Part shown: one piece after another, positions 1 through 8,626 of the stretch
How positions within the stretch are numbered: position 1 is the stretch's first letter
Layout of the letters: every line of letters begins with the position of its first letter
From: a virus
Taxonomy: Monodnaviria; Loebvirae; Hofneiviricota; Faserviricetes; Tubulavirales; Inoviridae
Virus record (IMG/VR): IMGVR_UViG_2663762939_000001
Coordinates: 1-8,626 of that record
Reading direction: 5' to 3' (one strand)
Length of the DNA: 8,626 bases
Made by a program: the position numbers and the translations under genes
The notes under the pieces: model-generated
What the model saw: only the letters and a program-made list of their open reading frames with translations
Database searches by the model: none
Told to the model about the DNA's origin: nothing

Positions 1-15
1 TACATTATGCGCACC
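1..15 (-). other. Partial dif-like XerC/XerD recombination site (XerC arm plus first 4 nt of central region), truncated by the window edge
   Basis: Reverse complement of 1-15 is GGTGCGCATAATGTA, identical to the E. coli dif XerC-binding arm GGTGCGCATAA plus TGTA of the central region (dif = GGTGCGCATAA-TGTATA-TTATGTTAAAT). The rest of the site would lie beyond position 1. Confidence 0.6.
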
Positions 16-395
16 AATGGTAAGGATGGCAGAATCTGGCGGGAATCGTTGACACTTGGCGTCAACTGGCTACTATCGATAGTGATTCAAAATCATCCGT
101 TTCTCCAAACGAATCAGAATCAAATGTCTGTCAGCAGTAAGTGAACGGCCTGACCTCACCAATCAGGCCTGTTCATCCAGTTGCAGTTGGTAAATCTGTA
201 CCTGATACATGAAACCTTCCCCAGAAATACAGCCACAATGTCAGATAAGATGAACGCTGCCGCGCCGAATCAGCTATAACGCTCAAAATGAAAACTGTAC
301 GGCTTGGCCAACCCCGGACAGCAACAAAACGAGTTTTGTCACTGACCGGAGTTTACGATAACTTCGTAAGCATTAAATTTTAGCGGCTAAAAAGT

Positions 396-644
396 TCACC
401 ACCACCATGCAAACGGCTTGTTACTGACAGGAAATGCGATACCGTCAGCATCACGACCACGCAAGACCTGATTAAGAAGCTTTCTGACTTCACGGCGCTC
501 TGGCCGGGTCATCATCATATTGCGATACCAGGACGGTGATTTATCAAACCACCTAGAACAACTGGTAAAATGTGAACCAACACGACGGTAAGACTTCATG
601 CGACCACCGGGAAGTCGATCGCGCACCCTGCTTTTTACAGACAT
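396..644 (-). CDS. Hypothetical small basic protein (82 aa, Arg/Lys/Trp-rich), function unknown
   Basis: ATG at 644..642 preceded on the minus strand by AGAGG and a 6-nt spacer (plus 645-656). The protein is strongly basic with no motif I recognise. It sits between gIV and the dif-like end. Confidence 0.4.
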   Translation of the reverse strand: MSVKSRVRDRLPGGRMKSYRRVGSHFTSCSRWFDKSPSWYRNMMMTRPERREVRKLLNQVLRGRDADGIAFPVSNKPFAWWW

Positions 645-794
645 AAAAAACCTCTAATTAATTGAATCACCTAGAAGATGTCTTTCTGTTCATATCCTGT
701 CAGTTTTAAGGCCATATAGAGGCTCCGTGGTGAAACGTAAAATCCGGCTCTTGATGTGGCCATACCGGGGCTTAACGCACCCGCCACGGCCCCA

Positions 795-2060
795 TCAAAG
801 CGTGCGAATAATATGAGCGGTCAGCAGAACATACATAATGCGTTGCTCATTACTGTCAGCTTTACTCCTGAAAAGCCAGCCAATCACCGGAATTTTACTG
901 ATAAACGGTACAGAACGGTCAGCATTGCTGGATGATGAATCAATCAGCCCACCAAGTAAGAGCGTCTGGCCATCCTTAATCTGAACTGTTGTCTGTATCT
1001 GACGCTGGTTCGTAATAATATCAGATGCCTGGTCATCGTTGCTGATGGAATCAGCGCGGGTATCAATAGTAAGTACAAGCTGGCCGTTCCCCATAACAAC
1101 AGGCGTCACCTTCAAAGATACGCCAACATCATGACGTTCAATGGTCTGAAACGGATTATTTACCCCGGCAGATTCACCCGTAACTTTACCCGTGATAAAG
1201 GGTACATTTTTACCAACAGAAATATAGCCTGTCTGACCAGACTGGGTAAGAATCCGGGGCGTTGAAATCACCTTAGACCGGGAGTTACTCTGCACCGCAC
1301 GCAGGGATACGGCCAGAACATTACCATCAAAAATGCCAAAAGAGCCGCCGGCAGTCGACAATGCGCTACCCAATGCTGAAGTATTAAAGCCCCCTGCTAC
1401 TTTATGCCCGGATGCAGAACCGGCTGCAAACGACAAATCAACACCATCCGACAGACTGGTTTCAAACATCAGCGACTGAATCAATACTTGGTCACGGGCA
1501 ACATCCACAGAATTGATAAAATCGGACAGAACCGGCAGCAGCTCGTCAGGAGCAGAAACAATCAGCGAGTTATTACCTGGATAATCCACGACATTACCAC
1601 CGCCATTAGAATCAAGATAAATTTTAACCAGTTGCTGAACATCGGACGATCTAACTTTTGTCAGCTTAAAATTTCTGACCGTAAGCGCCACAGGTACTGG
1701 CTGGTAAGATGGCTCAGAAGGAAAAGTATCATAAGACTGGTTATCAGAATCATCGGAACCCGAAACCATCTGCGAAGGTAATTTAGACGGCAAAGAGACT
1801 ACCGCAGGATTGCCAGAAAGCATGACAAACCCGTTAGCATTCAGAACAGACTTAAAGAAATCATCAATATTTGTTGGATTAACATCAGCATTAAATACGG
1901 TTACATTTCCTTTAACATCAGGATTAACAATAACAGGCTTGCCAGTTTTTGAAGAATACCACTGAACAAATGAGCGAACAGATGAATTATTTAAATTAAC
2001 AGTTTCAGCAGAAACGCAGAATGAACAGGCAAATAAAAAAGCAACAATAACAGAGCGCAT
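795..2060 (-). CDS. Secretin, filamentous phage export channel (pIV-like, GspD/PulD secretin family)
   Basis: The C-terminal region (…GGLIDSSSSNADRSVPFISKIPVIGWLFRSKADSNEQ…) resembles a secretin domain. An internal ATG at 2060 gives a signal-peptide-like N-terminus (MRSVIVAFLFACSFCVSA) with AGGAG about 10 nt upstream. The ORF extends to an ATG at 2153, but that start would overlap gI by about 86 nt. Last gene of the Ff-like order. Confidence 0.8.
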   Translation of the reverse strand: MRSVIVAFLFACSFCVSAETVNLNNSSVRSFVQWYSSKTGKPVIVNPDVKGNVTVFNADVNPTNIDDFFKSVLNANGFVMLSGNPAVVSLPSKLPSQMVSGSDDSDNQSYDTFPSEPSYQPVPVALTVRNFKLTKVRSSDVQQLVKIYLDSNGGGNVVDYPGNNSLIVSAPDELLPVLSDFINSVDVARDQVLIQSLMFETSLSDGVDLSFAAGSASGHKVAGGFNTSALGSALSTAGGSFGIFDGNVLAVSLRAVQSNSRSKVISTPRILTQSGQTGYISVGKNVPFITGKVTGESAGVNNPFQTIERHDVGVSLKVTPVVMGNGQLVLTIDTRADSISNDDQASDIITNQRQIQTTVQIKDGQTLLLGGLIDSSSSNADRSVPFISKIPVIGWLFRSKADSNEQRIMYVLLTAHIIRTL

Positions 2061-2067
2061 AATAATA

Positions 2068-3162
2068 TTACTCCTGACAGGTAACAGTCTGTAAATAACG
2101 GCCTTTTCTAATAACAATACGACAGGCATCTTTAATATCAACGAAATAACCATCTTTAATCAAATCAAAATACTGATATTTCATACCTTTAGCATCAACA
2201 AACGTAACGGAAACGTCAAAGCCAAGTTGTGAAAAAGAATTAATAGAAAGTCGGGGTAAGTCACTGGACGAATCAGGCGTTACCGCCCTCGCCTGTTCAG
2301 CATAAGCAGATTTAATAGCTGAGATTTCATCAACATTCTTTCCAGACTGGAGCCAGAAACCAAGCCCAAGCCCCAGCGCCAAAAAAGAAAGCATTAATAT
2401 AAGACGGTTCGATTTGCGAAAATAAATTTTAGTGAGGCGCATATAATAATTAAATCCTCTGTGAACAGAAAATTGACCGTGCGTGATAAATGGTGGTAAA
2501 AGCGAAAATGCGCCATGAGGATAATTATCTGTGAACGCTTGTTTGGTATTGTAAGCAGAATAAAGAGATTTTCCTGTATATATCCATTTATCAACAGTGA
2601 TTGAATTAACATTATCACCATATTTGACAATGCCAAAGTGTACCTTTGGTAAAGAAAATCGAGCCCCTGAAACCAAATTCATAATGGAGCCAACAAAAGG
2701 AATGTTTAATTTATCTGAACGGCGACAATAAACAACATGCTCAGCAAGCGCCAGACGAGCTTGCTTATCCATTATCGAAATATCCTGAATCAAAAATATA
2801 ATATCCCAGCCTAATTTTCTGGCATGTAAAAACCAGTCAATAACAGGTTGTCTGTCTTTATCACCCCATGAGCGGGAATTAAACCAAGTACCACATTCAT
2901 CAAGTACAAGGAGGCCATTACGGGATTCATCGTAAGATGTATTCCCAATACCAATAGCAAGTAAATCATTTAATGAAGGCTTGTCAGGAACGCGAATAAC
3001 GCGCGTTTTTTTCGCATAACGCCCAACCATAGGCATATTATGCAATTTAAGGTCAAGATTAGTGGCAACAGGACAACCCTTAGCAAGTCTTTCCTGTATT
3101 CTGGAAACACTAACAAGTGTCTTGCCTGAGCCTAATTTGCCTGTTACTACATGAACCGCCAT
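2068..3162 (-). CDS. Zot-like assembly ATPase (pI-like, zonula occludens toxin family)
   Basis: N-terminal Walker A motif GKLGSGKT (residues 8-15), a single hydrophobic TM segment (LILMLSFLALGLGLGFWL) and a C-terminal periplasmic-type domain. Size 364 aa and position between gVI and gIV fit pI/Zot. Confidence 0.8.
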   Translation of the reverse strand: MAVHVVTGKLGSGKTLVSVSRIQERLAKGCPVATNLDLKLHNMPMVGRYAKKTRVIRVPDKPSLNDLLAIGIGNTSYDESRNGLLVLDECGTWFNSRSWGDKDRQPVIDWFLHARKLGWDIIFLIQDISIMDKQARLALAEHVVYCRRSDKLNIPFVGSIMNLVSGARFSLPKVHFGIVKYGDNVNSITVDKWIYTGKSLYSAYNTKQAFTDNYPHGAFSLLPPFITHGQFSVHRGFNYYMRLTKIYFRKSNRLILMLSFLALGLGLGFWLQSGKNVDEISAIKSAYAEQARAVTPDSSSDLPRLSINSFSQLGFDVSVTFVDAKGMKYQYFDLIKDGYFVDIKDACRIVIRKGRYLQTVTCQE

Positions 3163-3504
3163 TTAAATCACCCTGTTTGCATAATCAAGAAATTTTTGTT
3201 TTAAATCGAAAACAAAAACACTGATACGAGTAACCATAATAACGTTAACACACGCCTGAAAATGGTCAGGCAATACAGATGCCATTAAATGAGAAAAATC
3301 AGCGGGTAACCCGTTATACATGACCTCAGCAAGATACTGCATTAAAAGCGTAACAGTTGTTGTAATTAGCGCGACCAATGCAACCGCTATTAAACCTGTT
3401 TTGGTTGCAAGCCGAGCTAAAAAACTTGCAACATAGCCAATAAGCAAAGGAACAAGACCAATAAGAAAACGCAACAATGCAGGAATACCTAATAATAAAG
3501 GCAT
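3163..3504 (-). CDS. Minor coat protein, pVI-like (hydrophobic, about 113 aa)
   Basis: Highly hydrophobic protein lying between gIII and gI, as in Ff phages. The ATG at 3504 shares a base with the gIII stop (TGATG) and has GGTGG upstream. A GTG at 3507 is an alternative start. Confidence 0.55.
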   Translation of the reverse strand: MPLLLGIPALLRFLIGLVPLLIGYVASFLARLATKTGLIAVALVALITTTVTLLMQYLAEVMYNGLPADFSHLMASVLPDHFQACVNVIMVTRISVFVFDLKQKFLDYANRVI

Positions 3505-4748
3505 CACTCACCACCTTTACGAAGCAATGAAGTTAAAGAAGTAAAGACATACCAGAACGTAAGGCAATAAAAAACCCATGAAAGAGCATCTTTAATAGTC
3601 AGCAATTTATCGCAACCAATATCAATCTGATAAACCTCTCCGGGAAAAATGATAAAATCAGAACAACCATTACCATTAGGTAAATTGGGCAACATAGCAC
3701 CTTTATTTAAGAAAGCCTCCCATAACGCACCATGAGAATCCTTTGCAATTCCTAATTCAGATTCAGCTAAAGTGGAAGCGCTATCTAATTCAGAATCCCC
3801 CTTCCCATAACGGGAATCACCGCCAGAAGGATCAGCAAAACGTCCGGCTCCGCGAGTAAGGTTATTTATAGCGTCACCAAGACGATTTATATTATTTTTA
3901 GTCTGTTCATCAGCCGACTTTTTATCATCAGATGAGGTGTCTTTTTCTGTTAACTTATCATGAATCTCACTGGCAATTTTAGGTGAAGCACCTTCGATAG
4001 CTGACTGAATATCTCCTTTGGTAATACTTGAGTCATTACCACCGCCAGAACCGCCGCCTGAGTTACCACCGCCTGTATCACCTCCTCCAGTATCACCACC
4101 CCCCGTATCCCCGCCTCCAGTATCACTGCCATCGCCAGCAGGAGAAGAAGGCTTATCTGAAGGATCGGCTACGGTTCCGGTAGGCTTCCATGTCGCAGCA
4201 CAAACAGTGCCATCATTCTGGCAAACAATGACGCCAGTGGCCTCATATTCACAACCGTTATAATAAATATAACGATCACCGTCATAAGAATAGACATTAT
4301 TGAATACACCTTCTTCGGGTGGTTTAGCTTCACAAATCTCTTCAGGCGTAGGCTCGGAAGGTTTTTCATCAGGAATAGATCGTTGAATATCACCTATAAT
4401 ATAAGCGGTTAAAGTCCAGTATTTATCTTTCTGGCCTGGAGAGTCGCTGTAAGTACAAGCGTCAGAAAACACAAGACGGAATTCAGAGTTAGGCCATACT
4501 CCCTCATAAGTTGGTTTAACCTGAGTAAAAACACCCTGAGCACTGTCTTTAGCACCCTGACAAGCAGAAGCCTGCATCGCTGCATCAATATAATAAACAG
4601 TTTGTTTAGCGCCATCTTGGTTGGTTATTTGCTTACTTTCAGCATATGCAGAGCTTTGAAAAGTAGATTTAGTAATGCTTTCCCATGAATCAGCATATGA
4701 AAAAGAAGAAATAAGAATAGCGGAAATGATTAATATATTCCTTTTCAT
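3504..4748 (-). CDS. Adsorption / minor coat protein, pIII-like, with signal peptide and Gly-rich linker
   Basis: Signal-peptide-like N-terminus ([19 protein letters not shown]), Cys-containing N-terminal domains, a (GGGDT)n/GGGS linker at residues ~205-239 and a hydrophobic C-terminal anchor ([15 protein letters not shown]). Follows gVIII as gIII does in Ff phages. Confidence 0.75.
4032..4136 (-). repeat. Tandem 15-nt codon repeat encoding the Gly-rich (GGGDT)x4[12 protein letters not shown] linker inside gIII
   Basis: Direct periodic repeats are visible in the DNA (…ccgcctccagtatcaccacc… units) and in the translation. The plus-strand Pro-rich ORF 4018-4263 is its antisense shadow. Confidence 0.7.
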
Positions 4749-4766
4749 AATAACCCGCTTTAATAA

Positions 4767-4784
4767 AGGGGCACGAATGCCCCT
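4767..4784 (-). terminator. Hairpin between gVIII and gIII (candidate intrinsic terminator/attenuator)
   Basis: Inverted repeat AGGGGCA / TGCCCCT (4767-4773 and 4778-4784) with a 4-nt loop, followed on the coding (minus) strand by a T-rich tract. It sits where Ff phages have a rho-independent terminator after gene VIII. Confidence 0.45.
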
Positions 4785-4793
4785 AAGTGAATT

Positions 4794-5036
4794 TTAAACT
4801 GCTTTGGAAGCGAATTTTTTAAAAATACGAATGGCAAGGCCTGCACCAACCACAGCAACAACGACAGGCCATACTTTACCAATAAGATCATTTGCCTGAG
4901 TCAGCAATGCATCCATTGCCTGACCTGCATAATCAGTCCCGCCTGTAGTTCCATCAGCCGCAAAAGAACTGGCAGAAACAAAAAGAGCTGTTGAAGCTAC
5001 TGCAATTTTAGATTTAACAAAAGACAAAACTTTCAT
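4794..5036 (-). CDS. Major coat protein, pVIII-like
   Basis: 80-aa precursor with a signal peptide (…VSASSFA|ADGTT), an acidic mature N-terminus, a hydrophobic core (VWPVVVAVVGAGLAIRIF) and a basic C-terminus (KKFASKAV). GGAG lies upstream of the ATG at 5036. Confidence 0.8.
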   Translation of the reverse strand: MKVLSFVKSKIAVASTALFVSASSFAADGTTGGTDYAGQAMDALLTQANDLIGKVWPVVVAVVGAGLAIRIFKKFASKAV

Positions 5037-5055
5037 ATAAATAACTCCATTAAGG

Positions 5056-5151
5056 TTACATTAAGCGGTCAGAAAATGATTTAAATGAACCGACCGCATA
5101 GAAAAGGGCAAAACCGAAGGTATAAGCCCCGAAAAAATAAGCTATATACAT
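5056..5151 (-). CDS. Small hydrophobic virion protein, pIX-like (31 aa)
   Basis: Hand translation of the minus strand gives MYIAYFFGAYTFGFALFYAVGSFKSFSDRLM. The ATG overlaps the stop of the upstream small ORF (TAATG). Size and position between gV and gVIII match Ff gVII/gIX. Not in the supplied ORF track because it is too short. Confidence 0.45.
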   Translation of the reverse strand: MYIAYFFGAYTFGFALFYAVGSFKSFSDRLM

Positions 5152-5237
5152 TAACGAAAAACCCCCGCAGTAATTGCGCCGAGGCCAAAAGAGATAACAA
5201 TGCCTGACGCTATTAATATTTGTATAACATCAGCCAT
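5151..5237 (-). CDS. Small hydrophobic virion protein, pVII-like (28 aa)
   Basis: Hand translation gives MADVIQILIASGIVISFGLGAITAGVFR. It starts 2 nt after the gV-like stop and is coupled to the next small ORF through a TAATG overlap. Confidence 0.45.
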   Translation of the reverse strand: MADVIQILIASGIVISFGLGAITAGVFR

Positions 5238-5239
5238 AT

Positions 5240-5557
5240 TTAACCTTTTATTTCAGTGATTCCACCATCAGATGAAATGTTATAAGTTACCCCCTCCCTA
5301 CCTTCCATTGACCATACACGAACATAAACGGGGATCTGAACTAACTTTCCGATAAAGCTGTTAGCCTGATTCATTACACCGGAATTCACCAAAGCTTGTG
5401 ACACACGAATAATAATCTGGTCTTGCTTGGTACCACCAAAGCCATCAGGGGTCTCTAAGCCAATACCAATTTCATTATAATAACCCTGCCCATTAATTTT
5501 ATTACGCTGACGAGCACCAAGCATCTTACCTTTCACGAAAAGACCATAATTAGACAT
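5240..5557 (-). CDS. Putative ssDNA-binding protein (gV-like), assigned by position
   Basis: 105-aa protein directly downstream of the replication initiator, with a strong RBS (AGGAGA, 5-nt spacer). The assignment rests on synteny and size, not on a recognised motif. Confidence 0.5.
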   Translation of the reverse strand: MSNYGLFVKGKMLGARQRNKINGQGYYNEIGIGLETPDGFGGTKQDQIIIRVSQALVNSGVMNQANSFIGKLVQIPVYVRVWSMEGREGVTYNISSDGGITEIKG

Positions 5558-5568
5558 ATCACTCTCCT

Positions 5569-6633
5569 TTAGTGCCAGCTACTGGCATGTGAAATACGGT
5601 TGTAATCGAAAATTAAACCTTTCTCATAAACCCATGATGGAATTTTGGCTGGTTTAGCCTCAAGTGTTCTTACTAATGGAACAATATTATTTGAATCAGG
5701 GGATTCACAATAAAAATTAATATCTATCCCAAAAGACAGTAATTCTTTACGATGCCTGTAAAATGTTGGCTTTGGAAGCATTTCTTTCATATTTGCGCCC
5801 TGCTTCCATAACAAATATGTAGACTGTATTTTTCTTGGGAGATTAATTATCTTTTCATCAGTTAATATAGTATTTTGATTCATTTCTATTCTCCCTACAT
5901 AGTCAGAGAATACTTTATTAGGCGTCTCAATATTCCAGTTTTTACCAAGCGTAAGATTCAAATCAATTAATTCGGTTGTTCTTAATGTTAATTCAATACG
6001 TAATTTATCTTTTGACCAATCCAGTAAACCAGCGTTAACAAATTCATCTGCTATCTGGTGCCCTTTTTTTCCAGATGTATGCTCATCATATTTAGAGTAA
6101 AATTTCAGGCTCCAACGACGGGAGTTTTTTCCCAAATAGACCGTTCCCCCTTTGCCACAGGCGCGACCATGACGAGTTTTTGCTTTAAACTCTGCGGCAT
6201 AAAGCCATGCCCGCACATTTTCCAATGTTGATAATGAATACATGTAATTAATATCAACACGGGAAATCTTATATTGCCCTGTCATTACCTGACGATAGGA
6301 CGGAAGGTCATGGGGAATATGAAGTAATGCCAGTATTCTCGCGTAAGCTGTCAATACCAGTCCTTGCAAATCGTCGGAACCAATAACCGAATGTCCCTGA
6401 AGAAATTTTGACGGATTACCATCAATATAAAGATGTGTTGCCCGGCCTTCGCCATCGGATCCAACTGATCTTACTTTCATTGTAGATTCGTACGAACCGC
6501 GAACAGTCAACCGTTTTACTGTTTCCCACTCCACTGCACCATCAGCATCAACGCTGACGACACTACCAGCCGGTAACGGTTGGTGCGTGCAAGGCAGGAT
6601 TCCAGTAAACCAGTCGATCATAAGTAGCCACAC
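5569..6633 (-). CDS. Rolling-circle replication initiation protein (gII / RstA-like)
   Basis: 354-aa protein at the head of the minus-strand module, resembling phage/plasmid replication initiators. The track start at 6633 is GTG; the first ATG is at 6621 (MIDWFTG…), so the exact start is uncertain. Confidence 0.75.
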   Translation of the reverse strand: MWLLMIDWFTGILPCTHQPLPAGSVVSVDADGAVEWETVKRLTVRGSYESTMKVRSVGSDGEGRATHLYIDGNPSKFLQGHSVIGSDDLQGLVLTAYARILALLHIPHDLPSYRQVMTGQYKISRVDINYMYSLSTLENVRAWLYAAEFKAKTRHGRACGKGGTVYLGKNSRRWSLKFYSKYDEHTSGKKGHQIADEFVNAGLLDWSKDKLRIELTLRTTELIDLNLTLGKNWNIETPNKVFSDYVGRIEMNQNTILTDEKIINLPRKIQSTYLLWKQGANMKEMLPKPTFYRHRKELLSFGIDINFYCESPDSNNIVPLVRTLEAKPAKIPSWVYEKGLIFDYNRISHASSWH

Positions 6634-6792
6634 CCATCAAAATATGTGTCAATAGTCATTTGTGAGCAAATTGAGTGGTCACAATGTAATATGCTCAGAT
6701 CTGACAGTCAATACATTTGCAATGTTTAAATTGTCAGAAATGAGCATCAAATCTAACTATTGAAAAACCACTGTTAAGATGGAGCCAAGTAG
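6634..6792. promoter_or_regulatory. Divergent intergenic control region between gII (minus) and the HTH regulator (plus), with operator-like inverted repeats
   Basis: Imperfect inverted repeat 6691-6707 (atgctcagatctgacag) and 6731-6747 (ttgtcagaaatgagcat), 14 of 17 matching, with a perfect 10-bp palindrome tcagatctga at 6695-6704. Also TTGTGA-N13-TCACAA at 6660-6684. A possible leftward promoter is -35 TTGCTC (plus 6664-6669) and -10 CATATT (plus 6641-6646). GGAG at 6781-6784 precedes the regulator ATG. Confidence 0.5.
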
Positions 6793-7239
6793 ATGGGCAA
6801 CAATGAGCATGATGATATGGCGGACAAGCAGAGAGCAGAACGTATCAAAAAGGTAATTCTGGAAAACTCGACTTATGAAGAACTGGCCGAGAAAACCGGT
6901 ATTAGCGTTAGCACACTGGTCAGAATAGCGTCCGGCAAAACTGAGCCTAAATTCAGTGACATAATTCAGATAGCTAAAATTACGGGTGCAGACTTGAACA
7001 CCCTTGCTTATGGCTATGCTATTGATGTTAAAGAAGAAGCTACTGAAAGGAAGTTAATCACTTCCGCAGACGGTTACACTGATGAAGAAACCACTAACGC
7101 CCACAATTTCATTGTGTGGAACATCAGAACACTGAATAAACAAGATATTCTGGCTCTCTCAAGGCAAGTTTCTGCATTAAGTTCATATACTTACAGTACG
7201 AAAATGTTTATGAAAAAAGTAGTGTCAGGCGAAGATTAA
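6793..7239 (+). CDS. HTH (XRE/Cro-C1 type) transcriptional regulator, candidate phage repressor
   Basis: The N-terminal region (…TYEELAEKTGISVSTLVRIASGKTEPKFSDIIQIAKITGADLNTLAYG) resembles a helix-turn-helix XRE domain, followed by a C-terminal extension of about 70 aa. It is transcribed divergently from gII, like RstR in CTXphi. Confidence 0.75.
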   Translation: MGNNEHDDMADKQRAERIKKVILENSTYEELAEKTGISVSTLVRIASGKTEPKFSDIIQIAKITGADLNTLAYGYAIDVKEEATERKLITSADGYTDEETTNAHNFIVWNIRTLNKQDILALSRQVSALSSYTYSTKMFMKKVVSGED

Positions 7240-7249
7240 AGGGTTTAGC

Positions 7250-7296
7250 AGTCTCAGGAATGAGACTAACGTGCAGTATTACCAACACTGCACGTT
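7250..7296 (+). terminator. Two tandem hairpins downstream of the regulator gene (candidate terminator/attenuator)
   Basis: Stem 7250-7256 / 7261-7267 (agtctca / tgagact) with a 4-nt loop, then stem 7268-7277 / 7287-7296 (aacgtgcagt / actgcacgtt) with a 9-nt loop, followed by cTTTATT. Confidence 0.4.
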
Positions 7297-7338
7297 CTTT
7301 ATTGTGTGAATTTTGAACAGTGAAAAAGGATCAAAAGG

Positions 7339-7761
7339 ATGAGTAGAAATAACGAAACAAGCGGCGTTGAACTGGTTGTCGTGGGCGTATTTGCTTTCTG
7401 TCTGGCAGTTGTTGCCTGGCTAATGAAAACTTTCGATGTTGAATGGCAAACAGCACTGGAAACTGCGCCTGGCCTGATAGTCTGGCTGCTTGTTGTCGGT
7501 GCGGGGATCTTTTTCGGGATCAAAATGGAAACTGGCCTTATTCGCTGGGGTGCTCCACTGGCGATCGCCCTTCTGATTCCGGTATTCAAGCCAATTCTTA
7601 AGGAAGCTGCCGGAGTTCGTGAAACGGGTGGGCTGGTTTTCGATGATATGGTTTCGTGGTATGGAACTGGCTGGGGAATGTCTCTGATGTTCTTCGGGAT
7701 TCTTATTGTCGGATATGGCCTGCTTTATTGGTGGCACAGAAGAAATTCATATTACTGGTAA
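7339..7761 (+). CDS. Small integral membrane protein (140 aa, about 4 predicted TM helices), function unknown
   Basis: Four hydrophobic segments (about residues 10-28, 44-62, 69-83, 112-131) and a Trp/Tyr-rich C-terminus. AAGGA lies about 9 nt upstream of the ATG. The overlapping minus-strand ORFs are low-complexity antisense shadows. Confidence 0.65.
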   Translation: MSRNNETSGVELVVVGVFAFCLAVVAWLMKTFDVEWQTALETAPGLIVWLLVVGAGIFFGIKMETGLIRWGAPLAIALLIPVFKPILKEAAGVRETGGLVFDDMVSWYGTGWGMSLMFFGILIVGYGLLYWWHRRNSYYW

Positions 7762-7789
7762 TCAATAAAACGTAGAAGAGAGGAAACAT

Positions 7790-8065
7790 ATGAAACTGAA
7801 TCCTGAGAAATACAATAGAAACATCACCCTGCTATGTCCTGTGTGCGGAAATACAGAGATGGAACACGAGGAAGAGTCTGAAGTCGTCAGATGTGTAGGC
7901 TGCGGGAAAGAATTTACTAATGATGAATTAATCCAAGAAAACGGGGTGAGTATTGACGCCCATGTAGATGAAATAAAAGAAGAGTTAACAAAAGACATTC
8001 AAAAACAGTTTGGTGACATGCTCAAAAAGGCATTTAAGGGAAGTAAGAATATAAGGATCAAATAA
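7790..8065 (+). CDS. Small zinc-ribbon protein (91 aa; CPVCG…CVGCG), function unknown
   Basis: Two CxxC pairs (C16/C19 and C35/C38) form a putative zinc ribbon, followed by a charged helical tail. Strong RBS (AGAGAGGAAACAT-ATG). The stop overlaps the next gene's start (TAATG). Confidence 0.65.
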   Translation: MKLNPEKYNRNITLLCPVCGNTEMEHEEESEVVRCVGCGKEFTNDELIQENGVSIDAHVDEIKEELTKDIQKQFGDMLKKAFKGSKNIRIK

Positions 8066-8544
8066 TGACAACAAGTGATGCCATCGCTTTAGCTGCGCTT
8101 GTAGTATCGATTTACACTATCATATCGTCAGAAATGAAATCGAGAAAAAGCGATAGAGAACAAAGGGTTATAAAGGATGAGCAAGACAGGTTACGTAAGT
8201 TGCTTCTGGAAAAAGAAACAAAGTCAGCAATTAATGAGATGAAAGCTGAGCTTGGTGCTCGCCTCGTAAAAATAGCCAAAAACAACTATAGGCTCAAGAT
8301 ATTTAATAGAGGGAGGGTTGAGGCTAAAAATATAGAGATTCATTTCCCTGATAACGATGGAAATGAATATCTTTCAATGCATGATGTAGAAGATAAATTT
8401 CCATATGAGGTATTACACCCGCAACATGGGATTGAAATTTTAGCGGGAATAAGCTTTGGAAGTAAAACTAAATACCGAATAAAACTCATATGGGATGACA
8501 ATTATAAAAGAAGAAATGAAGAGGAGTTTTTCATTTCTATATAA
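8065..8544 (+). CDS. N-terminally membrane-anchored protein (159 aa) with charged helical linker and beta-rich C-terminal domain, function unknown
   Basis: N-terminal hydrophobic helix (AIALAALVVSIYTIISS), a Lys/Glu-rich predicted coiled region, then a C-terminal domain. AAGGA RBS with 7-nt spacer. Translationally coupled to the zinc-ribbon gene. Confidence 0.65.
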   Translation: MTTSDAIALAALVVSIYTIISSEMKSRKSDREQRVIKDEQDRLRKLLLEKETKSAINEMKAELGARLVKIAKNNYRLKIFNRGRVEAKNIEIHFPDNDGNEYLSMHDVEDKFPYEVLHPQHGIEILAGISFGSKTKYRIKLIWDDNYKRRNEEEFFISI

Positions 8545-8574
8545 ATTGGTTCGCACAATGACGTTATGCTAAAG

Positions 8575-8612
8575 AGGCCGCTGCGGGATTCGATTTTCGC
8601 AGCGGCCTTTTC
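8575..8612 (+). terminator. GC-rich hairpin plus T-tract (candidate intrinsic terminator), core of a longer imperfect palindrome
   Basis: Stem AGGCCGCTGCG (8575-8585) / CGCAGCGGCCT (8598-8608), 12-nt loop, followed by TTTT (8608-8611). The arms extend imperfectly to 8562-8585 / 8598-8621, 21 of 24 matching. Confidence 0.5.
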
Positions 8613-8626
8613 AACATAACGAGTCG

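Follow-up and report, generated by a model that had tools for sequence, protein, structure and literature searches.

The window, by which we mean the whole stretch of 8,626 nucleotides analyzed here, represents with a probability of roughly 85% a single genome unit of an inovirus prophage that resembles CUS-1 and Ypfφ and resides in chromosomal dif, with its first 15 positions forming the XerC arm of a CTXφ-type attP. We observed the attP site, both prophage junctions, the empty target, the lack of an integrase, and the predicted fold of attP together with its conservation; by analogy with CTXφ, we infer that integration would use single-stranded DNA, involve catalysis by XerC only, be resolved by replication and be irreversible. 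This assignment fixes the exact ends and the integration logic of the prophage, i.e. a complete 8626-bp genome unit. Host-recombinase-dependent integration at dif is an already described feature, and the finding is correct but ordinary, adding no new kind of system.

Positions 1-15 of the window read tacattatgcgcacc. The reverse complement, GGTGCGCATAATGTA, comprises the XerC arm of E. coli dif followed by four bases, TGTA, from the start of its central region. Comparison with the tabulated 28-bp dif of E. coli K-12 and Y. pestis CO92 (GGTGCGCATAATGTATATTATGTTAAAT; PMC2731167) showed GGTGCGCATAATGTA to be identical to dif bases 1-15 of 28, confirming the exact match to the XerC arm and start of the central region that an earlier note on this DNA had claimed. 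The 15-mer had a single match within the window when up to three mismatches were permitted (0.17 in shuffles at the same looseness), and an exact copy on either strand is expected by chance only about 1.6e-5 times. The same 15-mer forms a direct repeat at both prophage ends in 11 loci (L001, L002, L131-L138, L140). XerC would be expected to cut between positions 5 and 4. The features of the window are listed in Table 1.

Table 1. Features of the window, with strands given as in the window
Feature	Position	Strand	Basis or remark
Phage XerC-binding arm GGTGCGCATAA plus TGTA overlap	5-15 plus 1-4	-	TGTA is the start of the dif central region
gIV-to-attP stretch: orf82 (396-644) plus ~380 nt non-coding	16-644	-	
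gIV (Secretin)	795-2060	-	Pfam
gI (Zot)	2068-3162	-	Pfam
gVI (DUF5455)	3163-3504	-	Pfam
gIII (G3P)	3504-4748	-	Pfam
gVIII (Gp8)	4794-5036	-	Pfam
gIX	5056-5151	-	L131 gene calls
gVII	5151-5237	-	L131 gene calls
gV (G5P)	5240-5557	-	Pfam
gII (Phage_CRI plus G2P_X_C)	5569-6621	-	Pfam
Divergent HTH (Cro/CI-type) repressor, placed like CTXφ rstR	6793-7239	+	94.6% protein identity to Y. pestis Ypfφ locus
Accessory/cargo ORFs: 140-aa membrane protein, 91-aa zinc-ribbon protein, 159-aa protein	7339-8544	+	
Inverted dif-like site 2: GGTTCGCACAA (9/11 XerC arm) - TGACG - TTATGCTAAAG (9/11 XerD arm)	8548-8574	+	
Perfect 11-bp G+C-rich stem with 12-nt loop	8575-8585 / 8598-8608 (region 8575-8608)	unstranded	Brings both dif-like sites together
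Rest of attP site 1: XerD-like arm TTATGTTGAAA (9/11 to dif) plus CGACTCG	8609-8619 plus 8620-8626	-	Sequence; tandem/circular junctions

An exact look-up of the gIII protein retrieved eight loci (L131-L138). One of them (L131; GCA_001032735.1, KQ088931.1) matches the window at every one of its 8626 bases (100%), and three others (L132, L136, L137) are 99.8-99.97% identical. Extending the sequence leftwards, as the earlier note had proposed, we found that TATTATGTTAAAT, directly left of window position 1, completes a perfect 28-bp dif in L131 and the seven further loci of this set, as well as in L002 and in E. coli UM146 (L140). The second dif-like site, sought at the opposite prophage end, was likewise present: the far junction consists of the host XerC arm, TGTA, CGACTCG and TTATGTTGAAA, a hybrid site, in L002, L131-L138 and L140. 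Given this layout, the 15 bases that open the window recur immediately past its end.

When the host flanks of L136 were fused via one 28-bp dif, an uninterrupted match to the resulting sequence, representing the empty site, was present in 3465 of the 5426 complete E. coli genomes searched. The insertion therefore lies exactly inside chromosomal dif, as is characteristic of an IMEX (integrative mobile element exploiting Xer). Relatives at ~90-95% DNA identity occur in 670 of the same 5426 genomes, and the chromosomal copies examined adjoin hipBA. Taken together, both junctions, the empty site and the lack of an integrase (see below) support the proposal of a XerCD-integrating inovirus with its boundary, or attP, at the window edge. 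The accompanying statement that the window begins inside the site stands insofar as the sequence starts in a half-site, but was incomplete, in that a single attP is divided between the two window ends. The window is therefore a circular permutation of exactly one phage genome.

With the window end joined to its start, site 1 on the minus strand reads GGTGCGCATAA - TGTACGACTCG - TTATGTTGAAA, in which the arms match dif at 11/11 and 9/11 positions, respectively, and the spacer has 11 nt. Site 2 lies 34 nt away in inverted orientation, has a spacer of 5 nt (TGACG) and constitutes the bottom strand of the folded attP(+). The last cargo stop codon is found 4 nt ahead of site 2. This anatomy corresponds to that of the CTXφ class, i.e. 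two inverted dif-like sites in the phage genome, spacers (11 nt and 5 nt) that would each be unsuited to duplex Xer recombination, and identity to the dif central region only beside the XerC arm (TGTA is shared with TGTATA, and CGACTCG is unrelated). A search of the window against Rfam at the gathering threshold gave no match. For annotation, 8548-8626 plus 1-15 should be treated as one feature.

The inovirus core genes gII to gIV all lie on the minus strand, which is hence the phage (+) strand. Folded as single-stranded DNA, the 94 nt of the phage (+) strand reached -27.5 kcal/mol (z = -7.8; 0/200 shuffles as good), compared to -25.1 kcal/mol for the opposite strand; in a 400-nt context, the hairpin was kept and lengthened by 3 bp. 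The prediction is a forked hairpin, in which the XerC arms pair together, the XerD arms pair together and the central region consists of TG/CA and CG/CG pairs around a T·T mismatch and a 6-nt bulge. The CTXφ-class trait of a (+) strand folding into duplex XerC and XerD arms is thus present as a computational prediction.

The same structure was found in IMG/VR contigs and in genomes labelled Y. pestis, Phytobacter, Enterobacter adelaidei and Erwinia tracheiphila; a match in a MAG labelled Nanosynbacter is a probable contaminant. Pattern scans, in which either the top arm or the 9-bp core of the stem was fixed, yielded 26 distinct variants. Of the cells in their alignment, 96.4% are paired in the standard way, compared to 29-54% in slid registers. 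Both sides changed at four pairs; as most hairpin positions are invariant, support from covariation is modest. None of the 26 variants departs from the TGT that follows the XerC arm or the CG that precedes the XerD arm. Mean column identity falls to 0.65 in the bulge and 0.73 in the loop, and the arms barely change, with the caveat that the top XerC arm of the hybrid junction comes from the host in prophages. In 25/26 variants, folding is more stable on the (+) strand, and three conserved G·T wobbles turn into A·C mismatches on the complementary strand. Conservation, covariation and strand-asymmetric wobbles provide support, at the level of sequence, for the long-proposed folded single-strand integration of CUS-1/Ypfφ-type phages. 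The XerD-like arm TTATGTTGAAA (8609-8619, minus strand) is nearly invariant among the variants and bears a G at position 8, as does TTATGTTGAGG of CTXφ attP1; in the folds of 26/26 variants, this G is engaged in a conserved G·T wobble.

Based on these results, we suggest that on the packaged (+) single strand, corresponding to the minus strand of the window, site 1 and site 2 would pair to form a forked hairpin that mimics dif and would be bound by host XerC and XerD. XerC would then cut after GGTGCGCATAA in the hairpin and in chromosomal dif, and one strand pair would be swapped, with the shared TGT(A) stabilizing the swap. Replication would turn this pseudo-Holliday junction into an integrated prophage. 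The product on the gIV side would be a perfect dif, in which the phage supplies the XerC arm and the host both the central region and the XerD arm, and the product on the hairpin side a dead hybrid site with an 11-bp spacer. With dif regenerated and the hybrid site dead, chromosome dimer resolution should be kept, and Xer-mediated excision would not be expected. The junctions are as predicted for the (+) strand, with the host XerC arm followed by TGTACGACTCG at one end and the phage XerC arm followed by host TGTATA and TTATGTTAAAT, i.e. a regenerated dif, at the other. A reaction of the (-) strand hairpin predicts a XerC arm followed by TGACG, which was not observed at the junctions. Counting against the suggested mechanism, the paired central region comprises 5 bp, not 6, and the L131 copy is single, with nothing but a decayed element ahead of it; on the CTXφ model, a lone copy would be unable to release virions.

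A further point against it is that the junction sequences fit a (+) single-strand hairpin and a double-stranded reaction at site 1 equally well. The duplex replicative form might thus recombine at site 1 in a reversible, VGJφ-type reaction, with site 2 and the stem-loop representing a terminator or being irrelevant. Indeed, the inner stem-loop followed by TTTTC on the plus strand resembles an intrinsic terminator of the cargo operon, and it may also serve as one; because a terminator scan did not flag the att stem-loop (its loop limit was 8 nt, compared to the 12-nt loop), this double role is proposed from inspection. We nevertheless consider a duplex reaction unlikely. The site 1 spacer of 11 bp is at odds with the 29-bp attP of VGJφ, and attP1 of CTXφ, with its 12-bp spacer, is reported to be unsuitable as a duplex (PMC4246890). 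A terminator would have no need for a site 2 that is dif-like in both arms (9/11 and 9/11) and pairs arm for arm with site 1. Moreover, both arms are conserved whereas bulge and loop drift, and the G·T wobbles favor one strand.

Still less probable, and in our judgment very unlikely, is that the 15 bases represent host dif at the boundary, and that a phage devoid of a XerC arm was inserted by a TLCφ-like, XerD-first reaction or by illegitimate recombination. While a single prophage sequence cannot tell which of the 15-mers is host-derived, tandem copies in relatives (L001, L015, L017, L091) can. The copy-to-copy junction equals window end plus window start in L001, L015 and Y. pestis L017, and L091 contains a matching phage-to-phage junction, but of its own hairpin variant. 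In addition, the complete hairpin is contained in the 127-nt terminal overlap of a circular metagenomic contig (L007), where the XerC arm and TGTA are the contig's own and lead into a variant bulge. As the 15-mer resides inside these tandem phage-phage junctions and in the L007 overlap, the XerC arm belongs to the phage. Furthermore, the XerD-like arm is good, and central identity is confined to the XerC side (TGT), the reverse of the TLCφ pattern (PMC4246890).

At the hybrid junction, L132 has AATGCGCATAA as its XerC arm (6107-6117), and L133 (6443-6453) and L135 (5725-5735) have GATGCGCATAA. The regenerated dif at the other end of these three loci has GGTGCGCATAA, unlike the hybrid-junction arm. 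This difference between hybrid and regenerated arms places the crossover 3' of arm position 3, and suggests that on integration the phage arm may replace the resident arm at the active dif.

Gene identities were taken from Pfam, and those of small genes from gene calls in the identical locus L131. No recombinase or transposase was detected in the window by Pfam, PHROGs or PADLOC, and the only ORFs exceeding 160 aa are gII, gIII, gI and gIV. Because no ORF of more than 160 aa is left unassigned and no recombinase domain was found, we conclude that an integrase is absent, as the earlier note had anticipated and as is typical of an IMEX. That the dif match is fortuitous, or that a phage recombinase uses another attachment site, has nothing beyond the shortness of the match to recommend it and is next to impossible in view of the expectation of 1.6e-5, the insertion exactly in dif and the lack of both an unassigned ORF >160 aa and a Pfam recombinase, and it was refuted by the junction data.

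The gIV side adjoins the site, as had been stated, in the sense that gIV is the nearest structural gene, with orf82 and ~380 nt of non-coding DNA in between. Strong hairpins are located between orf82 and the XerC arm, at 47-70 (GTTGACacttggcGTCAAC) and at 140-175 (12-bp stem, GAACGGCCTGAC...(T)CAGGCCTGTTC); they are candidate packaging-signal or origin elements. PADLOC and PHROGs assigned no function to orf82, orf140, orf91 or orf159. gIII contains a glycine-rich repeat linker, (GGGDT)n, at 3950-4260.

The hairpin also occurs apart from this phage backbone. Four loci (L005, L007, L010, L019) share only an 80-nt hairpin with the window at 84-91% DNA identity; the gIV proteins of L005, L007 and L010 are 26-28% identical to that of the window, and the sole protein match in L019 is to orf140 (34%). 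From these comparisons, the att module appears to be conserved or exchanged across distant inovirus lineages. In addition, the first 71 nt of the hairpin (site 2, the stem-loop and part of the XerD-like arm) are found at ~93% identity in 475 places on E. coli plasmids. In pAPEC-O1-ColBM (L139 2500-2625), the hairpin fragment comes directly after a gene of the STM4504/CBY_0614 family, with 51 nt of further sequence and remnants of IS200C/IS1 behind it. L131 has this truncated hairpin and the 51 nt as well, in the interval that separates hipA from the window phage (4737-4862), and also shares an 'ISNCY transposase'-like region with pAPEC-O1-ColBM. The truncated hairpin in L131 and on plasmids looks like a decayed older dif-inserted element that was putatively also carried onto plasmids.

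Between orf140 and the hairpin there is a hot spot for cargo, occupied in the window (7790-8544) by genes for the 91-aa zinc-ribbon and 159-aa proteins. It is alternatively occupied by a CAP12-PCTIR_TIR protein gene (L135 5827-6933) or, in other relatives, by genes for a PD-(D/E)XK nuclease, STM4504/CBY_0614 or a 'mobilome CxxCx(11)CxxC' protein; such cargo may represent defence or accessory genes. It is conceivable, if rather doubtful, that the compact att hairpin of ~94 nt does not belong to a particular phage lineage but serves as a portable recombination module with strand specificity. On this view, inoviruses with gIV proteins of only 26-28% identity have it in nearly unaltered form, it enables one phage (copies 99.8-100% identical) to occupy dif both in E. 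coli and in an enterobacterium other than E. coli, and truncated, cargo-linked copies have reached hundreds of plasmid records of E. coli. Under that assumption, it would be the exchange of the hairpin module, not of the backbone, that sets who lysogenizes at dif across Enterobacterales.

L132 and L137 carry the same phage as L131 and L136 (99.8-99.97%) at dif, with chromosomal surroundings other than those of E. coli. In 5426 E. coli genomes, the flanks of L132, L137 and L135 matched IS200 only, and those of L132 and L135 gave no match among deposited phages. This distribution suggests that the phage may recently have been transferred between genera via the conserved dif.

The earlier note had grouped the phage with CTXφ, VGJφ, CUS-1 and Ypfφ. 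This grouping holds for the use of host XerCD at dif, but the mechanisms of these phages differ, and the anatomy found here is of the CTXφ type, not that of VGJφ. In CTXφ, attP1 reads AGTGCGTATTA-TGTGGCGCGGCA-TTATGTTGAGG, its spacer being 12 nt long with TGT at the start, and attP2, with a 5-7 nt spacer, is inverted and ~90 bp from attP1 (PMC4246890, PMC3089051). Neither attP1 nor attP2 is usable as a duplex; they fold in (+) single-stranded DNA, and XerC exchanges one strand pair (PMC4246890, PMC3089051). Specificity stems from the bases beside the XerC arm, and replication resolves the junction, rendering the reaction irreversible (PMC4246890, PMC3089051). The window phage resembles CTXφ in its inverted site pair, with one over-long spacer beginning with TGT (12 nt in CTXφ, 11 nt here) and one short spacer (5-7 nt and 5 nt, respectively), in the lack of an integrase, in central identity only on the XerC side, in a regenerated dif plus a presumably dead hybrid, in a divergent repressor beside gII/rstA and, as far as its relatives are concerned, in tandem arrays. 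It differs in that the sites are 34 nt apart, compared to ~90 nt in CTXφ, and the hairpin comprises about 94-100 nt, compared to ~150 nt. Moreover, the arms match enterobacterial dif and not dif1 or dif2 of V. cholerae, the two phage backbones are not related in DNA sequence, and the mechanism, experimentally demonstrated for CTXφ, is inferred here.

With the VGJφ and TLCφ classes, the window phage has in common host XerCD, dif and the lack of an integrase. VGJφ uses a single 29-bp double-stranded attP in a reversible manner, and TLCφ has a degenerate XerD arm, with XerD acting first (PMC4246890). Instead of the single ~29-bp duplex attP with a 6-7 bp central region of the VGJφ class, we found two sites with spacers of 11 and 5 nt, and instead of the degenerate XerD arm and XerD-side central match of TLCφ, arms matching at 9/11 positions and XerC-side identity only. 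The presence of two sites, the lengths of their spacers and the well-matching XerD arms thus ruled out both types as class assignments.

Among deposited phage genomes, a megablast search with the whole window found only a 190-bp gIV match to IKe and Erwinia PEar phages, and the 94-nt hairpin found no match; CUS-1 and Ypfφ are evidently absent from this collection as phage records. Ypfφ integrates at dif, reconstitutes an intact dif at one end and occurs in tandem copies (PMC4266046). According to reviews, its virion genome contains a potential inverted pair of XerC/XerD sites, and Ypfφ and CUS-1φ are listed as members of the CTXφ class (PMC4266046, PMC3089051), an assignment worded there as 'may constitute' and 'revealed features for'. 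The window phage shares gene order and dif integration with Ypfφ of Y. pestis and CUS-1φ of E. coli O18:K1:H7, and it has the full filamentous gene set in Ff/CTX order, with 85-100% protein identity to UM146 and Y. pestis, as expected for the CUS-1/Ypfφ group. Y. pestis L017 and E. coli UM146 L140 both contain the 94-nt att hairpin without a single difference (100% identity).

The Y. pestis locus resembles the window in gII, gV and the repressor (about 95-97% protein identity) but differs in orf82 (84% protein identity), in the DNA of 249-716 (~80%) and in the lack of a DNA match to the cargo region 7320-8543. Conversely, orf140, orf91 and orf159 are 99-100% identical in UM146, which shows ~90% DNA identity across 83% of the window, but the UM146 prophage is without a counterpart of the window repressor or orf82, and its gIII aligned over 203/414 residues only, at 85%. 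This half-alignment suggests that a receptor-binding or anchoring domain may have been exchanged. On the basis of these comparisons, the window phage is a mosaic new member of the CUS-1/Ypfφ group that is neither phage itself.

Follow-up and report, generated by a model that had tools for sequence, protein, structure and literature searches.

The closest described relatives of the locus studied here are the UPφ viruses, whose gene order and tandem integration at dif have been reported (Shapiro & Putonti 2020, PMC7307601). Supernatants of UPφ lysogens contain DNase-protected phage DNA, and the authors failed to obtain new infections (PMC7307601). The gII/gV type of UPφ is also carried by Ypfφ and CUS-1φ (PMC7307601), two elements that have been assigned to the CTXφ type (PMC4246890, PMC4266046).

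The window, which is the whole stretch of 8,626 nt that we have analyzed, is exactly one prophage unit, both ends falling where Xer recombination crosses over in dif. A lone prophage located between dif and a hipBA flank in the E. coli contig KQ088931.1 has the same sequence (100% identity). Gene order, dif integration and head-to-tail arrays are shared with UPφ (UPφ901 and the tandem triple of E. coli ECONIH2). The core of the ECONIH2 copy is 87.7% identical to the window at the nucleotide level: pVI, pI and pIV share 97–98% of their amino acids and the cargo genes (mem140, the ECs_2282 zinc ribbon and orf159) 96–99%, while pII (86%) and pIII (84%) are lower. The usual threshold for a phage species is 95% nucleotide identity, and the window and ECONIH2 fall under it. 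They differ after gIV (window 1–791, orf82): ECONIH2 lacks orf82 and has instead two small ORFs absent from the window, probably the two novel genes of the UPφ paper. Other genes replace the 148-aa HTH regulator of the window in ECONIH2. Judging from these sequences, the window belongs to the published UPφ viruses or to a sister lineage of them, with a Lineavirus-like (I2-2/IKe) core. CUS-1 and Ypfφ, named as comparators in the original prediction, are not its closest relatives: The element is to be placed alongside UPφ and Lineavirus (PMC7307601).

The minus strand between 795 and 6621 holds a full, undamaged gene set of the Ff type (M13-style):

5569–6621, minus strand: gII, rolling-circle initiator, 350 aa (family matches, I2-2 alignment)
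5883–5569, minus strand: gX, nested in gII, from Met247, with GGGAGA just upstream
5240–5557, minus strand: gV, ssDNA-binding protein of the I2-2 type (Putative_G5P, PF17426, 3.3e-51)
5151–5237, minus strand: gVII, 28-aa hydrophobic minor coat protein (Inovirus_G7P_2, PF19978, 4e-10)
5056–5151, minus strand: gIX, 31-aa hydrophobic minor coat protein (phrog_28333, 4e-9)
4794–5036, minus strand: gVIII, major coat protein, 80-aa precursor (Phage_coatGP8, 3e-19)
4767–4784, minus strand: terminator-like hairpin in the gVIII-gIII interval, at the same position as the annotated IKe terminator stem-loop (2031–2050)
3504–4748, minus strand: gIII, attachment protein (G3P_pilus-bind, 2e-24; Phage_Coat_A; phrog_4150, 2.7e-255)
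3163–3504, minus strand: gVI, minor coat protein, 113 aa (DUF5455; phrog_1944, 2e-43)
2068–3162, minus strand: gI, Zot-family assembly ATPase with Walker A GKLGSGKT (Zot, 5e-40)
2442–2068, minus strand: gXI, nested in gI, from Met241, a Met just upstream of the TM segment
795–2060, minus strand: gIV, outer-membrane secretin, 421 aa with signal peptide (Secretin, 8e-45)

All nine genes of the original prediction are present in the proposed order, each matching the expected inovirus family; with the nested genes, the layout is gII(+gX)-gV-gVII-gIX-gVIII-gIII-gVI-gI(+gXI)-gIV. The predicted intactness also holds, with no frameshifts or truncations in alignments with I2-2, IKe, M13, If1 and five prophage relatives. 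The genes are full length, collinear with those of I2-2/IKe (43–74% amino acid identity), of the same lengths as in their relatives and free of internal stops. Their dN/dS values are 0.03–0.16 against an E. coli relative which is 91% identical, and by this measure they are under strong purifying selection.

The tight spacing described as mirroring M13 is found, with gaps of 11 nt (gII-gV), 2 nt (gV-gVII), 19 nt (gIX-gVIII), 45 nt (gVIII-gIII), 0 nt (gVI-gI) and 7 nt (gI-gIV), but true overlaps are limited to two junctions: gVII/gIX (TAATG) and gIII/gVI (ATGA, gIII stop and gVI start). The hairpin proposed after gVIII is also there, AGGGGCA-TTCG-TGCCCCT at 4784–4767 followed by TTTATT (z -2.15). 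The window and the Ff phages (M13/f1/fd) have in common their gene order, the nested genes gX and gXI and a terminator downstream of gVIII, with 53% amino acid identity in pI, 51% in pIV and 42% in pVIII. On the other hand, the order of the N-terminal domains of pIII is different, and the window is temperate and 2.2 kb larger.

To call this module Ff-like is right for morphogenesis, not for replication: pII/pV are of the I2-2 type and not of the Ff/IKe type. pII is 59% identical to that of I2-2, with only marginal similarity to M13/IKe (22% to M13), and pV is 43% identical to I2-2 pV, with no significant match to M13 or IKe pV in protein alignments. The seven morphogenesis proteins of IKe are 51–72% identical to those of the window, while its pII/pV are of an unrelated type. 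Family matches of gII include Phage_CRI (2.9e-73) and G2P_X_C (2e-33), and phrog_17464 spans the pX part. Its start is most likely the ATG at 6621 (MIDW..., as in I2-2), not the GTG at 6633.

Among the coat proteins, pVII is 69% and pIX 53–57% identical to those of I2-2/IKe. pIII consists of a signal peptide, an IKe-type pilus-binding domain (aa 20–128), a TolA-binding domain (130–195), a Gly-rich GGGDT linker and a C-terminal anchor. I2-2/IKe have the same order of pilus-binding and TolA-binding domains. Both parts of this pair have a counterpart among solved G3P domains: The N-terminal half of pIII matches PDB 4EO0 (E 2e-27) and PDB 4EO1 (E 1.5e-26), which carry the deposition title 'Attachment protein G3P'. 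gI also matches phrog_1675, 'protein I of M13' (1.5e-175), and its internal gXI start lies at residue 241, presumably the same residue as in M13 pXI. gIV matches phrog_1012, 'protein IV of M13' (3e-153), and the f1 pIV structure 7OFH (E 5e-121); its product is 74% identical to pIV of I2-2 and 72% to that of IKe. The most likely gIV start is 2060, with the signal peptide MRSVIVAFLFACSFCVSA and 421 aa as annotated in relatives. A mechanical ORF call at 2153 is an over-extension.

The interval 795–6633 had been taken as a complete module. Its genes are complete, but it is not self-sufficient: The candidate origin hairpin, attP (8548–8626 plus 1–15) and most of the packaging-like hairpin (747–801) lie outside it, in the following features:

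6622–6792, no strand: putative control region from which gII and the regulator gene diverge
6793–7239, plus strand: 148-aa HTH_3 regulator, divergent from gII (phrog_3557, 1e-71)
7250–7297, minus strand: candidate (+) origin, two adjacent hairpins, the first being GAACGTGCAGTGTTGGTAATACTGCACGTT (I2-2 match, fold)
7339–7761, plus strand: mem140, 140-aa membrane protein (phrog_4174, 1.5e-85)
7790–8065, plus strand: 91-aa ECs_2282-family CxxC zinc-ribbon protein, cargo (NF047912)
8065–8544, plus strand: orf159, 159-aa cargo protein (phrog_6723)
8548–8626, no strand: attP region, with the dif-like site GGTTCGCACAA-TGACG-TTATGCTAAAG
1–15, no strand: phage contribution to the dif restored at the left junction, namely TACA from the central region and the XerC arm TTATGCGCACC
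253–353, minus strand: conserved non-coding block with a strong hairpin at 310–353 (fold z -4.6)
396–644, minus strand: orf82, basic accessory ORF of 82 aa located after gIV, also called in relatives
747–801, minus strand: imperfect hairpin that resembles a packaging signal and overlaps the stop codon of gIV (fold, I2-2/IKe alignment)

The control region contains a promoter-like site, TTGACT-17-TACATT, at 6711–6683 of the minus strand. The 148-aa HTH gene, presumed to be a repressor/immunity gene, matches the RstR model with a score below the cut-off and varies among relatives (71% amino acid identity in L004, missing from ECONIH2). mem140 is 98.6% identical in ECONIH2 and probably corresponds to 'h3', the widely conserved reverse-orientation ORF of the UPφ paper. 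The region 7762–8545 is a variable cargo slot. Its zinc-ribbon protein matches NF047912 at 65 bits (cut-off 37), while orf159 has no family matches in Pfam, PADLOC or NCBIfam; family searches with orf82 gave no matches either.

Only two non-coding regions match the I2-2 intergenic region: 7250–7297 and the gIV 3' end with the packaging-signal region. The origin hairpin (7261–7297, fold z -6.6) is 88% conserved with I2-2 over 41 nt. All loci with I2-2-type pII have it with little or no change (L005 deviates at the 3' end), and loci carrying other replication modules lack it. Its position, conservation and folding make 7250–7297 a candidate viral-strand (+) origin. The hairpin at 747–801 is, on the same kinds of evidence, a candidate packaging signal: As in I2-2/IKe, it lies at the gIV end, and window 768–842 aligns (74%) with I2-2 2226–2298 and IKe 6109–6176, both overlapping annotated 'morphogenetic signal' features. 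The block 253–353, 82–85% conserved in L012, L013 and L018 amid non-homologous surrounding DNA, may be another cis element, such as a minus-strand origin.

I2-2/IKe do not integrate and have no dif-like sites, divergent 148-aa regulator or cargo genes, all present in the window. As in CTXφ-type elements, the window has two inverted dif-like sites folding into a hairpin (PMC4246890, PMC4266046), central-region homology to dif limited to TGTA on the XerC side, a dif restored at just one of the two junctions and relatives in tandem arrays. The morphogenesis genes of CTXφ are unrelated in sequence, and the CTXφ-like chemistry would hold by analogy. The full 28-bp dif ATTTAACATAATATACATTATGCGCACC spans the left junction of the source contig. 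Once the unit is circularised, 1–15 and 8548–8626 form the complete attP: To the right of the dif-like site there is a GC-rich terminator hairpin (8576–8607), followed by TTTCAACATAA, an inverted XerD-like arm, and by CGAGTCG from the long central region. The (+) strand folds across the junction (-31.2 kcal/mol, z -7.3), and in the distant relatives L013/L014 a G:C pair of the stem is replaced by A:T, a compensatory change. In the tandem arrays L001 and L018 the window end directly abuts the window start. In L003, the host variant of the XerC arm (…GCGCATT) is on the hybrid side and the phage arm (…GCGCACC) on the dif side. The junctions fit a XerC top-strand exchange; we infer integration as ssDNA, and the junctions are also compatible with a dsDNA attP.

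Taken as a whole, the window is very probably an intact dif-integrating inovirus with a Lineavirus-like core, from UPφ or a sister lineage, with CTXφ-like lysogeny and array-dependent progeny. A chromosomal secretion or toxin island is a negligible alternative: Zot and Secretin also occur as non-phage families, but nine collinear inovirus genes, coat proteins and a rolling-circle initiator among them, contradict it, as do the unit-length repeats with dif boundaries. A CUS-1/Ypfφ-type prophage, compared through published identities, would explain dif integration, accessory genes at both ends, an RstR-like divergent regulator and gII and gV of UPφ901 being >85% identical to Ypfφ (PMC7307601). 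It is nevertheless very improbable, as the remaining UPφ901 genes are <20% identical to Ypfφ (PMC7307601) and the morphogenesis genes of the window are 50–74% identical to IKe/I2-2 and 84–98% to the ECONIH2 UPφ copy.

A genetically intact but locked-in prophage, solitary, irreversibly integrated and cryptic, producing no virions and perhaps kept for its cargo or regulator genes, is less improbable than these two, though we still consider it unlikely. In the source contig only one copy is seen, with a perfect dif on one flank and host DNA on the other, but short-read assemblies often collapse tandem arrays. CTXφ-type integration is described as irreversible, needing rolling-circle replication from arrays (PMC4246890), and a C. 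koseri UPφ prophage was integrated yet not produced (PMC7307601). Decay is found among relatives: in L005 the regulator and the greater part of gII are missing, and the annotation of E. coli A20 includes an IS21-family element and two 'attachment protein' features, which may reflect a split gIII. Against this stand the selection on all nine genes, with unchanged lengths, and the identical pIII found on 5–10 kb contigs in 43 of the 71 collection blocks, as expected of arrays or episomes. Moreover, a copy with 3 differences in 8,626 positions occupies a non-E. coli chromosome, for which megablast against 5,426 E. coli genomes gave no match; such a copy implies that transfer took place very recently.

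For the intact phage which we favour, Ff biology suggests the following life cycle. pII would nick the (+) origin, driving rolling-circle replication, pX and pV would tilt the products to ssDNA, and pV would coat it. The packaging hairpin would recruit pVII/pIX to the pI/pXI-pIV export channel, where pVIII would take over from pV as the filament is extruded, pIII/pVI forming the cap. Entry would probably use a conjugative pilus first and TolA next, because two G3P domain structures match the N-terminal half of pIII, as do the pilus-binding and coat-protein-A domains of Pfam. For lysogeny, where the junctions are observed, the two inverted dif-like sites of the (+) ssDNA would fold into a forked hairpin. 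As for CTXφ, XerC would swap a single strand of it with the dif of the chromosome, after which one junction would have a perfect dif and the opposite junction a dead hybrid site.

In summary, the full gene set is a correct yet ordinary finding: The window is the complete genome unit of a temperate filamentous enterobacterial phage of a kind already described, the UPφ group. Virion production, suggested in the original prediction, is plausible, given the copy with 3 differences in a non-E. coli chromosome and the protected phage DNA shed by published UPφ lysogens, but on one condition. Progeny would arise by rolling-circle synthesis from the origin of one copy to that of the next, so that either copies in tandem or a lasting replicative form would be needed. 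A prophage present as one copy, provided that it integrates as CTXφ does, would give no progeny, so the potential to make virions would hinge on such an array or replicative form.

The window had been read as carrying a complete Ff-like module, with gII, gV, two tiny hydrophobic reading frames, gVIII, gIII, gVI, gI and gIV in this order. A mechanical list of open reading frames contains nine on the minus strand in precisely that arrangement, and protein searches against Pfam and PHROGs place all of them in the expected inovirus families.

Core genes of the window, in order, with profile matches (E values) and amino acid identity of the protein to that of phage I2-2
gII, minus strand: Phage_CRI 2.9e-73, G2P_X_C 2e-33 (PF05144, PF05155); 59%
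gV, minus strand, ssDNA-binding: Putative_G5P 3.3e-51 (PF17426); 43%
gVII, minus strand: Inovirus_G7P_2 4e-10; 69%
gIX, minus strand: phrog_28333 4e-9; 53%
gVIII, minus strand, major coat protein: Phage_coatGP8 3e-19; 59%
gIII, minus strand: G3P_pilus-bind 2e-24, Phage_Coat_A, phrog_4150 2.7e-255; 56% (N-terminal half), and 51% to IKe over the full length
gVI, minus strand: phrog_1944 2e-43; 52%
gI, minus strand: Zot PF05707 5e-40, "protein I of M13" 1.5e-175; 65%
gIV, minus strand: Secretin PF00263 8e-45, "protein IV of M13" 3e-153; 74%

The coat protein pVIII and the minor coat proteins pIII, pVI, pVII and pIX are all found in Ff order, as are the rolling-circle initiator pII, with a nested pX, and the ssDNA-binding pV. 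Nested gX starts at Met247, preceded by an RBS-like GGGAGA, and the separate pX profile phrog_17464 is matched; nested gXI starts at Met241, immediately ahead of the membrane segment. The Zot-family ATPase pI contains the Walker A motif GKLGSGKT and is accompanied by the pIV secretin, the combination expected of Inoviridae with the Ff-type gene set. The match of pIV to PDB 7OFH has an E value of 5e-121.

The gene order holds within the interval originally assigned to the module, 795-6633, but its right-hand end probably needs correction: gII most likely starts at the ATG at 6621, since the protein would then read MIDW like I2-2 pII, and relatives are annotated at 350 aa. For gIV the most likely start is 2060: the product would have a signal peptide and the length found in relatives, 421 aa, and its alignments with I2-2 and IKe pIV begin at residue 4-5. 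Spacing is tight, as predicted (gaps of 11, 2, -1, 19, 45, -1, 0 and 7 nt), with overlapping stop and start codons at two junctions only, TAATG and ATGA. The hairpin described after gVIII is recovered by direct folding: AGGGGCA-TTCG-TGCCCCT followed by TTTATT, at 4784-4767, inside the 45-nt spacer between gVIII and gIII. IKe has an annotated terminator stem-loop at the equivalent position. A consensus terminator scan does not pick up this hairpin, because its T-run is short. No tRNA was found in the window, and an Rfam search of it gave no credible match (the best, E 0.27, falls on the attP hairpin discussed below).

The element was also said to be intact, and the alignments agree. All nine proteins can be aligned end to end with those of I2-2 and IKe, seven of the nine also with M13 and If1. 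Against a 91% identical E. coli relative, gene lengths are equal, there are no gaps, and dN/dS is 0.03-0.16 for every gene; the same pattern of conservation is found in three more distant relatives (L012, L013, L014). Decayed relatives do exist, so the intactness of the window is informative, not trivial. One contig (L005, from SRR24520228) is a 99.8% identical copy with a clean deletion of 1,089 nt (window 5818-6906), so that the N-terminal two-thirds of gII are missing along with the control region and the beginning of the regulator gene. The match in E. coli A20 has an IS21-family element and two "attachment protein" features in its listed annotation, which hints at a split gIII.

The window corresponds exactly to a single prophage unit. 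Its first base falls within the central region of dif, the chromosomal XerC/XerD site: the sequence begins with TACA and continues with the XerC arm TTATGCGCACC. Its final bases are ...TTTTCAACATAACGAGTCG, and TACATTATGCGCACC comes next in every chromosomal copy; in tandem arrays the end of the window is joined straight to its start. A search of the window for the 28-bp dif, with up to three mismatches, gave nothing, because the window begins inside dif, whose half-site is visible by inspection. A prophage in the E. coli contig KQ088931.1 matches the window at 100% identity, and the flanks in this contig are 95-98% identical to E. coli. A second copy (L003) differs from the window at three positions, and its flanks have no megablast match among 5,426 complete E. 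coli genomes. This indicates that the phage has moved between species very recently.

The combination of dif and hipBA first suggested a phage of the CUS-1/Ypfφ type. This identity was dropped after consulting the description of the UPφ viruses (PMC7307601) and comparing the window with E. coli ECONIH2. UPφ viruses have a Lineavirus-like core with the Ff gene order, are integrated in tandem at dif and are found in E. coli, S. enterica, K. pneumoniae, Y. enterocolitica and C. koseri; their lysogens shed DNase-protected phage DNA (PMC7307601). Their resemblance to Ypfφ is confined to gII and gV, with identity below 20% elsewhere (PMC7307601). In our phage-database search, pII matches only I2-2 and one distant virus. 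ECONIH2, cited as a tandem triple (PMC7307601), is among the matches to the window, and the core is 87.7% identical to its unit at the nucleotide level. At the amino acid level pVI, pI and pIV are 97-98% identical, pII 86% and pIII 84%. The likeness extends to three reverse-strand genes: mem140, a 140-aa membrane protein (98.6%), Zn91, the ECs_2282 zinc ribbon (97.8%), and orf159 (96.2%). We infer that they are the widely conserved reverse ORF h3 of the UPφ description and its h4/h5, which occur in a subset of these viruses. The window has the Lineavirus-like core at dif that marks UPφ viruses; these are typically in tandem, the source has one copy and relatives have two or three.

The differences from ECONIH2 are also clear. 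Of window 1-791, only the first 41 nt and a 100-nt block can be aligned to the ECONIH2 unit, and tblastn of orf82, a minus-strand reading frame in this region (396-644), gave no match in the ECONIH2 unit. The 148-aa HTH regulator has no counterpart there. The two novel genes specific to the UPφ group, in a region which is intergenic in I2-2 and IKe, are probably absent from the window, on the assumption that they correspond to the pair of small ORFs which follow gIV in ECONIH2. As window 1-791 and the regulator lack ECONIH2 counterparts, sequence comparison places the window as a UPφ sister lineage in which both the immunity gene and the region after gIV have been exchanged. Lineavirus itself (IKe and I2-2) shares the nine collinear core proteins, 43-74% identical to I2-2; at the DNA level the similarity (80%) covers only some 190 nt of gIV. 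Unlike the window element, which is at dif in all chromosomal loci examined, Lineavirus is episomal and does not integrate. A UPφ core with another immunity gene and another post-gIV region fits modular exchange. So do relatives from Izhakiella australiensis (L013) and Rosenbergiella gaditana (L014): their gVII-gIV products are 82-97% identical, but neither the origin hairpin nor a homologue of the window pII or pV was detected in them, and their replication module has therefore been exchanged for an unrelated one. The Izhakiella contig, of 8,271 nt and labelled with 336x coverage, ends inside attP.

The candidate cis elements lie mostly outside 795-6633.

Candidate cis elements of the window
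747-801: packaging-signal-like imperfect hairpin, overlapping the gIV stop (folding)
7258-7297: candidate (+) origin, two successive hairpins, the first a perfect one of 13 bp (fold z -6.6)
253-353: conserved 100-nt block with a hairpin, kept in relatives whose surrounding DNA is unrelated
8548-8574: attP dif-like site, GGTTCGCACAA-TGACG-TTATGCTAAAG
Across the junction, opposite strand: second dif-like site, GGTGCGCATAA-TGTACGACTCG-TTATGTTGAAA

The 747-801 region aligns with the annotated morphogenetic-signal regions of I2-2 and IKe. The candidate origin has 41 nt at 88% identity to I2-2, the sole non-coding similarity to that phage besides the gIV 3' end and packaging region. Loci with an I2-2-type pII all keep it unchanged or almost unchanged, even where flanking genes have been replaced (in L005 only its 3' end differs), and it is missing from loci with the other replication module. 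For the 253-353 block, a role as minus-strand origin is a guess. Beside the shared origin hairpin, the intergenic region of I2-2 has an apparent unannotated antisense ORF (about 2720-2917, minus strand, ...ggttttttcat in reverse), in the place occupied by the regulator in the window.

The predicted attP has the CTXφ architecture. Its two dif-like sites are inverted about a GC-rich terminator hairpin, and the (+) strand is predicted to form a single long stem whose central region is bulged (-31.2 kcal/mol, z -7.3). In the duplex, a good XerD-like arm is found 11 bp from the XerC arm, a spacing which makes the duplex a poor Xer site. In the Izhakiella and Rosenbergiella relatives the stem has a compensatory change from G:C to A:T, which, together with the single-strand fold and the poor duplex site, argues for a structural role. 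Ypfφ and CUS-1φ, which have the same gII/gV type as UPφ (PMC7307601), are classed as CTXφ-type (PMC4246890, PMC4266046). At the junctions of L001, L002 and L003 (the 91% identical relative, the source contig and the three-difference copy), dif is regenerated on one side and a non-canonical hybrid is found on the other, with the crossover on the XerC side. In L003 the regenerated dif contains the XerC arm of the phage, ...GCGCACC, and the hybrid contains that of the host, ...GCGCATT. These junctions match what is predicted for XerC top-strand exchange. Going by the CTXφ-type phages (PMC4246890, PMC4266046), XerC would catalyze the exchange with ssDNA, integration would be irreversible and progeny would come from arrays.

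This bears on the suggestion that the element is potentially able to produce virions, which is reasonable for the phage and conditional for each lysogen. If integration is of the irreversible CTXφ kind, rolling-circle synthesis would begin at the origin in one copy, proceed leftwards past gII...gIV and position 1, cross the junction and end at the origin in the copy that follows; from a solitary copy it would enter host DNA. CTXφ-like progeny would need that next origin, and the source contig has one copy. Short-read assemblies commonly collapse tandem arrays. Identical pIII is found on 5-10 kb contigs in 43 of the 71 collection blocks, and relatives have arrays of two or three copies.

As for entry, pIII residues 20-128 match PDB 4EO0 and residues 130-195 match 4EO1, both deposited as "Attachment protein G3P"; both segments also match Pfam pilus-binding and coat-protein-A domains. 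We take these structures to be the pilus-binding and TolA-binding domains of IKe. The domain matches suggest a conjugative pilus as receptor, followed by TolA. The UPφ authors found IncI plasmids in all lysogens and did not obtain new infections (PMC7307601).

The regulator (6793-7239) is the most variable gene at a conserved position: it has 71% amino acid identity in two relatives (L004, L006) and is replaced by a 60-aa ORF in ECONIH2, a pattern that resembles the heteroimmune rstR alleles of CTXφ. A cargo slot between the mem140 gene and attP (7762-8545), compared in L001, L006, H22 and H23/H25, is variable too, and the variation sets in precisely at the outer boundary of the XerC-like arm GGTTCGCA. 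In the window it contains the zinc ribbon and orf159; elsewhere a 369-aa hypothetical protein, a TIR-domain protein, a PD-(D/E)XK nuclease or an AbiJ-like STM4504 protein. No PADLOC or Pfam function was found for the cargo proteins beyond the ECs_2282 zinc ribbon. The slot may be a defence or moron hotspot.

The most unusual observation is at the right edge of the window and just outside it: the attP block is shared with an ISNCY/IS1202-type element that hundreds of conjugative plasmids carry. This hairpin block (dif-like site, GC hairpin and TTTTCAACATA, window 8547-8618) has 89-94% matches in 466 plasmid records, 418 of them conjugative; the examples inspected are IncF. In aligned plasmid copies (L016 2501-2571, L017 2501-2562), divergence from the phage begins after TTTTCAACATA. 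To the right of the prophage, the source contig has a 1.37-kb element (L002 4740-6105) with imperfect terminal inverted repeats of about 50 nt. It lies 5 bp away from the XerC arm of the hybrid site, is flanked by what resembles a 5-bp duplication, and matches plasmid DNA with an ISNCY-family transposase annotation at 97-99% identity. It also contains an attP-like block, located immediately internal to the right inverted repeat and about 93% identical to that of the phage. The 5-bp spacing agrees with published dif targeting by this type of insertion sequence (PMC10132070), and the element fits IS1202/ISAjo2-type dif targeting. No insertion sequence ends were found inside the window. In the phage and the insertion sequence alike, the variable and partly defence-like cargo starts exactly at the outer boundary of this arm. 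That the hairpin is a portable module for recombination or cargo exchange, connecting inoviruses with dif-targeting insertion sequences and with IncF plasmids, seems improbable to us.

In summary, the original prediction is correct and the element is well formed, yet it is a further lineage of a published phage group. Its significance is modest, because publications on UPφ viruses and Lineavirus already describe this set of genes and their order, and the identical sequence is already in public assemblies. The UPφ description mentions neither the origin hairpin nor a CTXφ-style attP (PMC7307601); both are explicit, testable predictions from the sequence, by which phage output would depend on prophage copy number. 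The near-identical copies in E. coli and in a host which is not E. coli point to ongoing spread between species.

Follow-up and report, generated by a model that had tools for sequence, protein, structure and literature searches.

In CTXphi, which integrates at dif, the repressor RstR is a small XRE-type protein that lacks a protease domain and is encoded divergently from the replication gene. The heteroimmune alleles of this phage are exchanged as a repressor-plus-intergenic cassette, and its rstA promoter is LexA-controlled. The CTXphi control region, ig-2, is 138 bp in length and holds three RstR sites (PMC4762005). Two other filamentous phages, SW1 of Shewanella and Pf4 of Pseudomonas, also have repressors (FpsR, PMC4762005; Pf4r, PMC8402870), which bind the promoter of the replication/structural operon. 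The CUS-1/YpfPhi family has been described as well; YpfPhi contributes to plague virulence and partial superinfection immunity has been reported for YpfPhi lysogens (PMC4266046). In the same work YPO2273, which occupies the rstR position, was already proposed as an RstR-like repressor whose role 'awaits experimental demonstration' (PMC4266046). Our literature search found no paper describing the operators, promoters or cassette types of the YPO2273/CUS-1 family.

In our study, a stretch of 8,626 nt (the window) has been analysed, which is a complete filamentous-phage (inovirus) genome of the dif-integrating CUS-1/YpfPhi family. The region comprising the gII-regulator intergenic DNA and the HTH regulator gene of this window most probably forms the immunity cassette, or lysogeny-control unit, of a filamentous prophage of the CUS-1/YpfPhi type, made up of a repressor and its operators. 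The layout of CTXphi immunity is found here, with the predicted repressor gene divergent from the replication gene and a compact control region shared by the two (171 bp with three predicted sites, against 138 bp with three sites in ig-2), and the repressor gene together with its intergenic region is exchanged as a cassette, as seen in E. coli APEC E19057. On the other hand, the regulator lies outside the RstR sequence family and has 148 aa with a conserved C-terminal domain of its own, the sites are short 14-bp dyads, and the intergenic region has no LexA box, whereas the rstA promoter is LexA-controlled. A tblastn search against the phage collection did not return CTXphi. The locus differs from SW1 also, where the intergenic region is 621 bp long with long overlapping 5' UTRs and FpsR does not bind its own promoter (PMC4762005), and no sequence similarity of the regulator to FpsR or Pf4r was detected. 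It is much closer to YPO2273/CUS-1, with which it shares an orthologous regulator (95% aa identity to that of Y. pestis and 93% to the UTI89-type), a 98% identical intergenic region and the same three sites in the same place beside gII.

The cassette, predicted in earlier literature, varies the CTXphi paradigm in an expected way and involves no new mechanism; new here are its boundaries, the positions of three operators, the assignment of a gII promoter and the classification into helix/half-site types. Extraintestinal pathogenic E. coli (UTI89, NC101, APEC) and pandemic Y. pestis both carry CUS-1/YpfPhi-type prophages at dif. The published YPO2273 repressor proposal becomes directly testable through the operator map, the assigned promoter and the helix/half-site types, which further predict which prophages should be heteroimmune.

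Phage genome and exchange of the cassette

In the tandem copies of Y. pestis, the last 83 nt of the window are followed directly by its first 212 nt, and the window is thus one full phage unit cut at the dif-like site. Prophages of about 90% identity adjoin hipBA in many E. coli chromosomes, including those of UTI89, NC101 and APEC strains. The window differs from CUS-1/YpfPhi in its morphogenesis and cargo modules, with no DNA match over ~717-5233 or 7763-8543. The gene under predicted control, gII, is the first in the leftward phage operon and its ATG start agrees with the RefSeq 350-aa orthologs. The regulator ORF is divergent from gII, as the first-pass annotation of this DNA had stated. 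The candidate intrinsic terminator 3' of the regulator gene has a 9-bp stem (ACGTGCAGT/ACTGCACGT) and a 9-nt loop followed by TCTTTATT; it was missed by the terminator scan because the loop limit of the scan is 8 nt. An Rfam scan of the whole window returned no RNA family. The coordinates of all the features are collected in Table 1.

Table 1. Features of the window and of the control region between gII and the regulator gene
Feature	Position	Strand	Details
Secretin gene	795-2153	minus	
zot/gI	2068-3162	minus	
gVI, gIII, gVIII		minus	
G5P-type ssDNA-binding protein	5240-5557	minus	
gII replication initiator	5569-6621/6633	minus	Pfam Phage_CRI E 2.9e-73; G2P_X_C E 2e-33
gII-regulator intergenic control region	6622-6792		171 bp, counted from the gII ATG start
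Exchangeable immunity cassette	6622-7249		Control region + regulator gene
O1 (predicted operator)	6654-6667		AGTCA-tttg-TGAGC; ~+10 to +23 of the predicted gII transcript (leader)
Lone half-site	6677-6681		GGTCA; conserved; next to the -10 of the gII promoter and its predicted transcription start
O2 (predicted operator)	6693-6706		GCTCA-gatc-TGACA; in the spacer of the predicted gII promoter; contains a perfect 10-bp palindrome
O3 (predicted operator)	6732-6745		TGTCA-gaaa-TGAGC; upstream of the regulator gene
Exact match to GCTCA-N4-TGAC	6655-6667	minus	
Exact match to GCTCA-N4-TGAC	6693-6705	plus	
Exact match to GCTCA-N4-TGAC	6733-6745	minus	
Predicted sigma-70 promoter for gII	6683-6711	minus	-35 TTGACT 6711-6706; 17-nt spacer; -10 TACATT 6688-6683
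Candidate extended -10 of the regulator promoter (tentative)	6772-6780	plus	TGtTAAGAT
HTH regulator	6793-7239	plus	148 aa
Candidate intrinsic terminator 3' of the regulator gene	7269-7303	plus	Read directly from the sequence
Three cargo ORFs		plus	

Ten related cassettes were compared, in addition to the unrelated cassette of E. coli APEC E19057 (L002), which has a different regulator and different repeats. The ten are those of YpfPhi in Y. pestis (L005) and CUS-1 in UTI89 (L004), of L012, L010, L013 and L017 (regulator identity to the window 81%, 74%, 62% and 59%, respectively), of the Aeromonas relative L014 (56%), the Photobacterium relative L019 (55%) and the metagenomic phage L018, and of the Vibrio cyclitrophicus phage PE002A (L001; 47%). 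The divergent arrangement of regulator and inovirus rep gene recurs in every phage-borne relative found, the same layout being present in 10 relatives.

The comparison with E19057 gives homology over 259-6621 (91%) and 7250-7767 (95%) with nothing between, placing the break points at 6621/6622 and 7249/7250. This alignment shows 6622-7249 replaced as a whole between prophages of otherwise ~91-95% identity. At least three site types, co-varying with the recognition helix, are present among the cassettes. In E. coli, 185 genomes match 6560-7340 and 99 of these cover at least 80% of it, while others, such as ERP001, WP9-S17-ESBL-11 and MS 196-1, match at both ends of the query only.

The intergenic region shows only 3-4 differences per 171 nt to CUS-1 (UTI89) and YpfPhi (Y. 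pestis), whereas the identity of the flanking genes is lower (gII 89%, regulator 90% and gV 86%). At the flanking-gene rate ~18 intergenic differences would be expected, and the Poisson chance of observing three or fewer is ~2e-5. This non-coding DNA is, as judged from the substitution counts, under strong purifying selection.

Predicted operators and promoters of the control region

The control region contains three 14-bp dyads of the form G-S-TCA-N4-TGA-S-C, which are the predicted operators O1, O2 and O3, and the centres of their palindromic TCA-N4-TGA cores are spaced by exactly 39 and 39 bp. The first-pass annotation had described a pair of related 17-bp elements at this locus. Both exist, 6691-6707 (ATGCTCAGATCTGACAG) and 6731-6747 (ATGCTCATTTCTGACAA) sharing 14 of 17 bases when one of them is reverse-complemented, and the perfect 10-bp palindrome noted along with them is TCAGATCTGA at 6695-6704; their number, however, has to be corrected to three dyads 39 bp apart and a conserved half-site at the -10 element. 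The element TTGTGA-N13-TCACAA, which had been listed in addition, is present at 6661-6666 and 6680-6685 with the arms 13 nt apart, but it is not a conserved inverted repeat. Its left arm sits inside O1, mostly in the variable N4 spacer, and is altered to TTTATGA in Y. pestis and to TTCTGA in L012, so the element is incidental.

The word GCTCA-N4-TGAC occurs with zero mismatches three times in the window and all three occurrences are intergenic. Allowing one mismatch at most raises the count to 7, where 1.4 would be expected, and none of 200 shuffles of the whole window came up to 7. In a de novo test on dinucleotide shuffles of the intergenic region (171 nt), three or more copies of any 5-N4-4 word turned up in only 16 of 5000 (0.3%). 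The 39- and 78-bp spacings of the sites are not whole helical turns, and simple face-to-face cooperativity is therefore not favoured.

The sites are retained in the relatives. In L012, whose intergenic region is 78% identical (22% divergence), O1-O3 stand at the same 39/39 spacing, and the differences affect 0 of 18 TCA/TGA core positions, 3 of 12 N4 positions and about one quarter of the remaining positions; O2 of L012 is a perfect 14-bp palindrome (GGTCAGATCTGACC). O1 is conserved in Y. pestis, L012, L014 and L019 with the differences confined to the N4 spacer or the outermost base. At the positions aligned with O1 and O3, GCTCA/GTCA-N4-TGAGC is retained in L013, L014 and L019; the O3 counterpart is a perfect GCTCA-N4-TGAGC dyad in L013 and L014, two relatives from which O2 is absent altogether. 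The half-site column 6677-6681 reads TGTCA, GCTCA or AGTCA in relatives with the site type of the window (type A, see below) and GGACA, its own type, in L010.

Operators of phage 434 are 14-bp dyads too. As in 434 and P22, the sites of the window have conserved outer bases and a variable centre, and several operators are spread over divergent promoters. The differences are that the window is an ssDNA inovirus with operators 39 bp apart instead of adjacent ones, and that its cassette has neither an S24 autocleavage domain nor a separate cro gene.

The predicted gII promoter is near-consensus, and the equivalent minus-strand promoter is the top-scoring prediction in 10 of 10 related intergenic regions. 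As in a CTXphi-type system, multiple predicted sites lie over this rep promoter: O2 fills the spacer, the half-site abuts the -10 element and O1 falls in the early transcribed region (leader). TTGACA at 6653-6648 was considered as part of a second gII promoter and rejected, because no -10 element follows it in any relative. For the regulator gene, no plus-strand -35/-10 promoter was predicted consistently across the relatives. The tentative extended -10 element is found in the same alignment column as TG-n-TAnnAT or TAnnAT in the window, L012, L013 and L014 and as TATAAT in L018; it lies only 12 nt from the regulator ATG, which would give a transcript with almost no leader. The predicted transcription starts are near 6676 (minus strand) for gII and near 6787 (plus strand) for the regulator. 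A later start of the regulator at 6817 (Met9) is possible, because Met9 is invariant in the family alignment.

Regulator protein and its recognition helix

The regulator belongs to the XRE/Cro-C1 HTH proteins, with Pfam HTH_3 (PF01381) matching residues 26-68 at 38.6 bits (cut-off 23), and it matches, over its full length, the profile of the phage transcriptional regulator family phrog_3557 (E 1.3e-71; residues 1-147 align to positions 1-140 of the 142 in the profile). The term RstR-like, which the first-pass annotation had used, holds for position and architecture but not for sequence family, since the RstR profile (NCBIfam NF041951, phage_RstR) scores 21.4 bits against a cut-off of 80 and covers only the generic HTH at residues 23-71. 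Similarly, the IncP TrbA profile (NCBIfam PRK13890) gives 20.7 bits against a cut-off of 96 on the HTH only. Pfam finds no Peptidase_S24 domain in the regulator, which places it outside the autocleavable LexA/lambda cI-type class.

In the AlphaFold (AF2) model (pLDDT 73), a five-helix DNA-binding domain at residues 12-73 is followed by a poorly defined linker and two helices at 98-111 and 116-145. Foldseek against the PDB returned XRE DNA-binding domains only (434 Cro, P22 c2, SinR, DdrO and C.BclI), the model superposing on those of 434 Cro, P22 c2 and SinR with a TM of ~0.8 relative to the target. The predicted fold resembles 434 Cro, an HTH_3 protein, at 31-33% identity and an rmsd of 1.4-1.5 A. 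The C-terminal helices gave no informative match in this Foldseek search, and a PDB sequence search with the family profile produced one match, 3bs3, in the HTH part only. In its predicted domain plan the protein is like SinR of Bacillus subtilis, where an N-terminal five-helix HTH domain is also followed by two C-terminal helices; the likeness concerns the domain plan only, as the two proteins are unrelated in sequence outside the HTH and the window shows no gene for a SinI-like antagonist.

The C-terminal part carries the motif AHNFIVWN-x4-L-x-K-x-DI...R-x-V-x-AL, which is conserved across the regulator family. An exhaustive search with the C-terminal 64 residues found no more than 10 clusters with E <= 0.001; eight consist of short proteins, six of them of ~125-200 aa with the domain at about residues 82-141 and the other two of 107 and 112 aa with the domain placed elsewhere, and the remaining two are long multi-stretch proteins of 796 and 1082 aa. 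The domain is therefore family-specific and gives no clue to function. In the most economical reading of the model, the two-helix hairpin is probably an oligomerisation module as in SinR. The C-terminal extension of about 70 aa that had been annotated is real, with ~75 residues beyond the HTH, and of the two roles suggested for it, oligomerisation is the probable one while a sensor role is without any support.

The recognition helices and half-sites of the compared cassettes fall into three types. In type A, the helix SVSTLVRI(A/T)SGK (ISISTLVRITSAK in L013) is accompanied by the half-site GSTCA in the window, Y. pestis, L012, L013, L014 and L019. Type B combines the helix (N/G)VRTLVRIAT(A/G)K or GSRTLLRIATGK with (A/G)GACA in L010, L018 and L001, and type C the helix SVRTLVRLASGQ with TGCCA in L017. 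The 5-N4-5 geometry is kept at aligned positions in all three. L014 has a Rep_trans/RstB module, yet its sites are of type A, whereas L010 and L002 have a gII which is 91% identical to that of the window up to the start codon and yet carry other site types. Across these aligned cassettes, it is the recognition helix, and not the replication protein, with which the half-site sequence co-varies.

Proposed control, rival readings and plasmid homologs

From these features we infer binding of the regulator to the dyads and a negative sign of regulation. The 148-aa protein would be a 434/Cro-type HTH repressor, probably a dimer or a larger assembly joined through the C-terminal two-helix hairpin, with 14-bp G-(C/G)-TCA-N4-TGA-(C/G)-C dyads as its targets. 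As O2 fills the promoter spacer and the half-site abuts the -10 element, repressor bound at these sites would exclude RNA polymerase from the gII promoter, and O1, near the start of the transcript, could contribute by acting as a roadblock or by cooperative binding. Autoregulation is the probable role of O3, which precedes the weak promoter of the regulator, although this is a guess because that promoter is not convincingly predicted. With the gII promoter off, the double-stranded replicative form would not be replicated and the co-oriented gV and coat/assembly genes would not be expressed, which may leave a quiet prophage in a cell immune to phages with the same cassette. The repressor-controlled replication gene put forward in the first-pass annotation is thus supported in outline, at the level of comparative sequence evidence, by synteny, half-site/helix co-variation, cassette exchange and purifying selection.

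It is hardly credible that the repeats reflect mere chance in AT-rich intergenic DNA and that the regulator acts elsewhere. Only ~9 bases are specified per site, and short families of two copies often arise by chance, but the observed count was not reached in any of the 200 shuffles, triple words of any kind were rare in the intergenic shuffles, the 39/39-bp spacing is identical in L012 despite the divergence of its intergenic DNA, and half-sites are conserved as far as the Aeromonas and Photobacterium relatives. In a second rival reading the repeats belong to the replication origin; inovirus origins, as in the Ff phages, lie in intergenic regions and contain repeats. The repeats would then be binding/nicking sites of gII, or form an ssDNA hairpin serving as minus-strand origin or packaging signal, instead of operators, and the viral strand 6640-6760 does fold O2 and O3 into a 57-nt hairpin (-16.6 kcal/mol, z = -2.8), which 2 of 200 shuffles match in stability. 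We consider this very improbable, because site type follows the regulator and not Rep: the Rep_trans phage L014 has the same sites and L010 and L002, with their 91% identical gII, have different ones. L013 and L014, moreover, lack O2. The hairpin, tried as a functional element, was rejected; the fold seen in the window is not conserved, the relatives pairing different copies of the site, and in L012, the closest diverged relative, z is only -0.8.

Another reading, in our estimate very improbable, assigns the sites chiefly to a host regulator (RovA/SlyA, CRP or LexA), with the phage HTH protein serving, for instance, as an activator or as a regulator of the rightward cargo. It draws on RovA, for which binding at the YPO2274 promoter region and repression of YPO2274-2279 have been reported in Y. 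pestis (cited in PMC4266046). This report suggests that a host factor shares control, and RovA could bind the AT-rich centre 6712-6731 alongside the repressor. TTGTGA/TCACAA is superficially like CRP half-sites, but no CRP-spaced site is present in the intergenic region. The SlyA consensus is TTAGCAAGCTAA, and the intergenic region contains no match to it. The LexA box (CTGT-N8-ACAG) has two intergenic matches, neither better than two mismatches, and the window-wide count of 34 against 29.6 expected is that of chance. Sites for host factors would, besides, neither change with the phage recognition helix nor be swapped along with the regulator, as is observed for the sites of the proposed immunity cassette. 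As for the inducing signal, DNA damage had been suggested, which finds no sequence support as the intergenic region has no LexA box and the regulator no S24 peptidase domain.

A less expected lead came from IncP-like conjugative plasmids (~41 kb; E. coli, Salmonella), which encode ~122-aa homologs of ~64% overall identity. The recognition helix of the plasmid homolog WP_021519994.1, SVSTLVRIASGK, is identical to that of the window regulator, and phage-plasmid cross-regulation is therefore possible. No type A sites were found at the promoters of the IncP-like plasmid encoding the homolog, so the helix-to-site assignment is not confirmed outside phages; for the same reason, the plasmid repressor could act in trans on phage operators. 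A speculative and rather unlikely proposal is that it does so, silencing prophages or protecting cells, and that the family consists of orthogonal repressor/operator pairs. If true, it would amount to a plasmid-borne immunity that silences resident CUS-1/YpfPhi-type prophages or blocks pilus-dependent filamentous phages, and within a shared 5-N4-5 geometry the helix residues 38, 40, 45 and 47-49 would recode the half-site among GSTCA, RGACA and TGCCA. The IncP-like plasmid also carries GGACA-N3-TGTCC pairs, which differ in spacing and resemble the IncP KorC operators; these pairs therefore have no bearing on the co-variation argument.

Conserved elements around the regulator cassette

The predicted operator O1 in the intergenic region between gII and the regulator gene was found to be directly adjoined by a short motif, TGTCAA(T/G)(A/G)G, which is kept in 10 of the 10 cassettes compared, regardless of operator type or Rep family. 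Read on the minus strand, the motif contains a perfect -35 hexamer (TTGACA), and no -10 element follows this hexamer in any relative. In three of the related phage loci (L017, L001 from Vibrio cyclitrophicus, and L019 from Photobacterium) the motif lies a few nucleotides upstream of the rep start codon.

At the other end of the swapped cassette, a hairpin begins exactly at the right boundary (Table). It is similar to the core of a type A operator, but its sequence does not change along with the regulator: it is also kept in L002 (E. coli E19057) and L010, related cassettes having other operator types. The hairpin is thus more likely a conserved structural element distinct from the operators. 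The block at 7238-7340 also has matches in many other E. coli prophages.

Table. Coordinates of the features in the window and on plasmid L016 (NZ_CP075702.1)
Feature	Position	Orientation	Sequence or match
O1-adjacent motif	6646-6655		GTGTCAATAG; minus strand CTATTGACAC
Cassette-boundary hairpin	7250-7267		AGTCTCA-GGAA-TGAGACT
Predicted membrane protein	7339-7761	rightward	phrog_4174
ECs_2282-family CxxC zinc-binding protein	7790-8065	rightward	NCBIfam score 65 bits (cut-off 37)
Protein of unknown function	8065-8544	rightward	phrog_6723
dif-like site 1	~8548-8574		GGTTCGCACAATGACGTTATGCTAAAG
GC-rich hairpin between the dif-like sites	~8577-8607		GGCCGCTGCG...CGCAGCGGCC
dif-like site 2	across the end/start junction		reverse complement GGTGCGCATAATGTACGACTCGTTATGTTGAA; XerC arm perfect
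Regulator homolog	L016 33115-33483		likewise P0034, P0042, P0061 and P0063
N3-spaced pair	L016 30990-31040		TAGGACA-TTA-TGTCCT and TAGGACA-TTT-TGTCCTA

Regulator start codon and plasmid homologs

Homologs of the regulator were also found in E. coli and Salmonella, on IncP-like conjugative plasmids of ~41 kb that have trfA, korB and trb genes and on which the homolog is encoded after a resolvase gene; clusters of these proteins occur on hundreds of contigs. The plasmid proteins are of ~122 aa with ~64% identity to the regulator, and share an identical recognition helix (SVSTLVRIASGK) and the same C-terminal motif; in some copies (P0101 and P0111) the helix is of type B. The plasmid homologs start at the equivalent of Met9 of the regulator (ATG at 6817), a residue invariant throughout the family, and from these two features Met9 may be the true start codon of the regulator or a second one. 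An operator-like sequence at 6795-6808 (GGGCAacaaTGAGC), agreeing at 9 of 10 half-site positions, overlaps regulator codons 2-6.

No type A sites were found at the promoters of the IncP-like plasmid encoding the homolog. The pair of sites on L016 resembles the KorC operators of IncP plasmids, and is unrelated to the phage operator types, having N3 spacing as against N4 in the phage operators.

Genome junction, cargo genes and gIII

When 8548-8626 was joined to 1-15, two dif-like sites in opposite orientations were observed, and in Y. pestis tandem copies the window end is directly contiguous with the window start. The full 28-nt E. coli dif was not found in the window with up to 3 mismatches allowed. 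The arrangement of the inverted dif-like pair and the intervening hairpin looks like the folded attP of CTXphi.

The rightward cargo genes at 7339-8544 differ from the cargo carried by CUS-1/YpfPhi, and no DNA match to CUS-1/YpfPhi was obtained for 7763-8543. On translation, gIII was seen to contain a glycine-rich tandem repeat (4018-4130) forming the linker of the attachment protein, which is typical of inovirus pIII.

Follow-up and report, generated by a model that had tools for sequence, protein, structure and literature searches.

What do the three small genes at the end of a filamentous phage genome encode, and do they belong together? The genes, here called g1, g2 and g3, lie in a stretch of 8,626 nucleotides from a virus of the family Inoviridae (the window), downstream of a repressor gene. 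A preliminary description, made from the letters of the sequence, had joined them into one cassette of a membrane protein, a zinc-ribbon protein and an anchored protein, had placed that cassette directly downstream of the repressor, and had considered it a superinfection-exclusion, defence or toxin module in a prophage accessory position.

A dif-integrating filamentous phage of the CUS-1/Ypfphi type fills the window as a single complete unit. A Pfam search recovers inovirus core genes (PF05144 at 2.9e-73, PF05155 at 2e-33 and PF17426 at 3.3e-51), the layout of the reading frames fits this type, a dif-like attP is accompanied by inverted Xer sites, and relatives are found as dif prophages; the E. 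coli homologues are tandem prophages adjoining hipBA. Inverted XerC/D sites are also described for the Ypfphi phage type (review, PMC4266046). When the whole window was compared with phage genomes by megablast, the sole match was a pIV fragment of IKe/PEar at 80%.

Table 1. Features at the 3' end of the window and the basis for each.
Feature	Position	Strand	Basis or remark
Immunity/regulator module: HTH_3 Cro/CI/RstR-like repressor and divergent intergenic region	6621..7237	+	Context, outside the cassette
Conserved leader of the g1 module, two hairpins	7238..7338	+	Read from the sequence
g1, 140 aa, four hydrophobic segments	7339..7761	+	PHROG 4174, 1.5e-85; semi-conserved accessory gene of CUS-1-type inoviruses
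Cassette leader with g2 ribosome-binding site GAGAGGA; left edge of the exchangeable cargo	7762..7789	+	Identity to sibling phage L099 ends at 7761
g2, 91-aa cytoplasmic ECs_2282-family protein	7790..8065	+	NF047912, homologue alignment, AF2 model
g3, 159-aa single-pass membrane protein, predicted N-out/C-in	8065..8544	+	
Conserved element of ~80 nt after every cargo; right edge of the slot	8545..8624	+	Alignment of nine contexts

The repressor is a neighbour and not part of the cassette. Its gene (6793-7239) matches Pfam HTH_3 at 1.1e-9 and PHROG 3557, 'transcriptional regulator'. In four sibling phages (L097, L103, L109 and L001) the regulator block is replaced, and 792-6620 and 7238-7761 are still homologous there; the proximity of the repressor is incidental because its module has been swapped independently. 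Homology with siblings that carry another regulator resumes exactly at 7238, where the g1 leader begins. This leader contains two hairpins (agtctca/tgagact at 7250-7267 and cgtgcagt/actgcacg at 7270-7294, the latter followed by a T-rich run), and a consensus scan of the window detected no sigma-70-like promoter on the plus strand for the leader or the cassette.

All three reading frames lie on the plus strand exactly as first described (Table 1), each behind a purine-rich ribosome-binding site. They are real genes, because dN/dS ranges from 0.04 to 0.12 and the homologues of each number from dozens to hundreds. Purifying selection acts on all three: against E. coli orthologues, dN/dS is 0.04 for g1 (0.04-0.09 over all comparisons), 0.04 for g2 and 0.12 for g3. 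The protein features given at the outset were also recovered: g1 has four predicted hydrophobic segments (10-28, 43-61, 65-83 and 111-129), g3 has one predicted N-terminal transmembrane (TM) segment and g2 none, g2 and g3 overlap in TAATG, and the cysteines of g2 follow the pattern CxxC-N15-CxxC (C16-x2-C19, 15 residues, C35-x2-C38). As had been stated, nothing ties the genes to core inovirus functions; searches of Pfam, PHROG and NCBIfam gave no match to pI-pIX, G2P/G5P or RstA/B/R. The statement that no family could be assigned stands insofar as the PHROG families of all three carry no function, and falls for g2, which scores 65.3 bits with the NCBIfam model NF047912 ('ECs_2282 family putative zinc-binding protein'), above the cut-off of 37 and over profile positions 1-60 of 60. 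The NF047912 model itself carries no functional information. For g1, no Pfam, NCBIfam or PADLOC match was obtained.

Comparison with one sibling phage (L099) sets the limits of the cassette. The two genomes are 94.7% identical over 2-7761 of the window, homology is then lost, and it is back from 8545; the exchangeable cassette therefore spans exactly 7762-8544. At least nine different cargos follow g1, and AbiJ, TIR or restriction endonuclease (REase) domains occur in three: in sibling phages the slot holds AbiJ_NTD4 with DUF7014 (PADLOC PDC-S32), a CAP12/Pycsar TIR protein, or a DpnII/MboI-type REase domain (PADLOC Aga_Helical-REase) with DUF6953. The slot, a variable locus between conserved flanks with defence-type genes among its contents, qualifies as an accessory and defence hotspot of filamentous prophages, and the accessory position first proposed is confirmed for the genes it contains.

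g1 is not part of this cassette. It belongs to the semi-conserved backbone of the CUS-1/Ypfphi-type inovirus lineage and doubles as the left homology arm of the cargo slot. It was found in 22 IMG/VR inovirus contigs with varying cargo downstream; the g2-g3 pair is present in three of the 22 (one contig ends inside g2) and a g3-like gene without g2 in a further two. Among 5426 E. coli genomes, 127 have g1 and 28 have the pair. Yersinia inoviruses carry g1 without g2-g3, Mixta carries g1 alone, and in Yersinia, UTI89 and IMG/VR phages the cargo 3' of g1 is unrelated.

The right edge of the slot is formed by the conserved element of about 80 nt, which contains a dif-like site (GGTTCGCACAA-TGACG-TTATGCTAAAG), a GC hairpin plus T-run (GGCCGCTGCG...CGCAGCGGCC-TTTT) and an inverted partner (CAACATAACG). 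Its single-stranded DNA folds at -22 kcal/mol (z = -5.3). The element is likely to act both as the attP/Xer substrate and as the terminator of the operon. It also occurs on about 440 plasmids, and on an IncF plasmid it stands 3' of an AbiJ-like gene. Its recurrence behind different cargos, on phages and on hundreds of plasmids, suggests a testable route of cargo exchange.

Inside the cassette, g2 and g3 form a tightly and translationally coupled two-gene unit. In 74 of 80 species-level g3 loci, which are all the loci that can be judged, g2 immediately precedes g3; the other six are uninformative (three have g3 at the contig start, one is a 219-bp fragment, one is frameshifted and one is a short internal fragment). 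Overlap or abutment (-4, -1 or 0 nt) is seen in 59 of 82 unique pairs, all gaps are 35 nt or less, and the pairwise identities of the two proteins correlate (r = 0.76). The inoviruses L107 and L112 have a g3-like gene without g2, so that g2 is not strictly required. A further gene of 127 or 123 aa, belonging to no Pfam family, follows g3 in one Klebsiella plasmid lineage and two inoviruses only.

The distribution of the pair reaches far beyond its phage context. At 50% identity the g3 family comprises 1277 clusters, and its range takes in Enterobacterales, Alpha- and Betaproteobacteria and Bdellovibrionales. Three or four of the 80 g3 loci are inovirus-associated (L017 and L023 with inovirus markers, L018 with g1 only); at least 95% of g2-g3 loci are found outside inoviruses, and the hosts include free-living environmental Proteobacteria. 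A tblastn search of 50,697 sequenced phage genomes returned no homologue of g2 or g3, which speaks against a role in the phage life cycle or in counter-defence.

Both proteins have simple predicted architectures, and neither has a catalytic fold. g2 consists of a CPxCG...CxxC zinc ribbon, whose cysteines C16, C19, C35 and C38 are invariant in an alignment of 39 homologues, a 30-residue helix (52-82) and a nearly invariant tail, AFKGSKNIRIK; its AF2 model has a pLDDT of 80.5, with the tail at low confidence, and searches of the PDB by sequence profiles and Foldseek gave generic zinc-ribbon matches only. For g3, a TM helix at residues ~6-24, a coiled-coil stalk to residue 59 and a cytoplasmic seven-strand Ig-like beta-sandwich (63-158) are predicted, and PDB sequence profiles yielded nothing meaningful (flagellar cap, E = 0.02). 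A holin was considered for g3 on the strength of a weak match to phrog_1350 (E = 0.0027, over the TM helix and stalk) and ruled out, there being no endolysin in the window or in 80+ loci and no lysis cassette; to our knowledge, inoviruses do not lyse their hosts.

Outside inoviruses, neighbours of the pair include genes of type I and type III restriction-modification (RM), Mrr, McrBC, SIR2-STAND, CBASS, Gabija, Hachiman and PARIS. Single contexts join SIR2-nSTAND to type I RM, BrxR to type I RM and Mrr in a P4-like island, AIPR to DprA and mSLOG, and type III RM to DUF4391 and SNF2 next to ArdA and an integrase. Klebsiella plasmids have the pair amid TacAT, ParDE and NACHT, and in about 10 loci on MOBH ICEs it lies directly upstream of traI-traD-DUF4400, behind three different RM cargos. 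PADLOC matches of the 140 nearest neighbours, drawn from 35 non-redundant loci, include CBASS cyclase, TIR effectors, GajA, HamB and AriA, as well as BovA, AbiLi, MADS and type I REase; these are raw matches, unscaled to the genome background, in which many defence genes stand beside many housekeeping and mobility genes. No defence gene is present in the context of loci L128-L132. One g3 lineage (at least 90% identity) keeps the pair at the edge of an RM hotspot whose other contents vary, a position that would also fit an accessory, regulatory or MGE-backbone role.

The best reading of the locus, to which we give a probability of roughly 0.55, is that g2-g3 constitutes a stand-alone candidate defence, abortive-infection-type or exclusion module in an inovirus accessory hotspot. 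The other cargos of the slot and the island neighbours best support a role of the defence, abortive-infection or toxin type for the pair; to this extent the proposal of the preliminary description survives, though not for the trio as a unit. The cassette of the window holds g2 and g3 only, so the pair must work alone. It fills the slot as a self-contained mobile pair, widespread in Proteobacteria, where it also occurs on plasmids and in defence islands and ICE hotspots, and would act at the inner membrane as an anti-phage, abortive-infection-type or exclusion module. The N-terminal TM helix would tether g3, with the coiled-coil stalk and the Ig-like domain in the cytoplasm, where g2 would serve as zinc-ribbon partner, sensor or regulator, probably docking on g3 through its long helix and C-terminal tail. 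Upon a phage cue, the complex could perturb the membrane through oligomerisation of g3, or block genome entry, and would in this way protect the lysogen, and so the prophage.

The pair corresponds to no catalogued defence system: in PADLOC-DB v2.0.0 (databases to 2023), g1 and g3 match 0 families at E up to 1, and g2 has partial zinc-ribbon matches only (195-252 of 339 in PDC-S64, 239-291 of 358 in HEC-08). Literature searches for 'ECs_2282' and for PDC-S64 and PDC-M14 found nothing, and no system matching g2-g3 is described in the E. coli screen of Vassallo et al. A more specific proposal can be put forward tentatively, namely that g2-g3 is an undescribed autonomous anti-phage system without an enzyme, in which a zinc-ribbon sensor controls a single-pass membrane protein with cytoplasmic Ig-like domains that assemble to perturb the membrane or block entry, and which moves among filamentous phages, plasmids and ICE hotspots as a cassette of cargo plus Xer site and terminator.

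The rival that survives best, although unlikely, casts g2-g3 chiefly as an addiction module of the toxin-antitoxin (TA) kind, with g3 as a membrane toxin, g2 as its neutraliser, stabilisation of the prophage, plasmid or ICE as the main effect and defence as a secondary one. A small upstream gene followed by a downstream gene, with an overlap of 1-4 nt in most loci, recalls type II TA operons, and the pair has TacAT and ParDE around it on the Klebsiella plasmids. There is a weak likeness of the g2 zinc ribbon to MqsA/YgiT (TIGR03830, E = 9e-4; 3ga8 low in the Foldseek list), and inoviruses are known to carry accessory TA modules (PMC11630473; see also PMC12328805 and PMC11341870). However, all TA models stay far below their cut-offs. 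g2 falls short of the MqsA/YgiT-type antitoxins (19 bits against 61.8 for TIGR03830 and 15 against 20.2 for TIGR03831, with no HTH) and has no DNA-binding domain for autoregulation, while g3 has no known toxin fold, its model being an Ig-like sandwich and not an MqsR/RelE fold. The g3-like genes that occur without g2 would be unexpected for a toxin that needs g2.

Improbable, too, is a role for g2-g3 as an accessory or regulatory part of restriction and defence hotspots, comparable to a BrxR/WYL- or Lar-like modulator and not an autonomous system. The idea draws on the g3 lineage of at least 90% identity, where the constant pair is directly downstream of varying type I RM plus Mrr, McrBC or type III RM; BrxR/WYL lies at the other edge of SXT hotspot 5. 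The best Pfam match of g2 is Lar_restr_allev (E = 9e-4), and the C-terminal zinc ribbon of the validated HEPN defence protein HEC-08 is weakly similar to g2. The Lar match is nevertheless sub-threshold, at 19.8 bits against 28.6 for PF14354 and 13.3 against 39.6 for TIGR03655, which leaves g2 outside the restriction-alleviation family. Moreover, most of 52 g3 clusters do not adjoin RM genes, the cassette stands alone in the window and its siblings, in phages with no RM or other defence gene, and a membrane anchor would be unexpected in a restriction modulator.

There is likewise little chance that g2-g3, g1 or both benefit the inovirus directly or act in its interaction with an animal host, through homotypic superinfection exclusion, by regulating integration or replication, or as a 'moron' like ctxAB of CTXphi. 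Small inner-membrane proteins are typical superinfection-exclusion factors, and g1 tracks the inovirus lineage. Ypfphi and CUS-1 have modest in-vivo fitness effects, and resident Ypfphi partly protects against superinfection (PMC4266046). Against this stand the breadth of the pair's distribution outside inoviruses, across environmental Proteobacteria, and the absence of a secretion signal or host-targeting domain. Finally, a three-component system of membrane protein, zinc ribbon and anchored protein, as originally envisaged, is rejected as very improbable: the genes share a strand, the gap of 28 nt between g1 and g2 has no terminator, so that all three are probably co-transcribed in the window phage, and the trio recurs in the 28 E. 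coli genomes and in a small number of Enterobacterales besides, yet g1 accompanies 3 and is missing from 77 of the 80 species-level g3 loci, most g1-bearing inoviruses lack the pair or have unrelated cargo instead, and the recombination breakpoint falls exactly at the stop codon of g1.

If g2-g3 does protect its host against phages, it would be a defence system of only 0.78 kb, poor in domains and unusually built from a zinc ribbon and a membrane-tethered Ig-like domain. Interchangeable defence cargo would then be a feature of the small filamentous prophages that integrate at dif in E. coli, Salmonella, Klebsiella and Yersinia, the virulence-linked CUS-1/Ypfphi group among them, similar to what has recently been proposed for Vibrio inoviruses. 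This could explain the long-puzzling ORFs at the end of the CUS-1 and Ypfphi genomes, and a fitness benefit of retaining the prophage. Should the pair give no defence phenotype, the locus would remain a clear example of how modules are exchanged in an inovirus but would otherwise be ordinary.

Among known systems, the nearest sequence relations of g2 are with parts of larger proteins. Its zinc ribbon and helix align with internal or C-terminal parts of PDC-S64 (E = 4.5e-7) and HEC-08 (E = 2.8e-4), but the matches cover less than 20% of the models, the effector domains are absent from g2, and g3 has no counterpart there. HEC-08, a validated defence protein composed of HEPN and a zinc ribbon (bioRxiv 10.1101/2024.01.29.577857), was rejected as the same system. 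By analogy, g2-g3 resembles RexAB of phage lambda in being a prophage-borne pair of a membrane and a cytoplasmic component with no enzymatic domains and a presumed action at the membrane. The two have no known relationship in sequence or fold, and RexB has four TM helices whereas g3 has one.

The ICE loci resemble the islands of SXT/R391 hotspot 5, in that g2-g3 ends a block of type I RM plus Mrr, McrBC or type III RM upstream of traI. In SXT the site upstream of traI is defence hotspot 5, which also contains 'hypothetical genes' (bioRxiv 10.1101/2020.12.16.423150). The pair does not appear in that paper (LeGault et al.) and has many non-ICE contexts, and the membership of its ICEs in SXT/R391 is putative.

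The phage itself shares with CUS-1 of E. coli O18:K1:H7 and Ypfphi of Yersinia pestis the genome plan, the G2P/G5P module, an RstR-like repressor, dif integration and tandem arrays by hipBA, as well as attL-proximal ORFs with no assigned function that differ between phages (PMC4266046). At the slot position, Ypfphi has YPO2271/2272, reported to have no database homologues (PMC4266046), and Y. pestis is absent from the homologues found for g1, g2 and g3. UTI89 has the HTH gene and g1 of the window at 95% and 96% amino-acid identity, respectively, and a 369-aa TM protein in place of g2-g3. That protein was tried as a relative of g3 and rejected as evidence (hhalign probability 12%).

The closest parallel for the slot as a whole is the accessory hotspot of filamentous prophages in marine Vibrio, which is enriched in defence and TA genes (ISME J 2024, PMC11630473). 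The two have in common a variable locus between conserved flanks, contents swapped between close relatives and dif integration via Xer. In contrast to the Vibrio hotspot, the slot described here holds in the window a cargo of no catalogued defence system, belongs to an enterobacterial CUS-1/Ypfphi-type phage, and abuts an attP/dif-like element that itself travels on plasmids.

The two genes at the right end of the inovirus window, g2 and g3, form a stand-alone, translationally coupled and horizontally mobile pair under purifying selection. The preliminary description had joined them with the preceding gene, g1, into one three-gene cassette beside the phage repressor. The positions it gave for the three ORFs are exact, and the sequence shows the ribosome-binding sites, the TAATG overlap that joins g2 to g3 and the CxxC-N15-CxxC spacing; four hydrophobic segments in g1, one N-terminal segment in g3 and none in g2 agree with a 4-TM protein and an anchored protein. 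All three ORFs are real genes, with dN/dS values of 0.04 (g1), 0.04 (g2) and 0.12 (g3) against orthologues from E. coli ST131 and 0.06-0.09 against remoter ones. That no known family could be assigned holds for g1 and g3, which have no match in Pfam or PADLOC (nor g3 in NCBIfam), but not for g2, a member of the named, uncharacterised NCBIfam family NF047912 ('ECs_2282 family putative zinc-binding protein'; 65.3 bits against a cut-off of 37); each of the three also falls in a PHROG family of unknown function.

Features of the window (nucleotide positions)
Feature	Position	Strand	Remark
Secretin	795-2153	-	
Zot/pI	2068-3162	-	
pVI, pIII, pVIII, small coat gene		-	
G5P	5240-5557	-	
G2P	5569-6633	-	
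HTH repressor	6793-7239	+	g1, g2 and g3 come next
g1	7339-7761	+	140 aa
g2	7790-8065	+	91 aa
g3	8065-8544	+	159 aa
dif-like site	in 8545-8624		GGTTCGCACAA-TGACG-TTATGCTAAAG
GC hairpin with T-run	in 8545-8624		
Inverted partner sequence	in 8545-8624		

The window is one complete filamentous phage unit, whose proteins are most similar to those of Salmonella enterica and E. coli (97-99% identity). E. coli copies of the element lie in the dif region, adjoining hipBA, often in tandem, and in the arrays the window end joins the window start; the carrier is a dif-integrating inovirus of the CUS-1/Ypfphi type. E. coli EC5502 (NZ_CP092647.1) has 16 separate matches to the g1 region and as many to the g2-g3 cassette, as would be expected of an extremely long tandem array or of numerous prophage copies. 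The glycine-rich repeat of 34 residues in the pIII-like protein (3950-4130, - strand) accounts for a local GC rise, and is the kind of flexible linker that inovirus receptor-binding proteins normally have. In the stretch from attP to the secretin gene (1-794) only short ORFs occur (e.g. 396-644, - strand, 82 aa), and conservation among sibling phages is patchy (1-41, 253-353, 249-716); this region is the counterpart of the attR-proximal ORFs, without known function, that are reported for Ypfphi and CUS-1. The attL-proximal ORFs of such phages are reported to vary from phage to phage and to have no known function (PMC4266046).

Comparison with a sibling (L099) delimits the cargo. The two genomes are 94.7% identical over 2-7761, up to the final base of the stop codon of g1, unrelated between 7761 and 8545, and 98.8% identical from 8545, one base past the g3 stop. 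The exchangeable cassette is therefore 7762-8544, consisting of a 28-nt leader, g2 and g3. In related phages the slot after g1 holds an AbiJ_NTD4 + DUF7014 protein (PADLOC PDC-S32), a DpnII/MboI-type REase-domain protein (Aga_Helical-REase) with DUF6953, a CAP12/Pycsar-type TIR protein, or one of several unknowns. In the CUS-1-type lysogen UTI89 the same repressor and g1 are followed by a 369-aa TM protein without a Pfam or PADLOC family. A 'TVTNKGKEKEKNVTITIP' stretch in this protein (L127:9632-10741, also L106:6029-7153) resembles 'LKIFNRGRVEAKNIEIHFP' of g3, but comparison of the profiles gives a weak match (hhalign probability 12%).

On its right the cassette is flanked by an element of ~80 nt (8545-8624), which is conserved behind every cargo examined and folds as ssDNA with z = -5.3. 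It also lies 3' of g2-g3 on Klebsiella and Serratia plasmids; copies are at L005:8899-8972, L003:~8762-8831 and L126:3501-3571, and ~440 mostly conjugative enterobacterial plasmid records carry it at ~93% identity. An IncF plasmid has it immediately behind an AbiJ-like 'STM4504/CBY_0614' gene, which shares 61% identity with the cargo of L099. Since the element is shared behind related cargo on phages and plasmids, 'cargo + Xer-site' units may move between them, by Xer recombination or homologous exchange.

A g3-profile scan of one genome per species yielded 80 loci in Gamma-, Beta- and Alphaproteobacteria, Bdellovibrionales, Leptospirales and others, with g2 immediately upstream of g3 in 74; the other six are uninformative (three g3 genes at the very contig start, one 219-bp fragment, one frameshifted copy and one short internal fragment). 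The genes overlap or abut (-4, -1 or 0 nt) in 59 of 82 unique pairs, every gap being ≤35 nt, and their pairwise identities correlate (r = 0.76). In two inoviruses (L107:9535-10419, L112:8237-9121) the gene next to g1 is a g3-like one of 155 aa, with no g2, and g3 thus looks like the core component and g2 its usual partner. That gene is followed by a 123-aa protein 47% identical to the 127-aa product of a third gene located after g2-g3 on Klebsiella plasmids (L005:8517-8900); neither small protein has a Pfam family. Inovirus marker genes accompany only 2 of the 80 loci, and no homologue of g2 or g3 was found among 50,697 sequenced phage genomes. An inovirus with g1, g2, enterobacterial-type core genes and a g3 99% identical to that of the window lies on a contig (JARKOR010000214.1) that is assigned to a Candidatus Nanosynbacter MAG and is probably misbinned.

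At many loci elsewhere the pair lies among defence genes, as in a defence island, and in the phage it occupies a cargo slot otherwise holding defence-type genes. It adjoins SIR2-nSTAND and a type I RM system at one locus and is found among AIPR, DprA, mSLOG and DUF4326 genes in Agarilytica; a Serratia conjugative plasmid carries it too. Among the two nearest genes on each side at 35 non-redundant loci, PADLOC models matched a CBASS cyclase, TIR effectors, GajA, HamB, AriA, BovA, AbiLi, MADS and a type I REase; the set also holds housekeeping and mobility genes, and one metagenomic lineage has no defence neighbour. The apparent enrichment is qualitative.

In its AF2 model (pLDDT 81.5), g3 consists of a continuous helix (3-59), comprising a TM segment and a charged stalk, and a seven-strand beta-sandwich (63-158). 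Across the family the TM helix is preceded by no K/R residues and followed by 4.9 of them within 15 residues, a distribution from which the sandwich is predicted to be cytoplasmic. The invariant residues (K78, N81, G83, A87, K111, P113, W143, D145) do not look like those of a catalytic site. The family comprises 1277 clusters at 50% identity, with lengths mostly of ~145-165 aa and some shorter fragments among the best 150 matches listed. The g2 model (pLDDT 80.5) shows a zinc ribbon of three strands and a helix (52-82), and ends in a tail modelled with low confidence; this tail, AFKGSKNIRIK, is the most conserved part of g2, as is typical of a motif that would become ordered upon partner binding.

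The predicted arrangement is a membrane-tethered g3 with a cytoplasmic interaction domain and a cytoplasmic g2. We assign a probability of roughly 55% to a defence-type role for the pair, which would act against phages by abortive infection or exclusion. One specific mechanism, a good deal less probable, is that g2 senses a cue or regulates, binding g3 through its helix and tail, and that g3 oligomerises at the inner membrane or blocks entry there. On Klebsiella plasmids the pair lies among TacAT, ParDE and NACHT genes; a TA-like addiction module is a rather unlikely alternative to the defence-type role. Restriction genes accompany the pair in a Proteus P4-like island (BrxR, type I RM, Mrr, then the pair) and in E. 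coli islands (type III RM, DUF4391, SNF2, then the pair, with ArdA and an integrase adjacent). In about 10 loci on MOBH ICEs of different marine genera, where the pair sits directly upstream of traI-traD-DUF4400, the genes that precede it are type I RM + Mrr at some loci and McrBC or type III RM at others; that g2-g3 is an accessory to or regulator of adjacent restriction systems seems improbable.

A phage- or host-interaction function, equally improbable, chiefly concerns g1. Given its lineage-restricted distribution and inner-membrane nature, a reasonable guess is that g1 is a putative homotypic superinfection exclusion factor. The grouping of g1, g2 and g3 into one cassette did not survive: g1 occurs in only 3 of the 80 g3 loci, and of 22 IMG/VR inovirus contigs with g1 three carry the pair, one contig being cut off within g2. 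In turn, g1 is common without the pair: full-length g1 is present in 127 and g2-g3 in 28 of 5426 complete E. coli genomes, a Yersinia enterocolitica inovirus has unrelated genes after g1, and Mixta has g1 alone. The original three-component system is thus highly improbable.

Neither the carrier phage nor the idea that hotspots of filamentous prophages hold defence cargo is new. The pair matched no system in PADLOC v2, no paper describing it was found in the literature, and we regard it as a candidate for a defence system located in an MGE hotspot; its architecture is unusual and its family large, yet new defence candidates are common. The repressor block (6621-7237, gene and upstream intergenic region) is a separate module, swapped independently; otherwise homologous phages (L097, L103, L109, L001, L014) carry unrelated small regulators there, which look like heteroimmune variants in the manner of CTXphi rstR. 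The only specific similarities of g2 are to zinc-ribbon segments of PDC-S64 and of HEC-08, a validated HEPN defence protein. The ssDNA fold of the ~80-nt element matches the inverted Xer sites described for Ypfphi (PMC4266046). Nearly identical pairs, always directly upstream of traI, occur in SXT-like MOBH ICEs (L062-L073, L078, L081, L095) of Alteromonas, Shewanella, Colwellia, Marinomonas and others, and this position is defence hotspot 5 of SXT ICEs (bioRxiv 10.1101/2020.12.16.423150). The defence-type cargo of the phage slot agrees with the 'accessory gene hotspot enriched for defence' of Vibrio filamentous prophages (PMC11630473).

What the first reader, a model, noticed from the sequence alone, without database searches (positions are those of the whole stretch)
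7339..7761. Four-TM small membrane protein with aromatic-rich C-terminus
The 140-aa protein has four hydrophobic helices and ends in LLYWWHRRNSYYW. Its antisense strand yields two long low-complexity ORFs that are probably artefacts. Small multi-pass membrane proteins in prophages often mediate superinfection exclusion or act as effectors that disrupt the membrane.
Basis: inference. Interest (0 to 1): 0.5.

Follow-up and report, generated by a model that had tools for sequence, protein, structure and literature searches.

The report
Conserved four-helix membrane protein, filamentous prophage
This is a real, well-conserved small inner-membrane protein of unknown function, encoded just after the repressor of a filamentous prophage of E. 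coli and its relatives; it most plausibly protects the lysogen at the cell envelope, but nothing here proves that.

Summary
Bases 7339-7761 (+) encode a 140-aa protein with four hydrophobic helices and the tail LLYWWHRRNSYYW. It is a genuine gene: it is the only frame open in all 11 homologous loci, and dN/dS is 0.07-0.16. The two antisense ORFs are shadows of it.

The window is one unit of a dif-integrating, CUS-1/YpfPhi-like inovirus prophage with an IKe-like assembly module. The gene lies in the arm divergent from the replication gene, directly after the phage regulator and a conserved pair of stem-loops.

The family is small: 41 clusters at 50% identity among 1.84 billion proteins. The named members are all Enterobacterales. 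Its only match in the four profile libraries is phrog_4174 (unknown function). A confident AF2 model (pLDDT 85) has no informative structural neighbour.

The gene stays next to the regulator across three regulator types, two replication-protein types and unrelated adsorption proteins. It is absent from IKe, I2-2, If1, Ff and PEar, and it is independent of the downstream Zn-ribbon/159-aa pair. Homologues also occur on conjugative plasmids and, at 26% identity, beside T6SS VgrG/PAAR genes.

Best guess, at about 0.3: a prophage-expressed inner-membrane exclusion or protection factor. This is inference from context, not a demonstrated function.

The parts
7339..7761 (+). Gene for the 140-aa four-helix membrane protein (phrog_4174 family); stop codon included
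   Evidence: ORF list and sequence. It is the only frame open in 11 homologous loci and has dN/dS 0.07-0.16. Full-length match to phrog_4174, E 1.5e-85.
7326..7330 (+). Shine-Dalgarno-like AAGGA, 8 nt before the ATG
   Evidence: Read from the sequence. The stretch AAAGGATCAAAAGGATG is identical in L001-L003 and partly conserved in L006.
7363..7434 (+). Helix 1 (aa 9-32), the most hydrophobic and most variable helix
   Evidence: KD peak 2.61; AF2 helix 7-32, pLDDT above 90; variable columns in alignment A1.
7444..7527 (+). Helix 2 (aa 36-63). It is preceded by the conserved loop-1 motif TFDVxWxTALET, predicted to face the periplasm
   Evidence: charge bias.
7537..7611 (+). Helix 3 (aa 67-91), kinked at P81 and P85. 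P73 and P85 are the most conserved residues of the wider family, within the motif P-x-L-x-[YH]-x-A-G
   Evidence: In alignment A2, P85 is invariant and P73 is conserved at 97%. AF2 helices 67-77, 79-82 and 84-91.
7657..7680 (+). Family signature WYGTGWGM (aa 107-114), an aromatic/glycine cluster at the predicted periplasmic start of helix 4
   Evidence: Conservation across 31 divergent members: W107 87%, Y108 94%, G109 74%, W112 74%.
7669..7749 (+). Helix 4 (aa 111-137) with the conserved G125-Y126-G127
7735..7758 (+). Basic and aromatic C-terminal tail HRRNSYYW, predicted to be cytoplasmic
   Evidence: Conserved in close homologues and in several distant ones (RRNSYY, RRNNYYW, SRNRYY, KNNYYYY). 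The C-terminal region has a mean net charge of +1.2 across the family.
7250..7303 (+). Two adjacent stem-loops (7250-7267 and 7268-7296) followed by a T-rich run. They travel with the gene and may be a terminator or attenuator, or a single-stranded-DNA signal of the phage
   Evidence: RNA fold -28.5 kcal/mol, z -2.9. Conserved upstream of the gene where the regulators differ, with compensatory stem changes in L002 and L006. A two-hairpin arrangement with different sequence occurs in L024 and L005.
6793..7239 (+). HTH_3 (RstR-like) phage regulator immediately upstream; context, not part of the protein
   Evidence: Pfam HTH_3 1.1e-9 and phrog_3557. It is divergent from the pII replication gene at 5569-6633.

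Best explanation
Shown: bases 7339-7761 encode a genuine polytopic membrane protein under purifying selection. It is predicted to sit in the inner membrane, with four helices, both termini in the cytoplasm and both conserved loops in the periplasm. It belongs to a small, uncharacterised family. The gene is a single-gene module located just downstream of the phage regulator in the lysogeny arm of temperate, dif-integrating, CUS-1-like inoviruses.

Inferred: it is made in the lysogen at a low level, either by read-through of the hairpin/T-run that precedes it or from a weak promoter of its own. It inserts into the inner membrane. Through its conserved periplasm-facing aromatic/glycine surface (TFDVxW, PxLxYxAG, WYGxxW) it engages a conserved host inner-membrane component, such as the TolQRA entry machinery, rather than a phage-specific protein. 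This would hinder entry of incoming filamentous-phage DNA, and possibly of other Tol-dependent or contact-delivered agents, into a cell that already carries the element. In short, it would be an envelope-level exclusion or protection factor, analogous to P22 SieA, Pf PfsE and plasmid TraS/Eex but not homologous to them.
For: - Real gene: only open frame in 11 loci, dN/dS 0.07-0.16.
- Membrane protein: four helices; AF2 pLDDT 85, pTM 0.72.
- Topology: mean net charge is +1.1 for the N-terminus, loop 2 and C-terminus, against -2.1 for loops 1 and 3. The bias holds in 27 of 31 family members.
- Position: always immediately after the phage regulator and divergent from the replication gene. This holds across three regulator types (148-aa HTH, 150-aa HTH at 39% identity, 60-89-aa small regulators), two replication-protein types and different downstream cargo.
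- Not tied to the adsorption protein: the protein is 99% identical in phages whose pIII proteins are unrelated.
- Not needed for the basic inovirus cycle: no tblastn match in the phages collection, which holds IKe, I2-2, If1, Ff and PEar, even though pI is 52-65% identical to theirs.
- Acts alone: the downstream Zn-ribbon/159-aa pair occurs on 93 plasmids without it, and the gene occurs without that pair in L003, L006, L011 and L014.
- On other elements that enter through the envelope: next to a VirB-type T4SS and on an IncHI2 conjugative plasmid.
- Precedents: inner-membrane exclusion proteins of similar size encoded by prophages, namely SieA (162-164 aa, 3-4 TM; PMC10883804) and PfsE, whose aromatic YxWGW motif is essential (PMC8764522).
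Against: - Expression in the lysogen is not shown. A terminator-like hairpin with a T-run lies between the regulator and the gene, and the consensus scan found no + strand promoter.
- YpfPhi gives partial superinfection protection (PMC4266046), and no Yersinia pestis protein was found among the homologues, so this gene is not needed for that phenotype.
- Distant homologues sit in T6SS spike/effector islands, which fits an immunity role at least as well.
- TolQRA as the partner is pure conjecture.
Confidence: 0.3

Rival explanations
1. Orphan immunity (interbacterial-defence) protein. It would sit in the inner membrane and neutralise a membrane-targeting toxin delivered from outside, such as a T6SS effector or a pore-forming colicin. 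The phage carries it because it protects the lysogen from competitors.
For: - Homologues at 26% identity lie directly upstream of VgrG, or of PAAR + Amidase_2 effector + a small putative immunity gene.
- The Mixta copy lies 2.3 kb from an Hcp gene.
- The IncHI2 copy lies in a region with CBASS, a methyltransferase and a large muramidase.
- Size, helix number and Nin-Cin topology resemble polytopic immunity proteins. This resemblance is recalled from general knowledge, not tested.
- The conserved surface is predicted to be periplasmic.
Against: - No toxin gene is adjacent in any inovirus locus.
- In the T6SS loci the gene lies upstream of the spike/effector genes, paired with a small DUF6471 protein and next to IS1595, so it may be a mobile-element remnant rather than part of the effector cassette.
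- None of the 31 members matches a colicin-immunity family or any other immunity family in Pfam at E up to 1.
- Immunity proteins usually diversify with their toxins, whereas the C-terminal half of this protein is almost invariant across genera.
Confidence: 0.15
2. Membrane-disrupting effector of a defence or abortive-infection module, or a toxin kept in check by a neighbour. It would act with the downstream Zn-ribbon and 159-aa proteins, or under control of the upstream regulator, and would depolarise the membrane when triggered.
For: - The order HTH, 4TM, Zn-ribbon, 159-aa is syntenic between the window and a diverged inovirus in which the four proteins are only 37, 40, 52 and 62% identical.
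- The genes are tightly spaced: a 28-nt gap, then an overlapping ATGA.
- The Zn-ribbon protein gives weak matches to the PADLOC candidates PDC-S64 (4.5e-7) and HEC-08.
- A small regulator precedes the gene in nearly every context.
- The helices are glycine-rich, which would suit oligomerisation.
Against: - The Zn-ribbon/159-aa pair is autonomous. It occurs on 93 plasmids, 85 of them conjugative, next to an ISNCY transposase and without the 4TM gene.
- The 4TM gene occurs without that pair in L003, L006, L011/L012, L014, L010 and L013.
- Only 28 E. coli records carry the downstream pair at megablast level, against 128 that carry the gene.
- No PADLOC hit for the 4TM protein itself.
- No conserved charged or polar residue inside the helices that would suggest a pore.
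Confidence: 0.15
3. Phage life-cycle accessory. It would be a membrane factor that helps replication, assembly or secretion of temperate inoviruses, for example by anchoring the replicative form or buffering the envelope stress caused by the secretin.
For: - The gene is retained in at least five distinct inovirus lineages, next to the regulator and a conserved hairpin pair that could be a single-stranded-DNA origin or packaging signal.
- It is present on circular or high-coverage 8-9.6 kb replicative-form-like contigs.
Against: - No tblastn match in the phages collection, which holds IKe, I2-2, If1, Ff and PEar, although they share the assembly module.
- No Yersinia pestis protein among the homologues found.
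- Present on conjugative plasmids and in non-phage chromosomal islands.
Confidence: 0.1
4. Not a functional gene: a chance ORF, or the real genes are the antisense ORFs.
For: Long antisense ORFs exist.
Against: The sense frame has dN/dS 0.07-0.16 and is the only frame open in every homologue. The antisense frames are broken or evolve neutrally. Protein-level conservation extends down to 24% identity.
Confidence: 0.01

Closest known systems
phrog_4174 (PHROGs family of unknown function), annotated 'hypothetical protein' in RefSeq, e.g. WP_058336083.1 and WP_000089314.1
   Same: Full-length match, 140 of 140 profile positions, E 1.5e-85. It is the same gene as in E. coli ST131, UTI89 and NC101 prophages.
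   Different: Nothing differs. The family has no assigned function, so membership explains nothing.
P22 SieA superinfection-exclusion protein (PMC10883804)
   Same: Prophage-encoded, similar in size (162-164 aa against 140), a polytopic inner-membrane protein with 3-4 helices, a single gene sufficient on its own, and acting at the DNA-entry step.
   Different: No detectable sequence relation: only phrog_4174 was hit in PHROGs. The SieA motif FxRYPxEAxxFNK is not in the sequence. SieA belongs to a tailed phage and targets its ejection proteins. Here the phage is filamentous, and the protein is identical across phages with unrelated adsorption proteins.
PfsE (PA0721) of Pseudomonas Pf filamentous phages (PMC8764522)
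   Same: Inovirus-encoded inner-membrane protein. A conserved aromatic/glycine cluster (YxWGW there, WYGTGWG here) lies at the membrane interface. PfsE excludes superinfecting phage by binding a host inner-membrane protein.
   Different: PfsE is about 30 residues with a single helix and acts on PilC of type IV pili. The motif resemblance is only in flavour, no homology is detectable, and no partner is known here.
Entry-exclusion proteins of conjugative elements (F TraS, SXT/R391 Eex); properties recalled from general knowledge
   Same: Small, hydrophobic, polytopic inner-membrane proteins of roughly 140-170 aa that block entry of single-stranded DNA into cells already carrying the element. One homologue here sits beside a VirB-type T4SS and another on an IncHI2 plasmid.
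   Different: No Pfam hit in any of the 31 members. Most copies are in phages, not in transfer operons. No interaction with a donor TraG-like protein can be inferred.
Variable end ORFs of CUS-1 and YpfPhi (orf1/orf1a; YPO2271/YPO2272), PMC4266046
   Same: Same prophage family, the same arm next to the RstR-like regulator and the att site, and described as being of unknown function. The gene is present in UTI89, an O18:K1:H7 strain by general knowledge.
   Different: I could not read the original CUS-1 paper, so equating this gene with orf1 or orf1a is a guess. No Yersinia pestis protein was found among the homologues.

Membership tests
phrog_4174 | Full-length profile match | tested here: met
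   E 1.5e-85, residues 1-140 against profile positions 1-140.
Temperate dif-integrating inovirus (CUS-1/YpfPhi-like): context of the gene | Inovirus core genes: pII, G5P, pVIII, pIII, pVI, pI/Zot and secretin | tested here: met
   Pfam Phage_CRI 2.9e-73, Putative_G5P 3.3e-51, G3P_pilus-bind 2e-24, Zot 5.1e-40, Secretin 8.4e-45. pVIII and pVI are inferred from position and from 85-97% identity to L011 and L005.
Temperate dif-integrating inovirus (CUS-1/YpfPhi-like): context of the gene | RstR-like regulator divergent from the replication gene, and integration at dif | tested here: met
   HTH_3 regulator at 6793-7239. Near-identical prophages lie next to hipA at the E. coli terminus. A dif-like site GGTTCGCACAA-TGACG-TTATGCTAAAG lies at 8548-8574. 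The comparison with the dif consensus is from memory.
P22 SieA-type superinfection exclusion | Sequence homology, including the FxRYPxEAxxFNK motif | tested here: not met
   The only PHROG hit is phrog_4174. The motif is absent from the sequence.
P22 SieA-type superinfection exclusion | Prophage-encoded polytopic inner-membrane protein of about 160 aa | tested here: met
   140 aa with four predicted helices. Prediction only.
P22 SieA-type superinfection exclusion | Blocks DNA entry of superinfecting phage | not testable with these tools
   Needs infection or transduction assays.
PfsE (Pf inovirus exclusion protein) | Single-helix protein of about 30 aa with a YxWGW motif | tested here: not met
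   This protein has 140 aa and four helices. Its motif is WYGTGWG, not YxWGW.
Holins | Match to a holin family, and a lysis cassette with an endolysin nearby | tested here: not met
   Only 2 of 31 members touch Phage_holin_3_6, at E 0.33. There is no lysin in the window. By general knowledge, inoviruses are secreted and do not lyse the host.
Pore-forming-colicin immunity proteins | Pfam-level homology, and an adjacent colicin gene | tested here: not met
   No such family among the Pfam hits of the 31 members at E up to 1. No colicin gene in any locus.
T6SS immunity proteins | Encoded next to a cognate effector in a vgrG/PAAR island | tested here: inconclusive
   Not so in the window or in any inovirus locus. 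Homologues at 26% identity lie upstream of VgrG or PAAR + Amidase_2, but they are paired with DUF6471 and IS1595, and no membrane-targeting effector was identified.
Known anti-phage defence systems (PADLOC) | Match to a PADLOC model | tested here: not met
   0 families at E up to 0.1 for the 4TM protein.
Conjugative entry-exclusion proteins (TraS/Eex) | Homology to a described family, and a location inside a transfer operon | tested here: not met
   No recurring Pfam hit. One homologue lies beside a VirB-type T4SS operon but on the opposite strand.
   No Pfam or NCBIfam hit. Against the PDB, the best profile hit is E 0.016 to a 47-aa antenna peptide. The gene is present in only 128 of 5426 complete E. 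coli genomes.

The most novel reading that the evidence does not exclude
The protein founds a new family of single-gene inner-membrane exclusion factors shared by temperate inoviruses and conjugative plasmids. It would block entry of single-stranded DNA, and perhaps of Tol-dependent colicins or contact-delivered toxins, by binding a conserved host inner-membrane machine such as TolQRA through its periplasm-facing aromatic/glycine surface. If so, it would be the first non-repressor exclusion function described for the enterobacterial CUS-1/YpfPhi prophage group, which is linked to ExPEC and to plague.
Probability: 0.2. Interest if true: 0.6.

Novelty: new member of a known kind. Interest (0 to 1): 0.33.

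Why it matters
CUS-1/YpfPhi-type filamentous prophages sit at dif in high-virulence E. coli lineages (ST131, UTI89, NC101) and in pandemic Y. pestis. The 2014 review names the ORFs at the ends of these prophages as the open question for what the phage does for its host (PMC4266046).

This gene is the most persistent of those unknown ORFs in the E. coli and Enterobacterales branch. It is small, appears to act alone, and can be tested with simple expression, transduction and competition assays. A positive result would add a new exclusion or protection family and might explain how these prophages shape phage, plasmid or toxin susceptibility. A negative result would close a plausible lead. As it stands, the finding is a solid annotation of an uncharacterised accessory membrane protein, not a surprise.

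Tried and rejected
- Pfam, NCBIfam and PADLOC on the protein: no hit.
- Pfam on all 31 divergent members at E up to 1: only scattered single hits (DUF2070, DUF202, DUF3792, PsiE, Saf_2TM), none recurring. I treat these as noise from hydrophobic composition.
- DNA and tblastn searches of the phage collection: no match.
- Profile search of PDB sequences: only a 47-aa light-harvesting peptide at E 0.016.
- First AF2 run, with close homologues only: poor, pLDDT 64. The run with 31 divergent members was good, pLDDT 85.
- Three-gene-system idea (4TM + Zn-ribbon + 159 aa): considered because of the synteny in L024. Largely rejected once the Zn-ribbon/159-aa pair turned out to be an autonomous module on 93 plasmids.
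- The roughly 500 plasmid hits of the first DNA search come from a 75-nt dif-like/terminator piece at 8544-8618, not from the gene.
- Neighbours of the plasmid, T4SS and other inovirus copies: no informative Pfam domains.
- The consensus promoter scan found no + strand promoter.
- The original CUS-1 paper (PMC135385) is not held. Full-text searches for the accessions and for phrog_4174 found nothing.

Full report
**1. Observation**

The + strand carries an ATG...TAA ORF at 7339-7761 that encodes 140 residues ending in LLYWWHRRNSYYW. An AAGGA sequence lies 8 nt upstream of the ATG. Kyte-Doolittle 19-residue windows give four hydrophobic peaks of 2.61, 2.24, 1.63 and 1.73.

**2. The window**

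The window is one unit of a filamentous (inovirus) prophage.
- On the - strand it encodes pII (Phage_CRI 2.9e-73 plus G2P_X_C), a G5P-type ssDNA-binding protein, an 80-aa major-coat-like protein, pIII (G3P_pilus-bind plus Phage_Coat_A), a pVI-like protein, pI/Zot and a secretin.
- On the + strand, divergent from pII, it encodes an HTH_3 regulator (6793-7239), the 140-aa protein, an ECs_2282-family zinc-ribbon protein (7790-8065) and a 159-aa protein (8065-8544).
- A dif-like sequence and a strong hairpin with a T-run close the window at 8548-8612.
- Near-identical regulatory arms lie in prophages next to hipA at the E. coli terminus, including in ST131, UTI89 and NC101. That is the CUS-1/YpfPhi family of dif-integrating phages (PMC4266046).
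- The window is a mosaic. Its pVIII-to-secretin block is 82-97% identical in protein to Yersinia enterocolitica and Izhakiella inoviruses, and its pI is 65% identical to IKe. Its pII, G5P, regulator, 4TM, zinc-ribbon and 159-aa genes are 95-99% identical to an E. coli ST131 prophage whose pIII is unrelated.

**3. Real gene or antisense genes?**

Among 11 homologous loci spanning 52-99% protein identity, the sense frame is the only one open throughout. Nei-Gojobori dN/dS for the sense frame is 0.07-0.16, and third-position changes dominate, for example 72 of 115 differences.

The 105-aa antisense ORF is in the frame that is the exact codon complement. It evolves with dN/dS of 0.7-1.9 and is cut to 45-70 codons in L003, L012, L010 and L008.

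The 96-aa antisense ORF is in the frame whose third positions coincide with the sense third positions. Stops in that frame need sense Tyr, His or Gln codons, which a hydrophobic protein rarely has. Its dN/dS (0.12-0.33) exceeds the sense value in every computable pairwise comparison.

**4. The protein**

With an alignment of 31 divergent relatives, AlphaFold2 gives a confident model: mean pLDDT 85 and pTM 0.72. Its helices are 7-32, 36-63, 67-91 (kinked at P81 and P85) and 111-137, and the 92-110 loop has low confidence.

Charge distribution places both termini and loop 2 in the cytoplasm, with loops 1 and 3 in the periplasm. Mean net charge is +1.1 inside against -2.1 outside, and the bias holds in 27 of 31 members.

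Conservation across the wide family concentrates at P73, P85 (invariant), the stretch P-x-L-x-[YH]-x-A-G after helix 3, W107-Y108-G109-x-x-W112 at the start of helix 4, and G125-Y126-G127. Within the close group the whole C-terminal half is almost invariant across genera, whereas helices 1 and 2 vary. The basic and aromatic tail is shared by close homologues and by several distant ones. No charged residue is conserved inside the helices, which argues against a channel-like lining, though only weakly.

**5. Relatives and known families**

The word-indexed search of 5.8 billion proteins found 49 clusters. All are unnamed or 'hypothetical', and the named ones come from Enterobacterales: Escherichia, Klebsiella, Salmonella, Citrobacter, Phytobacter, Pantoea, Lonsdalea, Yersinia enterocolitica, Kosakonia, Pectobacterium and Mixta. 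The exhaustive profile search of 1.84 billion representatives found only 41 clusters at E up to 1e-3, of 110-160 aa and with the same four-helix layout.

**6. Context**

This is the only functional evidence available.

(a) *Position.* In every inovirus locus the gene lies on the strand opposite the replication and structural genes, directly downstream of the phage regulator. That regulator is a 148-aa HTH in the window, L001 and L014. It is a 150-aa HTH at 39% identity in L003, and a 60-89-aa small regulator in L002, L006, L004, L005, L011 and L012. In L023-L025 it is a 151-163-aa HTH at 37% identity, and there the 4TM protein is only 40% identical.

(b) *Downstream cargo varies.* The Zn-ribbon plus 159-aa pair follows the gene in the window, L001, L002, L005, L007 and L023-L025. 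Unrelated genes follow it in L003, L004, L006, L011/L012 and L014.

(c) *The downstream pair is autonomous.* The Zn-ribbon/159-aa pair occurs on 93 plasmids, 85 of them conjugative. In the two examined it lies beside an ISNCY transposase with no 4TM gene. The 4TM protein is therefore a single-gene module.

(d) *Independent of the adsorption protein.* It is 99% identical in phages with unrelated pIII proteins.

(e) *Absent from non-temperate relatives.* There is no tblastn match in the phages collection, which holds IKe, I2-2, If1, Ff and PEar, although they share the assembly module. It is therefore not needed for the basic inovirus cycle.

(f) *Outside inoviruses.* Copies occur beside a VirB-type T4SS (63% identity), on IncHI2 conjugative plasmids next to a CBASS operon (36%), and alone in the dif-region neighbourhood of Mixta, 2.3 kb from an Hcp gene (53%). 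At 24-26% identity the P0082 relatives lie behind a small DUF6471 protein and in front of VgrG or PAAR + Amidase_2, and the P0067 relatives lie beside an IS1595 transposase.

(g) *Upstream hairpins.* A pair of stem-loops followed by a T-rich run (7250-7303) precedes the gene. It is conserved with the gene where the regulators differ, with compensatory changes in the first stem. Diverged phages keep a two-hairpin arrangement with different sequence.

**7. Mechanism**

What is shown is a conserved, polytopic, probably Nin-Cin inner-membrane protein that acts on its own and belongs to the lysogeny arm of temperate inoviruses.

What I infer, with confidence of about 0.3, is an envelope-level exclusion or protection function. 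The protein would be made in the lysogen. Its conserved periplasm-facing surface would bind a conserved host inner-membrane component rather than a phage-specific one, because the protein is indifferent to pIII type. Entry of incoming filamentous-phage DNA, or of other agents using the same route, would be impeded. TolQRA is the obvious candidate, since by established knowledge filamentous phages and group A colicins depend on it. It remains conjecture.

The presence of homologues on conjugative plasmids would fit, because pilus-bearing cells are the targets of such phages.

The rivals are:
- an orphan immunity protein against membrane-targeting toxins (0.15), supported by the T6SS neighbourhoods of distant homologues;
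- a membrane effector of a defence or toxin module (0.15), weakened by the autonomy of the neighbouring pair;
- a life-cycle accessory (0.1), weakened by its absence from IKe-like phages.

About 0.3 remains for functions I have not thought of.

**8. Comparison with known systems**

It works most like P22 SieA, which is 162-164 aa, has 3-4 helices, is an inner-membrane protein and blocks DNA entry (PMC10883804). It also resembles Pf PfsE, an inovirus inner-membrane protein whose aromatic YxWGW motif is essential and which binds host PilC (PMC8764522). From general knowledge, it resembles plasmid TraS and Eex as well. It is a member of none of them: sequence-family tests were negative and the defining motifs are absent. 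Its only demonstrable membership is phrog_4174.

**9. Novelty and verdict**

The gene is already in the databases as a hypothetical protein, and its kind, a small prophage membrane protein in a lysogeny module, is familiar. What is new here is the delineation of the family and its constant position next to the regulator. Also new are its independence from the neighbouring genes and from pIII, its predicted topology and motifs, and the exclusion of the antisense ORFs. Interest is modest, at about 0.33. It is a clean, cheaply testable candidate in a medically relevant prophage family, but nothing in the evidence is surprising.

Noticed in passing
window 7250-7303; also L002 9910-10003, L006 693-786, L003 9905-10003, L024 9905-10003, L005 6866-6980: Two adjacent stem-loops lie between the phage regulator and the 4TM gene. 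The first has a GNAA-like tetraloop. The stems differ in sequence between lineages but still pair (AGUCUCA/UGAGACU, GUACCA/UGGUAC, CCGUGG/CCACGG). Only the CUS-1-like form is followed by a T-run. This could be a terminator or attenuator, or a single-stranded-DNA signal of the phage such as a minus-strand origin or packaging signal.
   Followed up: partly
window 8544-8618: A dif-like site (GGTTCGCACAA-TGACG-TTATGCTAAAG, 8548-8574) is followed by a GC-rich hairpin and T-run (8575-8612). This roughly 75-nt piece alone accounts for most of the E. coli hits outside the prophages, including most of the 475 plasmid places, at about 90-93% identity, mostly in unannotated DNA.
   Followed up: partly
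window 7790-8544; L027 3726-4480; L028 1745-2481: The ECs_2282 zinc-ribbon gene and the 159-aa gene overlap at their stop and start (ATGA). The 159-aa protein has an N-terminal hydrophobic segment. Together they form an autonomous two-gene module found on 93 plasmids, 85 of them conjugative, next to an ISNCY transposase. The zinc-ribbon protein weakly matches the PADLOC candidates PDC-S64 (4.5e-7) and HEC-08. This is possibly an uncharacterised defence or accessory pair.
   Followed up: partly
window 795-5036 versus 5240-8544: The prophage is a recombinant. Its structural and assembly half is 82-97% identical in protein to Yersinia enterocolitica and Izhakiella inoviruses, with pI 65% identical to IKe. 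Its replication and regulation half is 95-99% identical to an E. coli ST131 CUS-1-like prophage that has an unrelated pIII and a different Zot and secretin.
   Followed up: yes
window 3504-4748 (-): pIII carries an IKe/If1-type pilus-binding domain (PF21443, 2e-24) and a TolA-binding-type N1 domain. They are joined by a Gly-rich [10 protein letters not shown] repeat linker. This suggests that a temperate, dif-integrating phage uses a conjugative pilus as its receptor.
   Followed up: no
L025 11813-12889: In one genome a 358-aa protein with a TolA domain (PF06519) is encoded immediately after a related prophage at the dif region, where other strains have hipBA. It may belong to a second dif-integrated element.
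   Followed up: no
L019 1693-3935; L021 594-4094: Distant relatives of the 4TM protein (26% identity) always follow a 73-aa DUF6471 protein. They precede either VgrG or a PAAR protein, an Amidase_2 effector and a small membrane-anchored putative immunity protein. An IS1595 transposase lies upstream in L019 and L020.
   Followed up: partly
L002 (JARKOR010000214.1): A contig filed under a 'Candidatus Nanosynbacter' MAG carries this prophage arm with proteins 99% identical to those of the E. coli-type window. This is probably a binning contaminant.
   Followed up: no
L014 (NZ_CP128883.1, 9565 bp, circular); L005 (8271-bp contig, coverage 336); L012 (8918-bp contig): Small circular or high-coverage contigs that carry a complete inovirus, including the 4TM gene, are filed as 'untypable plasmids' or as separate contigs. 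They are probably replicative forms, which would indicate that the phages are active.
   Followed up: no
E. coli genomes: The gene occurs in 128 of 5426 complete E. coli genomes, with a median of 2 and up to 16 copies per genome. This is consistent with the tandem prophage arrays described for YpfPhi.
   Followed up: no

Follow-up and report, generated by a model that had tools for sequence, protein, structure and literature searches.

Small inoviruses that integrate at dif through the host XerCD recombinases carry a variable accessory locus, that is, a defined slot by the attachment site occupied by unrelated genes that differ between strains and are often of defence type or uncharacterised. 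In the dif-integrated filamentous prophages of Vibrio these variable loci are enriched for defence genes (PMC11630473), and other examples are the attL-adjacent ORFs of Ypfphi and CUS-1 (PMC4266046) and ctxAB of CTXphi. Dif modules (pdif-flanked cassettes) have also been described on Acinetobacter plasmids, as have dif-targeting insertion sequences of the IS1202 family (PMC10132070), and HEC-08, a protein that combines HEPN with zinc fingers at its C terminus, has been found experimentally to be anti-phage (bioRxiv 10.1101/2024.01.29.577857). Here we analysed an inovirus record of 8,626 nucleotides (IMGVR_UViG_2663762939_000001; the window, meaning this whole stretch), focusing on its last two genes, which encode a zinc-ribbon protein and a membrane-anchored protein.

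The inovirus unit and its cargo slot

The whole window is a single complete unit of a dif-integrating inovirus. The inovirus gene set is present in canonical order (Zot/pI assembly ATPase, pIV secretin, the pII protein of rolling-circle replication, the ssDNA-binding pV, pIII with its pilus-binding domain and a small major coat protein), with Pfam matches to Zot (5.1e-40), Secretin (8.4e-45), Phage_CRI (2.9e-73), Putative_G5P (3.3e-51) and G3P_pilus-bind (2e-24); Phage_coatGP8 and Inovirus_G7P_2 were detected on an identical prophage. The attachment sites are dif-like and the prophage is flanked by host dif. Specifically, a perfect dif adjoining hipA lies at the prophage end in three loci (L001-L003), and the start of the window falls within the dif central region, the tandem junction of L001 being continuous across it. 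A near-identity search of the GenBank phage collection with the whole window gave as its sole match about 190 bp of pIV, to the IKe and PEar phages, and the phage is on record as a prophage only.

Two Xer-like sites lie at this end of the element. The first, located by motif scan on the plus strand at 8548-8574 (GGTTCGCACAA-TGACG-TTATGCTAAAG), begins 3 nt past the stop codon of the anchor gene and bounds the cargo slot on its right. The second is inverted, on the minus strand, and is divided between the two ends of the window, with its first half (TTTCAACATAA and cgagtcg) at 8609-8626 and its second half (taca and TTATGCGCACC) at 1-15, the prophage end at dif, where the XerC arm TTATGCGCACC is perfect. 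A GC-rich hairpin followed by TTTT occupies 8576-8611 on the plus strand (stem 8576-8585/8598-8607, 12-nt loop; RNA fold -38.2 kcal/mol, z -7.4), and in a single-stranded DNA fold over the window-end junction both Xer-like sites pair (-29.1 kcal/mol, z -6.7). The hairpin is likely to be the terminator of the cargo operon and also the spacer between the two inverted sites; a consensus terminator scan of 6600-8626 skipped both obvious hairpins in that interval because of its loop-length limits. The corresponding promoter scan of 6600-8626 found no plus-strand promoter, and from the 28-nt spacing we assumed that the pair is co-transcribed with the membrane gene upstream.

This membrane gene (7339-7761, plus strand) encodes a 140-aa multi-pass protein assigned to phrog_4174 (PHROG match E 1.5e-85); it is associated with the phage backbone and bounds the cargo slot on its left, outside the mobile pair. 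When the window was compared with the E. coli M19 prophage, homology covered 5234-7766 and resumed at 8544, with exact breakpoints at 7766/7767 and 8543/8544, the pair alone being replaced and the membrane gene kept. The left end of the exchanged cassette is at 7767-7789 on the plus strand, where the zinc-ribbon gene has its ribosome-binding region (agagagg). Among E. coli prophages that share this backbone, at least five unrelated cargos stand precisely in place of 7767-8543, and at least six alleles of the slot have exact common borders, starting just past the stop codon of the membrane gene and ending 0-5 nt before the Xer-like site, which is identical 3' of every cargo allele in these prophages. 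Other occupants include an AbiJ_NTD4+DUF7014 protein and a protein with a DpnII/MboI-type restriction endonuclease domain. The segment 7767-8543 is thus almost certainly a self-contained cargo cassette of two genes (a 'moron'), lying between the final gene of the backbone and the site of XerCD attachment. The puvA virulence gene of CUS-1 was considered as a member of the pair and rejected, as the Ypfphi review equates it with a virion protein (PMC4266046).

A sequence-only reading of this DNA had suggested that the region was assembled from separately acquired pieces, and had raised the question of whether the pair is a variable insertion at a conserved position or core in all related phages. 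The comparison of related inoviruses shows the former. It also proves the mosaic: in M19 the pair is swapped while the membrane gene stays, and among complete E. coli genomes the membrane gene is present in 127/5426 and the pair in 28/5426. GC content by itself would have revealed no foreign origin.

The same reading had described 7790-8544 as markedly AT-rich and the adjacent membrane gene as GC-richer than the phage core. The contrast between the immediate neighbours is real, with 36.2% GC in the pair (41.1% in the whole window) and 48.2% in the membrane gene, which does exceed the 37.1-43.2% of the core genes, and the A-rich run quoted in support lies at 7970-8008. 'Markedly', however, overstates the case, since the segment falls at the 6.7th percentile among all 755-bp windows and AT-richer stretches exist in the core (5701-6000, 30.7% GC; 1951-2250, 32.3% GC). 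GC3 in the two genes of the pair (0.40 and 0.32) is near or inside the core range (0.22-0.39), and their GC deficit sits at codon position 2 (0.26 and 0.30). Moreover, when both proteins were re-encoded with core codon preferences, 35.7 +/- 1.0% GC was expected against 36.4% observed, so the low GC of the pair results from its Lys/Asn/Ile-rich amino-acid composition, and low GC was dropped as a sign of horizontal origin.

Codon usage is nevertheless non-uniform. The synonymous codon choice of the pair differs from that of the core (distance 120.6 versus a null of 41.3 +/- 9.5, with 0/2000 simulations reaching the observed value), and the membrane gene is also off the core (distance 94.8), with 48.7% GC observed versus 43.6% expected from its amino acids. 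These results bear on the view that the pair consists of ordinary phage genes for regulation, assembly or integration, with AT-richness as an amino-acid by-product and no mosaic. That its low GC is fully predicted and that the segment is no extreme outlier in the window would fit such a view, which we nonetheless consider highly improbable, because sister prophages that share the replication, regulation and membrane genes have unrelated genes at exactly this place, the pair also occurs on plasmids, in islands and in a P22-like phage, and its synonymous codons depart from the core.

A conserved two-gene unit

The first gene of the pair (7790-8065, plus strand) encodes a 91-aa putative zinc-binding protein of the ECs_2282 family, matching NCBIfam NF047912 (ECs_2282_CxxC) over residues 12-65 with 65.3 bits, above the curated cut-off of 37; RefSeq gives the E. 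coli orthologues the same family name. A CxxC...CxxC ribbon spans residues 16-38, an amphipathic helix residues 52-82, and the protein ends in a conserved tail, GSKNIRIK. The four cysteines (C16, C19, C35 and C38) are invariant among homologues, as are K86, N87 and I88, which bears out the zinc ribbon recognised earlier by eye. The AF2 model has a pLDDT of 81, and no HTH, RHH or AbrB DNA-binding domain was found in the protein. In PADLOC the matches are at domain level, to positions 195-252 of PDC-S64 (E 4.5e-7) and 239-291 of HEC-08 (E 2.8e-4), with further partial matches to Cas12f zinc fingers and PDC-M14A. No publication on function turned up for ECs_2282, the RefSeq accessions or PDC-S64.

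The second gene (8065-8544, plus strand) encodes a 159-aa bitopic membrane protein. The membrane anchor noticed from the sequence is present as an N-terminal hydrophobic helix: an N-out transmembrane helix at about residues 6-24 leads into a charged stalk helix reaching residue 59, with a conserved LLLEKE motif, and then into a predicted cytoplasmic seven-strand Ig-like beta-sandwich (residues 63-158). For 41/42 homologues the prediction places the soluble domain in the cytoplasm rather than the periplasm, and a signal peptide or secretion signal is absent. The anchor protein had no match in PADLOC-DB v2.0.0 at E <= 1; structure searches returned generic Ig-like sandwiches from the PDB and three uncharacterised viral membrane proteins from BFVD at E < 1e-3, in both cases with no functional lead. 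Inoviruses do not lyse their host, and a role as a holin or lysis cassette was rejected, the match of anchor residues 1-65 to a holin PHROG being weak (E 0.0027) and the element containing no lysin gene.

The two ORFs overlap by one base (TAA/ATG, giving TAATG), the arrangement noticed earlier. At 38 of 39 genome loci from Gamma-, Beta- and Alphaproteobacteria (30-99% identity), the zinc-ribbon gene immediately precedes the anchor gene, usually with a gap of -1 or -4 nt so that the two overlap, which agrees with the suggestion that the pair is the functional core. The two genes co-diverge (ribbon versus anchor pairwise identities, r = 0.85; Mantel 0/2000) and both are under purifying selection (dN/dS 0.03-0.23). 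Their families are similar in size (1276 representatives and 1148 clusters), and at the 50% identity level the anchor family has some 1,300 representatives spread over the Proteobacteria.

The pair was found in other inoviruses, in a P22-like phage, in Xer-site-flanked plasmid modules and in restriction/Abi islands, and it is an independently exchanged unit whose genes travel together through many mobile contexts. In plasmid homologues it is enclosed by a pair of inverted Xer-like sites (in L059, minus strand 1078-1105 and plus strand 4005-4031; likewise in L005 and L007). The site 3' of the cargo in ISNCY-linked plasmid units is the same as that of the prophages, and on E. coli and Klebsiella plasmids an ISNCY/IS1202-type transposase lies beside one Xer-like site of the unit. 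In the window the Xer-like site is at the right cargo border only, the left border being a gene end. The pair is not strictly obligate: in about 15 E. coli genomes the inovirus allele consists of an anchor-like gene and a DUF8453-like gene, the zinc-ribbon gene being absent, and at a single locus DUF4238 replaces the ribbon gene beside an anchor-like gene. The DUF8453-like gene (123-127 aa) was rejected as a core component, as its place 3' of the pair is confined to the lineage on E. coli and Klebsiella plasmids and to the phage derived from that lineage.

Genomic contexts and candidate functions

From sequence and genomic context we lean towards the pair being a prophage-borne anti-phage (or anti-mobile-element) defence module, rather than a part of the phage life cycle. 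In qualitative terms, R-M, Abi, STAND or CBASS genes are among the neighbours in seven out of eight non-phage contexts with annotation. The neighbours are a SIR2-STAND NTPase and type I R-M in one context, HNH, AIPR and SMODS+S_4TM in another, type I R-M plus Mrr in another, and SNF2+DUF4391+methylase+ResIII followed by ArdA and an integrase in yet another; the pair also lies in an AIPR/mSLOG island, and the DUF4238 locus of the anchor-like gene has a methylase/Mrr nearby. In agreement with this, a two-neighbour survey of 35 loci yielded integrases, resolvases, type I/III R-M, AriA-like and AAA_21 ATPases, and mad3. Against defence, many of the neighbours simply belong to mobile elements, surroundings in which addiction and anti-defence genes live as well as defence genes; the alleles without a ribbon gene also count against it.

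In favour of defence are also the AbiJ_NTD4+DUF7014 and DpnII/MboI-type occupants of the same phage slot, the domain-level likeness of the ribbon to PDC-S64 and HEC-08, and the defence-enriched variable loci of the Vibrio prophages (PMC11630473). A 155-aa plasmid homologue, WP_001610303.1 (38% identical), is listed by DefensePredictor as a 'Predicted novel defense gene' with a mean log-odds of 5.9 (Table S10 of PMC13092281); this label is a prediction that draws partly on the same genomic-context signal, and the protein is absent from the tables of screened units in that work. In PADLOC-DB v2.0.0 the pair meets no catalogued defence system, the ribbon having partial domain matches only and the anchor none. 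Neither protein matched a known toxin, antitoxin or defence effector in Pfam, NCBIfam, PADLOC or the structure search, and neither has a recognisable enzymatic or pore-forming domain.

In this reading both proteins face the cytoplasm. Sensing or regulation would fall to the zinc-ribbon protein, whose ribbon may bind nucleic acid or an invader protein and whose amphipathic helix, together with the invariant basic tail, may dock on the stalk or the beta-sandwich edge of the anchor. The anchor protein, tethered to the inner membrane by its single N-terminal helix, would be the effector; once triggered it might oligomerise via the stalk and beta-sandwich, disturb the membrane and abort infection. 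We put forward this specific sensor/membrane-effector mechanism tentatively, and the membrane step is its most speculative part, because of the lack of a recognisable enzymatic domain in either protein.

Two small overlapping, co-inherited genes with the smaller one upstream could also suggest a toxin-antitoxin-like addiction module, in which the free anchor would be toxic, the upstream ribbon would neutralise it and the carrier element would be stabilised. The pair adjoins TacAT and ParDE modules on Klebsiella plasmids, the ribbon weakly resembles an MqsA-type zinc-finger antitoxin (TIGR03830, E 9e-4, 19 bits versus a cut-off of 61.8), the weak holin likeness of the anchor is N-terminal, and inovirus prophages are easily lost, so that addiction would pay (PMC4266046). 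However, no toxin or antitoxin family was above threshold in Pfam, NCBIfam or PADLOC, and the ribbon protein is without the DNA-binding domains named above; the recognised toxin family and the DNA-binding, autoregulating antitoxin of a type II system thus appear to be missing. Alleles that have an anchor-like gene and no ribbon are also hard to square with a lethal toxin, unless a third gene substitutes. An addiction module is therefore unlikely in our view, and addiction and defence are not mutually exclusive.

The pair might instead serve as a host-fitness or exclusion factor, keeping rival filamentous phages or conjugative DNA from entering through the inner membrane, or altering envelope physiology or virulence, as ctxAB does from the equivalent position in CTXphi. 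One product is membrane-bound, the slot by attP is where CTXphi has its toxin genes and Ypfphi and CUS-1 have unknown ORFs, a resident Ypfphi partly protects against superinfection (PMC4266046), and the pair adjoins ArdA and conjugative-element genes in some islands. We regard such a role as quite unlikely, as the cytoplasmic soluble domain predicted in nearly all homologues does not fit classical entry-exclusion proteins, the pair is present in numerous genomes and elements that lack an inovirus, and secretion signals are lacking.

Returning to defence, a pair that protects against phages would give bacterial immunity a further widespread family, and one that, with 250 aa in total and no recognisable catalytic domain, is attractive for mechanistic and structural work. 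The CUS-1/Ypfphi-type filamentous prophages of E. coli and Salmonella have a precisely bounded cargo slot, whose contents are common to prophages and to IS1202-associated, Xer-site-flanked plasmid units, so that a role of host XerCD in moving accessory genes from phage to plasmid or back in Enterobacteriaceae can be tested directly. Prophages of this type occur in extraintestinal pathogenic lineages (ST131, UTI89, NC101). It is conceivable, if doubtful, that the pair is a new enzyme-free anti-phage system, in which a stand-alone ribbon sensor controls a single-pass membrane protein that assembles through its cytoplasmic Ig-like domain and disrupts the membrane, and that its cassette, with AbiJ-like and other cargos, is shuffled by XerCD between dif-integrated filamentous phages and Xer-flanked modules of enterobacterial virulence and resistance plasmids. 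Such shuffling would amount to a common 'Xer cargo pool' beyond Acinetobacter.

Comparison with described systems

The anchor may be compared with membrane effectors of abortive infection that have a transmembrane segment and a small beta domain, such as CBASS Cap15. It resembles them in its N-terminal anchor and compact all-beta cytoplasmic domain, in having no enzymatic domain and in its defence-island location. The differences are that the anchor has one transmembrane helix instead of two, an Ig-like sandwich instead of a beta-barrel, and a zinc-ribbon partner, and that the pair comes without a cyclase or nucleotide-signal gene. The anchor gave no sequence or significant structural match to Cap15-type effectors in PADLOC or the PDB.

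The zinc ribbon aligns to the C-terminal regions of HEC-08 and PDC-S64, a likeness at domain level only. Those are single proteins of 340-360 aa, HEC-08 with an N-terminal HEPN nuclease, whereas here a stand-alone 91-aa ribbon is joined by a membrane partner. With type II toxin-antitoxin pairs our locus shares two small, overlapping, co-inherited genes on mobile elements, and it differs from them in lacking a known toxin or antitoxin match and a DNA-binding antitoxin domain, and in having ribbon-less alleles.

As in the Acinetobacter pdif modules and around the dif-targeting IS1202-family elements (PMC10132070), the plasmid homologues lie between two inverted Xer-like sites, with an ISNCY/IS1202-type transposase beside one of them. 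In contrast to those modules, the hosts are Enterobacteriaceae, the cassette of the window is bordered by an Xer-like site on the right only, and movement by Xer recombination is hypothetical.

Finally, the variable locus of dif-integrated filamentous prophages (PMC11630473; PMC4266046) is matched in both the phage and the slot: a small inovirus sits at dif via host XerCD, and beside its attachment site is a defined place for unrelated genes that vary between strains. Unlike that locus, ours belongs to an enterobacterial lineage, its gene pair is in no defence catalogue, the Xer-like site itself is the right border, and the same site and cargo also occur on plasmids next to IS1202-family elements. 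The pair is conserved and uncharacterised, and our best inference is a defence cassette with a membrane effector, which would belong with the variable defence-type loci of filamentous prophages.

The phage and its attachment site

The window holds one complete filamentous phage (inovirus) unit of 8626 bases, whose minus-strand genes follow the canonical inovirus order: the pII replication protein (5569-6633), pV (5240-5557), the major coat protein (4794-5036), pIII (3504-4748), a pVI-like protein (3163-3507), Zot/pI (2068-3162) and the pIV secretin (795-2153). On the plus strand lie an HTH_3 repressor-like gene (6793-7239), the gene for a 140-aa membrane protein (7339-7761) and the pair analysed here (7790-8544), which comprises a zinc-ribbon gene (7790-8065) and a gene for a membrane-anchored protein (8065-8544), referred to as ribbon and anchor. 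As the sequence-only reading had it, these are two ORFs with a one-base overlap (TAATG). Directly after the HTH gene, a stem-loop (acgtgcagt...actgcacgt) runs into a T-rich stretch (7271-7300), a feature that a consensus terminator scan did not report; its presence suggests that the repressor may not share a transcript with the membrane gene and the pair.

By protein comparison, the phage is a recombinant of two E. coli inovirus lineages. Its structural proteins are ~97-98% identical to those of a CUS-1-like E. coli prophage (L001), and its pII, pV and HTH proteins are ~95-97% identical to those of another lineage (L002), which occurs in ST131, UTI89 and NC101 and whose pIII, pVI, pI and pIV are unrelated to the window's or merely 27% identical. 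The region from the attachment site to pIV (1-794) has 46.9% GC and contains short ORFs only, with just ~80% identity between lineages over 249-716; in position it matches the attR-side ORFs of unknown role described for Ypfphi. The same enterobacterial inovirus, with ~98% identity in the cargo region and ~88% over the core genes, occurs in a contig binned as 'Candidatus Nanosynbacter' (JARKOR010000214.1), most likely a binning contaminant.

Prophages identical to the window are found beside hipBA and dif in a number of genomes, as well as in a second chromosomal context. The window starts inside the dif central region (tacaTTATGCGCACC) and ends with TTTCAACATAAcgagtcg, and in the tandem prophages of E. 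coli Combat2C1 this end runs directly into the start. The cut point falls exactly in the dif crossover region, and across 1-15 and 8548-8626 two inverted Xer-like sites surround a GC-rich hairpin (8576-8607), one at 8548-8574, which forms the right-hand border of the cargo slot 3 nt past the anchor stop codon, and the other across the window ends. Folded as ssDNA over the circular junction, the two sites pair in a long imperfect hairpin (-29.1 kcal/mol, z -6.7) that resembles the CTXphi-type attP; an attachment site of this type has been invoked for Ypfphi (PMC4266046). As RNA, the hairpin and its T-run fold at -38.2 kcal/mol (z -7.4) and look like the terminator of the cargo operon.

Cargo exchange and base composition

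Genome comparison, rather than composition, proves the mosaic. Against E. coli M19, which has the same backbone, homology extends over 5234-7766 and sets in again, at 100% identity, from 8544, and between these points M19 encodes a DpnII/MboI-type REase-domain protein and a DUF6953 protein. The slot is occupied in UTI89 by a 369-aa protein and in CAVp367 by a 363-aa protein, both with no assigned function, in NC101 by an AbiJ_NTD4+DUF7014 protein, and in CU532-9 (L065 5017-5901) by an anchor-like gene and a DUF8453-like 123-aa gene, without a zinc-ribbon gene. Every allele begins directly after the membrane-gene stop codon and ends 0-5 nt before GGTTCGCACAA-TGACG-TTATGCTAAAG, so that the segment is indeed a variable insertion at a conserved position, with unrelated cargos at exact borders, and the proposal of a mosaic cassette stands on stronger grounds than those on which it was made. 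These swaps exclude a core phage function for the pair, which occurs in 28 of 5426 complete E. coli genomes (membrane gene, 127 of 5426).

In Combat2C1 the phage is present as two neighbouring copies with different cargo, and in the second copy the membrane gene is replaced along with the pair. The E. coli EC5502 chromosome (NZ_CP092647.1) has the pair at up to 16 places, which implies a long array of tandem prophages.

Composition had first drawn attention to the pair, as an AT-rich stretch beside a GC-rich gene. This observation is real but modest: at 36.2% GC the pair does contrast with the membrane gene (48.2%, GC-richer than the core genes at 37-43%, as had been noted; window, 41.1%), but it ranks only at the 6.7th percentile among windows of its length, and parts of the core are richer in AT. 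What lowers its GC is codon position 2 (GC2 0.26 and 0.30) rather than position 3, and re-encoding the pair with core codon preferences gives 35.7 +/- 1.0% GC against 36.4% observed, so its AT-richness follows from Lys/Asn/Ile-rich proteins. Amino-acid composition therefore explains the GC content, whereas codon choice is non-uniform, departing from the core by a distance of 120.6 (null expectation 41 +/- 9.5). A separate codon bias marks the membrane gene, which has 48.7% GC observed against 43.6% expected from its amino acids; Pfam, NCBIfam and PADLOC give it no family, phrog_4174 being the sole match. The other cargos of the slot all have 31-36% GC, and in 50-odd loci (host GC 38-69%) the pair is nearly always below its flanks.

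Conservation and predicted structure of the pair

The pair is a widespread two-gene module, conserved well outside this phage. At 50% identity, 1276 sequences represent the anchor family; among the 150 listed, nearly all measure 145-162 aa and the remainder are fragments. The ribbon profile matches 1148 clusters, mostly 89-93 aa among the 120 listed. The two genes are translationally coupled and co-inherited; in 38 of 39 loci taken from genomes of Gamma-, Beta- and Alphaproteobacteria the anchor gene is directly preceded by the ribbon gene, usually with an overlap of 1 or 4 nt, their pairwise identities co-vary (r = 0.85, Mantel 0/2000), and dN/dS is 0.03-0.23. The module is carried by, among others, a P22-like tailed phage, another inovirus lineage, whose replication protein is of GPA type, Klebsiella and E. 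coli plasmids, and integrase islands. A 42%-identical version resides on an element of at least 10-16 kb, at least 99% identical among Hydrogenophaga, Variovorax, a Comamonadaceae MAG and a MAG labelled Bacteroidetes (L028-L033, L057); the element is probably an ICE or a plasmid with a broad host range.

The ribbon protein has four invariant cysteines, an amphipathic helix (52-82) and an invariant, poorly ordered tail, GSKNIRIK. The anchor starts with a helix (3-59), formed by a transmembrane segment (~6-24) and a charged stalk with a conserved LLLEKE motif, and continues as a seven-strand beta-sandwich; in 41 of 42 homologues, flanking charges point to a short external N-terminus and a cytoplasmic sandwich. 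Both proteins are predicted to face the cytoplasm, one of them membrane-tethered. No catalytic domain was found in either, the anchor has no covering family in Pfam, NCBIfam or PADLOC, and PHROGs lists it as an unknown. An exclusion or host-fitness factor would suit the position within the phage, yet the predicted cytoplasmic topology does not fit, and many contexts of the pair are without phage. The gene layout and some neighbours would fit a toxin-antitoxin-like addiction module, but there is no family match, and ribbon-less alleles speak against it: the combination seen in CU532-9 is present in ~15 E. coli genomes, and at another locus (L053) a DUF4238 gene stands upstream of the anchor in place of the ribbon gene, so that the ribbon partner is not strictly obligatory.

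Putative defence role and related systems

The pair is most likely a defence cassette, as judged from its neighbours, the slot alternates and its likeness to known or predicted systems. Its non-phage contexts include SIR2-STAND with type I R-M, HNH/AIPR/CBASS, type I R-M with Mrr, an AIPR/mSLOG island, ArdA and an integrase beside an SNF2-DUF4391-methylase-ResIII system, and DUF4238 with methylase/Mrr; a two-neighbour survey covering 35 loci yielded mostly recombinases and defence families of the R-M or ATPase type. The slot alternates, for their part, include AbiJ-like and REase-like genes. In such a cassette the ribbon protein might sense an invader molecule or restrain the anchor, which could oligomerise via stalk and sandwich and perturb the membrane, leading to abortive infection. 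Similar lengths and heptad-like spacing suggest that the ribbon helix contacts the anchor stalk, and the invariant tail could contribute an extra strand to the sandwich; both contacts are hypotheses.

The Xer-like site plus hairpin (72-83 bp, window 8547-8618) recurs at 475 places on E. coli plasmids with ~93% identity (for example L058 4001-4071, L059 4001-4074 and L005 9899-9972). There it closes units made of an inverted dif-like site, an ISNCY/IS1202 transposase and cargo, which is an STM4504/AbiJ-like gene in some and the pair, in a three-gene version, in others. The same unit also occupies the chromosomal dif in E. coli PK5 and in one Serratia strain, dif and pdif sites being known targets of IS1202-family elements (PMC10132070). 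The phages and the Xer-site-flanked plasmid units therefore draw on a shared cargo pool, which suggests Xer-mediated exchange between the two. The layout of these units is dif-module-like, in Enterobacteriaceae.

PDC-S64 and HEC-08 have C-terminal zinc-finger regions similar to the ribbon domain, and anti-phage activity of HEC-08 was shown by experiment (bioRxiv 10.1101/2024.01.29.577857). DefensePredictor, applied to 3,000 E. coli strains, gives plasmid homologues the label 'Predicted novel defense gene', namely WP_001610303.1 (155 aa, mean log-odds 5.9) and WP_001610302.1 (123 aa, log-odds 5.4), the labels being model predictions outside the study's tested units (PMC13092281); the former is 38% identical to the window's anchor. 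Finally, dif-integrated filamentous Vibrio prophages have a variable locus rich in defence genes (PMC11630473). Variable defence-type cargo in filamentous prophages is already known as a kind, of which the pair is an uncharacterised member.

Follow-up and report, generated by a model that had tools for sequence, protein, structure and literature searches.

[quoted passage not shown] The window (the whole stretch of DNA that was analyzed, 8,626 nucleotides) is a single unit of an inovirus of ca. 8.6 kb, with the core genes on the minus strand (G2P, G5P, the Gp8 coat protein, G3P, Zot/pI, and the secretin pIV) and an HTH repressor and accessory ORFs on the plus strand. Its structural genes are IKe-like, and the phage fits the "UPPhi" group (PMC7307601); when the whole window was compared with deposited phages by megablast, the sole match was gene IV of the IKe and PEar phages (80%). 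No recombinase-like ORF was found in the window, in which every ORF of >200 amino acids is G2P, G3P, Zot/pI, or the secretin. The palindrome lies in the noncore region between gene IV and gene II, and the order there is accessory genes, palindrome, reverse-oriented repressor, and replication gene.

In the inverted repeat, arm 8562-8585 forms 21 of 24 possible pairs (88%) with arm 8598-8621, and the loop between them, GGATTCGATTTT, is 12 nt long. The element extends past the window ends into positions 1-15, or 1-18 if three flanking pairs are counted, so that the coordinates given for the palindrome in an earlier note on this DNA were incomplete. Over the joined ends, the minus strand reads GGTGCGCATAA-N11-TTATGTTGAAA and folds back on GGTTCGCACAA-N5-TTATGCTAAAG. 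The first of these, site 1, is in full GGTGCGCATAA-TGTACGACTCG-TTATGTTGAAA on the circular minus strand. Its predicted XerC-binding arm (5-15, minus strand, GGTGCGCATAA) matches the XerC arm of Escherichia coli dif at 11 of 11 positions, and its predicted XerD-binding arm (8609-8619, minus strand, TTATGTTGAAA) matches the dif XerD arm at 9 of 11. Between them lie 11 nt, of which the first 4 (TGTA, positions 1-4, minus strand) are those with which the dif central region TGTATA begins, and the remainder (CGACTCG, 8620-8626, minus strand) falls mostly within the bulged or internal-loop part of the hairpin, its final CG being paired with 8562-8563. Site 2, on the plus strand, consists of an XerC-arm-like sequence (8548-8558, GGTTCGCACAA), a central region of 5 nt (8559-8563, TGACG), and an XerD-arm-like sequence (8564-8574, TTATGCTAAAG), both arms matching dif at 9 of 11 positions. 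In the fold of the minus strand, presumably the packaged one, the XerC arm of site 1 forms the 5' side of the outer stem and is paired with 8548-8558 on the 3' side, TGACG is the short side of an asymmetric internal loop, and 8564-8574 provides the minus-strand partner of the site 1 XerD arm, in a duplex of eight Watson-Crick pairs, two G.T wobbles, and one A.C mismatch. The element is capped by a G+C-rich clamp and the loop (8575-8608), in which 8575-8585 pairs with 8598-8608 over 11 bp and 8586-8597 is left as the loop. The two dif-like sites are therefore inverted relative to each other, and both spacers, 11 and 5 nt, are noncanonical. When recomputed, the arms with their loop, the four dif-arm matches, and the reading across the joined ends all came out as the earlier note had claimed.

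Folding across the window junction, which the same note had proposed, predicted a hairpin of 94 nt, with -31.2 kcal/mol (z, -7.5) for the minus strand and -29.1 kcal/mol (z, -6.8) for the plus strand. This is the best 120-nt fold of the genome (genome mean, -9.9; standard deviation, 4.1), and its apex is a simple, unbranched stem-loop. An Rfam search gave no family at the gathering threshold. Single dif-arm 11-mers with up to two mismatches were no rarer than chance would have them (4 against 2.0 expected and 12 against 7.1), whereas the composite of an XerC-like arm, 4 to 12 nt, and an XerD-like arm is found twice in the circularized window, against 0.004 expected, and none of 1,000 dinucleotide shuffles contained two such sites. 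The composite of dif-like arms is far beyond chance. Both composites fall inside the hairpin, and there is no other in the genome within this range of spacers.

Because the hairpin had no match in the collection of deposited phages, even in distant mode, it was identified from E. coli genomes, GTDB genomes, and IMG/VR. In the tandem prophage located at dif in E. coli SCPM-O-B-12142, window positions 8546-8626 are followed by window position 1 onward, and the junction is 100% identical; 8620-8626 is contiguous with 1-4 in tandem prophage L001 (2494-2504). Since 8546-8626 runs directly into position 1 in the E. coli tandem prophages, the window ends can be taken as contiguous, as the earlier note had supposed; for the window's own ends, which belong to a linear record, the contiguity would follow from these relatives at ca. 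91% identity. Tandem copies are present in both E. coli and Yersinia pestis, and several viral contigs carry two sites 7 to 8.7 kb apart.

Of the two outer junctions of these prophages (in E. coli at ca. 91% identity and in Y. pestis), one contains a rebuilt dif, and at the other the host XerC arm leads into the spacer and XerD arm of the phage. At the hipA side of the E. coli prophages, we found host GGTGCGCATAA, then TGTA, CGACTCG, and TTATGTTGAAA, and at the far side the phage sequence ending in CCATTGGTGCGCATAA is followed by TGTATATTATGTTAAAT, which makes a canonical dif. The host arm GGTGCACATAA is found at the attL junction of Y. pestis and the phage arm GGTGCGCATAA at the junction between copies, which places the crossover 3' of arm position 6. 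In both hosts, the crossover lies inside the common GGTGCGCATAA-TGTA, and cleavage and exchange by XerC would fall between window positions 5 and 4. These junctions are the ones predicted for XerC strand exchange at site 1.

We consider it highly probable, on these grounds, that the element is the attP of a temperate filamentous phage that lacks a recombinase and integrates at the host dif via XerC and XerD, in a CTXPhi-like manner. The attP is real but ordinary, as this reading is already known from the same 83-base element described for YpfPhi. The viral strand of Inoviridae has the sense of the mRNAs. Genes II, V, VIII, III, VI, I, and IV are all encoded on the minus strand, the strand with site 1, so this strand is presumably the packaged one. 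In the circular single-stranded DNA, the apical clamp (8575-8608) would nucleate the hairpin, and site 1, lying across the window junction, would fold back to pair with the complement of site 2 (8548-8574). The XerC and XerD arms would both be duplex in the resulting stem, with 11 nt opposite 5 nt between them, and the 11-bp G+C clamp would close the top. XerC would cut the hairpin and dif alike, in each case just 3' of GGTGCGCATAA; the TGTA of the phage would base pair with the central region of dif, and a single pair of strands would be exchanged, leaving a pseudo-Holliday junction that replication would turn into a prophage. One flank would be the host XerC arm with the phage spacer and XerD arm, and the other would be the phage XerC arm followed by TGTATA-TTATGTTAAAT, that is, a rebuilt and functional dif. 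Since neither site would have a usable spacer in the double-stranded form, integration should be irreversible, and progeny would then come from tandem copies by rolling-circle replication. The single-stranded substrate, the catalysis by XerC only, and the resolution of the intermediate by replication are what we infer for this phage. For CTXPhi, it has been described that XerC alone catalyzes, that a single strand is exchanged, that replication resolves the pseudo-Holliday junction, and that integration is irreversible (PMC3089051), and a review of YpfPhi terms its integration mechanism "proposed" (PMC4266046).

The palindrome is found in the attachment regions of related phages, in keeping with the attP suggested by the earlier note: it is identical in the YpfPhi prophage and recurs in 56 to 59 distinct variants, depending on the set counted. 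A scan of viral contigs for site 1-like patterns gave 83 loci, and a credible inverted partner was present for 59 of the 64 distinct site 1 sequences that had a candidate partner. These 59 variants have a top spacer of 10 to 12 nt, a bottom spacer of 5 to 6 nt, and a total length of 69 to 156 nt, with hairpins of 150 to 156 nt occurring in other viral contigs. The strand with the greater ORF length carries site 1 in 72 of 78 contigs. RNAalifold on a plain MAFFT alignment recovered the outer XerC stem alone because the variants whose spacer has 6 nt were out of register in it; covariation was counted, in place of that alignment, by anchored counting and by alignment to a covariance model. Matches of the model to the opposite strand of every hairpin, which scored about half as high, were removed before counting. 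Across the 56 distinct sequences of the structure-aware alignment, standard pairs occupied 95.5% of the cells (28 to 52% when the pairing was slid and 83.5 ± 0.4% in column shuffles), and double changes were seen at 23 of 37 pairs, against 14.1 ± 1.7 in shuffles (maximum, 20), in an alignment that was fitted to the model structure and leans towards it. Positions 1 to 4 of the XerC arm covary, and compensatory changes keep the apical stem, for example, from GGCCGCTGCG to GCCCCGGTGG. The stem of the hairpin, as modeled, is supported by this covariation. The stem positions that depart from Watson-Crick pairing are mostly G.T wobbles on the site 1 strand, where the opposite strand would have A.C mismatches. 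The wobble at position 8 of the XerD arm is kept in nearly every variant examined and may be a device specific to the single strand, for instance, one that tunes XerD binding or keeps the duplex prophage copy inert.

The same prophage junctions would be given by single-stranded and double-stranded substrates. Site 1 of the replicative form (GGTGCGCATAA-N11-TTATGTTGAAA) could in principle recombine with dif directly, as VGJPhi does, in which case the inverted site 2 would be incidental; its perfect XerC arm and 4 nt of central-region homology fit such a route, and insertion of superinfecting YpfPhi between the copies already present, at an "imperfect dif" junction, has been reported (PMC4266046). 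However, with 11 bp, the spacer is much longer than the 6-bp central region of dif (PMC3089051), and the genome has no site of a different spacer elsewhere. Moreover, a double-stranded model needs neither the partner that accompanies 59 of the 64 site 1 sequences nor its covariation with site 1. We judge a double-stranded attP to be very unlikely, and a VGJ-type site was rejected on the length of the spacer and the conservation of the partner site.

A function in transcription was suggested by the location of the hairpin. A plus-strand accessory operon that ends at 8544 converges here with minus-strand genes coming out of gene IV and with ORF 396-644, and the hairpin begins 18 nt past the stop codon of ORF 8065-8544. 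A G+C stem with T-rich flanks on both strands could stop both transcripts, and the 11-bp stem is indeed followed by TTTTC on the plus strand and by TCTTT on the minus strand, so the apical stem (8575-8608) is a possible bidirectional terminator stem. In addition, E. coli plasmids and a chromosomal island carry, directly behind cargo genes, a remnant in which site 2 and the G+C stem are kept along with part of the XerD arm of site 1 but the XerC arm of site 1 is missing; the plasmid copies, however, adjoin the same MacB/TolC locus and may represent one inherited insertion. On the other hand, a scan of 7700-8626 for consensus terminators found none, the loop is 12 nt long, and the T run is short. 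Termination as the sole function, with the dif-like arms irrelevant to the main role, would also leave unexplained why the XerC arm is exactly that of dif, why TGTA is shared with dif, why the 11/5-nt asymmetry is conserved, and why the prophage junctions are located precisely at the site, and we regard it as extremely unlikely. As an additional role of an attP hairpin, termination is plausible, although less likely than not.

The ORFs next to the hairpin (7339-7761, 7790-8065, 8065-8544, and 396-644) gave nothing reliable in Pfam and PADLOC scans. Their Pfam matches were absent or weak and below curated cutoffs, such as the zinc-ribbon-like ones of ORF 7790-8065 (91 amino acids), and no Xer activator was identified among them with a library that possibly has no XafT-family model. 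In relatives, some of the genes beside the hairpin bear names that recur among antiphage defense genes (SIR2 and PD-(D/E)XK), an observation that concerns names only. A broader and rather doubtful idea is that the hairpin is the fixed boundary of a swappable module, acting at once as the attachment site, as a stop for transcription from both directions, and as the border of a cargo slot. Such a boundary would explain the 100% identity of the hairpin in phages whose virion genes have no detectable nucleotide similarity, the differing genes beside it among relatives, and the half-hairpin that survives after a cargo gene on E. coli plasmids.

The packaging signal of the Ff phages is an imperfect hairpin in the intergenic region between genes IV and II. 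The hairpin of the window is the most stable of its genome and lies in the corresponding noncore region, and as a duplex left uncoated by the single-strand-binding protein, it could start either assembly or complementary-strand synthesis. However, a separate strong hairpin is found just after the gene IV stop (ca. 745-800, minus strand), which is the canonical position of the Ff/IKe packaging signal. Furthermore, the palindrome is 100% identical in YpfPhi and in the IKe-like window phage despite their dissimilar morphogenesis genes, which is hard to reconcile with a signal read by assembly proteins. A packaging signal or minus-strand origin was rejected as the main reading, and we give it hardly any chance. 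Of the alternatives named in the earlier note, then, a terminator survives as a plausible added role, and packaging is unlikely.

Read as an attP, the element marks the window as a complete unit of a dif-integrating filamentous phage, which is of value for annotation; the record was cut inside the attachment site, and its two ends must therefore be read together. The finding leaves the current understanding of the mechanism unchanged. It does extend a known attP to another phage group, as the IKe-like "UPPhi" phages carry the hairpin proposed for YpfPhi and CUS-1Phi and should therefore share the lifestyle of CTXPhi, with irreversible Xer-dependent integration and progeny derived from tandem copies. 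The 56 to 59 natural variants of the hairpin could guide mutational studies of the recognition of folded single strands by XerCD.

Among the known attachment systems, the closest is that of YpfPhi. Window positions 8544-8626 are 100% identical (83 nt) to both prophage copies of Y. pestis NCTC5923 (L005, 1026-1108 and 9768-9850), window positions 1-212 are 97% identical, and the junction between the copies matches the joined window ends. Like the window phage, YpfPhi and CUS-1Phi (from E. coli O18:K1:H7) use dif for integration, have a rebuilt dif next to the prophage, and occur as tandem arrays. An inverted XerC/XerD site pair has been published for both (PMC4266046; PMC3089051, citing Val et al. 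2005), and both have been placed in the CTXPhi group or treated as CTXPhi relatives (PMC4246890, PMC3089051, PMC4266046). The backbone of YpfPhi differs, with only genes II and V (ca. 89%), the regulator region, and window positions 1-212 shared. Megablast found no similarity between the morphogenesis genes of YpfPhi and those of the window phage, and the UPPhi paper gives <20% identity for them (PMC7307601). The description of the UPPhi group mentions a 15-base dif repeat and not the hairpin (PMC7307601).

Elements of the VGJPhi and TLCPhi types are also filamentous phages or satellites that use XerCD at dif (IMEX). VGJPhi has a single double-stranded dif-like site of 29 bp, whereas a near-canonical single site of this type is absent from the window, which has two inverted sites with spacers of 11 and 5 nt. 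In TLCPhi, recombination begins with XerD catalysis and involves the activator XafT (PMC4246890; bioRxiv 2026.06.12.731946), and the window differs from this type in its two inverted sites and in the presence of an XerD arm.

The mechanism has been proven experimentally for CTXPhi, whereas for the window it is proposed from sequence. The comparison with CTXPhi was made by anatomy and by separate folding. The attP1 of CTXPhi is AGTGCGTATTA-N12-TTATGTTGAGG and its attP2 is AATGCGTATTA-N7-TTATGTTACGG, with the homology to dif limited to TGT (PMC3089051). Its hairpin is ca. 150 nt long with a branched apex, that of the window being 94 nt and unbranched; its bottom spacer has 7 nt instead of 5, and its arms match dif1 of Vibrio cholerae, whereas those of the window match the dif of E. 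coli. The forked-hairpin attP of CTXPhi-type phages to which the earlier note had likened the palindrome holds as to its type, which is borne out by the sites, the junctions, the covariation, and the identity with YpfPhi, and fails as to the fork, a trait of CTXPhi itself more than of the mechanism. The covariance model of the enterobacterial hairpins (R1) had no match above noise at the CTXPhi attP (L102, 3001-3150), the best scores in that locus being ca. 12 bits and lying elsewhere, and the likeness is therefore one of architecture and not of detectable sequence homology, with only short motifs in common, such as TTATGTTGA in the site 1 XerD arm. This shared architecture comprises two inverted dif-like sites with noncanonical spacers (12 and 7 nt in CTXPhi, 11 and 5 nt in the window), a site 1 XerC arm identical to that of the host dif, homology to dif limited to the first 3 or 4 central nucleotides, and a fold with an XerC stem, the first two central nucleotides (TG) paired, a bulge on the 5' side, and an XerD stem, with the G.T wobble at XerD-arm position 8. 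Both phages lack a recombinase of their own, form tandem prophages, and carry the site between accessory genes and a reverse-oriented repressor that is followed by the replication gene.

The window spans a single filamentous-phage unit. Its minus strand encodes G2P (5569-6633), G5P (5240-5557), the Gp8 coat protein (4794-5036), G3P (3504-4748), a DUF5455/pVI-like protein (3163-3507), Zot/pI (2068-3162) and the secretin pIV (795-2153), and its plus strand an HTH repressor-like ORF (6793-7239) followed by accessory ORFs up to 8544; no recombinase-like ORF was found among the window ORFs. Gene IV of the IKe and PEar phages (80%) was the sole match among deposited phages, and 12 complete Escherichia coli genomes contain a prophage with ca. 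90% identity over at least 80% of the window. Prophages of Yersinia pestis and Klebsiella spallanzanii had in common with it only genes II/V, the regulator region, window 1-212 and the hairpin described below. Such a mosaic, in which the virion genes are IKe-like and genes II and V are YpfPhi-like, is that of the published UPPhi group (PMC7307601).

The window starts with TACATTATGCGCACC, a 15-base dif-derived repeat that delimits prophage units in the UPPhi paper (PMC7307601), and stops just short of the start of the next copy. The earlier note had considered that the two ends might be joined, and in relatives they are indeed contiguous: E. coli SCPM-O-B-12142 carries two tandem prophage copies adjoining hipA, and where they meet, window 8546-8626 runs without a gap into the start of the window (1 onward); the Y. 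pestis array has the same inter-copy junction. Several viral contigs also carried the site twice, either 7 to 8.7 kb apart or at both contig ends.

Across this junction (8548-8626 joined to 1-15), we found two inverted sites resembling dif, the host chromosomal XerC/XerD site. The left arm (8562-8585, CGTTATGCTAAAGAGGCCGCTGCG) and the right arm (8598-8621, CGCAGCGGCCTTTTCAACATAACG) can pair at 21 of their 24 positions and enclose a 12-nt loop (GGATTCGATTTT), the same values on recount as had been reported before, and the dif-arm matches listed then all proved correct when compared with the dif arms. These are a XerD-arm match on the minus strand at 8609-8619 (TTATGTTGAAA, 9/11) and, on the plus strand at 8548-8574, GGTTCGCACAA-TGACG-TTATGCTAAAG (site 2), with 9/11 matches to each arm and a 5-nt spacer. 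The minus strand at 5-15 reads GGTGCGCATAA, identical (11/11) to the XerC arm of E. coli dif, and completes site 1 across the joined ends. Lone 11-mers with two mismatches were not rarer than expected (4 versus 2.0 expected; 12 versus 7.1 expected). An XerC-like arm followed after 4 to 12 nt by an XerD-like arm was found twice in the circularised window, both times within the hairpin element, while 0.004 such sites were expected per dinucleotide shuffle and none of 1,000 shuffles had two. Thus, the composite dif-like arrangement is unusual and the single arm matches are not.

Read along the minus strand, the element consists of the XerC arm (GGTGCGCATAA), an 11-nt spacer (TGTACGACTCG), the XerD arm (TTATGTTGAAA), a clamp (AGGCCGCTGCG), the loop (AAAATCGAATCC), the other side of the clamp (CGCAGCGGCCT), the XerD-arm partner (CTTTAGCATAA), a 5-nt spacer (CGTCA) and the XerC-arm partner (TTGTGCGAACC). 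Folding over the window junction, which had been proposed as a check, predicted a strong hairpin on both strands: as single-stranded DNA, the minus strand forms a single long hairpin of -31.2 kcal/mol (z -7.5) and the plus strand one of -29.1 kcal/mol (z -6.8), and this is the most stable 120-nt fold of the genome (mean -9.9, SD 4.1). The XerC arms form nine Watson-Crick pairs plus one G.T and the XerD arms eight plus two G.T, and most of these minus-strand wobbles become A.C mismatches on the plus strand. Within the site 1 spacer, the first TG pairs with CA and the last CG with CG, leaving seven bases bulged opposite one.

The prophage junctions fall at this site. In E. coli prophages, the hipA side reads host GGTGCGCATAA, TGTA, CGACTCG and then TTATGTTGAAA, and on the far side phage sequence ending in CCATTGGTGCGCATAA is followed by TGTATA and TTATGTTAAAT, which makes a canonical dif. 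Y. pestis NCTC5923 provides a natural marker, since the XerC arm is GGTGCACATAA at the host-side junction (positions 987-1108 of the array locus) and the phage arm GGTGCGCATAA at the inter-copy junction (9712-9850); therefore, the crossover took place on the 3' side of arm position 6, ahead of CGACTCG. XerC is known to cleave dif there. The junction products are those expected if the site 1 strand is cut after its XerC arm and joined to dif. The plus-strand hairpin as substrate predicts GGTTCGCACAA abutting TGTATA, which was not seen at the junctions. Other prophage junctions had AGTGCGCATAA, AGTACGCATAA or GATGCGCATAA ahead of the same phage spacer; these presumably represent arms from other host species.

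We scanned IMG/VR with the pattern CGCATAATGT-N7-9-TTATGTNGA and obtained 83 loci, mostly on contigs of inovirus size. Among the 64 distinct site 1 sequences with a candidate partner, 59 had a credible inverted one; top spacers measured 10 to 12 nt, bottom spacers 5 to 6 nt and the whole element 69 to 156 nt. Anchored counting revealed compensatory changes in both arms and the clamp, namely, at XerC arm positions 1 to 4 (G-C, A-T, C-G; T-A, C-G; G-C, T-A), at XerD arm positions 7 (T-A, A-T) and 10 (A-T, G-C), and just past the XerD arm at positions 12 (A-T, G-C) and 14. A covariance model was built from the variants, and its hits, once re-aligned and cleared of opposite-strand rows and duplicates, gave 56 distinct sequences. 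Standard pairs filled 95.5% of cells (slid controls, 28 to 52%; column shuffles, 83.5 ± 0.4%) and 23 of 37 pairs changed on both sides (slid controls, 3 to 12; column shuffles, 14.1 ± 1.7, maximum 20), figures that lean towards the structure because the alignment was fitted to it. In 72 of 78 viral contigs, site 1 was on whichever strand had the greater ORF length.

A double-stranded site 1 acting as the substrate predicts the same junctions, but it leaves unexplained the inverted partner with its 5- to 6-nt spacer, which co-varies in nearly every variant, and its 11-bp spacer is far from the 6 bp of dif.

At XerD-arm position 8 (G at 8612 of the minus strand, facing T), a G.T wobble was found in 53 of the 56 distinct variants and a Watson-Crick pair in one; the top strand always has G, versus A in dif, while the bottom strand retains the dif base. 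In one viral contig (L090, 4423-4510), the sequence becomes unrelated after site 1 and the first (5') half of the G+C stem, and the best partner candidate shows poor pairing; the attachment site there seems truncated or rearranged. The model also matched, with 36 to 40 bits, two Pseudomonas loci (L011, 8302-8392; L013, 8450-8542) ca. 1.5 kb upstream of a gene II homologue. Both had been selected by that homologue alone (product 45% identical) and not by the dif pattern, so that the predicted hairpin design seems to extend beyond Enterobacterales.

Window 1-212, beside the site 1 XerC arm, is 95 to 97% identical in the Y. pestis, K. spallanzanii and E. coli prophages, while neighbouring genes differ, and it includes an inverted repeat (48-53/61-66, GTTGAC-N7-GTCAAC). 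Since this stretch accompanies genes II and V, the plus-strand origin that G2P nicks may be located in it. The origin would then lie immediately upstream of attP, the position required for tandem copies to regenerate the junction. On the other side, window 7762-8544 (ORFs 7790-8065 and 8065-8544), between the conserved ORF 7339-7761 and attP, varies in gene content among close relatives and looks like a cargo slot. In four relatives, it holds a 369-aa hypothetical protein, a 110-aa hypothetical protein, an STM4504/CBY_0614 family protein, a PD-(D/E)XK nuclease or a SIR2 family protein; the window's own ORF pair gave no reliable family match, the 91-aa ORF having weak zinc-ribbon-like matches only.

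The hairpin query had 475 match places on E. coli plasmids. The sampled rows (ca. 72 nt, 90 to 93% identity) comprised site 2, the G+C stem-loop and part of the site 1 XerD arm, without the site 1 spacer and XerC arm. On the sole plasmid inspected (NZ_CP020934.1, L100 2501-2571), the remnant directly follows an STM4504-family gene, and both a MacB/TolC operon and an IS200 fragment are nearby; on chromosome NZ_CP043414.1 (L101 2501-2574, adjoining hipA), it follows a SIR2 gene beside an ISNCY transposase. Both remnants were probably left behind by a phage-derived module that had integrated. This persistence of a partial element directly after cargo genes, with the site 1 XerC arm lost, together with the G+C stem, the T-rich tails on both strands and the position between converging transcription units, makes termination a plausible second role of the hairpin. 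As its sole function, termination would leave the dif arms and prophage junctions unexplained, and the consensus terminator scan reported none here. A packaging signal is unlikely, given a separate strong hairpin directly after gene IV and an attP that is identical in phages with no detectable similarity in assembly genes. In Ff and IKe, the packaging signal and gene IV terminator lie just after gene IV. The second-best independent hairpin of the genome (minus strand, ca. 745-800) directly follows the gene IV stop (795) and reaches about -22 to -25 kcal/mol when 120-nt segments are folded.

Over window 8544-8626, the Y. pestis copy shows no difference (100% identity), and the element is therefore already known. 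YpfPhi insertion rebuilds dif, with two to four tandem copies whose inter-copy junction is an imperfect dif, and its encapsidated genome has a potential inverted XerC/XerD site pair that may act like that of CTXPhi (PMC4266046); YpfPhi and CUS-1Phi are relatives of CTXPhi whose attP has features for single-strand integration (PMC4246890; PMC3089051; PMC3442271). The attP reading of the earlier note is supported, with the prophage junctions at the site and identity to the YpfPhi attP in its favour. The element is the attP of an inovirus that integrates at dif, and it matches the site published for YpfPhi/CUS-1Phi exactly. The words "attP," "hairpin" and "inverted" are absent from the UPPhi paper, which describes just the dif copy at the genome start and the 15-base repeat (PMC7307601); the sole small addition here is that this group of phages has the YpfPhi attP too.

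In function, this is very probably a single-strand attachment site of the CTXPhi type. CTXPhi attP1 is AGTGCGTATTA-TGTGGCGCGGCA-TTATGTTGAGG, attP2 is AATGCGTATTA-TACGCCA-TTATGTTACGG and Vibrio cholerae dif1 is AGTGCGTATTA-TGTATG-TTATGTTAAAT (PMC3089051). A covariance model of the hairpin run on the CTXPhi locus did not detect its site, and the relationship is therefore at the level of design rather than of alignable sequence. The resemblance to a forked-hairpin attP proposed previously holds except for the fork: the folded 150-nt CTXPhi region (one record) had the XerC stem, 5'-side bulge and XerD stem of the window, whereas its predicted apex is branched and that of the window is a simple stem-loop rich in G+C. 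Spacer lengths are 12 and 7 nt in CTXPhi and 11 and 5 nt in the window. In both phages, site 1 has exactly the XerC arm of the host dif, dif homology ends after the first three or four central bases, XerD-arm position 8 forms a G.T wobble (CTXPhi arms TTATGTTGAGG and TTATGTTACGG), and attP comes between the accessory genes, which precede it, and a reverse-oriented repressor and the replication gene, which follow.
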